DNA from: Vitrella brassicaformis CCMP3155 | Lineage: Eukaryota > Protista > Chromerida | Direction of reading: 5' to 3' | Assembly (NCBI GenBank): GCA_001179505.1 | Contig: CDMY01000982.1 | Location: 62,001-126,000, forward strand | Length of the DNA stretch: 64,000 bases | Shown: piece after piece, positions 1 through 64,000 of the stretch | How the letters are laid out: every line of letters begins with the position of its first letter | Numbering within the stretch: the stretch's first letter is position 1 | Program-made: the position numbers and the translations under genes | The notes under the pieces: generated by a model | Seen by the model: the letters and a program-made list of their open reading frames with translations, nothing else | Told to the model about the DNA's origin: nothing | The model's database searches: none

Positions 1-322
1 GAGCGTCAAGTCATACCTCTTCCTCATAGATGAGATGCGAGGACTCCGATGCGTCTCTCGCCATCAACGAATGAGAGCCAAGCCCTGCATGCAATTCCAT
101 GACATACACGCACCAACCTTGACACGCACAAGTCGTTAATATGATGGTGCTCTTCTCACCAGTGCTGCCGCACAGCGCAAGGCTTAGGACGCATGTCAGC
201 CACAGATCCCTCGGGAACAACAGCATCGCGAGAGACTGCCGTGCCAGTGGATGGCCCTGTCGTGGGGGCTAACGGGGGGCGGAAAAGACTCCGAGTCAGG
301 TTCGCGGGAAGCTTGAAGACAG

Positions 323-3300
323 ATGGCCTCTCCTCTTGGCAAGTTGAGCATCCGTGTCCGCAACAAGGCCCTATCGAGAGCCCATGTTCGTGTGGTGGAG
401 GCGAGGGAGCGGAAGACAGTCGAGCAGGAGCTCGAGAAGGCCGTGGAAAAGGGGGAGAAGATGGAGCGGGGGGGTGGAGTCACGGCTGGGTTTGGCGGCG
501 TTGAGATTGGACTGGAGGCAAACAGAGGCACAGAAATACGTGCGTGAGCATCGCCATGATCAGCACACAAAGGGCCTCTCAGTCTGCATCAATTGATTGT
601 TCAGGTGAGAAGACAGAGGAGAAGAGCTTCGTTCGCATCGAGTATGGCAAGCTGAAGGAGTCAAGCGACTGGTGAGACAGATAGACGCTGAATGCCTAGC
701 ACAAAAGACAGCTGTGTCTTTTTGTGAATCATATCATGTACAAGGACGACGATTGATCCCGGCAGAGACGCCACTTTGTCGAGTTTCGAATGGACCTACA
801 TCTCTATTGTGATTGGTTCGTTCTGACAGCAACCAAGATGATCCATCAGGCGCCATTGTCACATTGGAATGCCTCTGTCGCAGAAGACTCCGCCTATCAG
901 CTGCTCAACCAACTCATACACCCAGAAGAGCACCCCAATGGCATCGCAATCATAAGGGTGAGGCGAACCCACTACTGCAGATGCAGAACCATTCCAGCCA
1001 TCGTGCTGTCTGTTCGGCACAGGCCAACCCCCCATATGTTTCGCTTCTGGCCGAGACCATCGAGGCGGCGAATATCGAGGCCAAAGAGGCAGCCTTTCGC
1101 CTGAACAATGTCGCCACAAAGCTTGTTTTGACATCGAAAAGCATGGCTCGTGGTGTGTCAGTCGGACTCGAAAAGAAGAAAGGGCGGGAGGCACATGAGG
1201 AGGCCGACGCCTCGCAGCTGTGGATTTGGCAGATGGACACTTTCTGCCCGAAGGACGCTTTCCGTCTGGTGCCGAAGGCTTTCCCTGACAAGACACTGGC
1301 GGTGAGCCCATTGATGGGCAACAAGCTTGTTGTCGCCTCGCCAACGGCCAAGACAGACGCCATGAACACCAAGGGAGAGGCGAAATTCGAGCAGTGGATC
1401 ATGGAGACAGCCGAGATGCAAGACATCTTCCAGCCAATGGCAGGAGCCCTGTGTGGCTCGCTGTGCTGCCAGCCCTCCAAGGAACAGCTGCTCGTGTCGC
1501 CCGACATTCAATTCGAGCAGGGGAATGAGGAGAGGCGGGGGAGCAGCAAGTTTGATGACGAGACGGTGAGCCTCAAGTGTGTCGGTCTGCCGGATTGTGT
1601 GGTGGGTGTCAAGACCTCCGGCAATATCAAGAGTCTGGTGCTGATGAAGAAAGACAGGGGGGTCCCAATGGAGGCCCTGTGGTGTTGCAGCCAGCCAACC
1701 AAAACAGTCAGCACCAGCTATGGCAGCCAGCGATACTACTTTATTATGCTTTACTTGCAGGTCAGCCTTTTCGAAGCTTGTGCGGAGGGTCATAAGGAAG
1801 CTGTGCTGCAAATAATCAAAGCCAAAGGCATAAAGTGCTTGCAGGAAGCCGACGAGGTGAGACACAGCTGTACGACACGTGCTTCATCTACAATGGGGCG
1901 AGCATTGGTGTTCGGTGGGTGAATTGCAGGAAGGATTCACACCGCTGCACTACGCCGCCCAAAATGGCCATGAGGACATCTGCAGAGACATTGTGCTTAA
2001 GGGCGGCAAAGACCTCATCAAAAAGCAGACGAAAGTCCAGGTGAGCCAAGGACTGACAGCATAGGAAATGCAAGAGGCGCTCATCTTGACCTCTTTCAGG
2101 GCGAGCCTACCGTGCTGCATCTGGCGGCTAAAAAGGGTCGTATGAAGGTTGTGACGATACTGCTCGAGTTGGGAGGGGTCGATCTCTTGACACTCAAAGA
2201 TCCGGTCCGAGATATCTGTGTGTCTCGTTGTCTGATACGTTTTCCTTTCTGTCGTTGCAGCAAGGTGACACACCGTTTCATAATGCTGCGCTGGCTGGTC
2301 ACGTCGGTGTGCTGAAGGCGATGCACGCCAAGGGGGGCAGGCCACTGCTGGACCAACAGGGATGGGTAAGAGGAAGACACAGCTGCAACGGATGCCGACC
2401 TGTTCTATATGGGTGCAGTATGGCAACTGTGCCATCCACTGGGCAGCTCAGAAGGGTCATGTGGATGCGGTCAACTTGTTTATGGAGTGGGGCGGAATAC
2501 AGAAAGAGCTCCAACGGCGCGATAAGGTGGGAAATGTCACATGCAGTGCATCAGCCGATAGGATGTCTTGCTGTATAGGACGACAGCGCACCCTTCCACA
2601 TGGCTGCGTATTTTGGTCACGTCGGTGTGCTGAGGGCGATGCACGCCAAGAGGGGCAATGCACTGCTTGACCAACAGGGAAAGGTGGGAAGACACAGCTG
2701 CCACTGAGGTCTACACACTTTCTGGTGTATATTGTGCAGTTTGGCTTCTTTGCCATCCACTGGGCAGCCTGCTCAGCAGCCTACAATGGTCATGTTGGTG
2801 CCGTCAACTTGTTGATGGAGCTTGGACGAATAGCGGAGCTCAGCAAACGCGACGGGGTCCTCCCCTTCTCGCACACACTCATCGGTCAAGAAACCGTCTC
2901 CTACTGTGTCTGTGTCGTGCTATATTAGAACAACAATACACCCTTCCACATCGCTGCGATGAATGGTCAAGTGGCTGTGTTGATGGCGATGCACGCCAAA
3001 GGGGGCAGGCCGCTGCTGGACCAACACTCAAACGTAGGCGAGACACGGCTGCCACTGAGGTCTACACACTTCCTGGTATATATTGTGCAGAGTGGCGACT
3101 TTGCCATCCACTGGGCAGCCTACTATGGTCATCTTGATGCGGTCAACTTGTTTATGGAGCTTGGAGGAACAGCAGAGCTCAGCAAACGCGACGGGGTCCT
3201 CTCCTTCTCGCACACACTCATCGGTCACAAAAACCGTCTCCTACTGTGTCTGTGTCGTGCTGTGTTAGAACAACGACACGCCGTTCCACGTCGCTGCGCG

Positions 3301-4677
3301 TGGTGGTCACGTCGGCGTGCTGAGGGCGATGCACGCCAAGGGGGGCAATGCCCTGCTGGAACAACAGGGACAGGTGAGAGGAGAGACACAGCGCAACAGA
3401 CAGATCTGTACTCCGGGTGTATGTTGTGTGCAGGGTGGCTTCTACCCCATTCACTTGGCAGCTGGGAAGGGTCATGTTGATGCGGTCAACTTGTTGGTGG
3501 AGCTAGGCGGCCGCAAAGAACTCGACAAGCGCAATGAAGTGGGAAGAACAGCTAGAATTGTCCACTGTGTCGCTAATGCTGATGGTTATGTAGAACAACA
3601 ACACACCCTTTCACAGTGCTGCCATGAATGGTCACGTCGCTGTGCTGAAGGTCATGCACGCCAAGGGGGGCAATCGGCTGCTGGACCAACAGGGAGCGGT
3701 GAGAGGAGAGACACAGTTGCAACAGACAGATCTGTACTCCGGGTGTATGTTGTGTGCAGGGTGGCTTCTACGTCATTCACTTGGCAGCTCAGCAGGGTCA
3801 TGTCGATGCGGTCAACGTGTTGATGGAGCTGGGCGGAATAGCGGAGCTCGGCAAACGCGACGGGGTCCTCCCATCTCTCGCACGCACTGGCCAGATATAC
3901 AGCGTCTGTCTTTGTGCTCTTGTGGTTGTGCAGGTCAACGATACACCCTTTCACAAAGCTGCGTTTGTTGGTCATGTCGATGTCCTGAAGGCGATGCACG
4001 CCAAGGGGGGCAATACGCTGCTCGACCAGCAGGGAACGGTGGGAGGAGAGACACAGCTGCAACAGACAGATCTGTACTCCGTGTGTATGTTGTGTGCAGT
4101 TTGGCTACTATGCCATTCACATCGCAGCTCAGGAGGGTCATGTTGATGCGGCCAACCTGTTGGTGGAGCTAAGCGGAATAGCAGAGCTCAGCAAACGCGA
4201 TAAAGTCCTCCCATCTCTCACGGACCGCGTCGGTTGGAATGTCTATCTTGCTTTCTTTGTCTTGATGGCTGCTGTAGGACAACGCTACACCGTTCCACGT
4301 CGCTGCGCTGGATGGTCACGTCGGTGTGCTGAAGGCGATGCACGCCAAGGGGGGCAATGGGCTGCTGGACCAACAGGATGATGTGAGAGAGGAAGAGGGT
4401 GATATCAACAGACAGAATCACATTGCGTGTTCTGTGTGTGCATTTTGGCCATTTCCCCATCCACTTGGCAGCTTGGAAGGGCCACGTTGAAGCCGTCAAA
4501 CTGTTGGTGTCCTGGGGGGGCGTTCAGATGCCCAGCAAGAAAACCAATAAGGTGCAGTTTCGTGCGTGACTCGTCGCTTTTGTCTCAGCACATGTGTTGC
4601 GTGTTATGCAGGGCAAGACTCCACTGGACATGGCGGAGAGTGACGAGATGCGCAAACTGCTCAACAGCTACAGATAG
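323..4677 (+). CDS. Multi-exon gene: uncharacterised N-terminal domain followed by ~18 ankyrin repeats; 5' structure uncertain, may start upstream
   Basis: Spliced exons give EGFTPLHYAAQNGHEDIC, GEPTVLHLAAKKGRMKVV, then alternating TPFHxAAxxGHVxVL / AIHxAAxxGHVDAVNL repeats and a C-cap [21 protein letters not shown] (TAG 4675-4677). GT-AG phase-0 introns separate the repeats. The N-terminal exons (323-1740) could not be fully resolved. Confidence 0.8.
2261..4551 (+). repeat. Tandem array of 7 exon-intron-exon-intron units (~320-350 bp), each encoding two ankyrin repeats
   Basis: A-type exons start at 2261, 2579, 2929, 3269, 3594, 3934 and 4278. Intron sequences also recur (e.g. gagacacagctgcaacagacagatctgtactcc; gtcctcccctnctcgcacacactcatcggtca). 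Confidence 0.95.
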
Positions 4678-5471
4678 CCAATGCCTTGTTGGGTTTGGGC
4701 TGTTGTTCGTCGGTGTGTCGGTCTGTGTGTCGTGTCGCTGATCTGCCTAGTATGCCATGTGTCTTGAAATGACAAAGAGAGACACGCTGTGCCAGCTTGC
4801 ACCGGTCGACGCGAACCGGCACAATTAAAGCAATCGACACTCACTCGGTCCCATCATCCAGCAGCGGCGCTTTGATGACCGCAAAGAATTTCTCAGGACG
4901 CTCGCCACGTGTGTGCTCCCTGCATGGCTGTGTGGACTGAAGACCGCACTGCATGTCTTGCAATGTTCCAATGAAGGCATGCCTTTGTTTGCATTGCTGT
5001 CGATCGTTTGTCTGTGACTGACGCGTACATAAACCATTCAGTCAGTCGTGACACTAGCTGCGATAAAAAAGGTTCGTCACACTGACCGTCACATGTACGT
5101 ATGACTGACCTGACTGACGCGCGCACTTCCGATCTTCTGATAAAGGGAGGACATATGACACGAAGAACATTACTTCACCTCACCTCCCCTGTGACCTGGG
5201 CTGGCGGGCACAAAAAAAGTGCCTCTGCCTGTTCCGACATATATACGCATAGCATACACACACACAGGTAGATCGATGAGAACACACACGCATAGCATAG
5301 CACATATTGTACACACTCAGACACAGACGCAGATACAGATACAGAGATTCGGATACACACATATGTAGACAAACAAACACAGAAAGATTCCCATCCGGCA
5401 ATCCAATCAAGGATCCTTCCTTCTCTGAAGAAAAACCAAACCCGTGCATCACATCACACCGCCCGGCCGAG

Positions 5472-8400
5472 TCACCCCCCAGCACCATCCCTGTCGCCCT
5501 CACTCCTACTACCACCACCACCCGCCCCATTATCCCCATTATCGCCAGGTTTGTCGCCCTTGTTTCCCTGCCCGTGCTGCCGCAAGTGTGTGGCGACTCC
5601 TGTGGCCATGGCAAACAGCGGTGTGAACTGGCTGAGCGCGAAGAGCTGCACGTCGGCCGCCTCGGTCAGCGTGTGGCAGTCGCCCTCCAGCAACAGACCG
5701 GTCTCGGTCATCTCGTGCACAATCTGCATTTTGATGTTGACGAGTATCTTGGCCGTCACAACGGTGAAGGCGTAAGGGAACAGTCTCGGGCGCGCGTCCT
5801 TCAGGCGCCCCATGCAGATCTGCGCAGCGGCCAGCTGCTCGTGCAGATTCCGCCTGCATCATGGCGTGGTGAGAGCACAGGCAGATACATACCCCCACAC
5901 ACAGAGAGGTCCATGGATAGATCCATGGATGGATGGATGGATGGCGTCTATTAGAGGGCGGATGCTTACACGAGTCGTTTGCCCATGATCTTGACGAGGT
6001 CTTCCTGCCCCAACTGCAGCAGCTCTCGGTGAACAGCGCCATAACCTACACAGACACACACACACACACACACAGCCTACATAGAGACACACAGCAGCAG
6101 CAGCAGCAGCTGACCCATGATGGTTTCGATGTCCTGCATGAGCCGCCAGTACAGCCCCAGCCCACGTAACAACGGCACCGGCACACGCGACACACACGAC
6201 GGAGACAGAGTGCCCAGCCGGGACTCTATCGTACGCCACTCGACCTGACCCACACAGACAGAGAGTGAGAAAAAGAGACAGAGAGAGACGATGCCAAGAC
6301 GTGTGAGTGTTTGTTGTGTGTGCTGGGAGGGAAGGGTTGGTGAGTGTGAGTGTGTGCCTCGAATGGTGTCGGCAAGAGCTTTGGCTTGCTAGGTGAGAGG
6401 AAGGGCGTCACGCGAGGAGAGGAACTTTCCTGAACCACACCATACCACACCCCAGCACAGTGTGTGTGAGGTCGTGTGTGAGGTCGTGTGTGTGGACCTG
6501 CTCCATCTGCGCCGTTTCCCAGTGCTGTATCATCCGCCGGTCGTGAGCACTGTAGGGGAACTTCTTCACCTCTTCCCAGAAACCCTGACACAACACAGCC
6601 ATGCCCACACACACGCATACACATCCGCCTCGCCCCCTCCCTCCCCCAACCGACCCACCCAGTCACTCACCCTGATGCTCAGCGAGCTCAGCTCGCAGTT
6701 GGCTGCGTCAAGTGCCGTGCCCAGGGCCTCCATGAGGGTGTGCAGAGCTCCCCCGTCCACCCCGCCCCGCTCGAAGAGCTTGCCGTACATCTCTCGGCAC
6801 GCGTTGAAGAAGATGTGATAGATCTCGCCCTCTCTCTCCAGACGGCCGGTTTGTGTGTGAGCGGGGGCCTTCTGCTGATCTGCACACACACACACACAGA
6901 AAGAGAGAGATAGAGAGAGATGGATGTGGGTGTTTGTGTACCTGGTGGCGCGTCCAGTCGGAGGCCGGACACCTGTGCGCCGAAGCCGTATAGGCTCTCA
7001 GTGCCGATGCTGGCCGTGTCGTCGCCTTCGCTCATCATCCCACTCATCCCGGCCGCCCCCTCCTCATCGCCGAGCGACCTGTGTGACAGCGGGGGCGACT
7101 GCCGGTGGGGTGGCGGGTGGAAGTGCGCGTGCGGCACCGGCAGGCCCGACGACTCACGCTGCCACCAGAAGAGAGGGATGAATGGAATGGAGAGAAGGGA
7201 ACAGAGAGTACACACAGAGGGAAGGGCGGTGGGGTAGGTCACTTACCGTGATGTGTCTCATCTGGTCGTCGTATTCGTCGCTCTCTTCCCCGTCCACTGC
7301 GGCCGCTTTGCCGTCTGCCTTGTCCACGCTCATGCCCGCCGCCCCCACACCGCCCTCGTCGGTGCTCGTGACTAAAAAAGAGCTTGGCAGGAAGGTCCCC
7401 TGACGCGTCGACATCGATGTCGGCCGGCTGTGCAGACCCAGACCTACAGGCACCACCCACACACGCGAAGAGAGAGAGAGAGAGATGCAGGAGTGATGTG
7501 TGTGTGTGTGGGTCGACACATCACCTCTAGCAAGCGAGCTTCGTCTCCTCAAAAGTTGCAGTGTCACTCGTTGCTGCTGCTGTCTGAGCAGTTCCTCGGC
7601 CTCGTTGCCGACGGCCGTCTGGGAGCGGTGCAGCAGATGGCGGGGCGACGGCTGCGGCGATGACGTGGGCGTCTGCCAGGCCTTCCTACTCACACACGCC
7701 ACCCGATGCGACGAATGTCTAAGTGCATCGCGTCCATGTCACTCATTCTCACTTGTCGCTGTTGCCGATTGCCGTGGAGCTCCGCAGCAGCCCTCCGCCA
7801 CTCCCTCCTCCGTTAACAGGCCCCGGCAGGGGCAAATTCATCTTCTGCAGGTCCTTTATGTTGACACTGATGGCCTCCTCGCCCTCCCTCTGTGGTGGTG
7901 GTGTCTTCTCGTGTGTGTCTGGTGTTGCTGCCGGTGGTGTGTGGGGGGTGTCTTTGTGCTTGTCTTTGTTGCTGAGCACGTTGCGGTGGGCCGGCCTTTC
8001 TCGCAGCTTGGGAACCAGAGAGAGGACGTAGTCTTCACTCTGATGCTCATCTGTCCGCACACACACACACACAGAGAGAGTGAGAAAGGGACTCATCTGT
8101 GTGTGTGTGTGGATGGGCGTGTACCTGGTTCTGGAAGTTTCCACTGGGAGAGAGGGGGCATTGCGGTGGGGGTAAGCACAGACGACACCGCCTGCAATCC
8201 ATCCATCCATCCATTAGATCAGGAGTCACACATGCGTGACGGCCTGTATGTGCGCCTGTCATTGTCCATTACCACTCTCTTCACAGAGATCTTGCCGCTC
8301 TCAGGCAGCACATGTGCGGTGGTGAGGTCGGGCACCATCTTGTTGGCCAGTTCCAGCGCCGGGTTGCTCCGAAAACACCAGTGCGTTGACAAAACTGACA

Positions 8401-9440
8401 CACAGACACACACACCCCGAGTCATGGAAACGCCGATAGAGAGACAGAGAGTGTGTGTGTCGGTTGCCGACCCTGCAGCTGTTCCTTGTACTCCTTTTCG
8501 ATGTGGTGGACGATCTTGCGCCAGTAGACGACGCGGAACGGATTGGGGGGGTAGATCCGCAGCCGCTGATACAGCCACCCAACCTTCACACAACACACAA
8601 TACACACACACACACATGGAATGAGATCGATGCACAACACACGTGTGGGCGTGCTGACATACAGTGGTTCCGTTGATGAGCAGGGTGAGGAAGACGATGC
8701 CGGCGATGTAGAAGGTGACTCGGTCGCGGACGTCCCTCGGGAGCCGTGTGTCCTCCTCAACCATCAGACCCAACGCCATCGCTATCGCACCCCTGACGAA
8801 CAAAATCACACAAACACACACAAAAAATGAATACGCAGTACGAGCACAGAGGAAAGGAGAGGAAAGGCAGTTGTTTGTTTGTGCGGGTGGCTGGCCGAAT
8901 GCACCTGAGGCCGCCATAGACCAGGATGGTGCCTTCCTTCCACGACAGGCCATAGCCGAGCCTCTGAATATACACACACATACGCTGTTTGTATTGAGCT
9001 GTGTGCGTGTCCGTGAGTCCATCAGGATGCCTGTCCTACCTGCAGTATTGGCGAGAAGAGCAGCACAATGGCGGCGCGAGAGATGTGCAGGAACACGTAC
9101 AGCAGGACCAGGTCGATGTACGGGCCGCTGCTCACACGGACACACACAGACACACACACACACACACACACACCACGTGCACTTGTGTGTTTGAGTGTTT
9201 GTGTGTTCAAGTCGACCCACGCGGAGTATAGGAAGGATGAATCCGCCACTCGCAACATCCGACACGTGATGATGCCTGCACACACACACGCGCACACGCG
9301 CACACACAAAAATGGTCCATTCCACTCATCACACATGGGGCCGCCGACACACCTGCGATGACGAAGAGCACTTGGTTGGCCAGTGCACTCAGCTCCTCGA
9401 CCAATGCGCGGTGGATATCTTGCACCTGCACACAGACACA

Positions 9441-9473
<33 letters not shown>

Positions 9474-11016
9474 CGAGAGAGAGATGATTGTGTTTGTGTG
9501 GCCTTCTATGAGATGAAGAGGCACTGACCTCTTTGGCCATGTTGTATTTGCCCACTGCGGCGAAGAACAGCCCATAGGTCACCACTGCCAGCACACCCGA
9601 CACACCCAAGGCCGTCTCGGCCACGAAATACGACAGATACGCACCTAAGGCACACACACACCCACCCCAACACACAACAAAGAGATGCCCTCCCTCCCTC
9701 CCTCCCACACACACATTTACCCACCAGCAAGCACAGCAGTGATCTCAATCACAAACTGTGTGAAGAACCACCTCAGCCAGCAGTCGACGGCGAGCGCCAC
9801 GGCCATGCCCCACAATGGCCCTCCGATGGCCAGCTTCATGAAGAAGATGGTGGCGTCCCCGCCTGTCACCGTGTCCACACGCTCCACGGCCAGCTTCCGG
9901 AATACCAGAAACAGCACTGACAGAGAGAGAGAGAGAGAGAGAGAGGGACAGAGAGAAAAGAGAAAAGAGGGAGGGAGAGAGATGCATGTGTGTGTGTGTG
10001 TGTACCGAATGAGGATCCGTCGTTGAGGAGGCTCTCTCCGTCAATAATGGAGGCGAGCTTTGCGGGCGCAGCCAGCTCGTGAAGCGCTGCAACCACCTGC
10101 ATCACATGAAGCGAGAGACACACAGTGAGTGAGCGCACCAATGCCACTATTTTGTGCTTACTGCAACAGGGTCAGTGGCACTGAGCACACTCGCCAGCAT
10201 GAGGCACACGTCCCACCCCATGGCCGCGCCGCCCGTACTCGTATTTGGGAAGATCACATACATCAAGGGACCGATCTACACACACACATACATACAAGAA
10301 ACCACACACAGAGGACACAACACAGCTCCTCAGTTTGCTTGTGCGCTTGTGTGTTGATGAATGGATGGTTACGATGAATATGTTGAGTATCACTCCGACA
10401 ATGGCGAGCAGCACGGACGAGGGCAGCACGCGCTTGAAGACGTGCCAGTTGACATTGGATGCAGATTCATCTACACACACATTCACATACATGAACAGAT
10501 GGCCTCCATCTCTCTCTCTCTGTCTGTCTGTCTGTCTGTCTGTGGCTGCCTTGCATGGCTTCCTTACAGAGGAGTATCGGCAGCAGCACCAGCAGAATGA
10601 AGTGTGGGTGGATCGTCTCGACGTCCTTGATGCCGACTCCCAGCAGCGACAGATCCATGTTGTGAGACCACCTGCACACACAAAGCACACAAAGAATGCA
10701 CAATAAACGCTGCTGCCGCTTTCCTTGGCTCACCATGAGAGCAGCATGCCCGCAACAAAAAGTGTCACAGAAACGGGCGGGCGAAATCGGGGAATCAGTG
10801 TGATCACCTGGGAACCAGCACAATGCACACAAACAGGCATGCATCCAGACAGACCAGAAGGACTCGTCGTACCCATTGGATGAACGACGAGATTAGAAAA
10901 GTGAAGATCAAAAAAGCCAACGCGCCCTCTATCCGCTCGCCCAGCTCATCCTCCTCTCCGTGACCCACGCTGCCCTCCGCTGCAGCCACATCGGCACCGT
11001 GAGCCTCGCTCGACAT
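5472..11016 (-). CDS. CPA1-family Na+/H+ antiporter, SOS1/NHX7-like, many exons
   Basis: Exons encode VVAALHELAAPAKLASIIDGESLLNDGS (CPA1 signature), NVNWHVFKRVLPSSVLLAIVGV, LGVSGVLAVVTYGLFFA, YGGLRGAIAMALGL and FYIAGIVFLTLLINGTT, then a long cytosolic tail ending ...DRDGAGG* (5472). ATG at 11016. Confidence 0.9.
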
Positions 11017-11113
11017 AGATCTTCAAGATCTTCGAAGATCTTCAATTCAACAACACACAGACGAGCGGCAGGCACCAGCTCACGTAGCCCCCGTCGAGGG
11101 GATCTTTCTTTTG

Positions 11114-11148
11114 TTTAGGGCTTAGGGTTTCCCCTTCTAAGCTCGCAG
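11114..11148 (-). promoter_or_regulatory. Telomere-like/telo-box element plus CTAAGCTCGCAG motif upstream of the antiporter
   Basis: TTTAGGGCTTAGGGTTT at 11114-11130 reads AAACCCTAA on the minus strand. CTAAGCTCGCAG lies at 11137-11148. Function is inferred from position only. Confidence 0.35.
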
Positions 11149-11299
11149 AATGGCGATCGCTCCAAAAACACGCGCTTTTGCAATGAAGCTGTGAGCCACC
11201 CCCTCGGCACTCTCTATAGCGACAACAACATGCTTTTGACTTACCTGAATCATCAGTCACCGTCGACCCTCGTGCTCTCTCGGCAATACCATCGGCCTC

Positions 11300-11549
11300 T
11301 GCATCGAGCCACACAGCAGCAAAGGAGGACGCCAGCCGCGAAGAAATGTTCGACGCGGGGTTCTTCAACGGGGGGGACGAGGGACGAGCCGAGTCTGACT
11401 GGGACGGCTAGGATGTGGACTTGGCGGAGATGAGCTGCTGCCGCACGTCCATGCAGGAGCATGCCATCTTGCTAGAGACCTTACGCCCAAGCCAAGAAGG
11501 AACAAAGGCGGCAGAAGCAGCACAAGCCGGTAGGAGAGAACATTCTGTG
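11300..11549 (+). pseudogene. Degenerate fragment paralogous to the exon at 30819-30892
   Basis: 11462-11502 matches 30821-30860 with 1 mismatch and a 1-nt insertion (frameshift). An in-frame TAG sits at 11409-11411. Confidence 0.6.
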
Positions 11550-13393
11550 GGCCATCATCAAACCGACCCTATGCCTCATCGGCCGTCGCCTGAGCCTGGC
11601 CTGTCACGTATAATGGACGACGGTTTGCGTTGTTCGTATCACACATCCATGAAAATGAATGCCCGTCAGTTCTCACTCACACGAGGCAGACAGTCATTGA
11701 CATCTCGATCGAGAGTCACTTGCATTGAATGCATTGCATGTCTCTTCCACCACACCACCCCACACGCACGCCCATCCATCCATCCACGGCAAGCAGCCAG
11801 ACCACAAGAGACCATGGATCATTGGAACAGTCAGCCAGCGAAACAGACGGCCCTATCTGTCTCTCAGCACCTACCGGCCATCCCCACCCACTCGCCCTGC
11901 CACCGTCATCTGCCCATGCGTAGCCGACATACCAACTCACCAGACGCGTGGAAATCCGGCGACCTGACGAGTGCGGCATGCCGGCAGCGAACGAGCATAT
12001 GGCGGTGAGAGTGCACAAGGGACGGACAGACGAATGAACAGATGACACACGCCAAAAGCACGACGATCTTTCTTGACTGACATCTCATTCTTCTCACAAG
12101 CTCCACCCACACGAGCAGCCAGGGAGCGAGTGCAGCCTCCTCAGCTAGACGTGTGCTGGAACAAGATGAGAAGAGACGAGCCGTCAGTATCGTCCAACCA
12201 ACAAAGGCAAGCCAGCCAGCCAGCCAGGTAGCCTGCTCAGCGAGCAGGGCCCTATGAATTAGCAGACTTAACAGCCAGGAGTGAGCTCTCACACAACTAC
12301 AGACAAACAAAGTTTCGCTCGTTCATGGAATGATCGATCGCATCCACCCTCCCGACATGTCTGCCCTCGTGTACTCCCGGAGACCCGCGAGCCTGCCCCA
12401 TCACACCGAGTGGCCCGCACGCACTTGACATCGTGCGACCAATGAGTCCGATGGAAGCATACGACAGGTCTGCAGAAGCTCCTGAAGGCAGCCAGGAAAG
12501 GGCTCAGAATGACACCATGCCCGCGAAAAAAGATACGCAGGAGTGAGTAGAAGAAGCCGGTGCCTCACTCATTCACTCGCCCCACTCATTCGATCCCGCC
12601 AGGCAGCCAGCCAAGGCGACAGCCAGACAGCACCAACCCATAAACTTGTCAGTCACTGCTTCGTAGCTTCGTCTCTCGTCTCTTCTCGTCACCCTCACAC
12701 ACGGCAAAACCCACACACGCTCCGTGTGCTCACATGAATGAAGGCAGCCAGCCATCCAGCCATCCAGCCAGTGAGTGAGAATGCAAAAACGCCGCACAAC
12801 ACACGACATGACATGATGACACACACGTACACATACACGCATGCATAGCCACGCGAACTCTATTCTGCCTGTCTTTCCTTGTCGTCTTGTCTGTCTCATG
12901 GTCTGCCTCTCTGTCCCGGTTCCCTGCTGGCGCGTCGACCAAGCACAATGAACCCACAGGTATGCACACACACACACTCAAACACTCACACGTCATGCCA
13001 TGCGTCAGCATACACCACACCACACCGAACGAAGCAATCATCCCATCCACCGTCCCTCTTTGTCTGCCTTTCTCTGTCTCTCTGTCTCTCTGTCATTCTT
13101 TCTGTGTTCCCGCCCTCATACTCAGTAAAAAACTACCAATATGAAGGCAGGCCCGGGTGTGTGTAGGAGGGAGGGAGCGAGGGAGGGGTGGCTCATCCGT
13201 CCGTCCGTCCGGCTATGTGTTTGTAGGAGCTGGTACAAAATAAACAGCAGCACACACGTGTGTGTGCGCATTGCAAGCAGGCATGCATGCATAAAGAGAG
13301 AGAGAGAGGCCATATACATGCATTTGTGTGTAAATGGCCGCCCCCACCCACCTAGGCAGCCATCGGCGCGTGTGTGTATGAGTGATGCATCAG

Positions 13394-14033
13394 TCAGTTA
13401 GCACTGGTGGGTGTGGAGCACATGGCGAATGCCTTCTTCAACTTGGCCATGAACCCCATAGCTGCACAGGACACACACAGATCGGCCGCAACACGTATTC
13501 ACGCGTCCCCCATTGTGTGTGTGCCTGCTTACGTGCATCGGCGGCCTTGTCGTCAGCGGGTGTGAGTCGGAGGTAGTTGATGCCCGACGGCACCTTGCAC
13601 GTGTGGCACATGGGGAAGTGCTTCTTCTGGTCCTCCTCAGTCACCGTAGGCAGCAGAAACACCCACCCTACACACAACCACATCCACATATACATACACA
13701 CCGCCGCTCCCTTTGTCTCTCTCTCTCTCTCTCTCTCTTTCTGTGTGTGTGTGTGTGTGTGTTTCCCTGACCTCTCTTGCCGATGTTTTCGTGGTTGTTT
13801 GGCCAGTTGGCTGGTGTGGCGATGGATGCCTTTGCGGAGAGCTGGAGTGCCTTGGTGGCCCGGACGATCTCATCCATGTTCCTCCCGACCGATGCGGGGT
13901 AGTTGAGCATCAGCTTGAGCTTCTTGTCGGGGCCGATGATGAAGACCGCACGGCAGGTCAGGGGCAGACCGTCCTGTTATATGTAACATGTGGCAGCACA
14001 CATTACACACAGGATGCATGTGTGTGGGTTGGG

Positions 14034-14064
<31 letters not shown>

Positions 14065-14892
14065 GATCGCTCACCTTGTCTTTCTCTGAGGGGTCGAGCA
14101 TGCCATACCTGCACAGACACACATACACCCACACAGACACACAGATGGAATCCATAAGTACATCCATGGCCGTCTGCCTGTCTGTGTGTCCATTTGTGTG
14201 TTGTCTGTGTGTACTTGACGGCAACGTCCCGCGACTCGTCACCGATGATGGGGAAGTCAATGGTGATGCCGTTCTCGCAGTGGGACACCACGTCGGACAG
14301 CCACTTCTTGTGGTCGTCCACCTTGTTGCAGCTCAACGTCGCTACCTGAATCAACGAACCATGTGATCCACACACACACAGACAGACTCATACATTAATG
14401 GAAGCGTCCACCCATGTGTGTGCATGCGCACCTTGACTCCCATGTCGCTGAGTTCTGGCCAGAGCACACACACACGCACACACACACACGACACATTGAC
14501 AGGGAGACATGTGACACATGAGAGACACTTCTCTGTAGGTGTCTGTCGTGTGCATGCCCACCAAACGGTTACCGCACCCTTTTACCTTTGTATTTGATGG
14601 CCAGCCTGCCGATCTCTGTGGTGCAGACGGGGGTGAAGTCGGCAGGGTGCGAGAACAGAATGGCCCAGCTGTCGCCAATCCAGTCGTGAAACGACGGCAT
14701 GTACCTGGAACACACACACATGCACACTGTCAGGCACATGCAGATCTCCCTCCATCCCTCCCCCACGCATCCGCACCCATGTGTGGTGTCACTAGCGAAG
14801 TCAGGCACGATGTTGCCGAGGCGCAGGACGCCGTCTGAGGATTGAGCCGTGTACAGGGACGCATACTTGGTCGCGCCAGAGGGGACCGACAT
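13394..14892 (-). CDS. PRDX6: 1-Cys peroxiredoxin (Prx6 subfamily) with C-terminal extension
   Basis: LRLGNIVPDF, WAILFSHPADFTPVCTTEIG (PVCTTE active site), FPIIGDESRDVAVKYGMLDP, LTCRAVFIIGPDKKLKLMLNYPASVGRNMDEIVR, ATPANW, KVPSGINYLRLTP. Confidence 0.95.
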
Positions 14893-15047
14893 CGTGCGAG
14901 ACAGGCGAGAGATCTGTTGCAGATAGTGACACACGGGGTAGGGAGGTGCTGGGACTGGCGGAGGCGGGGCGGAGGGGTCCGATGCGGGGGTGCGAATCAG
15001 ATCTGCGAGCTACTGATACGGGAGGAAAGTCGATTGATTGATCAGGA
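14893..15047. promoter_or_regulatory. Putative bidirectional promoter (PRDX6 / DUF1989)
   Basis: Divergent ATGs at 14892 and 15048, only 155 bp apart. Contains AGATCT twice and TGCGAGCTA (15004-15012). Confidence 0.6.
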
Positions 15048-16506
15048 ATGAACGGCGATTCGGCTCATCACGCGTATCACGTTGGCCCGAAGGGCCGCGT
15101 GTTCAAGCGCCGTCCCGCCTTGCCGTGCTACGACAGCCCGCCCCAGACACGCGTGCCGCGAGATCTGCTCGACGCCGTCAGCAGCGACCCAGACATGCAG
15201 CTGGTGGCATCATTTCAAGTGCCCAGGAGCGACGGCCGGGCCTTTCGAGTGCTGAAAGGGCAGCTCTGCCGGTTTGTGGTCAACGAGGGCAGTCAAGTGG
15301 GGGACGGTACTTAAGCAGACTCATTAAAACACTGGCACAATGGATGGATGGGTTCATGTGGTGTGTGGTGTGATTGTCAGTGAATGTGTGGAACTTGCAC
15401 AACCACAAGGAGCGGTTCTACTCTGGCAAGACGCGGCAGCTGCACGCGTCCCACCTGACGGCTTACGACCGGCTGTGGAGCTGCATGCCCTTCGAACGAC
15501 CCATGGCCACTAGTAAGCACACTATAAACACGCGCATCACACGCGCATTTCGTGAGCCTCCGTCTCTCTCTGTGTGGGTGTGTGGGTGTCTTGTGTATGT
15601 TTTTAATCGATCAGTCACTGTCGACACGATAGCTTATGGTTGGGACGAGGACGGCGCGGGAGTGCATGACGTCATCGGCACACGTGAGAGAGTGAGAGAG
15701 AGGAACGGCTCGCTCTAGACTCTGAGATGGATTCCTGGACGAACACGGTGTGCGTATCTGTTGCTGGATGGCCGCAGGATGCGATCCTTACATTCACGAG
15801 CGGCTGACGGGCAAGAGCCACGGCACCACGTGCCATGAGAACATCACCAGGGCCATCAAACCCTTCGGACTCACAGAGCGCGACGTGCACGACGTGAGCA
15901 AGGGAGCAGCTGCGTGTGTGCATGTGAGATGGGTGATGTGATTGATGAGTGTAGGTGTTCAACATCTTTATGTGCACTGGCTTCGACCCAAAGAGCCACA
16001 CCTACTTTGCCAAGGGCAGCCCAGCCGTGAGCTATGCACAAACGCCGCATGAAACCTCCCGTCCTACACCACAGTGGTGTTGCGTGTCTGTCTTGATTCA
16101 GGAGGTGGGCGACGCCATAGAGATGCTTGCCGAGTTCGATCTGCTCGTCGCTCTCAGCTCCTGCCCACAGGGGGACGTATCAATCCCTTGGTAAACATAA
16201 ACACGCCACCACACCATCGACACACCGATCTCACCCAAGTGCCCTTCTTGTCATGTCAGCGGTCAGCCCGTCCCCGATTCGGTGACCTTCCCCCTCTTGG
16301 TGGAGATCCGGCAGCCCTCACAGGCCACCCTGCAGCAGTACTTCGCGTGGAGCGACCCGACCACGTCTCTGCCGTCGCTGCCGTGTGCTGACGAGCAGGA
16401 CGCCGCACCATTGGTGGAGAGGGACGGGTTGGGAGCGGTGCTGGGGGCGAAGGGGTCTGAGGCGCCCAAGCGGTCTGATAGCGGTACGCTGCTGCTCGGC
16501 CAGTGA
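15048..16506 (+). CDS. DUF1989 (urea carboxylase-associated family) protein
   Basis: VPRSDGRAFRVLKGQLCRFVVNEGSQVGD, WNLHNHKERFYSGKTRQLHASHLTAYDRLWS, YGWDEDGAGVHDVIGTR, CDPY...CHENITRAIKPFGLTERDVHD, NIFMCTGF, EMLAEFDLLVALSSCPQGDVS. GT-AG introns throughout. Confidence 0.85.
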
Positions 16507-16942
16507 GTGAGTGAGAGAGTGGGTAAGGGATTGCCATAGATAGGCCGAATCGTCGCGTGTTTTTGGACGCGGTCGTCGGTTGGTCGGTCGTGTTTCTCTG
16601 GGGTGTCTTCTTGGTTTGGGTGACGATAATGGATGTGGATAAGTCATGACTTGTTAGCTCTAGTGTGAGTGATGAGAAGTTTGTGTGTGTTCGTAGTATG
16701 AATTGTAGTATGTGAGACAGTGGAGATAAGTGCAGTGAGGTTTCCTTCTCCCTTGCACAGAAAGCTGTCTTACTGTGCCACATCGACTGGACACATGTCT
16801 GTTCTTGATGGCTGCTCAGCTGAACCACACACCCATCCACGTTGCACTGAATCCTCGATGCTGCCCAATGCAGGAGGCTTCGATCACCCTGAGTGAGCAG
16901 TTACGCTGAGTGACGTGAGAACATTTCATCCGCCTACGTGGG

Positions 16943-19900
16943 ATGCCTGCTCGAGCTTCCACCGCACCAGGCCCCTGTCCAGCGGCGTGTCATCGTAGAC
17001 GGCAAAGTCCCCTTGAGCTCCGATGCAAAGGAGGCGAACGACGGGAGATCGAGCTCGTGAACGAACGCCAAGATGGTGTCGCCAGCTGCCCTCCCTCCCC
17101 CCACCTCCGAAGTAATCATGCTTCGACGAGATCTCCGAGACGCGCGCTAACCCTGGGCCAGCCCCCAGTCTTCCCCCGGCCCCCCCCNNNNNNNNNNNNN
17201 NNNNNNNNNNNNNNNNNNNNNNNNNNNNNNNNNNNNNNNNNNNNNNNNNNNNNNNNNNNNNNNNNNNNNNNNNNNNNNNNNNNNNNNNNNNNNNNNNNNN
17301 NNNNNNNNNNNNNNNNNNNNNNNNNNNNNNNNNNNNNNNNNNNNNNNNNNNNNNNNNNNNNNNNNNNNNNNNNNNNNNNNNNNNNNNNNNNNNNNNNNNN
17401 NNNNNNNNNNNNNNNNNNNNNNNNNNNNNNNNNNNNNNNNNNNNNNNNNNNNNNNNNNNNNNNNNNNNNNNNNNNNNNNNNNNNNNNCCCCCCCCCCCCC
17501 CCCCGCCCCCACGCCCTGTCACCCTCCCGTCATGTTCGGAGGTGTAATCAGGTCGGATGACCTCACTGTCGAGGACAAGATGCTTGGTCAGCGGGAGAAC
17601 ATCACACATCATCACACGTGTTTGTTTGAAGGCGCCACTGATGAATGTGTTCTTCGTGTGTCGGCAGCTTGGCAGGCGAGGGCGGGGAAGGGACGGTGTA
17701 CAGGGGGGTGTGGCGAAGTCAAGATGGAAATATTTCCGTGGCTGTCAAGACGTACAAACCCAACGAGGAGCTTGACCGCGAGGTAGTACGGCTACAGAGC
17801 ATGTGTGCGTAGCCATCATGACGGCCACGTGTGCATGTCTGCGTCACGGTGTGCAGTCACAGTTCATGGAGGTGCTGGAGGAGGCCATGCCGATGCTCCC
17901 CCTTCGCCACCCCAACATAGTGCGGCTGCTGGGCGTCTCCCAGCAGACACGGCAAATACCGCCTCGTTATCGTCACGGGTGACCATCCTTCGCTTCATTC
18001 AGCTCCCTGTCGGTACGTCGTTTGTTCTTCTCAGAGTTGTGTACGGGCGGCTCTCTGGCCTCCTATTTGGCAAAATATGGAGCCCCACCGCCGGAGCTGC
18101 GAGACAGATTCATGAGAGAGGTGCATGAAGCGCACAGAAGGAGTGTCGTCTGTGTCTCCATCTATAAGTGTGTGCAATGGATCTCAGATATGTGCAGGTG
18201 TCCAGTACTTGCATGATCAGAAGATCGTGCACCGCGACTTGAAACCCGAAAACATACTGGTCTCAACACATCACTCTTGCCATTTACTCTTGCATTACTA
18301 GGATCAACACGCGTGTGTTCGCCCGTATTTGTCAGCTGACGGAGGGTCTCGTCATCAAAATATCGGATTTCGGGATAAGCCGGGGCGCCGAGAGAAAAAC
18401 CACTGTGACCTCAGGTATCTGCAGAAAACAAAAGGGTGCGAACGAGACACACATGCTTTCGCGCTGCAGCTCTTGGAACCGCCCAGTATATGCCTCCCGA
18501 GGGCATCGAAACGACTTGTAAGTATACCGAGATAAGATTATATACTTACATTGATATGAATCACTGTGTCTGGTGCATTCATAGTGGGCAAACTGACGAC
18601 GAAAGCTGACATTTGGGCTGTTGGCGGCATCGCAATTGAGCTACACGGAGGTAAGAGACAAGAAACAGCACAGCTGCAACACGAGACGGCAATTTGGTGC
18701 AGGCCGACCGCCTTTCGAGGGCCTGGGGCAGATACCGATCGGCCGCAAAGTCGTCGACAAAAAGGAGGCGAGATATTTTCACATCTGCTTGTCGGACTGA
18801 TTCGGCCCGAACATGCCTGCATCCGCTTTGTTTCGATTAGATCCCTGACATCCCGCAATCCCTGCCCTCGCATGTCAAGAACGCCATCAAGGCACGCCTA
18901 ACAAAAACCACAGCATTCCGTGCTCTTACTGTCTCTCCATGGTGATCAGAGTTGTTTCGCCTTCAAAGCGGCCAATCGGCCAACAGCCACACAGGTCGTA
19001 TGAGCTTTCATCAAGGGTGAGAAAGCGCTGGGGCTCACATACTCGGTGTGTGTACATGGTAGTTTCTCGATCAACTGGGGCTGTCTCCTTCGATGTCAAG
19101 CGGACAGCCGACGGATACGACTGAGGAACCGCCGAAGAGCCCATGGGAATGGCTATTTGGCGGAAAACCAAAGCGACAAGGTCCGTCTACACGTCTTCAA
19201 TTGCAAGTCGCCAACATAGGGGGTTTACGCTAATGAGCTTCTTTCGGCCTACAGATGCTCTTTCGCTTCCTGCGGCTCGTGGCTCCACCGGCAATGTGTC
19301 TCCCGCCGGCCATTCACCGGCCGTCCACATGAGCATGTCCAACACCGTGACCGGGCCGCCCAGCACTGCGTCTCCCGCTCAGTCGGCCATTGAGGGAAAG
19401 GTGAGTGAGACGGGCAGGTAGGCTTTCCATCCCACATGTACCTGCACAATCACATGACGTGTTGGAGTGTGGTGGTGTGCATCTGGCAGTTGGGGTCTAC
19501 TACGTCCACCACGGCTCCTCCACCTCGCTACTACGTCCCTCCCTCCACCACATACCCGCCCGGTAGCTACGTCCCTCCCTCCACCACATACCCGCCCGGT
19601 AATCACAGGAAGGGGGCAGGAGGGAGGGAAGATCAGCAGAGATCTGACGGCATCTGTGGACACACAGGCGGGAAAGCATGTCGGGAAGCCAGCTACGATT
19701 GCCAACTGTGTCAACTGTGTGTGTATGGTGTCCTTCCTCAGTTGATCCGTCGTCTGCAGGTTTCAGCTACGGCACGTACCCGTCACCGTACGGCATGCCG
19801 CTTGGTCCGTACGGGTACCCGGCTGGTTCGTATACCCATGGGTACCCGGCTGGTCCGTATGGCTACCCGGCCTACCCGCCCCATCTCGTGCAGACCAATA

Positions 19901-20788
19901 TCTTTGACGCAGCCAAGGTCGGTGATGTGCAGTCCGTCACTTTGCTGATCGCACAAAATGAAAAGTGCCTCGACACAAGAGACAACGACGGGGTGATGCA
20001 TTGAGAAGACGACACAGGTGGAATCAGTGGTCTGTGTTTTTCATTCCTGCAGAACACGCCCTTCCACGACGCTGCGGCTTATGGTCACGTCGGTGTGCTG
20101 ATGGCGATGCACGCCAAGAACGGCAAGCCGCTGCTGGATCAAAAGGATAACGTGAGACAGGCATACCTTGCAACACATGGCGGATTCTCGAACACATGGT
20201 CATTTGTGTGCAGAAGGGCGACTATGCCATTCACTGGGCAGCTGACAAAGGTCATGTTGATGTGGTGAACTTGTTGGTGGAGCTAGGCGGCCGCGAAGAA
20301 CTCGACAAGCGCGATGAAGTGCGAAGAACAGCTAGAATTGACCACTGTGTCGCTCGTGGCTGTAGCGAGCCACCCTGCTGGTTTTGTAGAACAACTGCAC
20401 ACCCTTCCACCTCGCTGCGTTTTGTGGTCACGTGGATGTGCTGAAGGCGATCCACGCTAAGGGAGGCAAGCTGGACCAACAGACCAAGGTGCATTGACAG
20501 ACCGGCAGTTTACTGGATTCTTGCGTGTCTGTATGCATTTGTGTGCAGAGTGGAGAGTACCCATTCACTTGGCAGCTTGGAAAGGCCACGTTGAAGCCGT
20601 CAAGCTGTTGGTGTCCTTGGGGGGCGTTCAGATGCTCAGCAAGAAAGCAAATGACGTGAGCAAGAAGAGGGCACTCGTCGCTTGTGTCTCATCTGTTCAT
20701 CACGTGTGTGTGTCTTATGCAGGGCAGGACTCCGCTGGACGTGGCGCAGAGTGACGAGATGCGCAAACTGCTCAACAGCTACACATAG
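16943..20788 (+). CDS. TKL-type protein kinase + Pro/Tyr/Gly-rich linker + C-terminal ankyrin repeats; contains an assembly gap and an apparent +1 frameshift; start uncertain
   Basis: LG|[16 protein letters not shown] (17670-17783), [68 protein letters not shown], then [13 protein letters not shown] and ankyrin exons ending [21 protein letters not shown] (20786-20788). Confidence 0.8.
17188..17487. other. Assembly gap (300 N) flanked by poly-C tracts
   Basis: Run of exactly 300 N with C homopolymers on both sides. Confidence 1.
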
Positions 20789-21499
20789 CCAGTCTCTTGT
20801 CGGGTTTAGGCCGTTGTTTGTCGGTGTGTCGCTCATCTTGCTGTGTCGATTAAGGTGTGGGCTGTTGTGTGTCGGTGTGTCGTTGCGTTTGTCTTCCTGT
20901 CGTTGCTCATAAGCATGCTGTGACATACCGGGACTGAGCAATGTCGAGAAACAATCCACATGTGTCTTTCTCTGCCAAGGTCGACCAGATGTGTCTTATG
21001 TCGGCATCCGGTGCCTTCCAGTGCAGCTAAGTGTCCGACGTGAGTGAGTGGACTGCCGTGCGTGCATCGCTATATGGCTTCAAAGTACCACATCAGCCCC
21101 CCGGCTGTCGGTGTCACTCATCCACACACACAAATGAATGTCCCAACGCATGCACCCAAAAATACCCACACACACACCCATTCTTCACAAGCAGCTGTCT
21201 GTCTTTGGTGTGTTGACGTATGTGTCCTCAACCCCCCCCCTAGCTCCCGACCAACCGAGTGACTGCTTTGAGCAGTAGCTACTACGTCATTGTATTGTGT
21301 GTCCACCTGTCTGTCTCCTGGGACCACTTTAAGTAAGCCTTATTCATGTCTGCCTGTCAGCCAGCCAGCCGCCATACCGGCCGGCCGGCCGGCCGGCCGC
21401 CCACTTATGCACTGATATAGAGAGGAGAAAAGGGAAGAGAGAGTCGATAGCGATAAAAGGACAGCTGGTCTGTCTGTCAGCCCACCATCCATCCATCCG

Positions 21500-24400
21500 T
21501 TAGACACTCTCTATCGACTGAATCGACTGCTTTCGATCCATCCCACCACCATCACCATCACCACCAGCGCCAGCAGCACTTCCAGGCCCACTGCCCGATG
21601 GCGTGAACGTGTTCAACGCTGCCGGATCCTCCTCAGCAGCCGCCGCTGCAGCAGCTGCAGCTGCAGCGCTCTCCTTGCGCCTCCTCTCCGCCCGCTCCTG
21701 TGCCCTCTTGGCTGCCTTCTCGGCCTCCCTGACCTTCCTCTTTTCTGCCTCCTCCTTCTCGCGTTTCTTGCGCTCAGCCATGGCCACCTTGCGATGCGCG
21801 CGGAAGTCTCGGAGCATGCGTGGGAGCCTGTCTGTCTCGCGGTAGGGCAGCTTGAGAGCGCCATCGATCCACGAATCATCGAGAGCGTCGTCCTCTTCCT
21901 CTTGTTCATTGACGCCCTCCCCCTCCCTCTCCCTATCCCACCCCCTCTTGGCGTGCGGGTGTGGGTGGTAGGAATCGTCCTCAGGCTCGCCCCACAGCAT
22001 ATGGTGGTCGTCGGCCTCGTATCCCTCGTCCTCATCCTCGTCATAGTCGTCCATCGGCATGTCCTCATCGGCCGTCACGTGACGTGATGATGACCCAGAG
22101 GCAGACGAAGATGGGCGCGGGGGATGAGAGGGTCCCTCCTCGTCTCCTTCCTCCTCCTCGAGACTGTCAGGCATCGACTCGTCATGCTCGTCGCTGGAAT
22201 CGTCGTCATCGGAGAACTCTGCGGCCTCGTCGAGCTCCTCGAATGGCTCCTCCTGGTCGAGAGGGGAAGGGGAGGATGAGCTGTCGTCGCCATCGGACGA
22301 CCAACCATCATCGGAATCGCCGACACTCATCCTGACACACACCCACACACACAAGGAGAGAGAGAGAGAGAGAGAGAGTGGTGCAAGCTGTGTGTGATGA
22401 CGTGGGGGAAGAGGCGGCGCTCACCGTCTCTGTTCCAGGGCTTGCTGGCGCATCTCTTCCTCTCTGACGAGCTCACGCAGGTACTCCACGTCCTCGTCTG
22501 TCCTCAGATACCTCGCCAAACCAGTCCGGTCCACCATCCTGCCCTCGCCCATGCGCCCCTCCCCCTGGTCGACGTCAACATCCATCTCCTGCTCGCCATC
22601 GCCATCCTTGTCACCATCCCCATCTCCATCGGAGGGGCAGAGCTCCCTCGCCTCCTGCAGCTGCCGTGACCACGCCTCCCTGGCGGCGAAGTGGTGGAAT
22701 CCCTCCTCCATGACGGCCTTGGACATCAAATCGAGCTCCTCGTGCTGTCGCCGCAACTCGTCGGTCGAGATGATGGGCAGCAGGGAAGAGTCAGGTGGGA
22801 GCGCTGATGATGCTGACGCGGCCGCAGCAGCAGCTGCTGCGGGGGCGGAAGGTGTGTCAGAGGGAGAGGGTGGGTCGAAGAACGAAGGACGGGGAGGGAG
22901 AGTGGCGGGCTGGGCCTGATGAACGGATGGAACACATTAGCACGCGTGACGTCTCCCTCTCACAGCGTGTCCATATGGCGTATGTGATTGTCTCACCTTG
23001 TCAGCCTTCTTGACGGCGAATGCGATCCGCGGCCGCTCAGCCGGCAAAGAGCCATCCATGACCTCCTCTCTACCAACGCCCTCGCCCCCCTCATCTCGCA
23101 TCATCCCCTCCCCCTCCTCAGCGCCAAGATCGAGCATGGCCGGCGGCAGCTGCAGGTCGTCATCCTCCGGCAACATGGGTCCCACACCTACACCTAGACC
23201 GTCATCATACTCATCGCCAAAGGGCTCTTCCTCCTCTGCCTCTGCTGCGTCAGCCGCCTCAGCTGCAGCCTGCGCTGCGGCGGCTTCGCGCGCCTCCCTC
23301 TCTCGACGCAGCTTCTCAAAGTCAAGCTGAACGCGCAAAGAGAGACAACAATGCGTGTATGTGTGGGCGACGGGAGGGGCTGGGGGAGGGTACCTACCTT
23401 GTTCTCTAGTTTGTGTGTGGTAGGCCCGTACTCGGCGTATGAGTAGCGAGACTCCGCGAGCTGCCGAGGCAGCAGCAGCCATCACACACATGCTCTCTCA
23501 TGGATCGATCAAGAGTGCATCGCTCCCTCACCCGGCGTTTCGACTGCCGCTGCTGTGGCTGCGGGGGTGCCGCCGCCATCGCGTCAGCCCCACTCGCCCG
23601 CACACGCAGCACACGAACACCGCCCACCGCCCGCACAGCAGGCGCCCCAGTAGCGGCAGCCGCAGCGGCAGCGCCGCCCTTGTCTTTCTTGCCGTCTCTT
23701 TTTTTCTTTTTGGCGACAATGACGCCCTTCCTGGGCTTCTCGGGAAGCGACGGCACGCGGAACACGCCCGAGGGGTCGTGGGTGGGCGGAGGGAGGGAGC
23801 CATTAGCTGCTGCTGCTGCTGCTGGGGGTGATGGCGAGGGAGAGGCGGAGGGGGCAGGTGCGGGGGGAATGGGGGCGGCAGCAGCAGCCGCAGGAGGGAG
23901 CTGGTCGACATCCATCATGGCGGCGGCTGCTGCTGCTGCCTGTGTCTGCGGCTCCTGCTTGGGACTCGGCGACGCCTCGTCTTCACCAAAGAGCTTAGCC
24001 ACATCCACCGGACCACCATCAGCAGCGGCATGACCGTTCAACAACGGGGCACCACCAGCACCAGCTGCAGCTGCAGGAGCGACCTTCTCATCGACGAGAC
24101 CCGACTCGACTAGAGGGAGTGACGGGGGGTTGGTGGGCGCCTGGATGCCCTCACCCTCCACCCTGTCGCCAGCCCCGTCGACCCGCTGCTTCTTAGCATC
24201 GACCGATGCTGACGCTGCCGCTGCTGCTGGTGGCTCAGGGTCCTTAGAAGGCCTCTTTCGCTTCCTCTGGAGTGCCTTGGGACGCGCCTGGGCTGCTGCT
24301 GGCTGACGGCCGGTGAGCTCCAACAACGCACGGTCGGCTGACACGGACAAACACACACAGGGATGGGGGGATGTACACACAGGGATGGGGGGATGAGAGA

Positions 24401-26797
24401 GGGGAGGGCTTTGTGTGTATGAATGTGTGTGTGTTACTCTGTCCGTATTGGGCGTCCATTTCTGAAAGGGGCGTGTCGGCAGGGGCAGAGGGGGACGGTG
24501 CGGCCGCCGCTGCTGCAGCAGCTGGTGCTGCTGGTGATGGCTGCGGTGGCTCGGCCCGTTTTTTCTTGAGCTCGTCGATGTACCGGGTGAAATCCGCCTG
24601 GATCTTCTTGCCCTGCGCCCGCCTGCACGCACACACATACGCCCACACATTCACACCGATCTGTCAATTGCTCGCGTGTACCTACCATGCTTTGTCCCAT
24701 CGTGTTTGGACCTCCTTGACGCCCGGGATGACGCCCGGGAAGCCCTTGGAGCTCTTGTTGAACTTCATGCAGTTGATGAACACCTATCAGACGTATGTGA
24801 AGACCATGCCCATGCACGCCATGCAAGGGGCACGCAGGCAGGCAGGCATGACTGACTGACGTGACGTCACGCACTTTGTCGACGTCGCTCTTGAAATCGC
24901 CCGGCACTTGATAGGGGTCGGGCAAGGCGCGCAGCCGCGAACCGCTCAGGAAGTCCTCCTCATACCCACACAGACGTTGCTGCAATGCCGACCACAACAC
25001 ACACACACAAGATGAAATGTGCGTGAGCGGGGGAAGGTGGAAGTGGTGCAAGGGCGTACCCGGATGGTTCTGAAGTCTGCCTGTTGGTGTGGGGGTACGA
25101 CCTTTGAGTATTCGTTGTAGTCGAGTCCGTTGACGAGCTGCACGGGGTAGTGGAACAGATGCGAGTTGCCGCAGAACCACAAGTCCTTCAGAATCTGAAC
25201 AAACAAAGACCCAAGACCCATGCATCCATCGGCCCCGTTCTCCCCTCTCTCTGTGCAAGGACGGATGGATGGATGGCATATATCTGTTACGTACGTGAAG
25301 GCATTTCCTTCTCCACTCCTCGAGAAGCGGCTCCACCTGGCCCTCCACAATCCACCAGCTGTACGGCTGGCTCCTACATCAAACACACCAATCAACATTA
25401 ACGACCCATCCCATCTTGTCCACATACTGTATGCATGCTTCCGTCTCCATCCCTGTTGTCCCAGCTCACTCACCAGATGGAGTCAAACTCAGCGTCCAAT
25501 GCGACCTTGCCCCGGCTCTCCAAATCAAAATACTCCACAGGTATAGACAACTTGTCCTTGGCACGGTGCAGCCGCCTCGCATGTGTCAAGGGGCTGGGGG
25601 GCGGCCGCCACGCCGGCAGCTGACCCTCTGATGCAGCCACAGACGGGGAGGCATCCATCTCCCTCTCACGAGTGGTGGCGGCCCGTCTGGGCGGTGAGCG
25701 GCCGCCCTTCCCGCCCTTGCCCGCGCCGCCCTTGCCCTTCCCCCTGTTGTTGTTGGCACGGCTGCTCGCGCCTGCACCACCAGCAGCAGGGCTGGCATCC
25801 GACAGCTCGGCCGCTGCGGCGGCCTTGGCGGCCGCCGCCAGCCTCATAGACACATCGGGCCGCATCGCCCCGTTCTCAGCGGCTGACTGGGCGCGCCGGG
25901 CGGCGCTGCTCGCGTGACCGTTCTGCTGCCGGTGCTTGGACGGGGGGGACCTCTCCTTGTCCCTCTCGGTGCGCGTGAGGCGCTTGAGGGGCCGGTTGTC
26001 GTCCTCGTCTGACTCTTCCTCCTCCATGGGGTGGTCGTCAGGGGCCGTGCCGTTGGGCTGCTGGCCGTTGCTGCGAGCCTTGCTCCGGCCGAGGGAACTC
26101 GTGCTGGTCGCTGCGCGTTTCGGGGCGGCTCGGGAGCCATCGAGATTGCGCTGCATGAAAAGGAGAGCCACGCATGGTGTGGGTGGAGAGAGGCGGCTGT
26201 GGGGAGGGATTACCCTGTGGGGAGGGATTACCCGTTCGTTGGCCTCCTTGAGTTGTGCTTTGAAGCCGGCTTTGTACTTGGCGGCTAGTGTGTGGAAGCG
26301 GTTGTTGAACTCCTGCTCGGCCTTGGCGCACCAGTCGATGATGTACTTGGACGCTTCGTTAGTGTTGAACCTGAAACATACGAGCTTGTGTGTGTGTATC
26401 GTGGCTGTCTGTTTGTGTGCATGGCTGGATCTGCTCACTGCCTGCAGTTGCTGAACATGAGGTCGAAGTCCTCCTTGACATCCTGAAACGTGCGGTAGTC
26501 ACTACGGTTGATCTTATTCTGACACACACAGGCAGTCACACAGTCAGTCACACACACAGACAACACACACGCATGCCTCTCTCTGTGCGGTTCCCATTCC
26601 CCGCTCTCTGCCCTCACGTTGATCTCCTTGAGCCACATGGGCCGCTTGATCATATCGTAGTACCCCGGCACCTCATCCGACACCCTCTCCTGGAAGAGCT
26701 GCCAGTGCTCGCCGCGCAGCCCCGTCAGGAGTTTGCCCAGCTCACGGGCGCACACCTTGGTCACCTCCAACGACCGGAAGTCCACCTCCGACCCCAT
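21500..26797 (-). CDS. Double-bromodomain protein with long acidic/low-complexity C-terminus
   Basis: BD1: WQLFQERVSDEVPGYYDMIKRPMWLKEI..YRTFQDVKEDFDLMFSNCRQ|FN. BD2 (divergent): ILKDLWFCGNSHLFHYPVQLVNGLDYNEYSK..PGDFKSDVDKVFINCMKFN. Ends ...SIQSIESV* (21500). An in-frame TAG upstream supports the ATG at 26797. Confidence 0.85.
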
Positions 26798-27076
26798 GAC
26801 GGCCTCACGCCGCCCGAAGGCCGAGGGAAGCCCTGCCTACGGCCACTCGACGATTACCGTATTCCTGGGAGATTTAAATAGGGGACGATGCAGTCGGGCC
26901 GATGTCAGGGAGAGGCGCGGGAGCCGCGCGAAGGCGTCGGAAAGGAAAATGGCTGCATCTCGACGACCCGGAAATGCGAGCTTAGCGGCAGGAGAGAGGT
27001 AGGAAACATCAAGACGGTAGTCGGGAGAGGAGCTGGTGTCCTGTGTTGATCTCATTGGCCGTTCATCGATGCATCC
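26798..27076. promoter_or_regulatory. Putative bidirectional promoter (bromodomain gene / BMT5-like gene)
   Basis: Divergent starts ~280 bp apart; TGCGAGCTTAG at 26975-26985. Confidence 0.5.
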
Positions 27077-28635
27077 ATGTCTGGCGTGAGATCTGTGGTG
27101 CGCCGCATGAGGTCGGTGAAGGCTCCGCAACGACGCCCCGGCAGCCCTCTGCACATGTACAAGAGGGTGCCGATGATGGTACGGAGAGAGCGAGAGAGCG
27201 ATGCACAGATATATGGATGGGTCTGTGTGAGTGCTTTTGTTTGTGGCTGCATGGTTGCAGAATAAGCTGGAGTCGACTGCAGACAGCTTTGTGGCCGACG
27301 TGCAGTACAGGAGAGACCACAAGACGCTGTTCCTCGGGTGAGTGCATGCCCTCATCCATCCATCCATCCGCAGCACTCATTCGTGTGTGGGTGTGTGTCC
27401 GTCTGTCTGTCTGTGTTGGTGTGCAGAGATAAGAACATCACCTTTGCCGTCGGTGAGTGAGCAGCCGACTGCTGCATGACAGGCTGGTGTCACCTCGTTT
27501 CGCTGCGCCTGTGTGCTCCATGCAGCACTGATGCGCGCATTGCCCAGCGTGAAGCTCGTCGTCGGCAGTGAGCAGGGGAGAGAGAGACCCAGCCGCCCCT
27601 CACACACACTGCTTTGTGTGTGTGTGGTACGTTGATTAGTGAGCTGTCCGGCTGACAAGGTGGATGGGGGTGGTGTGGAGTGTCTGGAGGGTGGGGGTGC
27701 GGTGGTGCTGACGTCGGTCGACCACCTGAGGCTGCAGAACCACTTCAGGTCGCTCGATCGGGTCATGCTCAACTTCCCACTCGCTCGGTCGGCCGGGCGG
27801 TCGGCACACACACAGCGTTCATTCATCCATTCATCTGTGTCGTGTTTCTATGCATGTGCAGCGATGTTGAGCCGCCGGCTCACTTGCACGAGGAGGGCAA
27901 GCAGCTACCCATGAACCTCAACTACCGAGTGAGCAACAGACACACACACACACACACACAAAGAGGATTCCCGCATCGACATCTCGGCCTGTCTGTCTGT
28001 GTGTATCATCAGTTGAGGTTATGGCTGCCTCAGTTCTTCAGGCAGGCCGCCACGGTGCTCAAGGGCGGCGGGGAGCTCCACCTGCGGCTGTCGGAGAAAA
28101 ACATCGACCACTGGTGGCTGTCCGACGACCAACACACCGCTGGACTCCAGGCACGCTCACACACGCGCGCTCGCGCAAACACTGTCACCCACCGCAGACG
28201 GCATCTCTCCCGCTCTGTCTGTGTGCGTGTCAGCTCCGTGACCGTGTGGACTTCGGTCCTGCGTTGCCGGTCTACGAGGAGCATGGCTACGAGAGCCGGG
28301 GGGAGCCACGCCGCAAACTATCCACACTTGTGTATGTCAAATCAGCACCAAGCACCACCACCACCAGCACCACCAGCAGCAGCGAAGCCAGAGACAAGGC
28401 AGCACGAGAGAGTCCACTACGAACCCGAAAGAAAGGTGACTCGTTTGATGCATATGCCGGTGCTGCTGATAGTCATGGTGGTGGTGGGGTGCGGGGGAGA
28501 GGGCGAGGCAAACCATATGGTGCAGGCAGGGGCAGGGCAGAGAGGGGAGAGAAAGAGGGTGAGAGTGAGAGAGAATCTGACGGGCGGCCAACGCGAGGTC
28601 GGCGGAGAAAGAGGACGCTTGCCATGAGTGAATAG
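27077..28635 (+). CDS. BMT5/DUF2431-like SAM-dependent rRNA methyltransferase domain protein with RG-rich tail
   Basis: Spliced TLFLGDKNITFAVALMRAL...CLEGGGAVVLTSVDHLRLQNHFRSLDRVMLNFP...FFRQAATVLKGGGELHLRL follows the DUF2431 pattern LLVGEGxFSF..GA.V..GVDA..FDRIxFNFP, but is divergent. Confidence 0.6.
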
Positions 28636-29017
28636 ATGAAGTGTATAATGAAGTGTGGGTGCTTTCCATGCCCTGACAGGCAGACAGATAGATGCATCCG
28701 ATCACAGTCAACTCACGCAGATTGATTGAAACGTCTTCATGAAAGCATGAATGTTTGTAGTGTCGCCACGACGTGGATGCGCTCAGTCGCATCACAACTC
28801 ACACACGGACCATCCATCCATCCATCCACCACAGGCATGCAACCACCACCACCACCACATACACACCCCTAACACACACGTCCGCCAAGCGTATGAGACG
28901 GCAGCCCGCCTTGTCGCAAAACAGGAGGGCCGCCATACACAAACGCATGACTGCACGGGCATATATGGCGGTGTGCTGTGGGCGAGTGAGTGCCAGCCAC
29001 AGTGTCAGTCAGGGTGT

Positions 29018-30314
29018 TTAGCCCTTCTTCTTCTTCTCCAGCTTGCGGCGATAGAAGGCCAACTCGTCACCCTGATCGGTGACCCACACGACATCAATGA
29101 GCACAGCACATGCGTCGCTCTCTCTGTGTGTGACGAACCTCGAGGACGTATCCGTCGGCGCGTCCGCACTGGCCGGGCCGGGATGCGATGCAGGCCAGCA
29201 GACGGCCACTCGCGAACTCGTCCTCCAGCAACGGGTCCTTGCTCTCCTTCTGCACACAGACACACACATAGAGATAGAGGGTGAGGGCGTGTGAGTGTGT
29301 CTTAGTGGTTTCTGTTCTGACCTTCTCGCCGGGTTTGTTGTCGTGCAGTGATGACTGCCTGTTTTTGAGCTTGGCGATGACGTGGCCGCTCTTCTTGGCC
29401 TCCTCACCCTCCTCGTCAGCCTGACAGGTGGATCGATCGGCACACAGACACAGTTGACAGACCGGATGGCTGGGTGTCTGTAGTGTGTGTGTGTGTGTGT
29501 GGGTCACGTCACTCACGTCCTGTCCGCCCTTCTTGGGTCCCTTCTTCTTGCCGATGTCCACACCGTAGTGCTTCAGGAACCTGCACACAACGCAACATTA
29601 CAACATGGAACAGGAAATACACGTCAGCCACGCCCCGCGTGTGCTGACGTGTGTGTGCCCATTGGCTGACCATGTCTTGAATGGTGTCGCGTCGATGACG
29701 ACGATGGTGTTCTTGACGAGCGTCTTGGTGCGGACCATCTCGTTGGACACGGGGTTGTACACCACATCCAAAATACGGCACTTCCGGCTGATGTCTGAAC
29801 ACACAACAGATGACAGCCGCATGGCCGGCCAATGAGCAGCACGGGTGCATCGTGCAATCGTACTCTCGCTGCCCCAGCTGAAGTTGCCGGTCTCAAGACG
29901 CAACGCGCGGTACTTGATGTTTCCTGGACACACACACACACGGACGCACACGCACCCCACACACAGGCATTCGTCTCCTCGGCCGGCTGGCGCGCGTCTG
30001 TGTGGCTGTGGTGTGGTGTCGCCCTGGTCTGGTCAGGTTGACGTACCTCCCCTGCATCTGACGACTCTGAGTCGTTTGGTTCCCAGTTTGGTCATGGCGG
30101 GGGGACGGCCCAGCTCGAACTTGCGCTTCTTCTGGTGGATCGGCATCCGACCACCAGTGGCACGATGCTGAGAGAAGGAGGGCACACCCACAAAGGCACA
30201 AGACAGACAGACATAGATGAAGCGAGCACCGTCACGATGGGCGATCAGCCACCATTGACGTGCGTGTGTGGGTGTGTGACCTACCTTGTGCCGGGAGTTG
30301 CGTGAGATCCCCAT
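29018..30314 (-). CDS. RPS8: 40S ribosomal protein S8 (eS8)
   Basis: [10 protein letters not shown]|[28 protein letters not shown]|[64 protein letters not shown]|[17 protein letters not shown]. Confidence 0.98.
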
Positions 30315-30664
30315 CCTGGCGGACCACCTGACACACACCACACAGGCGGCACCAAAGACAGGCGAACAGGCGATGTAGGGACAGATCTGCGGGTGTGGCG
30401 ATGCCACCCTGCCTGCGGTGCCTGTCCTGCATTCCCTTACCGTTCGGTGCCGACGGAAGCTCCTCCAACTTTGCGAGCTACTCTGCTAAGCTCGCAGAAA
30501 TGCGAGCTTTTTTTCTCGACGAGGGAGACGGAGACGCAAATAAAAAAAAACCTCACGTCTTTCTTCTTATTCCGCCATCTCCTCCTCCGTTTCTCACCAA
30601 TCGCCTGCTCTCCCCACTCCCTCCCTCGCCATCATGTGCGGTGTGTGCGGCGAAGTGCAGCAGG
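30315..30664. promoter_or_regulatory. Divergent promoter region of RPS8 with three TGCGAGCT copies
   Basis: TGCGAGCT at 30472, its reverse complement AGCTCGCA at 30489, and TGCGAGCT at 30501; AGATCT at 30383. Confidence 0.55.
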
Positions 30665-31294
30665 ATGTGCGACGGCCGACCTTGGGAGGCCAGTGAGCGC
30701 GCAGGCCGGCCACTCGCCGGCCGGGCGAGCAGCTCTCTGCCGACAGACCGCACCCAGGTCAGTACCGCGTGGCATGTCTGTCTCTATTTTGTTCGCTGCT
30801 GCCGCAGCATTCCTGCAGCCTGCCATCTTGCTGGAGACCTACGCCCAAGCCAAGAAGGAAGAAGCGGCACAAAAGAGGAGAGAAAATTCTGAGTATGTGG
30901 GCCACCCTTAGTTTTTGTGTTGTTTTGGGGGTGTGTGAATGTGTGCACAGCGACGGCGATGACTCCGACGAGTCAGAAGAAGGGGAAGTCGTCAGCCGCG
31001 TTCCATCAGGGGGTACGTCTGCACGGCCACAGGTGGAATCGTGCGCGTAATGTAGACGTCTCTCTCCGTCTCTCTCTCTCTCTGCGTGTGTGTGTGTGTG
31101 TGTGTCACGTGCAGCCTGCTCAGCCTCCTGCAGCAGCAGCAGCAGCTGCTGCTGCCGCCGCTGGTGGTGGTGGTGATGATGGTCGTCGGCCGCTGAGGAG
31201 GAGGGCGTCGACCCACGAGGAGGGAGGACACTCACTGCGCAGAAAGCAGGACAAGCAGGACAAGCAGGGCAAGCGAAAAGACGGAGGCAAGTGA
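30665..31294 (+). CDS. Small low-complexity acidic/Ala-rich/basic protein, 4 exons; start uncertain
   Basis: In-frame GT-AG splicing gives MCDGRPW..DRTQ|PAILLETYAQAKKEEAAQKRRENS|DDGDDSDESEEGE..ARPQ|PAQPPAAAA..GKRKDGGK*. No recognisable domain. Confidence 0.5.
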
Positions 31295-31684
31295 CGACGA
31301 GTGCGGGATGGTGTGGATGGGCGGGCGGGGTGCGTGTCGGTCGGTGCACACATGCTGCTGCGTGTCTCTTTCATCCAGTGTACGTGTATGGTGAAATGTG
31401 AGTTTTGTGAGGGCGAGAGGGGGAGAGGGGAAGAGAGACAGGGAGGGAGGGAGGGAGGGAGGGAAGTAGGGAGATACACAGATCGGAAGGCGTGTCCGCC
31501 CCCTACCACCTGAGCAACACAATGGATGCATTCTGCCCGATGCTCACGTCTCCTCTTCTCGGCTTTCGGCAAACTGCTTTTTCCGGGGCGGTGCTTTCAA
31601 TCGGTAGGTATGCGGCTGTCTGTGACCGATTTGTGGCGATGGTATGGTGAGGTAGGCCTGGCTGACTTCTCTCTTCTCTCCAGG

Positions 31685-34600
31685 ATGCATTTTTTGTGGG
31701 TGAATCCCTGCGGCGCTGAGGGTTGGTGCTGCGACGACGTCGGCCGCAAAGGCAAACAACCCATGACCGTCAGGGAGTTCCTCGTAAGCGCCTGGTGCGT
31801 GCCCCTGTCCATCCACTGCTGCTGATTTGTTTGTCTGCAGGTGGCCCTGTGCGAGGGCCTCACCATCAAGCCCGCCCGCTGGGCCGCCTACCTTGACGCG
31901 GCTGTCAAGGCCTTCCGTCTGTCTGTCGACGGCCGTGTGCAAGCCCGAGACCTACGTGGTCTCCCAGTGCTGCCACGGGCATGTAAGCGCCGTCATGCAG
32001 GCCATCAAGGACCTCGACGCCGACCAGGCCATCATCGACACCTCGCCAGCCGACGACGGCGTAAGCGTCGAGGACACCTATGTCCGAGATAGGGTCCTCT
32101 CAAAGAAGCCGTAAGAGCGAAAGCACATAACAGACAGACAGACAGAGGGAGGATATAGACGAGTGGAGGCAACGCATGCCTGTGTGCGGTTCGTCTCCTG
32201 TCACAGGCTCAGCAAGGTTTGCACCGCGATCCATCGCCACACCCACGAGGTGTGCATCGTCAAGTCCATGAGAAATCGCGGCAAACCGTGAGCGAGAAGG
32301 AAGATGGCCAGCCTCTCTCCAGATGGATTTCTGTGTTGTTTGTGTGCTGTGCAGTTTGGAGGTAGAGCGCCACCACGCCTACAGGACCCTCCTGCGGCGC
32401 GGCCACCTCAACATCGTCAAGCTCTACGCCGTCAGCATCGACAACACCAACGGCAGGGAGTGGCTCAATGTGGCCATGGAGCGGCTGGACGGCATCTCCC
32501 TCGAGTGCCTCCTCAACCTGCACGACGAGGTCGGGCTGCCGGAGGGCGACGCCAGGAGGGTGATGCGGGAGATCCTGATGGCCATCCAACATCTCCACGC
32601 CCACCGCGTACGCAGGCAATCACAGATACGTGTGAATCGACACAGACAGATACACAACACACGCGCCTGTTTGTCTGTTTTTCTGTCTGCATCTCATTAC
32701 TTCCTGGCAGATCATCCACCGCGACATCAAGGTAGGTCAGTTGTTTCCTTTCTGTCGACATTGGCAGGCTTTTTGTCTGCATTTCTTGTGATGGTCTCTG
32801 TTTTGTTGTCAGCCCGACAACTGCGTGTTCGCCGCCGGCAGCCAGCAGCTGAAGCTGCTGGACTTCGACCTGTGCACGCGGCCGACAGTGGACCTGGGGG
32901 AGGGGGAGTTGCGAGTCGGCACTCGGCCTTACATGGTCGGTGGGTCGGTGGGTGGACGGGTGGGTGGGTGGAACAGTGAGTGCAGTCTCCTATTGATTCC
33001 CCTCATGGTGTGTTGTGCTTCCGCAGGTACCGGAGTGCTTCAAGGATGGCCTCTACAGCACCAAGAGCGATCTGTGGGCGGCTGGGGTCATCCTGTAGGC
33101 GGGGCGGGCAAAGCTCACGGCCTCAGTTGGAACACACAGATGGGTGGGTGGTTGGCTGTATGTATCTCTCTTGGCTTTTTCCTTTCTATGTGTGCATCAG
33201 CTATGCCATGATATACGACGGCTGGCCGACCGACGTCCCCGACGACGCTGAGAACGACGAGGCCTACGACACAATTCAGAAGGTACGCTGCGGATGGATA
33301 GACGGAGGTACATTCCTCTTACGTGAGTGCTACTTAGACTAAGGCATCACTCACGGACGTGTGTGTGCTGCCAACCCCTAGGCGGCGCCCAAAATGTTCA
33401 CAGCGGCTTCACGGGATCTCACTCGACTGCTTCTTGAAGGTGGAGGACGAGGCGGGTGTGCCGGAGGGCGACGCCAAGAGGGTCATGCGGGAGATCCTCA
33501 TGGCCATGCAGCACCTCCACGCCCACCACGTACGCAGTCGCATGCATATCAGTCGACACACCATGCGCACGTTGTTTGTCTGTCCATGCGTTTGTTTGTT
33601 TCTCGCTGTGTGTTGGCAGATTGTCCACCGCGACATCAAGGTGAGCTCTTCCCTCCCTTCTGTCAAATCAGCATCGGCAGGTTTGTCGCCGACATACATT
33701 TGTTGTGGTGGGCTCTGCTTTGTTGTCAGCCGGAGAACCTGGTGTTCGCGACCGGCGACCAGGGGCTCAAGCTGCTCGACTTCGACCAATCTACGCGGCC
33801 GACTGTGGACCTGGGGGAGGGGGACTTCCGAGTCGGCTCACGCCCACATATGGTGAGTGGGTTGGAGGGCCTGCAGTGCAGTGCAGTCCTCTCTTTCATT
33901 GTCCTTGTTGTGCCACGCGCCGGAGTGCTTCAAGAAGGGCGAGTACAGCACCAAGAGCGACCTCTGGGCGGCCGGGGTGATCCTGTAAGCGGCCCGGGCA
34001 ATGCTCATGGCCTCACTTTGAACGCACAGAGATGCATGACTGGATGGCTGTATGTTCTTTCTGGCCTTCTGTCTTTCTTTCTGTGGTGTGTGCATCAGCT
34101 ACGAGATGCTCAATGGAGACTGGCCAGCCGACTTGCCTGACGACGTCGAGAACGACGAGGCGTACGACATTATCAAAAAGGTACGCTGCGCACCGACGGT
34201 TGGCCACTTGTTCGGTCCTCTTATGTGAGCGCTACTTGGATTAACGCACCACTAACAGACGCGCGTGTGTTGTCTATCCATAGGCGTCGACCGAGATGTT
34301 CACCTACGACACCGTTCGGGACGTTAGCCCCGCCGCCATCGACCTGGCCAAGCAGCCGCTCAAAGATGGACCCCTCTGAGCGGCTGTCGTCGGGTCAGCT
34401 CCGTGTCTTATGTGTATGTGTATGTGTGTTTGACTGACGGATGCCCACTCACGTGTGTCTCTCTGTCTGTTTGCGTGCAGCTGAGGCGGCGCTGAGGCAT
34501 CCGTGGTTCACCGCCGAGGAGGGAGAAGGTGCGTATACACACCAGTGTCTTTTTTTCAATCAAAAACACATCCGTGCGTGTGTGTGTGTGTGTGTGTGTA

Positions 34601-35590
34601 TTATGTGGCCAGCCGCCCAGGAGCTGAGCGACGAGGAGGGCGATGATGGTGAGCGGGCACCCGAGGCCACCCAGCCACCACCCCTACCACCGACAGCAGC
34701 AGCAGCCGCAGACGCCCCGCTCTCCACGCCCCACACCCACATCAGCGGCACCCAGCCGCTCGTCGTCAGCCCCGCCCCGTCCACACAGCCCTCCTCACAC
34801 CCCCTCCCGCCCGCGAAGCCGACCTCACCGCCCCCGGCACTCCCTCAGGATGTCATCGGTGGCCTCTACACCCGCACCAACTTCTTCCACAAGGACACCA
34901 CGAGCGGCAGATTGGTCTCGGTGAGGACCGAGCTCGTCAGGCCCCCGGTGATGATGCCGGTGCTGCGTCGCATGGATCCGGCGACGAGCCGTCTGAGAGG
35001 CTGTCATCAGGTCAGTTCCTGTGTGTGTGTGTGTGTGTGTGCATGTGTCTTTGACCGATGCCCACTCACGTGTGTCTGTTTGTTTCCGTGCAGCTGAGGA
35101 GGCGTTGAGACATGGGTGGTCCCCCACCGAAGAAGAGACAGCAGGTACGCATTCGCATCCGTGTGTGTGTGTCACGAAAGGTCGCAGTCGGGTCAGTTCC
35201 GTGTGTGTGCATCGGTCAGAAAAGCTTCCCATCGCTGCCTCCATTTTATATTTGACTGACCCCTATATCCACGACCTGCGGCACTCATATGTGAGTATGT
35301 GGCTATGCGTGGTCGACGTTGTCGACGTGGAGATCTCACGAAGCCCGTAGCAGTGAATGAGAGGGTCTGTCTGGTGTGAGCCCTGCCGCCATCGACCTGG
35401 CCAAGCAGCTCCCCAAGCTCGACCCGTCCGAGAGCCTGCCGTCAGGTCAGCTCCGTGTATGTGTGTGTGTGTGTGTGTATGCGTCTTTGACCGATGCCCA
35501 CTCATGTGTGTCTTTCTGTCTGTTTACGTGCCTGCAGCCGAGGCCGCGTTGAGGCATCCATGGTTCGCCACCGAGGAGGAGGGGGCAGGT
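31685..35590 (+). pseudogene. Tandemly duplicated, probably decayed Ser/Thr kinase locus (two kinase copies, triplicated subdomain XI exon)
   Basis: Copy 1: CIVK..HLNIVKLY..AMERLDG..HRDIK|PDN..LLDFD..GTRPYM|APE..KSDLWAAGVIL. Copy 2 (33402-34390) starts mid-domain. Out-of-frame junction at 33401/33402; +1 frameshift giving TGA at 34377. The (A)EAALRHPWF exon occurs at ~34480, ~35093 and ~35537. Confidence 0.75.
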
Positions 35591-35924
35591 GCGCACACAC
35601 AGCTGTGTGTATGTGTGTATAATCACCCTGACGAAAGGTCGCAGCTCGGGTGAGTTTTGTGAGTGTACCGGTCAGAAAAGCTCCCCAATCGCTGCCTTCA
35701 TTTTATATTTGACTGAATCCTATATCCACGACTTGCGGCGCACACGTATGTGAGTGCCTGGTCAGTCATCAGCGTCGAGGTGAGCAAGGGTGGGAAGAGG
35801 GACAAGGGAAGGAGGCGCGATCTGTGTACCGGCAGCAGTAGCAGCAGTGAGAAAGAACCCAACGTCTGCTGCTATCGATGGTGTTGGGTGCGTGTTGTGT
35901 TGTGTTGCCTGCCCTCTTCATCAG

Positions 35925-37130
35925 GTGACTCAGAGTGCCACTGTCGAGGAGCGACGGCCCCCCACCACACATGAGGGAGACGAGGAGACCGTCCTCACAC
36001 TGCCGGAGCGCGTCCTCACGGCAGAGCGAGAATCCGAGCAGCGAGAGACGGCTTTGGCGAAGCTCCTGTCCGTCATCGACGAGTATCCGGACCACATAGC
36101 TCCATACGACAGGCAAAGGGTCAAGGTGCGAACTGGGGAGGGAGGGAGCGAGGGATTGATGTCAGAAATGTTTGCTGATTGTGTGTGTGTATGTGGCTGC
36201 AGGAAGCGTTGGGTGCGGAGGGCATCCACATCCGCCCTGGAACGCCGTCTGACTACCCGTCCAGCCAGCCGTCGTTGGACAATCGCTGCGTACATTTTAT
36301 ATCGTGTCGTGATGTGATGATTAACATACAGACGGGGTACATACTGGCAAGGTTCACTCAATTGAGAGACACGCGCGGTATGTGTGTTCAGGTGGACGAC
36401 CCAATGGGGGAGGAGCGTCGACACCAACAGAAGGCCATTTGGTCCTTCAACGAGATCGACGTCTTCGAGGCCACACTGGGGACACACCCCATTCAACAGG
36501 TGCTGCCCGCCAACCCCAGGTTTCAACGACTTTCAGAGGCCATAGGAACCAAGACCACAGACGAATGCATAGTGAGTGCACACCACAGGATAGCACAACA
36601 CGACACAGACACACACCCCATCTCTCTCATCTCTCTCACGGGTATGCTTTGTGTGGGCTGTGCCGACAGGAATTCTACTACACGTTCAAACACGGCCTGT
36701 CTTTCAAGGACATCGAAGGCGCCAACCGAAAAAGAAAGACCCGGATACGAAAGGTAAGTTGGAGAGGGAGGAGAAGAGCGACAGGCATGTGGCGTGTGAC
36801 TTTCTCTGTGTCAGATAAAAGACAAGGTCGACAAGCTGGCCACGTCGCTGGGGGTTGAGCCGCCACAGCCCCGCAGCGGCCATGTAAGCAAGCAACACAC
36901 CCTTACTTTTTATGTATCCATGTATCTATTCCCCTGTCAGCAGCTGAGAGGGAGACCGCTGTCGGTCTCCTTTTGTCCAAGTTCCCGGGCCTGACAGCTG
37001 CTCCCCTTCTGTCAGCCGTCCTGACTGAAGCCCGAGAGGAGGGCGCATCAGTCGCCAGTGCGATTTCACTGGCGGGTCGAGACCTGCACTTACTCACGCT
37101 GTGGGCAAGCGGGGGGGTCACTGAGGGTGG
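35925..37130 (+). CDS. SANT/Myb-like domain exons followed by a possible CUE-like segment; gene boundaries unresolved
   Basis: KAIWSFNEIDVFEATLGTH..FQRLSEAIGTKTTDECI|EFYYTFKH fits the SANT pattern (W..E...F...L..H....I.TKT..ECV.FYY). LLSKFPGLTAAPLLSAVL..VASAISL is weakly CUE-like. Confidence 0.6.
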
Positions 37131-37236
37131 CGTCGGTCACCGGCCGCCCCTCAAATCCCCACCGGCAGAGACGACCACGCCATGTGTCTGGCCCATATGA
37201 AAGCCTTCGAGACGGGCCATGTCTCCGTCTACTTGC

Positions 37237-37410
37237 CATTGCGAGTCGGAGCCATCAGGCTTCTGCTACATCAACGTACGTACGCCGAGACAATTACCTA
37301 ATGTGTGGTATGGTATGTGTGGATTGTTAACGACATTGTGTTGGCCATCTTAGGGCTTCTCAAGTACCCCTCCCGCGGAATGTATGTGGACATCGACATT
37401 CATCACGGTT
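37237..37410 (+). pseudogene. Class I (Rpd3/HDAC1-like) histone deacetylase relic
   Basis: HCESEPSGFCYIN (37237-37275) and [28 protein letters not shown] (37327-37410) correspond to HDAC1-type [40 protein letters not shown]. No AG acceptor precedes the second block, and the rest of the domain is missing. Confidence 0.75.
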
Positions 37411-38681
37411 GGCGACCCTCCTCCCGAGCTGGAGGCTCTTCTGGTTCTCATCGAAGGCAGAGGCCGAGCTGGAATCGCTGCGAGACTATCAGCAGCAGCT
37501 TTCGCAGATTCTGGGGAGGGATGGGCTGCGGGTGCAGCGACTGAACGACATCGTGCAGGTGCGTGCGTGGGTGGGAGGTTGGCTGCATGCAGACGGATGC
37601 ATGTGTGTTTGTGCATTCCTGTCCTCAGAATTGGGTTGCTACGCTCGAGGGGGGCATCGATGGGGAACCGACGGGTGGGTCCAATGCACGTGTGTGCCTT
37701 CCACACCGACACTCACTTGCTTCGTTTGTCCACAGGCGGCGAGGGGCAGGATGAGGCCGGCACACACCCAGAGCAAGACAAACGCGGACTCGTGTGCGTG
37801 CAATTGTCGGTTTCTGTGTGTTCCCTTGGTCTGGGTGGGTGGGTGGGTGGTTGTGTGAGGGTCTGTCTGCCTAGCTGCTTTGTCTTGCGTGTTGGTGGGG
37901 CGATGGCAGGCCAAGACAAGAAGGCGAGGGTGTTTTGTGGCGAGGGGTGAGTGGCTTGTGACGGGTGGGAATAGTGGTGTCGGATGTATTGGGAGGGCCG
38001 CATTTCGATCGATGGGGATGGGGCGCGGCCGGGGTTAGGCAGGGCATTTCTCGATTTTGCCTGGGGCAGGCGCGCACTCACATGAATACGCATTTGTGTT
38101 GTGCAGTGCAGGAAGGGCAAGATAAGATGGTGGGGGGGCTTGCAGGGATGTTTCTGTCGTGAGTCCGCTTGTGTGCATGGCTTTCTCTGGGCGGGCGGGT
38201 GGGCGGTTGTGTGTGTATGGGGTACCGGGGAGGTACCGGTCGTTCGTTCGAGGGCGGGCGGGTGAGCCTTCTTTGTCTTTTGTCTTGGCCGTGATGGGTG
38301 CTCAAGGTAAGCAAGCGATCAGGGGGGTGAGGCAGGGGCTTTTTGCCACTATGGCTGGCCGGCGGGGAGCTGTTATCGTTGCCTACATTTTATATCGTGG
38401 TCGTTCGTTTCTGCCAGAGACACGTACGTGTATGGAAGGGACGGACTCAAATACATCTCCATACACGTGGGTTACTGTTCATGAACAGAGGACTCTTGGA
38501 TGGACAGAAGCTTGCCTAGATTGTCTTGTGTAATCGAATGCCTTTAAAGCCACAGAGACGACAAAAAGCACTCAGCAGTCAGGAAGCCACACAGTCGAAC
38601 ATGGATGCAGCACACACAGAGAAGAACAAGCCACGCCTTCTTTTCCCCGGCCTAGGTGTATCGCATCATAGGTGTATCGCA

Positions 38682-41600
38682 TCAATCCATCCGCTCAGCG
38701 CCCCGTCTGCACTGCCCCACCAGGCGCATCACCTCAATCTCGTCAGCACGAAAAAGTATCGGGTCTGTCAGAGACCCCAATACCACTCGCACCGGGCATC
38801 CTCCGGCCGCCAACCCTGGGCCATCCGCCCACAGCCACAGCCGGACGTCCACCCCCGGTGCCACTGGCCGGCCGATGGCAAATTTGGGACTCCCATGCCG
38901 ATGCTCGTTGCCTGCTTGCGCAACGTGAAGCCTATGGGATGCGGGAGGCGACTGCAGGGTGGGCGGTGCGACGCCCGATGTGCTGAAGATGAGGGCGTCC
39001 ACCGAATAGGTGCTGAAGGAATATTCGGGCGGTCGCAGGCTGTCGTCGATGAAGCAGCCGTACGTGTCTCCATTGGTCCGCACAAGAAACAGGAGACAGC
39101 TCCCATCGCCGACGCGATTGAGCATGTCGGTGTACTGGTGTCCATGTTCAGTCGCCCTGCAACCACACAAGTGCATCTTAGCAACAGTGAGTCAGTGTCT
39201 CCATTACTTGTAGAGAAGCTCGATGCCTGTGATGTGTTTGCCCGTCATCCGCAGTATGGCCATCAGCTGGCTGGCAGAGGCGATCACAGAGGGGCTGGGG
39301 ATGCACGGCGAGCTGCCTTGCAGCCGCATCATGGGCTCCATCCCCAGGCCATATCGCTGCATCGCCACTATGACTAACCTCCTGAGACGACCGCGTGCAT
39401 ATGGGGGGTCCATCGCGCGCGTGTATGGGGGGTCGATCACACTCATGGGCGGCGCAGCCCTCATTCGGCCGACAAAGTCGCTCGCGAGAGCCTCGGCTGC
39501 AATGTTGGCGTCAAGTGAGGGGAGGTAGTGATGGAGCATCGAAGAGATCCGCTGCGAAGTCATTCGCGTCTGTCGTCTTTGGTCCGGGACCTCTGCTTGC
39601 TGCAGTGCCCTGAGCGTGTCGGCGGCCGATGAATGGGCAAACACGGCTTTACGCATCTGAGAAGACAGAGAGAGCACATACAAGCGTCCTGGGTGGACCG
39701 ATGTGAATCTTTGCCTACCGTCTGTATGGCGTCCGCTGTCAGAACAATTCGGCTGTCTCCGTGTCCTATGATGCCGGGGACCTGACCAGGGCCAAAGCGG
39801 CGCCGCACGGCTTCGCTGAAGGCATCCAGATGGGTGGCTTGTGGTGGGACGACCGTCAGGGCCGTGATAGAATCGATTTCGAGCAGCGACCAAATGCTTG
39901 ACAGAATGAAGGTCCCTGGATCGACGACATTGGCAGGTGGCACTGGAGCAAGTGAGACACCAGGACACCACACAAAGCCGTCAGGAGGAGAGGCGAAAAC
40001 TCCATGTGTCCCTCCGCCACTTACCATCAAGATGGATGATCAAAGTTCGTATTTGGGGCAGCCGCTCCTTATGATCGCCCAGTGTGATGCCCTTCCTTTC
40101 GTCCTCGGCCTTGACGAAAAAGCGCTGATCTTCGGACACGAAGCCGAGCGTCAAAGTGTTGAAACCGGCACGAATGCCAGTGTCCGAACGCCGAGTGCCC
40201 ATATAAGAATCGTGGGCTCCGTCGACGAGAACGCTGCGGACCTCTGCCTCTCTCCCGCACATGATGAACGACTCCAGTGATGGCATGTGCTGTCTCAATG
40301 CCGCTGCCACCCACATCGCGACCTCTCCGCCAACTATCAGGGCCTTGACCTTCTGGAAGTTGGCTGTGGTAGTCATTCTTGAGATGTGGTGGATTCTCGA
40401 TTCATCATGCGTGTGTCGCAGGCCCTCAATCCTCAGGTTCTTGGGCATTTGTCGTGTGCCCATGCCTTCTAGGACGCGTATCACGTCGGTCGCGGTCATG
40501 TGGAAGAGCTGCATCTTCTCCAGATGCAGCCCCTTGTTCAGCAGCGCCTTGACAGCGCCCAGCCCGATGTAAGTCTTCACCGTCAGAGTGCTGACGCCCA
40601 GAAGACCGTCGGCCTTGAAGGCTTGAATCTGGGGGGGCTCAGGTGGAGCGGCATCGACGGGTGGCACCCATCCGTCAGCAAGACGAACTTCGATGGACGT
40701 TCTGCGTCCCCTGCCGATCACCAGCTTGTTGACCGTGCTGTCGTCAATAGCGTGCCATGACCGGTCCAGCAGCTGGTCGGGAGTGACCGTCCACACATAG
40801 TGGTACTGCGCGGGTGCTGTGCCGATGAAGCTGTCGATAGAGGGACAGTCCGGGTGTGTCGGCTGCGGCGCCATCTGCACGTTGTAGAGCTTCAGGAGGG
40901 CACCGAGAAGTTGCGGACCGCTGCTCGGCAGCTTGCCGAACTGGGTGTGGGCGAGCAGATGGGTGAGGGGGATGTGTTGGGCCTCTTCGGCCGAGAGGCG
41001 CGCCTCACAGAGCACTTTGCCCGATGCCGAGCAGGTCTTGTCGATGAACGAGGCCAGCGCCATGAGTGTCGGGTACTCGCTGAGCAGCAGGGAATGGCAG
41101 TCGCGGCAATCCACCTTGAGTTCCAGGAAATCAAGAGACTTTGAGCAGCCACGATCCACCAAACACCTCTGGAAGCGAGACACAATCGGGCTGTGATCCA
41201 TTACTTCCGCCGCCCTGTTCCCTCCTGTTTTGCGTCACCTGCAGCTGTCGGAGGCCATCTTCGATGTTGATCGATTCGATCTCGTAAAGCTTGATGTAGC
41301 CAATCCTCCGCAGATTCGCGAGAGGCCCCGGTCTTCCCCGCTGCCCCATCGGGATGGATCCAATCAGCTCAGCCAGCTCCGACGATGCCATTTCATCGAC
41401 CTCCAGCTCCACCAGGGACTTGCTTGTGGCGATGAATGGCCTCATGTCCGCCACGGTGGATGATGGAACGCGTGCAGACACGCGCTGGAGAGTCGGCATG
41501 CTCCAGCCCCGCCCGTCGATCACGGCGTGGCCGCCAGAAACGCCTTTGACGTTGGTGAGGGCCGGGAGGGTGATGGATTGGGAAGGGGTGGTCGGAAGAG

Positions 41601-42332
41601 GGAGAGCGATGGTGTTGTTGAGGTGCCGGATCCCTTGTACTCCAACAATCGGTGGAATAGTCGGCACGGCCTCGAAGGTTAGAGACTGGAGAGAGCCCTC
41701 CATCATGGCGGTCCCTAGCCCCTCTTTCTCGCGGACCGATCGGCGCCCAGCTGCGTGTCCCTCCAGGAGTCCGATGACGATCCCAAGGCACCAGCGTGGT
41801 GCAACATGATTCTCAGGTGTGCAAGGGAAGCGGTGGATGAGACACTTGAGGTTGACCATCTGTTGGCCGAGGTCGTATGCCGTACGCACCGTCATGCTGC
41901 TCCAGAATATCCGCTGGCGTGGGTTGCTGCTGTCGATGACGAGCTCGGTGTGGTGCCGGAGCACGATGGCGCTGGAGAGAGAGGAAAGGGGCGGTTTGAG
42001 GCACCACACGGGATGGATGAACGCGTACACGCCAACGTGAAGCTCACGAGGCTGCACAGACAATGGCAGATGAACGGAGAGCATCCTATCTGTGTGAGCC
42101 CCTTCTAACCATGGGAAGACCGGACCATCCCTGCATCCGAATGGCCTGTAATGGAAGAAAGGCGAGAGAAATAGGTGTTCGGATGCATGTGTGGCTTGCT
42201 TGGTGTTAGTCTTACCCTGAAGATGGAAGCAGTGCCCTCGTCGTCCGCTGTGCTGCCACGCTTGCGGTCTCGAGAGGGGGGTGGTGCAGGGGGACACTCA
42301 CGCGCAGCACGTTGGTTCGCCATGGGCATCAT
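38682..42332 (-). CDS. Lineage-expanded orphan-family protein (large exons) with C-terminal TLDc domain
   Basis: Long exons 41250-42055 and 39990-41185 (..WCLGIVIGLLEGHAAGRRSVREK..GSLQSLTF; VDRGCSKSL..IPLTHLLAH). The C-terminus IELLYK|ATEHGHQYTDMLNRVGDGSCLLFLVR..YGCFID..ADEIEV is TLDc-like. Confidence 0.7.
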
Positions 42333-42725
42333 GATGGTTGCTCAATCCGCAACGGGCTAGTTCGCGTTGCTTCGCAGATGCTCGCGCCTTCGCGAGGGAC
42401 AGATCTGCAGATCTTCCAGATCTGAGAATGGGGGCGAATTGGGGCCGTTGCTGTCTTTTTGGTTAGCTGGATGTGTCGGATGGCCAAGATCTGTGAGTTT
42501 GACGTGCTTCACTCCGCTCACACGTCCATCGAGTATTGATCAAAGTCTGCCAAGAATGAGATCGCAAAAGCCTGCTGGCTGATCTTATGCGGAAGAGTCA
42601 AGGCAGCTGACAGCGATACATATTTGAAGACTCGACCATGATTCATCCATCTCGATCGGCGACTGGCTGGGCGTGCTGGGTGGACAGCATGGAAGCAATC
42701 CGCCTGTTTTTCTCATCACTTTCAG

Positions 42726-44985
42726 TCAGTCCCAGCCATGCACATCATGGCCGAACATGTCCTGTCTGTGCTGCAGAAATGCCGCTATTTCCCTCGAAAA
42801 CCCCGACTCGTCAACACTCATGCCCTCTCCTTCCTCCCGCACACCAACCGCAACAGCCTCCCCGCCCTTGTCCGTCTCTCTGCCCTTCATGTGTTTCGCC
42901 TTTTTGCTGCGCCTCTTGCCTTCCATCGGCTGCTGCTGGTGAGCATTCGCCTCACGCTTGACACGCACATTCCTCTTAGAGCCGCCCTCTTCTCTCTTCA
43001 CCCGAGCCCTCTTGCCCTCTTCGTTCCTGACCTCCTGCCTCGTTGGCGCTGCTTTCTCTTCCTCCTTCCCTTCACCTTCTTCATCGCTCTCTTTGTCGAA
43101 GAACACATGCTCACGGGCCTTGGCTGCTGCCGGCGGTTCGTCTTTGTGTTGGTGCATGGCCTTGCCGAGGCCAGGGGAGATCGGCCGTGAACACGATGCC
43201 TCGACGGGGGCACCGGAGCTGCCGGTGTCTGGGTCATCGATCGATGAGGGGCGGAGGGCAGTCCTCTTGGCCTTGCTGAGCTGCTGGGGCGTTGCGGGTG
43301 GGCCGTTGACGGCTGGCGGCATGCGATCATCTTCATCCTCATCCGTAAACATCTTGTGGTGTGGCTCCTCCTCTTTCTTGACTTGCAGCCTTTCTGGCAC
43401 GTGACGCTTGGCTGCCTTAGCGGGCGGTGGTTCGTTATGCAGGGCGGCTGGAGCTTGAGCGGTCTGTCGCTGCCGCTTCTTGCCCTTCTTGCTGAGCTGT
43501 GCCGTGCTGATGGCCTTTTGGATGGGCTTGCTGTTGAGAATCTTCAGCCTGGAGGCCATGCGCGGGAGGAAGTCATGAAAGGCCTGCATTCGTGCATGGA
43601 GCGAGACGACAGGTGTGTGGTGGGGCGAGCACAGGGCTGTGATGTGGGTGATCTGTTCTGACCTGTTGCTTTGCGACGTCGTCGTAGAATGGGTTGCCGG
43701 CCACGTTGAGGTTCGTCAGGTGGCGAAGAACAGACATCGCCTCTAGAGACCTGCACAAACACATAGGTACACGCACACACACACACACACACACATGACT
43801 ACACATACACGCACCGCCTTGGCGATCCTGAGCGCGACTTCTCACTCACTCGAGCTTAGGTATTGCGTTCTTGCCCACATCGAGGATGGACAGACGGGCC
43901 ATGAACTTGACTGATTCGGGAATCTGACCAGTACACACACATTCCATCCATCCATCCATCGCTGTTGTTTTGCTGACAGCTCTCGCCTACCATTGTGAGT
44001 TTGTTGCCATTGAGTCGCAGCTCGGTCAGCTGGCCGAACTTGTCACCGAACGGGAAGGCCTGCCAACCATTTGACATGGCAACATCAGGCAGGAATATGT
44101 GTCAACGATAGAAGGCAGGCAACGATTGACCGTGTGTCTGATATCTGTCTGTCTGGCTTGGTGAGCTGGTTACCTTGAGTCTGTTGTGGGAGAGCGACAG
44201 TTTGGTGAGGTTCTCGAAGGGCCTCTTGGGCACGGGGAACTCCTCGATCAAGTTGTGGGAGAGAACTGCACACACGCACGCAGGAATCACAGACATGTGT
44301 CAGTCAAGAGATTTGTGTGGCCTGGCCTTTCCACACAACGGCACTCACTCAGCGTCTCGAGCTTCTTGAGCTTCGCCAGGCCACCAACCTTCACTGATGC
44401 ATTGAAAACACCACACACAGACAGCAAGGAAGTCGTCTCGTGCTTGCTGCCCTCAAAAGTGTGGGCTCACCGATCTGGTTGTTATCCAGCACAAGAGCCT
44501 TGAGCGAAGACAGCCCGTCGAGATGTTCCATGACGCGGATCTGGCAACCACATCCACACACCCATACACGCAGCAGAGGGATGGATAGAGAAACGTTGAG
44601 CCACGCCTCTCCTTGTCCATCATTGCACTCACCTGGTTGTGACTGAGCTTGAGGACAGCGAGACTGCTGAGTTCCTTGAGGTGGTCGATGGTGCTGATGA
44701 GATTTTTGCTGACGTCTAGCCAGCACAGCTCCAGGTTCATCTGGAACGGCTCCAGAGAGGTGAGCCGGTTGCCGGGCATCTCCAGCTTCTTGAGCGCCTT
44801 GCATGATGACAGATCCTCGCACTCCTCGATGCCCTTGTCACGCAGATCCACCTCGGACACCTGCATAAGCCACATCAAGCGATGCGTTGCCCATGTGTTC
44901 ATTGGTGGTGGTGGCCGACTCTCACCGCACTGATGTCGCCATCCGGGATGAGTCCGCTCAGCTCCGTCAGTGTCAGGCGCTTCAT
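42726..44985 (-). CDS. SDS22-like leucine-rich repeat protein with charged low-complexity tail
   Basis: LKKLEMPGNRLTSL, LCWLDVSKNLISTI, LAVLKLSHNQI, LKALVLDNNQI, LTKLSLSHNRLK, LTELRLNGNKL and the LRR cap LTNLNVAGNPF..LPR..LKILN; Lys/Glu/Arg-rich C-terminus. Confidence 0.85.
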
Positions 44986-45560
44986 TCGTCCTCAATCGCC
45001 CGACCGGGGATCATGCGGGCTTTTTCGTTCAGAGCATGAGCAGTGTGGTGTGGTGTGAGAGTGGTTTGTGTGCCATGTGAGAAGGTTTCACTCCTCCATC
45101 ATGCAAGCAGTCACAGAGCCATAGAGCCATGCATGCAGCGGCCGAGTCATCGGGTCAAAACCCGAACCCCACAGCCAGCCAGCCACAGACACAGACACAT
45201 TGTATCAACGCAGAGAGAGAGAGAGAGAGGGAGAGAGGGAGTGCAGAGAGGCTGGATGGCGCAACGCAGACAGGTCGCCCACCTACAGCCATTGGGTAAC
45301 GTCAGCAGCTGGTTTCTCTACAGAGTGGGCGACATACGATCTCCCTCTATCACAGACAGCCAGAAGTCAATTCGGGCAGCCAGCAGCCAAGACAAACACA
45401 CACACATGGACACCCATACAGACAGAAGATTCGAACACACTGTGGTGTGTGTGAGTACCTGTGGTGTTCTTGTATTGAGCTGGGTTGATCACTCACACAT
45501 CAATCAAATAAACACCACGCTGATCCATTGTCACCTGTCAATCAAATAAACACGCACGCC

Positions 45561-47199
45561 CTATGTGATGCGGATGGACGTGAGGGTGTCTGGTGAGCTG
45601 TGCGTGTCTGCTTTCTTTCCTTCCATATCGATGAGCTGTGCACCTCCGCCGTCGTCATCCACATCGTCACTCTCATCGCCACCATCACCGTCTGCACCAC
45701 ACACAGACAAGGCCCGTCCTGTGTCCAGCCATCCACCCACCAATTTGCCTCCCTCTGTCCGTATTTACCATCATCACCGTCATCCCCCTCCTCCTCTGGT
45801 GGCTCGAATTGCTGTACTTGGGCGTCGAAGACGACTACTCGGCCGTCGAAAACGACTGCAGGTCCTCGCCCCAGCGCCTCACTGCCAAGCTGAGTGGTCA
45901 AGGGGAAGCGGTCCTTGAAGGCACCGCTCGCACACACAGGTGCCTCGGTCGTCTCGACGGCAACACTCACTGCGGACAGTCAGAAAGACCAAACACATGA
46001 GATTTGACCACCAGACTGCCTGTCTGTTGGCCTAACCGCTTCCGTCCCCAAAATCCGAAGAAATGATAGTCCACGCGACGAAGGTGTGACTGCTGTTGGT
46101 CAGCACCAGCGCTCGCTCATCACCGATGTCACCTTTACGGCTGAGTGTGCTGGTGCATCCGGCCACCAGTGTGTGGGGCGACTGGGTGAGGAGGCCATCC
46201 AGACGGCCGCCATCACCACGCCTGAACCAACCACAGACACACACACAATCACACGCACACCTCTCTCGCCACTGGTGCAATTGATCTGTTACCTGTTGAG
46301 GGATCTCCCTGTGCTATTGGTCTGGTGAGTCTTGTCAAAGCGCTCGAGGATCATGTACTTGGCGAATGACGACAACGACGCATAGTCGTGTGGGAGACCG
46401 TCCGATACCCATCTGCCGTCCCAGTAGCGGATGCGGCTATGCACTGGTGGGTCATGCTGCTGTCGGTGCTGCTGATACAGATGGCCACCGGGGAGGGTGG
46501 GCGGGCTGACGAACAGTCGGAAGCCGGGGAGGGGCGGGTTGACGATCAGTCGGAAGCCGGGCTTGTCCTTGATGGCCCGCACCTCACCATTGCCATAGGG
46601 GAAGATCTGCAGGCGGCTGCCACCGAAGTCCACGTGGCGGCCGACCACCATGAGCTGCGCCAACACACGGGGGAACGACAGGTACGCCTACACACGACAG
46701 ACAGACCAGACAGACAGACAGGCAGGCAGACAGAAACAGAGGGAATGGGGCCTCTCTGTTCTCTGCCCGCCCCTCTGTGTGGGTGCCTAACCGTCTTGTT
46801 GGGATGTGTGTTGATGTCATCTGTCGTAAGGATGACGGGCAGCGTGCAGTAGCCGCACTGTCCCCCCAGCTTAATCACCTCGCCCATCTCCACCCAGTTC
46901 CCCTCCTCCATCACACACACAGCCGCCAGCAGATCGTGTGTGCCGAACTGGTCATCGTCGAACCGCACCAGCAGCAGTTGCTGTCCGTTGACCACCCGCC
47001 GCAGCCCCGCCTGTGAGCCGACAGAGTGGCGGAGGCGATCTCTCAGCTGAGGCGCTTTGAAGAGCTCTCTGAGCGATGTGCAGGTGCCTCTCAGCCGCAG
47101 TATGTCTGTCAGGCTGAGCAGATAGAAGGTGCGACGACCAACCAAGATGTACGAGAAGGGATGCTGCCGTTGCTGATGCTGCTGATCCGGTTGCATCAT
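45561..47199 (-). CDS. Lineage-expanded orphan-family protein with F-box-like N-terminal motif
   Basis: MMQPDQQ..FYLLSLTDILRLRGTCTSLRELF..HDPPVHSRIRYW..YASLSSFAKYMIL..VAVETTEAPV..FKDRFPLT; consistent GT-AG splicing to TAG at 45561. Confidence 0.7.
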
Positions 47200-47614
47200 C
47201 GCGGCCGCCACACGAGATGAAGCACGCAAGAAGGCCTTCTCACAGCGAATATCTTTTCTCACGGCTTAGCTCGCAGACCTGTCGTTGCATTTCCCGCGCT
47301 TTGTTCACCACACACATTTGTCCTTTCGTCACGTCATACAGAGTCCCATACATGCATGTGCAGGCACAAAAACCGTCATGGTGCGAATGTCTGTGAGTCT
47401 GTCTGTCTTTCTGTCTGTGTGTCGGTCCTATGTGCTCTATTGATGGATACCCGCCAACGACACACACACAATTCAACCAGCGCCCACCCAGCCCCGACAA
47501 AAACCTCCCCTCAATCGCCTTCATCGACCCACCAACACGGGAAGCATAGCAGCTAGGCAGACATCCGACAGACAGAAAGACTTCCCCCGCCCCGCCCCGC
47601 TCCGCCCACCTGAT

Positions 47615-50600
47615 CTACGGATGCATCCCCATCTCATGGATCTCTTCATCTGTGTATGTGGGCGTCACGGGTGTGCTGAATGCGCCACACGGGTGGCCGG
47701 CAGCAGGGAACGGCCGAGGCGGCAAAGGCAACGGGGCGGGCCGGGGCAGCGCCCCGGATGACCGCCCACCAGCACCAGCGGCTGGCATCACTGGGGCGGC
47801 TGCAGCTGCCACTGGGCTGCCGTCTGCCGTGGCTGTGCGTGTCCGAATGCGAGGCTTGGGGCCTCTTTGCACACTGCGCCCCGCTGACAGACTCGTTGCA
47901 CTTGCCGCAGAAGGCTCCTCGCGTGTCGATGACATTGATGTGGGCTGGTCCCCCTCTGTTGGGTGCTGAGACGCCAGGAGCAGCCGACTCAGCTGTGTCA
48001 GCTGCAGCATCGACGGGCCCCCTCCAGCGATGGCCTGCTGCTGCTGATGGGCGTGAGAGTGGGAATGAGAGTGGGGCGAGGCGGCAGTGGATAAGCCTGC
48101 CCGGCTGCTGGTGCTGACCATGTGAGGGGGCGAGGGGCATGGCGACGACCCAGACGGCGAGGCAGATGACGAGGGAGAGCCGTCCACCATCTGCTGTGGG
48201 CGACCCACTCCCACCACACCCACACCTCCCGGCCCTCCCGAGACACCAACACCCAACCGTCTTGACCTGCGTCGGCCTGTGGGCGGCCGCACGCCGCCTG
48301 CCGTCGCCTCGTTGCCAACTCCTGCTGATGCTGCTGATGCCGCCTGCTCGGACGAGTAGGATGCCGGCAGCGGTGCAAAGGTCACTGTTGCCGCCATGGT
48401 ATTGCCGAGGTGTGTCTGTGTAGGGCGGCTCCTCTCTTGCTGCTGGAGTGCTGCCATGGCCGTCTGAGTGTCTTCGGGGGAATGAACAGGGCTGCCGCCT
48501 CCTTCGCGTGGGTTGCTGGGTGGATTGCTGCTGATGCTGCTGCCTCCATGGCCGTGCAAGAAGGAGGGGCGTCTGCTGGACGGCCGGCCTGTCTGAGATT
48601 GCCGCTGGTAAGAGAGAGACGGCGAGGGGCTGGCGGACGGCAGAGGCGGGGGGCCTCGGATGCCTGCGGGCGACGAGGCGTCATGCGGGAGGGACATCGG
48701 CATGACAGACTGGGGCGACCCCCTGTAGCCCATTGGGGCGGTGGGCGTGCTGGCGTGTATTGGCCGGCCGGAAGTCGTGTTGGTGGTGTTGGTGATGCGG
48801 ACGGGTGAGATCTCGCCGACGCCCGTGACCTGCAGCCGCCTGAGCCGCGCGTTGACCTCGTCGAGGGAAACCTGTGCGCCCCGGGCGAAGGGCGAGAACC
48901 TGCTGGTGGCGCTGGAGTGGCTCCACTGGTCGCAGTCATAGTCATAGTCGACGTCGACATTGTCCAGATCGACGTCGTGGCTGACGCTACCTCTGAAGTA
49001 CACACAGAGAGGAGACACAAACAAGGATAGCAAGCGTGTGGATGGACGAAGGGTCTGTCTGCTCACGTGCTATATGCAGTAGTGGAGGTGGCCGTCGACT
49101 CGACAGCGTCCAACTGAGCAACCACAGCCTGAAATGATCAGCACACAAAGTGCACAGACACCGGCCCGCGAGCTCATTACTTCCTCTGTCTTTCTCACAT
49201 ACATGCAGCTGATGCAGCACATGCGCTTCAGCAGGGGGTCCCTGGGCCGCCGTAGCGGTCCCGCTGCCCACCACAGTGGGATGATGGGCAGTGGGCTGCC
49301 CTCCTGTCGAAGGCTGGCTGTCGGACGGTGTGTGTTGGTTGCTGGGTGGGATGCGTGGGGAGGGGGCGACGGTGTTGCAGGGCGTCTGGGGATGAAGACG
49401 GGGCCAGAAAGGGGCAGGCTCTTCTTCGCAACTGCCCTCTTCTGATAAAACACACAGACAACAGAGGTGAGGCGAGGCGAGATGTGATGTGTGGGGATTG
49501 CAAGCAATGTTGCAATGGTCGGCTCACTCACCTGGACGTCTCAGTCGGTTGTGCACTTCGTTTCGGAACAAAGCCGTTGCCAGTCCCCCCATGTCCACCT
49601 CCCTCCCATCCACACCACCACCACCACCACCGGCATTCACTTCGCCTGTGCCTTCCCCATGCGGCCCTTGGCCTTGGGGATACAGCCTCGGATACGGCCG
49701 GCCGCCCCGCCTCACCCCCCTGCGCATCCGCCTCCCTCGCGCGCGCCAACACTGAGTCGCTGTCGCCGCATCAGACACCGCACGTGGCCGGGCCCTCACC
49801 ACAGGCGACTGGGCGTCCCCTTGCGGCTGCTGCTGCTGCTCGTCGGTCGGCTGCTGCTGCTGGTGATGGTATGTGTCTTGGGTGCCAGGCTGCCCTCCCC
49901 CCTCTGCTGGCGTGGCGGACTCCGACGGCTCATCCGGCGTGTCGTTGTCATTATAGTTGTGTTCGGCAAGTGTGGGTGTATCGGGCGGTGGAACGGGGAC
50001 GGCGTGTGCGTGTGGTAGAGGCGCCCTGCCCTCCGCAGCCATGACCATCACGGGCCTCGACTCAGGCGACGTGAAGAGCGAGACAGAGCCGCGCCGGCCG
50101 CCATAGGCCACTGACAGCATTGGGTGGTCGGGGTAGGACGACGGCGTGTACGCGGGAGAGGGAAAGGGCGGCGAGGGGGAGGCAGGGCTGGCAGTGCTGT
50201 CCCGAACAGTGCCGAACGGTCTTGCATCGTGCCCGTGCCCCCTCTCCCCCAGCGGCAGGTGCAGCTTCTGCCTCGTCGACGACCATGGAGACGACGCGTT
50301 TGAGGGCACAGAGGATCCAGGGGCTGGGGGGAGTGGGGGCCGGAGCGTGGGGCTGCCCGCTTCATTGGGGTGGGGGTAGGCCGCTGGGCGCACCACAGTG
50401 GGGAAGTCTGGCGCAGAGGCGAGAGGCGGGAGGGACACAGAGGGGCTGAGCGGACAGGACGGTGTGCGCGTGTTGGAGGCCGGGCTGCGGCTGCTGCATT
50501 GGTAGACGCCCTTCTTTGTGGCCTCTAGCTGATCCTCGAACCGGAAGCCGCCATTTCCATCGCTCCTCTCCCTCTTGACGACTGCGGCTGTTCTGGCGGG

Positions 50601-53600
50601 TTTGGGCGACCCAGAGACAGAGCTAGTGGCGCTGGGGTGGAAGGGCGACGGCGCCTGGCCAGCGGAGAAGGGCGAGCCGCAGCCTCCCCCGCTGCTCACA
50701 TTCACGCTCACGTGCTGCAGGTAGTAGTGGGGGCGGGGCCGGGGGAACTGATGCAGCTGGTGCTGATTTGGGAATGGCCGTGGGCTCGCGTGGTCGGCGT
50801 GTGCCGCCTCGGTGTCGCGATGCCACATGACGCCCGACGCTGCTGCTGCTGTCGCGATGCTGGAAGAAGACACATTGGCTGACGAAGACACATTTGCCGG
50901 CGGCCGACTGACCCATCCCCGAGCCGTGGGCGACGGCGAGCCAGAGATTGATGGCGCGGGTGTGGATGGCGGGAGTGGAGAGCCGCCCGTCGCATCGACC
51001 GGGGCGCACGGCAACTGATGCAGGGGCAGGCTCACCTGCAGCTCGCGACGATGGAAAGACGAAGAAGAAGAAGAGCCCGCCTCTTCGTTGCCGTCTTCAC
51101 CCACACCGTCTCCATCACACTCGCCATCCATGTCGCATTCGTCCTCTTCCTGAATGTTCTCAACGCCGTGGACATAGCGGCTCCTCTGTGTGTGTGGGTG
51201 GGCCGGTTTGGTGAACAGCCGAGTGCGGCTCTCAGGCTGAGAGAAAGGGGGCGTGGGGGGGCTGCCGGCGATCGGTGTGTTGGGAGGGGCTGTCCGCAGC
51301 GGCGAGCCCGACACGGAAGATGCCGTTGCCGGTGTGAGCGTCTTGCTGTCCCTCTCCCTCTCCCTCTCTCTGTCCGCTTCTTCGAATGAGAAAGAAGGCG
51401 TCCTCGTGAGGGCTGGAGTGCGGCACGATTGAGCATACGTCAGCCGAGAGGCCGACAAAGCCGCTTGTCGCTGCTGGGATGACGACGGTTGGTGCTGCTG
51501 TTGGAGGTGGAAGGGGTGAACCGGCAAGCCGCTCGCATTCCAACTCGGATTGCCCGCCGGGGTGACGAAGGCGGGAGGGGTCTCCTGGCTCGATGGCGAC
51601 TGCACAGGCGAGTGTGCCTGTGACTGTGAGTGGGACATGGCTGAGAAGAAGGCCGCTGACGACGCGGGAGAAGGCGCCATCTGCTCGGGGGAGCTGCCCG
51701 TCGACCCAACAGAGGCCTCGATCGCCGCGGCAACCTGGGCGTTCCGCGTCTGGATGGCCTTGTCAACGGAGGACGACGGCAGTATCTGTGGCTGCTCAGC
51801 CACCCCCTCCCTCTCCCTCTCCCTGACAACATCGCCGCTCTGCACAGGATGAGGTGTGCATTGGACGTAGGAAGGGCTGAGGGATCCCTGCTTGTAGGGG
51901 GTGTTCCACGGCGTGGGGGCGCCGTCCTGAGCCGAGCACTCAGAATACCGAGTGGGGGAGCCGTCCTTGCCCTTGCCCCCATCTGTATCTCGTACTCCAT
52001 CTGCAGACGGCTGGGCTGCAGTGGGGGCCTTCCTGCTGCTGTTGTGGGTGGTGGTGATGGTTGTGTGTGTGAGCGACTGCAGGAAGGGCAGGGACACAGA
52101 CACGCCCGCTGCTGTGGAGATGGCGCTGTTGGCCGTCGGTGCTGCTGCTGGTGCCGCTAGTGCTGCGCCTGACGCGTGAATGGCGCCGTTGGCTGTGGCT
52201 ATGTTGAAGTCCACTCGCAGCTTGGATGGACGCCGGGCGACATAGGCGGCCGATGAAGAAGGGCCGCCACCAACACCCGCATCATCACTGCACACACCGT
52301 AGCCCCACATAGATGCTGAGCTGAGTGCACAGCCGTGTTTTTGTATTCACTCACCCGGTGATGGTGGATTCCTCTCTGCCATTGTCGTCAGTGTCAGGAT
52401 GGTAGCCATTGGTCAGCCCCCCTGTCGGATGCGCCTCACTGGTCGACATCACCGTCTCAGTCTCACAGGACGACTCTCCCTCTCCCTCCCCATAGCCGCC
52501 GCCTCCGATGAAGCCCGTCGACGCAACGTCGGTCTCCCCGTCAGTGTCATCGCGCTTCGGCTTCTCCTGACCGGTGCCCTCCCCATTGGTCAGCACGTAG
52601 GCGGGACGCGGCGCCTGGACGACAGTGCTGGTGGTGGTGGTGTGGTGGTGGCCCTTTGTTGCTAACGAGCTGTTGTTGAACTGCAGCTTGACTCCCTTGC
52701 CCTGCCGCCGGGCCCCATTCACACCGACACCGACCTCACCGCCATTTGGCGTGACGCTGCCACCATTCTCAGGCAGCCGGGCGGAGTCCATCTGCGCAGT
52801 GCTGGTGGGGGGCGGCGAGTGCAGCTGCAGGCTCCTGCGGAGGCCCCTGTCGTTGAGGACTCGCAGGGCCTTGAGCAAGGTGGCTGGCGTGGCCTCTTCG
52901 GGCGGCTGCAGGTCCACACTCGCACTCCCGTCAGAACCCCCAGACGCCAGAGGCTGCACAGTGAATGTCACAGACAGACAAGCACAGCGAGACCCTCACT
53001 GCTGCCAACCGGCTGTGTTTCCGGATGTGTGTGTACCTGCGACGAGGCTATGTAGAGCTGTCCTCCTCCTTCGTTTTGCGCGTCGCTGGCGGTCCATCGC
53101 TGTCGTCCGTCAGGTGTGGGCGGCTTGGGCGAGGAGTGTGCCAGCAGCTGCAGTGCCCTCGACAGCACCGCCGCAGTACCCGCCGCACCCTCACCCTCGC
53201 AGCCAGTCTGGTTGAGCGGTGTCGGTGTGGGAGTCCTTGCCGCCGGGAAGGGCACCAACGCCGCTGTCCCTCCCTCGTCGCTCATCGGTGTCCTTCCTCT
53301 ATGCTCACACTGGGCGAGTGAGGAGGGTAGGCAGTCACTCTTCCTTATGGGTTCCTCAGCTCTTTGCCGGGCGAGTGGTGACGCCCTATGGAGACCACCC
53401 GCTCGCTCTTTGGCTCTTTCCTTTCCATTTTGTTGACCTCTTTAAGCTCGCAAGCTCGCAGAAGATTTGTGATTGTTTGCATTGCGGGTGCCCCGTTCAC
53501 ACATGCGCGCAACACACGAGGCCACAACGCAGCTACTCCGAGTCCATTCAGCCACACTTCTCCACTGCCTTATCTGTACGCCGGACGGCCACCGCGAGAA

Positions 53601-56600
53601 TCCCCCACACCCGAGTCTCGTGTGTCTGGCAGCAGACGCCTCTCCATCCCCTGCTGCAGCAGCATCCCCGACGAAGAGGGCGGCGGCATGCCCATACCCA
53701 TCTCTCGACCCCTCATGTATGTGCCACCCACAGTGGCGTCATCCCTCTCCCTCACGCCCAGAGCGGCAAAGGGCCCCCTCTCGGGTGTCATCTCAGCGTG
53801 GAGGTGGGGGGCTGTGCCTCTTGGGGGCGACTGGCGGGATGGGGGGCCGCCGCTGGCACTCAGACCACTGGCGGAGGGGGGCGACGAGAAGTCGTCGATT
53901 TCTTGGGACTCTACGTCGATGTCGACATCGTCGGGCTGGCTCTCATCTGCATGACACAAACAGACGTGTGCGTGGGCGTGTTGTGGTGGCAGGATGGGCT
54001 CGCGACTTGGCTAACCTAGCTCGTCTCGTACGTAGCGGTCCCCTCCTCCCTGCTGCTGCTGCTGCTGCTCCCCCCGTTTGTGTGTGGCGAGTATGCAGAG
54101 GCTCGTGCAGGAGGCGCACGTCATGCAGGCGATCAGCGTCAGTATCAGCACCACATACCTGCACCCACACAGAGATACACACACAATGAGTGGCTACATG
54201 TTTGTGTGTGTGTACCATTGCTGCCAAAATCGTATGACACTGCATTTCTTGGTGAAGGCGAAGACGAGCGGCTCGAAGGCCGCGTTGCTGGCGTTCAGGC
54301 CGATGGGCAAAGTGACCTCTACCCTGCTCTCCCCGCTGCTGCGGCACCTGTACTCTATCACCACGTCCACATCGCTAGACTTTTCCGTCAGGTTGGCCCC
54401 ATACGCAAGAGCACCTGCACACACATTGAATCTGTGTATGGGCCTCCTTCTCTCTCTCTCTCTCTCTCTCTGTCTGGGCGGGTTTTTAGGTGTACCGGCG
54501 ACATTGGCTGTGAGCACATCGGGCCGTGACACCTTGACCACAGGCGAATGCAGCACCAACGGCACAGGAGCCTGTGCACACAGACACACCACAAACACGG
54601 ATGCCATGAAGCCCATTTATATTGGTGCTGATGTGTGGTGCCGACTGCCGGCTGACTGACCCCCTGGTTGGCGTGCATCTGTCTGAGTGGAGCGAGCGAC
54701 ACCGTGAAGGTTGACCGGTCCTCCTCCGGCGGCAGCACCACTACCGGATTCACCTCGTCCCAATCAGCACTGGCCGCACCCTTCACACACATACACACAC
54801 ACACACACAGACACGCATTTCCACACAAATGCGCCTTCACACACACGGGGAGCCTCTTTACCTGTGTGAGGACGTAAGGGTGTGTTTCGAGGTCTGACTG
54901 TATGGTGACGTCTTTCCGCGGCCCGCCGCATCGCTTCTCCCATGAGAGTGAGACACCCTCAAACAGAGCGAAGCTCAGCTGATCATCCGGCACAGAAGCA
55001 CAGTAAACATATCTGCCAGCCATGGGCTGTCAGTCTCGCTCTCTCCCTCCCTCCCTCTCTCTCCCTCTCTCCCTCTCTCTGATGTGCGTACGGCCATGGT
55101 GCACGTGGTGACTCCCGGTGAGCGTGTGGTGGGGTTGCACTTGTAGAAGACGTCCAGACGGTCGGGTGACGACGGGGAGGCCGCTGTGGCAGATGTGGTG
55201 GCCGCACTGACCTGCACCACACTGGAGTCCTCGCACGACACAGACACTGAGGGCGACTGCTCGTCCAGCTCCTGATGGTACGGCTGCATGGCAGGGAGAC
55301 ACACAGATGAAGAGAAGATGGGTGTGGGAGCGGGGGAGAGGGGTGTGTGTGCGTGTGGTCGGACGGCGTATTGGATGAAGAAGGATGATCGCTGGAAGAT
55401 GTTGTCCACTGCCGGGGGGTTGGCCGTCAGCACACCGTCGCGCACCTGCATCCCCACATTCACCCACCCGTTGTCCCTATCATCCTTGTGTGTTTCTTCG
55501 TGTGTGGCACGCACGAGATCTGTGAGGTTTTGGTCCGATGTGCCGACGTGGAAGCCCTCTCGATACCTCCCGCCGCATTTCTTCAGGAAAGACAGAGTCA
55601 ACGGCCGATATGGCTGATACACCGGTGCGGGGGACACCTGCCCACAAATCAGTCAGACGCACATGGACATGGATCGTGTGTTTGTTCTAATAGGGAGTGC
55701 CTGCCTTGAGTTCTACGAGAGCCGTCCCTGGCCTGAGGCATTCGAACGTCAGGGTGACGTCCTTGACGCTGCCCTCCTCCAGCACGCCGCCGTCCTGCAA
55801 CGCGCCACCATACCTACACGCACATATAGCGCCGCGATCATTGCCTTTGTTGCTTTCCTCTGCCTGCTCACCTGATGGCCAGTATGCTCGGCATTGTTGC
55901 CGATGTGGGTGTGGCCGTGGGTGCATATGTGGGCGTGTATGCCTCCTCCCCTCCGTCATGGGTGAGCGTCGCCCCAGCCCCCAGCCGCCTTCCGTGGTGC
56001 AGAGGGATGAAGGGCACTGCGGACCCACCGGGGTGCATCGTCATCGTCATCTGCTGGAGGGAGTTGACATCGGTGTTGAGCCGCTGCTGCAGGTAGAAGT
56101 CCTGCAGCTGGGACTGAGAGGGGGCCTCATGGGCGGCCCCATCGGCTTGATACGACAACCACCACGGCCGCCACCACACGCCCTGCTGCTGCAGCCGTCT
56201 GGCCTCTCGCTGGCCGACAAGGAGGAGGGACCGCCATGATGAGAGTTCCGATGGGCTGATGGTGTCACTCTGATGCACACAGGGAGGGGAGGGGGAAGGC
56301 AGAGATTGCAGATCGAGGCGTGAGTCCCCCACCTTCCCGGCTCTCATTGCCAGTGTGGGTGGGGCGAGTCACTCACTTGTCGGTCGGAGAGGGTCTTAAT
56401 GTTGGCCTGGAACGCGTCGATGGTCTGCTCGCGGTCGTGGCCGCCTGGCGTGTCAAGGGTGAGGTAGAGGGGCAGCTCAAAGGTGGTGAAGGGCACAATG
56501 CGGCTCACGGCCGTCTCCTGCACACAGACGCACACACAGAGGGGACAGTGAGGACCCCCCACACATACCCACAACCACACTTGCGCTCACACACGCACCT

Positions 56601-57580
56601 GTGTCCACATGCCTTCCCCGTCATTGGCCACATCCGTCCGCAACGGCGCCTCAGTGAGGGAAATCCCAAGCCCAGGCCGCCTCTCGTCGGTGCACTCCTT
56701 GACGAACGACCAAGACGGCCGCGTGAAGGCGTCAGAGAGGTGGAGGGAAAGCGACACTGTCGACGAACCGCGAGAATGGCACTCGTAACCGAGCTGACAT
56801 TCCAATGGGGTTGTTACAAGAGAGAAAGACACACATAAAGAGGTGTGTAGGTGCGTGCGTGTGTGTTTTGGTGGGGAAGGGTAGCGGGCATGGCTGGCTG
56901 ACCGTGAGCACAGTGGGGCTGTGTGTGTCTTTGACGAGGTCGGCGCTCCTCTTGCTGACCACCGACACCACCCCAGGGGACCCCACAGTCACATCCACAC
57001 CGCTCAACGCCTCAACATCGCCCTCCGTCGTCAGCTCTATCCAAAACCTGCACACACACGCACACAGGCACACACGTATGGCCGTGTGTACGTCCCTCCA
57101 CCTCTCTCTTTCAGCACAGCACCTGGTTTTGTGTTCAGGGGCTGTGACGATGGACGGTTCAGCAAGGCCCCACCCCGGCTGTGCCTGCCCGTCCCGATAT
57201 ATGTCCACCCCACCTCTCTCCAGCCCAATGGACAACCCTTTGCGGCCGATTGGATGTCCCACGCCCACGTGGAAGACCGATGGGTGCGGGGCGACGTCAT
57301 CGTCGTCGTTGTTGTTGATGGTCTCGATGAAAGAGAAGGGGCGGGAAGGGGCTGGGGCTGGTTGCTCGGCCTGCTGCCTTCTGCGCCCGTTACTGTTTAT
57401 CTGCAGATAGCTGCTGCTAGTGCGGGTGCCGCGGCCTTCGTCCTCGTAGGTCGCACTGCGGTTGTTGACGGACAGCACCCCATCCCGACTGCCATGGTCA
57501 TCAGCAGCACGTGCACCAGCAGCAGCGCAAGTCAGCAGAGCCGCAAATAGAAGGAGGGCTATGGAGATCCTCGATGGCAT
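47615..57580 (-). CDS. Large type I membrane protein: signal peptide, four Cys-bracketed beta-rich modules, Cys-rich TM helix, ~1900-aa disordered Ser/Pro-rich tail
   Basis: MPSRISIALLLFAALLTCAAAGARA signal peptide; modules of form [YF]xC..G...P..[FW]xKxC; TM YVVLILTLIACMTCASCTSLCILA (~54080-54150); long open exons 49524-52310 and 47615-48995. Continuity of the tail exons is inferred. Confidence 0.65.
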
Positions 57581-57725
57581 AGAGAATGCCGCCGCTGCTG
57601 CTCAGGCCTCAAACAATGGTGTCGCCATCTGGGGGCGTAGGCGCGGCTATGGCTGGCCATTCATGCCTCCTTGAGAACAACAACCGTCAAAAGGCCTCCC
57701 TTTTTTACAGATTTTTGTAAACGGA
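57581..57725. promoter_or_regulatory. Putative bidirectional promoter (membrane protein / FANCD2)
   Basis: Divergent ATGs at 57580 and 57726, 145 bp apart. Confidence 0.5.
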
Positions 57726-60700
57726 ATGCGCCGGGGGAGAAAAATGAATAAGAAGTCGTTGCTGGAGCTGTTTGCCACTCACGGCTGTGAGTACAAGCCC
57801 GGTGACAACGGCGATGCCATTGGACTCGACGGAGGCGCCTCAGCGTGCTTCCACCTCACAGTGTCGTCCAAAACCCTCAAAGACCGCCTCACAGCCGCGC
57901 TCACCTCAACCACCAGCAACAGCACAGACGCACCCACGCTCGTATCCGCCGTCAAGCGGCACATCCTCGCACCCAATCCCCAGGACAACGACACAGACAC
58001 AGACCTGCAGACGGCCTTCCTGCTGCCCTTCTCGGTGGAGGACGCAGTGCTCGATGCGGTGCATGTGGACGGGGAGAGTGGGAGAGGGCGGGGAGCGGTG
58101 GGGGTGATGCGGGCCGAGAACGTCTTCGCCGACTACGGCTCGGCGTCGCTCTGCCGCCTGCTGCTGTCCATTGACACGGGCGGGCTGCAGCGGCTCCTGG
58201 CCAAGGCGCTCATTGATCTGCTGAACGAGAAGGTGGTGGATGGCATGGTTGACGACGCCATGTGGCTGCCTAGCACGCTGTCGCAGGGGATGCCACTGGG
58301 GATGGGTATCGGCGGGAGGGGATCGGACGCCAACATTCCTCAGCTGATACTCAAACAGTTCCGGTGAGCATGGGAGGGGAAGAGGAGGAGCCAGGCACTG
58401 TGTGTATGTGGGCATCGTTTGCTGTGTTTGTGTTGTGGGTGTGTATGGGTGCATTGCATGTGTGTAGGTACATGGAGGGTCGTGTTGAGGGTTTGGTGGA
58501 GGGGCTGCTGGACGTATTCGAACTCGCTGACAACATGCCAAAAGCAAAGGTGGCGCACTTTCATCCACACCACCATCACCACAATGAACACACCACTCCA
58601 TCCTTTCGCCATCCTGTGTCGGGATGCAGAGGGAGGTCCTGCGTCTGCTGCCGTCGCTGACCACGCGCGAGGAGGACAGGAGCACGATGCTCAAGCGGCT
58701 GCAGGCCTACCTCGAGAACGACACCAGCAACGGCGGCAATCTGCAGGAGATCGACGATGACGACGACCTTGATGGGGACGACATGGGCAGAAACACCGCA
58801 CGCGCGAGGAAAGCCGCCGACGACAAAGTCGTGTCGGTGCGCAAACATCCACACCCACCGACACACAGAGAGCCGTTGATAGGTCGATACACTGCGGTTA
58901 GTGTGGTGGTGTGGTGTGGTGTGGTGTGTAGGCCGACGTATTGGAGTGTTTGTCGTGCATGCATCTAGACGCCCAGACCCGCGAGACCATCACCGACATC
59001 GCACTGGGCCTTCTCCCATACCTTCCTGACACAGAATGGCCGGTGAGTACAGAGAGCACCTCACCCACAGACGCCCCACGGCCCTCTGTACACTCATTGA
59101 CGGATGGATTTGTGCAGACGTTGATCCGCTTCCTGGCCAGCCACACCCCGCCCCCCTTTTATGACGACCTCTACGCCGCCCTCAAGAAGAACCTCGACAT
59201 CGCAGGCATCTTCAAACACGCCAACCAGCCCCCACTCGGTCGCAAGAACAACGGCGGAGGCAATCGCGGCCGTGAGCGTGACGAAGAAGGCGACGAGCTC
59301 ATGGGAGTGGATGAAGTGGGGGCGGGAGGAGGGGCTGGAGGTGCGGGTGCCGTGGTGGTGGAGGTGCCGGGGTGCAAGTGGATCACAAAGACCTTCGATG
59401 TGCTCAGGGTTAGTTCTGGGGCAGACAGCAGACAGACAGACACACACACACAGACACACAGACACACAGACACACAGACAGACACACAGACGGACCACCG
59501 CATGCCGTGTGTGTGTTGTGTGCGTCATCCATTCATCCATCCATCAGTCGACTCTCCAGGTCAACGCCCCCTTAGCCCGCTTCTTCGCCAAGAAAGTCGC
59601 AAAGGTTACATACACACAACCTCCCCACGCCCACACACCATCACCCCTTCTACCCCCCCTCTCTCTCTCTGCACAGATCGCAGGTGCAAGGGTAGCTGAC
59701 AACAACAACGATGACGACGACTTCCCTCCCCTCTCGCCCAAGTCGAGCCATTCGGCAGGTGGCGGCCCCCAGCCACACTCATTCGCAGGTAAGGCAATAT
59801 CAACACTGCGACAATGGAATCGCCTGTGAGACATCATCCTTGTGGGCAGAGTTTGAGCTGCTTTTGTTGACCATTCTCATGGAGACCAAGGCGGATGTGG
59901 GCGGAGGGGGCAAGAGGGCGTTTGGTGGTGGTGGCAATGGTGGCAATGGTGGGAATGGTGGGTGTCCCACTGCCCATGAGGTGCTGCTCACGGCGCTTCG
60001 AAACGAGAAAGTGAAGCTGCTTAAGGTGAGGAAAAGACCAAAGCGTGCAGGTAGCTACATCTCTGTGTCGGTCCATCTTTCTCTCTGTGCGTGTGAAGGT
60101 ATTGGAGTTTGTGCGTTCGGCGCCTGTGCCAGTGGTGCGTCTGTTGTCTGGCGGCATGACCCAGCTGCTCGTGGTGACGACCAAGCACGTGGCCATGCAG
60201 AATCACTCAGGGGGCTGCGGGGCGTTCCCATCCTCCAGCAGCAAGACGCAGCACCCACACGCATTCACCCCACATGGCATACGACAGGTGAGCAAGGGTG
60301 TCTTTGCCCTCATCCACACACACCACTCTTTGCCCCTCTCTCTCCGCTCAGCTGCTCAACATCTATCTCTCGGTGTTTGACGCCTTCGACAAATCCCAGA
60401 GGAAGCAGCTCATCAAGATGCTCCTCGCACATGTGACTTCCCCCACCCACAGCAATGCCACATCGGCATCATCGGCAGCAGCATCGACAGCTGCATCAGC
60501 CAAGCCCGACAAGACACCGGCCAAGGCCACCGCACTGGGCAAAAGGGGCGGCGGCCTGGCGCTGCCTTTGGCTGACCTGGGATGCGCAGACACCGTTGCC
60601 AGCAACTCGCCTGGTATACATATCGCAGACCTTCTCTCTCCACCTCTCCACCTCTCCACCGCACACAAACAAATTCACATGTGTGTGTGTTTGTCAGGGT

Positions 60701-61914
60701 CCCTTCTGGCGTGTCGCCTGTTGGTGGGCCTCTGCGTGCGTCGTTCGCACGAGATCGACATCTTCGCCCAGGCGCTGACCAAGGCCGTGGAGGGCACCAG
60801 CGAGGCCGCCCTGATGGAGATGCTGCTCGTGGGGGTCAGGTGCCTCACACCCGTCAACACGCTGCAGGTACCAGAGAGAGAGAAAGAGAGAGAGAAGGGG
60901 ATCTTCTGTTTGTCTTTCCCTTGTGTGTCTGCGTAGATATGGGTGCAGAAGCTGTCTTCGCTGAACCGCATGCAGACGTCAAAGTACACCGGCATCCTGG
61001 CCTACATGGCCATCCTGCGGTTAGTCACATGGACCACCAAACACAACTCGGGAGACCTGTGTGTGCATCTATCTATGTGTGCAGGGATTTGGGTGAGTAT
61101 GAGGTGTCGTTTCGCGAGGAGGAGGGAGGGTTCCCAGTGGAGGAGGCGACACTCAAGCTTCTCAAGGCAGTCGAGTAAGCAAATCACCACACACCCACAC
61201 CCACAGAGAGAGAGAGAGAGAGACATGCACCGTCGTGTATCACTGCAGGAAGGATCCCCGGCAGCAGGCCTTCGCATACGAGTGTCTCGCGGCTGGTCTC
61301 GACGCCGGCTATGTCCCTCCGGCTGTGGGCGAGATCGTCAAGAACGACGCCATGGCGGTCATGGACCAGAGCACCCTCTCCAAGACGCACCACAAGCAGA
61401 AGGGGCAGTCGGGCGGCCGCAGGAGCGCCATGAATGAGGCCGCCATGGAGTGCGCTTGGCCAGATATGGTTGCAGGTATAGAGGTTGACAAGGGAATGAA
61501 CGGATGAATGGATGGATGGATGTCTCTGTCTGTGTGGGTGGTCATGCATCGATCAGATTTGTATGTCCGTGTGTTGAGCCGCGATGTGTATTCGAGCCCT
61601 GAGGCGGTGGTGCAGGCGCGAGACGAGGGCGCGGAGGAGGTCGCCAGGCTGCTGCCATCACACGCCATCACCATAGTCACACGCGCAGCACGGTAGGTGA
61701 CACATCCCCCCCACTCCCCGCTCCCCAATGCCTTTATCATGGTGTGTGTGTGGTGTGCAGCAATCGCTCAATGGTGTCTCTGCCGTCCGCCCTGCGCGTG
61801 TGTGTGTCGGCCATCCTGGCCAACGAGCGTGCGACGGAGCACATGGAGCCGGTCGGCCTCGCACACCCATCACAGGCCTTCAAACAGGACACCATCGTGC
61901 CCTTCAAAGTGGAC

Positions 61915-61948
<34 letters not shown>

Positions 61949-64000
61949 TAGAGAGATGATCTGCACACGAGTGTGTCTGTCTGTGTATGCGTCTCCCACG
62001 TGCAGGAGCTGGACACCTACCTCCGTGCCCCCCTGCTGGTCCCCACATGGGTCTCCAGCGGCGTGGCAGAAGACGACATGGACGATGAGGACGAGGGAGA
62101 GACAGAGACGGAGGGGCGGCAGGTGGTCGGCCCACGGGTGTTCCTCACCCACAAGTCGCCCTGGCAGTGGGGGGAGTACCACCACTCGCAGCCATCCAAC
62201 AAGAAAGACCTCATCTGCAAATGGTGGGTATGATAAGAGAGGGAGAGAGAGAGAGAGAGAGAGGCCGGGAGAGAGTGTGCGTGTGTCGTGTGTAATGCAT
62301 CAGCTACTTCATGGCGGCCTGCTGGGCGAGAGAGGTCCTCAACACGCTCGCATCGGCCTACGACCACTTCCTCAATCAGCGGGCGGTGTTCCGCGCTAAG
62401 AACAAGGCCAGGCAGCGACGGTCGGGTGCGCGTAGTGGTGGTGCTGGTGTGTTCTCGCCGATGAGGGGGATGATGGAGGAGGATCCCACGGTGGAGGTCA
62501 AGATGCTGCACAGACTGATGCAACAGTAAGTTGGTTGGTGTGCGTCTGCTGGAGAGTGAGATGTGTTTGTGTGTGTGTGCGTGGGTGTGTTTGTGTGTGT
62601 AGGTACGAGATGTGTGTGGGGATAGAGGAGTCCCTCGAGCTGGCCGTCCGGCTCCACCCCGCCTTCAAGCTGCCCTCATCAGAGCTCCCACCAAACGCAC
62701 AAGACATCACCGACATCATGCAGGCACGCACCTCTCCATCCCCTCCTCCCACCCCACACATATGGCTATTCATTTGTGTGTTTGTGTCGCCAGGGAGGGA
62801 GGGAATCGTTCAGAAGCGCTGCTGGTGGTGCTGGTGGTGGGGGTGCGGCCGCCAAGCCGAAGGCCGCTGCCAAGAATGGAGGCAAGGGCGGAGGCAAGAC
62901 AGAGAAGGAACACCAGATCAAGACAGCAGGTACACACACCCCCATCCATCCATCCATCCGTCCATGCCTCCCTCTGCCGGTGTCGGTCCACAGAGCACGT
63001 GTTGCGTCAGCTGCCTCCGGTTTCCCCCAAGGTGCTGCACCTGCTGCGCGTCCTCACTTTGCGGCCCAACGAGGACGTCGACATGGATGTGCCGATGCCC
63101 GAGCTGTCCCCGCCCACCCTCATCCGGCTGGTGGCCCTGCTGCGGCACACCATGCGCCTCACCTTCTACGCGCAGCCCTTCCTGTGTGTGGATGTGGGCG
63201 CAAAGGAGGCCGCCACAGCCAAGGACAGCAAGAAGAAAGACGTAATCGCAAGGCACCCCACCATACCACCCACCCACACCCCATATAGGTGTGTGTGTGT
63301 GTGGATGTCAGGATGACGAAGCGTTCGATCAGGCCCACACACACCGTGCTGTGTACCGGTTTGTGCCGTCGAGTCGCGCGCGAGGAGGCGGCGGGCTGGT
63401 GGCGACGCTCGGCGGTGTGGGGAGCCGCGAGCACGAGGCGAGTGTTGTGGGTGAGGGCGGGATTGGGCTGGTGGAGGTGTCGCTGATGCTGCTGCGGAAG
63501 GTTCTCGGAGAGAGGGTCAACGAACTGCATCAGTTCAAGGTAAGCCTGCAGGAATGTGGTAAGTCTTTGCGTGTGGGTGGTGGGTGGAGAGTTTCTGTGC
63601 TTGTGTGTGTGTGTCTCTGTCTCTCCTTCGCTGTGTCTCTGTGTGTGTGTGTGTAGGATACTCAGCTAGCCGATCGCAATGAGAACGAGCAAGCAAAGGT
63701 GGGTGCATGGGCACGCGCTTATTGCATTGCGTGTGTTGGATACGCTCGTGTGTTGGTTGTGTGCGCTGCAGGTGTGTGAGTTGTGTGAGGAGCTGGAGAG
63801 CATCCTGCTCGCCTTCGGAGACTTCATCTACTTCCTACCGACACTCATACACATCAAGTGAGAACATAAGCCAACCAACCCTCCCTCCCCGTCCCCACTC
63901 TCTCTCTCTCTTTGAAGGCCCTCTGGCGTCCGGTGTGCATCCTCAGTGTTAGCCGCCGCCTCCACGGCCATCCAAGACACCCAACAACAACAACAGCAGC
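57726..64000 (+). CDS. FANCD2: Fanconi anemia group D2 homolog (3' truncated by window)
   Basis: SLCRLLLSI..LQRLLAKALIDLL..IPQLILKQFR|YMEGRV..LLDVFELA..QREVLRLLPSL parallels FANCD2 SLIRLLLGI..LQ..IPRLIVSQLKWLDRV..QHDIITSLPEI; VLEFVRSAPVPVVRLL..QLLVVTTKHV parallels ILDYLD..QIRKL..HLVIRKQL. Compared from memory, not aligned by software. Confidence 0.75.

Follow-up and report, generated by a model that had tools for sequence, protein, structure and literature searches.

Recombination together with surface selection on repeat domains is known in brown algae and fungi. The Ectocarpus ROCO (LRR) and NB-ARC-TPR proteins are candidate immune receptors (PMC3341825; PMC11378527), and Podospora Pa_3_8560 is a fungal NLR with internally conserved ankyrin repeats (PMC4986451). 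A designed ankyrin library randomises repeat positions 2, 3, 5, 10, 13, and 14, which were taken from natural ankyrin variation (PMC3308923). How viruses, parasites, or neighbours are recognised by the free-living relatives of apicomplexans is little known, and among 16 papers that name Vitrella brassicaformis together with ankyrin, none deals, by title and abstract, with the A/B ankyrin family described here.

We analysed a window of 64,000 nucleotides from V. brassicaformis CCMP3155, contig CDMY01000982.1. An earlier note on this DNA had described an array of ankyrin exons at 2261-4551; the gene, represented by the gene model CEM38357.1 (988 aa), extends beyond this array and occupies 323-4677 on the plus strand. 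Downstream of five N-terminal exons (371 aa, intron phases 1, 2, 1, 0, and 0) lie three leading ankyrin-type exons, then seven A/B pairs, and finally a capping exon (Table 1). The public gene model (P0184) was used for the whole-protein work. No stop or frameshift is present in 22 exons. The whole protein matches ankyrin families only in Pfam, Ank PF00023 matches all five single exons tested (E 6.5e-4 to 1.4e-7), and the PDB matches of the ankyrin part include NompC, ankyrin-1, and DARPins. The repeat is 35 aa long, not 33, and its exon border lies within the beta-turn, between positions 2 and 3.

Table 1. Features of the two ankyrin genes in the window (positions counted from the first letter of the window).
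Feature	Position	Strand	Remark
Exons 1-4, orphan beta-rich domain, aa 1-145	323-539, 605-671, 745-815, 884-957	+	amphipathic alternation at aa 53-66
Exon 5, probable beta-trefoil	1023-1706	+	three repeats ending QLW, EQW, ALW
Three leading ankyrin-type exons	1761-1856, 1930-2040, 2100-2204	+	phase 0, kept across the family
A1 ankyrin exon	2261-2365	+	
B1 ankyrin exon	2419-2526	+	108 nt, one extra codon
A2 ankyrin exon	2579-2683	+	
B2 ankyrin exon	2740-2856	+	117 nt, 4-codon insertion in helix 1
A3 ankyrin exon	2929-3033	+	
B3 ankyrin exon	3091-3195	+	
A4 ankyrin exon	3269-3373	+	
B4 ankyrin exon	3434-3538	+	mosaic: 5' part resembles unit 5; 3' part and next intron resemble the second gene at 20.2 kb
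A5 ankyrin exon	3594-3698	+	
B5 ankyrin exon	3760-3864	+	
A6 ankyrin exon	3934-4038	+	
B6 ankyrin exon	4100-4204	+	
A7 ankyrin exon	4278-4382	+	
B7 ankyrin exon	4444-4551	+	one extra codon; homologous acceptor position CAT, not AG
Terminal capping exon	4612-4677	+	
Second gene: protein-kinase exons, proline-rich linker, ankyrin cassette of the first gene	17670-20790	+	HRDLKPEN and DFG seen directly
Second gene, ankyrin cassette	A 20053-20151, B 20214-20318, A 20390-20488, B ~20549-20655, terminal exon from 20723	+	

The 14 A/B exons had been described as in-frame units bounded by phase-0 introns, and this holds for their lengths (105 nt in the seven A exons, 105-117 nt in the seven B exons, all multiples of three), for their open frames, and for their GT donors, but only 13 of the 14 have an AG acceptor, the exception being B7. 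The array introns are 52-73 nt long. The residues listed in the earlier note at positions 10, 13, and 14 are correct on the exon alignment, while its TPFH motif belongs to the A exons; the B exons read xAIH or xPIH, and their position 10 has no more than three states.

The introns are homologous between units and can be aligned with each other, so exon and intron were duplicated together, and on these alignments the duplicated unit is an A exon, an intron, a B exon, and an intron, approximately 340 nt in all. Since repeat duplication with its intron also copies the phase, the common intron phase does not amount to 14 independent facts. The A+B unit was multiplied with its introns and segments were then swapped among units and sister genes, as seen from the closest relative, which shifts along the units and for some segments is a gene on another contig. 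Unit 4 tracks unit 5 through the A-B intron (97%) and the start of the B exon, switches between B-exon nucleotides 36 and 64, and then tracks the second gene, 16 kb away (93%); in units 2, 3, and 7 the switch falls close to where the A exon ends. A test of incompatibility by distance was significant (0/500 permutations), a result to which uneven rates in exons and introns could contribute. Beyond the array, CEM38357.1 exon 1 is 94% identical to the CEM07856.1 locus, and the terminal exon with its 3' flank is 92% identical over 438 nt to CEM15501.1, both on other contigs. From these sequence comparisons we infer homologous exchange within and between genes, over evolutionary time. The swappable units proposed earlier are supported by exchange between units and loci, but this exchange does not depend on phase-0 introns, as one of the mapped breakpoints falls within an exon. 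Homologous exchange preserves the frame, whether it is intronic or not.

Positions 2, 3, 5, 10, 13, and 14 of the repeat form the concave binding face, by the established ankyrin structure. The earlier note had emphasised that the variable residues coincide with those randomised in DARPin libraries. The same sites do vary, but this is expected of any ankyrin array, as the library positions come from natural ankyrin variation, and these six were also the most variable among positions 1-26 in 129 unrelated ankyrin arrays obtained as search matches. The site pattern is a property of the fold, and the overlap with DARPins says little alone.

Positive selection at the six surface sites is the main result of our analysis. 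The six test positions were fixed beforehand from the published library (PMC3308923), and omega was estimated with custom codon-model code, not PAML, on small sets of 8-9 exons of 35 codons. Site models detected selection in the nine window A exons (M1a-M2a 2dL 23.6, M8a-M8 21.5; selected positions 10, 13, 14, 1, and 2) and in the eight window B exons (2dL 12.9 and 12.9; selected positions 3 and 5). At the six preset sites omega was approximately 4.0 in A and 2.7-3.1 in B, versus 0.34 and 0.46 in the respective framework. The large N-terminal exon, used as a control, gave omega 0.23 and no positive class. The result holds under recombination: in null simulations ranging from none to free recombination, 0/120 per set reached the observed statistic. 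When double and triple nucleotide changes were allowed, omega was 3.3 in A (p 5e-4) and 2.0 in B (p 0.052), so that selection on the B exons is borderline under this model; the signal was located in helix 1 in the A exons (omega 8.3) and in the turn in the B exons (omega 5.8). A exons compared in pairs differed at 62% of codon positions 1-2 of the six sites; the corresponding figures were 10% for the framework, 18% for fourfold sites, and 21% for the introns that follow. In the recently expanded array the framework was kept by purifying selection while positions 2, 3, 5, 10, 13, and 14 outpaced neutral sites.

The same data have to be weighed against an ordinary tandem expansion with a relaxed surface, in which folding holds the framework and gene conversion homogenises it, whereas the surface is subject to neutral drift; the high omega values would then be due to the small sample size, to multi-base mutations, and to a lowered synonymous divergence. 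The variability of these sites in the unrelated arrays, the borderline B result, and the likewise raised differences at third positions in the variable A codons (46% vs 24%) agree with such drift. However, the A surface sites are approximately three times more different than the adjacent introns and fourfold sites, the simulated recombination nulls never attained the observed values, and position 14 has T as its third base in 9/9 copies, although eight amino acids are encoded there through bases 1-2. We regard neutral drift as unlikely. Adenine-directed (DGR-like) mutagenesis was considered, T or C being the last base of many variable codons, but it was rejected: the variation at positions 2 and 13 also takes in codons ending in G, and no template was seen.

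The 105-nt exons of other loci (13 A and 13 B) gave omega 1.1 (A) and 1.0 (B) at the six sites versus 0.24 and 0.21 elsewhere, with significance remaining at A position 13 only, and values near 1 are also what drift would give. The weaker signal in these older sister arrays may reflect saturation or a restriction of selection to young arrays. The diversification expected from the earlier note is seen in the window array as excess amino-acid change at the concave-face sites, but as a set the six sites do not repeat this selection signal in the older sister arrays.

The further family members anticipated in the earlier note exist and have the same exon design. A/B arrays were detected at a minimum of six loci (at least the two in the window, CEM15501.1, CEM07856.1, CEL96646.1, and CEM31845/6), and more distant arrays include CEM38514.1 and CEM22051.1, among others. 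Five other genes on five other contigs were mapped (four A/B sister loci and one distant), and one repeat per phase-0 exon is kept nearly throughout, with one A exon of locus L005 split by an intron as the exception. All matches of at least 35 bits per repeat that bear a name are from Vitrella. Among the matches listed in a length-limited search (up to 8000 candidates), the relatives of the N-terminal region were Vitrella proteins only, and kin elsewhere is possible.

A lesion was detected in 6/6 family loci examined. The second gene of the window has a one-base gap relative to its sisters in the last B exon (~20549-20655), L004 has a stop in an A exon and also one in-line dead exon, L001 has a stop in a B exon, the N-terminal exons of L005 are deleted in part, and L006 (CEL96646.1 type) has lost a donor. 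In the window copy the usual acceptor of the last repeat exon is absent, as the B7 site at 4441-4443 reads CAT. The public model bypasses this site with a phase-1 intron, 4399-4471, which has no homologue in the other units, and keeping the homologous intron 4383-4443 would lead to a stop at 4488.

CEM38357.1 could be a decaying copy in a high-turnover family, with repeats that selection shaped earlier and a product that is now truncated or lost. The CAT at the B7 acceptor, the stop upon intron retention, the insertion in helix 1 of B2, and the lesions that are also present in the second gene, CEM15501.1, CEM31845/6, CEM07856.1, and the CEL96646.1-type locus suggest such decay. Against it stand the absence of stops and frameshifts across the 22 exons and the framework omega of 0.3-0.5; exons 2-4 are present and spliced in a transcript-derived protein, and CAT could be an assembly error. 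We regard decay of this copy as a real possibility, although not the favoured one, and it is compatible with a diversifying binder family.

The transcript-derived protein, P0228, carries residues 1-135 of CEM38357.1 with one difference and includes exons that are missing from the closest sister locus, so the 5' part of CEM38357.1 is transcribed and spliced. Further downstream P0228 is probably an assembly chimera; we rejected a natural recombinant, as the switch between genes falls at a block of 38-40 nt common to three loci, as in assembly chimeras. For the sister gene CEL96646.1 (a 1274-aa gene), two cDNA contigs show the ankyrin exons unskipped and in their genomic order, and the intron after the exon with the lost donor is retained, giving a stop at residue 456. 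Such retention at a lost donor is expected of introns of approximately 60 nt. For CEM15501.1, one cDNA contig retains two introns and is short of units relative to the genome, in a region where the units are nearly identical. Since the cDNA contigs agree exactly with the reference genome, they give no second allele.

The earlier note had suggested that any exon could be skipped. Combinatorial exon skipping or somatic shuffling, similar to Dscam or VLR, would produce many binders per gene, and it draws on the symmetry of every array exon, which preserves the frame after a skip, on the short CEM15501.1 contig, and on the reported alternative splicing of brown-algal ROCO LRR exons (PMC11378527). 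The exons are indeed symmetric, but the three sister-gene contigs show intron retention and no clear skipping, with rare isoforms possibly missed by short-read contigs. In addition, the CEL96646.1 contigs are colinear, the lost donor leads to a retained intron and not to a skip, the short CEM15501.1 contig joins near-identical units as assembly collapse explains, and an HMM scan of both strands at six loci detected no inverted or spare repeat exons on the minus strand. Skipping or shuffling as the source of diversity appears very improbable.

The N-terminal region (aa 1-371) has no Pfam or PDB profile match. Residues 166-366 form three repeats with QxW-like ends, and the Atlas model aligns over 141 residues (TM 0.76) to a ricin-type trefoil of 153 aa, without a Pfam match; exon 5 is a probable beta-trefoil. 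At residues 53-66 the alternation resembles that of a membrane hairpin, and pore formation by the orphan domain is a lead. The protein would then be a sensor-gated or target-aimed pore former, in which the orphan beta-hairpin inserts, the trefoil binds glycans, and the ankyrins choose the trigger. The Atlas feature neighbours point in this direction: MACPF, ETX/MTX2, and aerolysin clusters had scores of 0.84-0.88, Toxin_10 lectin clusters are also among the neighbours, all below 0.9, and nine of the best ten neighbours belong to one clan. However, with aa 1-150 alone only two of the best ten matches agree, neither sequence nor structure searches matched any pore former (the structure search used a low-confidence AlphaFold model of aa 1-371, pLDDT 35, best Z 3.1), and the N-terminus has no obvious hydrophobic signal peptide by eye. 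Four repeats modelled by AlphaFold as a single sequence reached pLDDT 33. A pore-forming function of CEM38357.1 is doubtful on this balance.

Taken together, the data are best explained by a Vitrella family of diversifying intracellular binders under birth and death, which we consider the probable reading, and CEM38357.1 would likewise probably be a modular binder composed of the orphan domain, a probable beta-trefoil, an array of 17 ankyrin repeats, and a cap. Through unequal crossing-over and gene conversion, similar repeats would continue to give rise to new binding surfaces on an evolutionary timescale, and new specificities would be favoured since the partner, most plausibly a protein from a virus, a parasite, or a competitor, is itself changing all the time. 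Binding may be relayed to the N-terminal module, the orphan/trefoil part in CEM38357.1 and the kinase in the second gene, and copies would often be born and damaged.

A defence role of the family is suggested by analogy. The diversifying recognition-receptor repertoire proposed in the earlier note finds support in the surface selection, the family, and the exchange, but the word receptor is still conjectural, with neither NOD nor ROC-COR found and with a broken acceptor. A more far-reaching possibility, to which we give little weight, is a NOD-less Vitrella immunity, in which recombining, positively selected ankyrin cassettes would serve as swappable sensors wired directly to effector modules (in one case a new hairpin domain that inserts into membranes, with a trefoil, in another a kinase). 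The analysis names candidate genes and the exact residues to test.

Compared with the known systems, the likeness to latrotoxins concerns the layout only, a pore domain with an ankyrin array, and this only should the orphan domain form pores. Latrotoxins match the ankyrin part as ankyrin-1 and NompC do, while the N-terminal region has no similarity to them. Latrotoxins are secreted proteins, in addition. The array shares with DARPin libraries the variation of positions 2, 3, 5, 10, 13, and 14 on a fixed scaffold, but the Vitrella repeat has 35 aa and two types, and there is no sign of a library made within the cell.

The fungal ankyrin NLRs (PMC4986451) are similar in having a conserved framework, an inner helix and hairpin under positive selection, repeat exchange, and varied N-terminal modules. 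They differ by the nucleotide-binding domain, as neither NACHT nor NB-ARC was detected in CEM38357.1 by Pfam, and by repeat identity, which in Vitrella is 69% (A) and 60% (B), under the 85% cut-off used for the fungal repeats (PMC4986451).

With the ROCO genes and the NB-ARC-TPR genes of Ectocarpus the Vitrella family shares a phase-0 exon for each repeat, recombination within and between genes, dead exons, gene birth and death, and diversifying selection on the repeats. In contrast to Ectocarpus, the Vitrella repeat is an ankyrin, organised as an alternating A/B pair with introns of approximately 60 nt, CEM38357.1 has no ROC-COR or NB-ARC (Pfam), the scan of six Vitrella loci showed no inverted spare exons, and the three cDNA contigs, one of them ambiguous, show retained introns and no clear alternative splicing of the repeat exons. 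Each ingredient of the system has a precedent, and the Vitrella family, if the proposed explanation is true, would be a further independent case, ankyrin-based and working without a nucleotide switch, in an alveolate.

The one-repeat-per-exon design of the alternating A and B ankyrin exons has an exception in the sister genes. The split L005 A exon departs from one exon per repeat; its joined reading was found in the transcript-derived protein P0010. Several B exons of L001 and L006 carry insertions of 6-10 residues after helix 1, differing in sequence and lying in the same region as the insertion in the second B exon of the array gene (CEM38357.1). These variable loops may add to the predicted binding face.

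Coordinates of features in the window and at the sister-gene loci on other contigs (L001, L004, L005 and L006, the last being the CEL96646.1 locus)
Feature	Location	Strand
A exon interrupted by a 55-nt phase-0 intron directly after helix 1	L005 12452-12611	
B exons with insertions	L001 10827-10961, 12293-12415; L006 13918-14046, 14444-14579, 15331-15459	
Region in which the cDNA contig retains the intron after the third ankyrin exon	L006 11842-12138; L004 11957-12055	
Phase 1 intron of the array gene, 68 nt	window 816-883	+
Second gene: kinase, proline/tyrosine-rich linker, A/B cassette and terminal exon as in the array gene	window 17670-20790	+
Neighbouring gene, called sodium/hydrogen exchanger (PF00999)	window from about 5470	minus

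Intron retention in the L006 and L004 cDNA contigs ends the frame early, leaving the N-terminal region and two or three repeats. Retention goes with a lesion in L006; the splice sites at the retained L004 intron look intact, so that a regulated short form is possible there. Another cDNA contig (L008 3964-4247) passes from CEL96646.1 to the CEM31846.1 terminal exon at a common 43-nt block, probably an assembly chimera. For residues 1-66 of P0010, the trefoil end, no exact match was detected among the family loci retrieved, which suggests a further family member.

The phase 1 intron of the array gene is absent at the matching place in three sister genes, and its removal by splicing was seen in one transcript-derived protein. 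Over 41 nt it matches, in reversed orientation, the terminal part of an intron among the ankyrin exons of the sister gene CEM15501.1 (90%, E 2e-8), and it is possibly a recent gain from an inverted family fragment.

In the second gene, the last B exon has one base fewer than its sister exons, and the usual acceptor is followed two bases downstream by a second AG. Just upstream of this gene is an assembly gap of ~300 N (window 17188-17487) with C runs on both sides. Exons at window 15780-16500 resemble those of a DUF1989 (urea-carboxylase-associated) protein and may encode one.

What the first reader, a model, noticed from the sequence alone, without database searches (positions are those of the whole stretch)
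20054..20830. Same ankyrin cassette (exons, introns and 3' flank) grafted onto two unrelated N-terminal domains
Seen: the ankyrin module of the kinase gene closely matches that of the gene at 323-4677. Exon ttgttggtggagctaggcggccgc.aagaactcgacaagcgc.atgaa and the following intron gt.gaagaacagctagaattg.ccactgtgtcgct are shared (3490-3573 vs 20270-20353). The C-cap GAGTGACGAGATGCGCAAACTGCTCAACAGCTACA and the post-stop sequence are also shared (4647-4720 vs 20748-20830). One copy follows a TKL kinase with 4 A/B repeats, the other an orphan domain with 14. Inference: DNA-level cassette shuffling producing effector + variable-sensor proteins.
Basis: partly seen in the sequence, partly recalled or inferred. 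Interest (0 to 1): 0.75.

Follow-up and report, generated by a model that had tools for sequence, protein, structure and literature searches.

The report
Ankyrin tail swapped between gene families
In the alga Vitrella brassicaformis, a kinase gene had its ankyrin-repeat tail replaced at the DNA level by the tail of an unrelated, lectin-like gene family 16 kb away; this is a well-mapped case of exon shuffling, an already known evolutionary process.

Summary
Window 20053-20831 (four one-exon ankyrin repeats, C-cap exon, 43 nt past the stop) matches the end of gene A (323-4677) at BLASTN E 1e-63 and 1e-72. The match includes parts of three introns and the 3' flank. The N-termini are unrelated.

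The reading needs sharpening.
- Gene B belongs to a family of at least 22 kinase loci. At least 17 of them carry a conserved tail of their own, found at 40 or more places at 70-86% DNA identity, introns included.
- B keeps that family's N-cap exon and the intron after it. From the next exon on it carries the last four repeats plus C-cap of the other family (N-domain plus ankyrin array; gene A and paralogues on C466, C243 and C738).
- The 5' breakpoint lies at 20036-20056. The 3' end of homology is 20831.
- The swap is about as old as the A/C466 duplication (exons 83%, introns 64%). A younger patch (20246-20354, 90-96%) includes an intron 32-mer found only in A and B genome-wide.
- B appears frameshifted in its kinase. 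Loose cassette fragments lie elsewhere.
- The "orphan" domain occurs only in Vitrella and is probably a divergent beta-trefoil.

The scan had already noted this ankyrin family on other DNA of this genome. The mapped cross-family swap is new here.

The parts
323..1760 (+). Gene A N-terminal domain, about 385 aa, Vitrella-only and probably a divergent beta-trefoil. Exons 323-539, 605-671, 745-815, 884-957 and 1023-about 1760.
   Evidence: Reading frames and splice sites. Agrees with the annotated protein P0012. No Pfam hit. Only 6 cluster representatives among 1.8 billion proteins; the four looked up are all Vitrella.
1761..4677 (+). Gene A ankyrin array: N-cap, 2 special repeats, 14 alternating A/B repeats (one per exon) and the C-cap exon 4612-4677.
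   Evidence: Unit list. Pfam Ank hits on single exons. P0012.
3269..3574 (+). Gene A counterpart of B's first A and B repeats, plus the start of the next intron.
4279..4720 (+). Gene A counterpart of B's last A and B repeats, the C-cap and 43 nt of 3' flank. The acceptor of the last B exon reads AT instead of AG at about 4445-4446.
   Evidence: In P0012 the annotators spliced around the lost acceptor.
17533..19880 (+). Gene B kinase exons and Pro/Tyr-rich linker. 83-90% identical, introns included, to a paralogue on C269 that has no ankyrin tail. An extra 4 nt relative to C269 at about 17937-17950 shifts the frame.
   Evidence: Exon-level Pfam hits to PF00069 (E 1e-8) and PF07714.
19881..20052 (+). 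Gene B N-cap ankyrin exon (19881-19989) and its intron, both of the kinase-family type.
   Evidence: Alignment with kinase-family tails L053 and L050. Identity 64.5% and 66.7% to the kinase-type tail against 52% (background) to gene A. DNA hit to C374:64267-64333.
20053..20831 (+). The replaced cassette: exons 20053-20151 (A), 20214-20318 (B), 20390-20488 (A), 20551-20655 (B, using the second AG of a tandem acceptor), C-cap 20723-20788 including the stop, and 3' flank 20789-20831.
20246..20354 (+). Younger patch, 90-96% identical to gene A 3466-3574. It covers the end of an exon and the first 36 nt of the following intron.
   Evidence: Sliding identity. The intron 32-mer is unique to A and B genome-wide.

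Best explanation
Gene B is a chimera of two Vitrella-specific gene families.

Its kinase, its linker, its N-cap ankyrin exon and the intron after the N-cap belong to the kinase-ankyrin family. That family's standard tail is N-cap, four repeats and a C-cap.

From the first repeat exon (20053) to 43 nt past the stop (20831), B instead carries the terminal four repeats, C-cap and start of the 3' UTR of the other family (N-domain plus ankyrin array), specifically of the A/C466 lineage.

The piece moved as genomic DNA, introns included. The likely routes are ectopic gene conversion or recombination between the two homologous tails, or insertion of a duplicated fragment into the intron after the N-cap. 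Every repeat is a separate phase-0 exon, so the reading frame survived.

Later, a short conversion of about 110 nt between A and B, which lie 16 kb apart, made 20246-20354 nearly identical to A. The expected effect was to give a kinase the target-binding surface of the other family.

Shown: the chimeric anatomy, the breakpoints and the family context. Inferred: the recombination mechanism, the direction of the short young patch, and any function. B now looks like a decaying copy.
For: 1. Identity switches at one point. The N-cap and its intron are closer to a kinase-type tail (64.5% and 66.7%) than to A (52% and 52%, which is background). Every exon from 20053 on is closer to A (76-92%) than to the kinase-type tail (56-64%). 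Alignment A3 shows the same.
2. The kinase-type tail (1026 nt) hits at least 40 places at 70-86% identity, introns included. None of these lies on C982, C466, C243 or C738.
3. B's cassette DNA hits only arrays of the other family and loose fragments.
4. Of 22 kinase loci, 20 have a downstream ankyrin exon and 17 a kinase-type tail; B has none of that type. Of 16 N-domain loci, 11 have downstream ankyrin exons and none has a kinase-type tail.
5. Exon trees. B's terminal B exon groups with the terminal exons of A and C466 (support 100/97). B's other B exon groups with A_3437, C466_6646 and a fragment (93/92). The kinase-family units sit on separate long branches.
6. B's four repeats are colinear with the last four of C466. 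Gene A has four extra units there.
7. Kinase-type tails have an extra phase-2 intron inside repeat 4. It is absent from B, A and C466.
8. Introns 1, 2 and 4 and the 3' flank are more similar between B and A than shuffled sequences ever were.
9. The intron 32-mer is unique to A and B.
Against:
- B's 3' flank beyond 20831 matches nothing in hand. So it is not shown that kinase-family sequence resumes downstream, as a simple conversion tract would need.
- Present identity between the two tail types (56-64%) is low for homologous recombination.
- B also shares derived states with the fragment at C982:211 kb, so gene A itself may not be the donor.
- No transcript or read evidence for the junction was obtained.
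- B carries an apparent frameshift.
Confidence: 0.8

Rival explanations
1. Reverse direction: the tail type arose in a B-like kinase gene and was donated to genes A and C466.
For: The direction of the young 20246-20354 patch is open. The matching unit in A (3437-3574) is unusual among A's own B units in its exon end and intron.
Against: B's units nest inside a clade that also holds the more distant family members. C243's terminal unit is sister to the A/B/C466 terminal units. The whole N-domain family shares this tail type and its exon pattern. B is the only kinase gene seen with it.
Confidence: 0.07
2. No transfer: both tails descend vertically from one ancient module, and B's tail only looks like A's because of selection on the repeats.
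For: The two families do share an older homologous module: alternating A/B repeats, one exon per repeat, and a similar C-cap.
Against: Selection does not explain shared intron and 3' UTR sequence, the sharp switch of affinity at 20053, the missing kinase-type intron, or the absence of any DNA hit between B's tail and 40 or more kinase-type tails.
Confidence: 0.03
3. Assembly artefact: the scaffold wrongly joins a kinase gene to the tail of another gene.
For: The family is repetitive. A 300-N gap lies 350 nt upstream of the kinase start. Both genes show lesions that could be sequencing errors.
Against: There are no Ns between 17488 and 20900. B's tail is only 75-85% identical to any other copy and occurs once, so it is not a collapsed copy. 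The junction lies exactly at an intron/exon border and the reading frame is kept.
Confidence: 0.06

Closest known systems
Exon-shuffled candidate receptor families of the brown alga Ectocarpus: NB-ARC-TPR and ROCO-LRR (PMC3341825; PMC11378527)
   Same: One repeat per phase-0 exon. Lineage-specific expanded families. Repeat exons are duplicated and exchanged at the DNA level while a signalling domain stays constant.
   Different: Here the repeats are ankyrin, not LRR or TPR. The organism is a chromerid alveolate. The partner domains are a kinase and a lectin-like domain. The event mapped here is a block transfer of a whole tail between two families, not the scrambling of single exons within one family.
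Animal kinases with C-terminal ankyrin repeats (RIPK4, ANKK1); named from my own knowledge
   Same: Architecture: kinase, linker, ankyrin repeats.
   Different: No evidence of shared descent. The group assignment of the Vitrella kinase was not tested. In Vitrella the ankyrin tail is a modular exon array shared with a second family.
Fungal NLR-like proteins with highly similar ANK, TPR or WD40 repeats reshuffled by recombination; named from my own knowledge
   Same: Repeat arrays that change by unequal recombination and conversion, joined to varied N-terminal domains.
   Different: There is no NACHT or NB-ARC domain here. The exon-per-repeat structure is absent in fungi.

Membership tests
Ankyrin repeat (Pfam PF00023 / PF12796) | 33-residue repeats matching the Ank profiles | tested here: met
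   A single exon, 20214-20318, hits PF00023 at E 3e-6. P0001, P0004 and P0006 hit Ank_2 at E 5e-19 to 2e-58.
Protein kinase domain (PF00069 / PF07714) | Catalytic-loop and activation-segment motifs matching the profile | tested here: met
   Exon 18197-18259 hits PF00069 at E 1e-8, above the curated cut-off. Other exons give weak PF07714 hits. Searched exon by exon only.
Protein kinase domain (PF00069 / PF07714) | Uninterrupted reading frame through the domain | tested here: not met
   An extra 4 nt relative to the C269 paralogue at about 17937-17950 puts the next part of the exon in another frame. It could be a real lesion or a sequencing error.
   No spliced kinase protein could be handed to a classifier by reference.
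Ricin-type beta-trefoil lectin (PF00652 / PF14200) | Significant match to the family profiles | tested here: not met
   No Pfam hit at E <= 1 for exon 4 or for P0002, P0003 and P0005. No sequence match in the PDB outside the ankyrin part.
Ricin-type beta-trefoil lectin (PF00652 / PF14200) | Three-fold internal repeat with Q-x-W-like motifs and a trefoil fold | tested here: inconclusive
   Three conserved x-Q/A-L/x-W positions at trefoil-like spacing. Language-model neighbours are trefoil lectins, but at a score of only 0.76. The AlphaFold models are poor (pLDDT 31.6 and 39.4). The one confident piece of about 60 residues matches beta-trefoil lectins at rmsd 2.3-2.9 A, with Foldseek E >= 0.07.
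Exon shuffling of a repeat module (as in Ectocarpus, PMC3341825) | One repeat per exon, phase 0, lengths in multiples of three | tested here: met
   B's exons are 99, 105, 99, 105 and 66 nt, all starting and ending in phase 0.
Exon shuffling of a repeat module (as in Ectocarpus, PMC3341825) | The same DNA segment, introns included, in genes with unrelated remaining parts | tested here: met
Gene conversion tract | Recipient-type sequence on both sides of a donor-type patch | tested here: inconclusive
   The 5' side is kinase-family type. The 3' side beyond 20831 matches nothing available.

The most novel reading that the evidence does not exclude
Tail cassettes may be exchanged repeatedly by conversion across both families. 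Broken genes and loose fragments (gene B, C982:211 kb, C982:28 kb, C217) would then act as a standing donor pool that gives kinase and lectin-like proteins new binding surfaces. That would be a germline analogue of pseudogene-templated diversification.
Probability: 0.1. Interest if true: 0.8.

Novelty: new variant of a known kind. Interest (0 to 1): 0.5.

Why it matters
This is a rare case in which a domain swap between two gene families can be read directly from the DNA, with both breakpoints, the donor lineage and the recipient's original state identified. It shows that the one-repeat-per-exon, phase-0 layout of these Vitrella ankyrin arrays really does allow whole binding modules to move between proteins with different output domains. 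It links two private, fast-evolving families of a coral-associated relative of the apicomplexan parasites. It also suggests a test: do the tails of A and B bind the same partner?

Tried and rejected
- A full catalogue of N-terminal partners could not be made. Partner counts therefore rest on the coordinates of hits.
- Two word-index protein searches with the ankyrin regions of P0007 and P0012 were swamped by generic ankyrin proteins. Neither found an annotated gene B protein.
- Two AlphaFold runs on the N-domain, with 6 and 10 sequences in the alignment, gave unusable models. The Foldseek search gave no significant match.
- A profile search against PDB sequences hit only designed ankyrin proteins, through the ankyrin columns of the alignment.
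- A literature search for Vitrella plus ankyrin found nothing on these families.
- Retroposition is rejected because the introns came along.
- My first exon-3 model of gene A (766-957 in one frame) was wrong. I corrected it to 745-815 plus 884-957 by comparison with paralogues and P0012.
- Spliced protein models of A and B were never joined for any tool. They were searched exon by exon by reference, or through database proteins returned by the tools.

Full report
**Source and context**

The window is G000:C982:62001-126000 of a 72.7-Mb, 1064-contig, intron-rich genome. Database proteins that match the genes studied here come from Vitrella brassicaformis CCMP3155. Nothing here is human. Spliced protein models were never joined for a tool. 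Exons were searched one by one by reference, or database proteins returned by the tools were used instead.

Yes.
- BLASTN of gene B's region against gene A's region gives three colinear matches: 20054-20354 with 3276-3574 (81%, E 1e-63), 20385-20469 with 4273-4357 (84%), and 20560-20831 with 4456-4720 (84.6%, E 2e-72).
- A 32-mer from that intron occurs only at these two places in the whole genome.
- Feature by feature, B against A gives: exons 76-92% (82.6% overall), intron 1 66%, intron 2 69%, intron 3 54% (background), intron 4 69%, and the 43 nt after the stop 84%. After that the similarity stops. Shuffled controls give about 50%, with a maximum of 55-64%.
- Gene A has 14 alternating A/B repeats and B has 4.
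- The N-termini are unrelated.

**Gene anatomy**

Gene A:
- The N-domain exons are 323-539, 605-671, 745-815, 884-957 and 1023-about 1760.
- They are followed by an N-cap, two special repeats, 14 one-exon A/B repeats and the C-cap exon 4612-4677.
- This agrees with the annotated 988-aa protein P0012.
- The acceptor of its last B exon reads AT instead of AG.

Gene B:
- The kinase exons start at 17533, with Pfam kinase hits on single exons.
- A Pro/Tyr-rich linker runs to 19880, and the N-cap ankyrin exon is 19881-19989.
- The repeat exons are 20053-20151, 20214-20318, 20390-20488 and 20551-20655, and the C-cap is 20723-20788.
- All ankyrin exons are phase 0.
- Relative to its closest paralogue, B has 4 extra nt at about 17937-17950 that shift the frame. 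B may therefore be a pseudogene, or this may be a sequencing error.

**The two families**

Gene A's family:
- Gene A has full-length paralogues on C466 (CEM15501.1), C243 and C738, and more distant ones elsewhere.
- The N-domain is found at 16 loci. Eleven of them have type-A ankyrin exons downstream.

Gene B's family:
- B's kinase belongs to a family of at least 22 loci, and 20 of them have a downstream ankyrin exon.
- The standard tail of that family is N-cap, four repeats and C-cap. It is conserved at 70-86% DNA identity, introns included, at 40 or more places. None of these is on C982, C466, C243 or C738.
- The standard tail also has an extra phase-2 intron inside repeat 4.

Both families use alternating A/B repeats, one per exon, and a similar C-cap. 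They therefore share an older module.

**Gene B is a chimera**

- Its N-cap exon and the following intron align with kinase-family tails up to the acceptor. They are 64.5% and 66.7% identical to such a tail, against 52% (background) to gene A.
- From exon 20053 on the preference flips. Identity to A is 76-92%, against 56-64% to the kinase-type tail.
- B's cassette DNA finds only arrays of A's family and loose fragments in the genome.
- In exon trees, B's terminal B exon groups with the terminal exons of A and C466 (100/97). Its other B exon groups with A_3437 and C466_6646 (93/92). C243's terminal unit is the next relative, and kinase-family units lie elsewhere.
- B's four repeats correspond in order to the last four repeats of C466. 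Gene A has four additional internal units there.
- B lacks the kinase-type intron in repeat 4.
- The 5' breakpoint therefore lies at 20036-20056, at an intron/exon border. Homology ends at 20831.

**Age and further events**

- B-A divergence (exons 83%, introns 64%) is similar to that between the whole-gene paralogues A and C466 (79% and 69%). The swap is therefore not recent.
- The patch 20246-20354 is 90-96% identical and probably reflects a later short conversion between the two genes, which lie 16 kb apart. Its direction is open.
- B also shares derived states in the last intron, C-cap and 3' flank with a solitary fragment at C982:211 kb (last intron, C-cap and 3' flank only). The direct donor may therefore have been a third, now lost, copy.
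- B's closest kinase paralogue, on C269, is 83-90% identical up to 19880, introns included. It then has no ankyrin tail at all.
- In B the linker runs straight into what is the end of an intron in other family members. The kinase/tail boundary has therefore been rearranged more than once.

**Mechanism**

The transfer was of genomic DNA, because the introns were kept. Ectopic conversion or recombination between the homologous tails fits the in-register replacement of four repeats plus C-cap. Insertion of a duplicated fragment into the intron after the N-cap is equally possible. I could not show that kinase-family sequence resumes downstream of 20831.

**The "orphan" domain**

- It has no Pfam hit.
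- Only six cluster representatives exist among 1.8 billion proteins. The four looked up are all from Vitrella, and transcripts exist for two.
- Three weak leads point to a divergent ricin-type beta-trefoil:
  - a three-fold Q-x-W-like pattern;
  - trefoil lectins as language-model neighbours, at a score of 0.76;
  - local matches of the only confident piece of the model to trefoil lectins.
- This is a lead, not a result.

**Comparison with what is known**

The closest described system is the exon shuffling of phase-0, one-repeat exons in Ectocarpus candidate receptors (PMC3341825; PMC11378527). The Vitrella case differs in four ways: the repeat type, the lineage, the partner domains, and the transfer of a whole tail block between families. 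Earlier notes of this scan had already described the fast-evolving kinase-ankyrin family and conversion between neighbouring genes on other DNA of this genome. I did not retest their selection claims.

**Verdict**

This is a real and well-delimited inter-family tail replacement. It is a new variant of a known evolutionary process, probably in a decaying gene copy, and of moderate interest.

Noticed in passing
L053:1296-5316 (G000:C374:62296-66316): One kinase gene is followed by two tandem copies of the complete kinase-type ankyrin tail. The second copy has an in-frame stop in its first repeat exon.
   Followed up: partly
L051:1086-3370 (G000:C374:54001-56286); also C965:2366(-)/4819(+): Kinase-ankyrin genes and N-domain (trefoil-like) genes sit head to head about 0.5-2.5 kb apart on two contigs. 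Some N-domain genes there seem to lack ankyrin repeats, so the two families may be functionally paired.
   Followed up: partly
L032:7057-7227 (G000:C982:211057-211227): A solitary fragment holding only the last intron, C-cap exon and about 45 nt of 3' flank of the cassette. It is 90% identical to A and 85% to B, shares derived states with B, and sits next to an unrelated minus-strand gene.
   Followed up: partly
L035:7245-7705 (G000:C982:28245-28705): A decayed three-exon fragment (B, A, B units, with frameshifts) of the same array type, 34 kb upstream of gene A and with no N-terminal domain nearby.
   Followed up: partly
L037:3180-5330 (G000:C217): An isolated A plus B ankyrin exon pair embedded in long tandem (satellite-like) repeats.
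   Followed up: no
L031:5812-5904 and L031:7162-7256 (G000:C466): The C466 paralogue of gene A has an in-frame stop in one repeat exon, which the annotated model CEM15501.1 skips. It also has a 29-nt internal duplication in its C-cap exon that changes the C-terminus.
   Followed up: partly
P0002 (CEM21308.1, 714 aa): A family member with two copies of the trefoil-like N-domain and no ankyrin repeats.
   Followed up: no
window 17188-17487: A 300-N assembly gap flanked by long C runs, just upstream of the kinase gene's start codon at 17533. Gene B's promoter region is therefore incomplete.
   Followed up: no
window 4776-4949 and L031:7390-7565: The flank downstream of gene A is 89% identical to that of the C466 paralogue. 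This is higher than in the coding region (about 75-78%).
   Followed up: no
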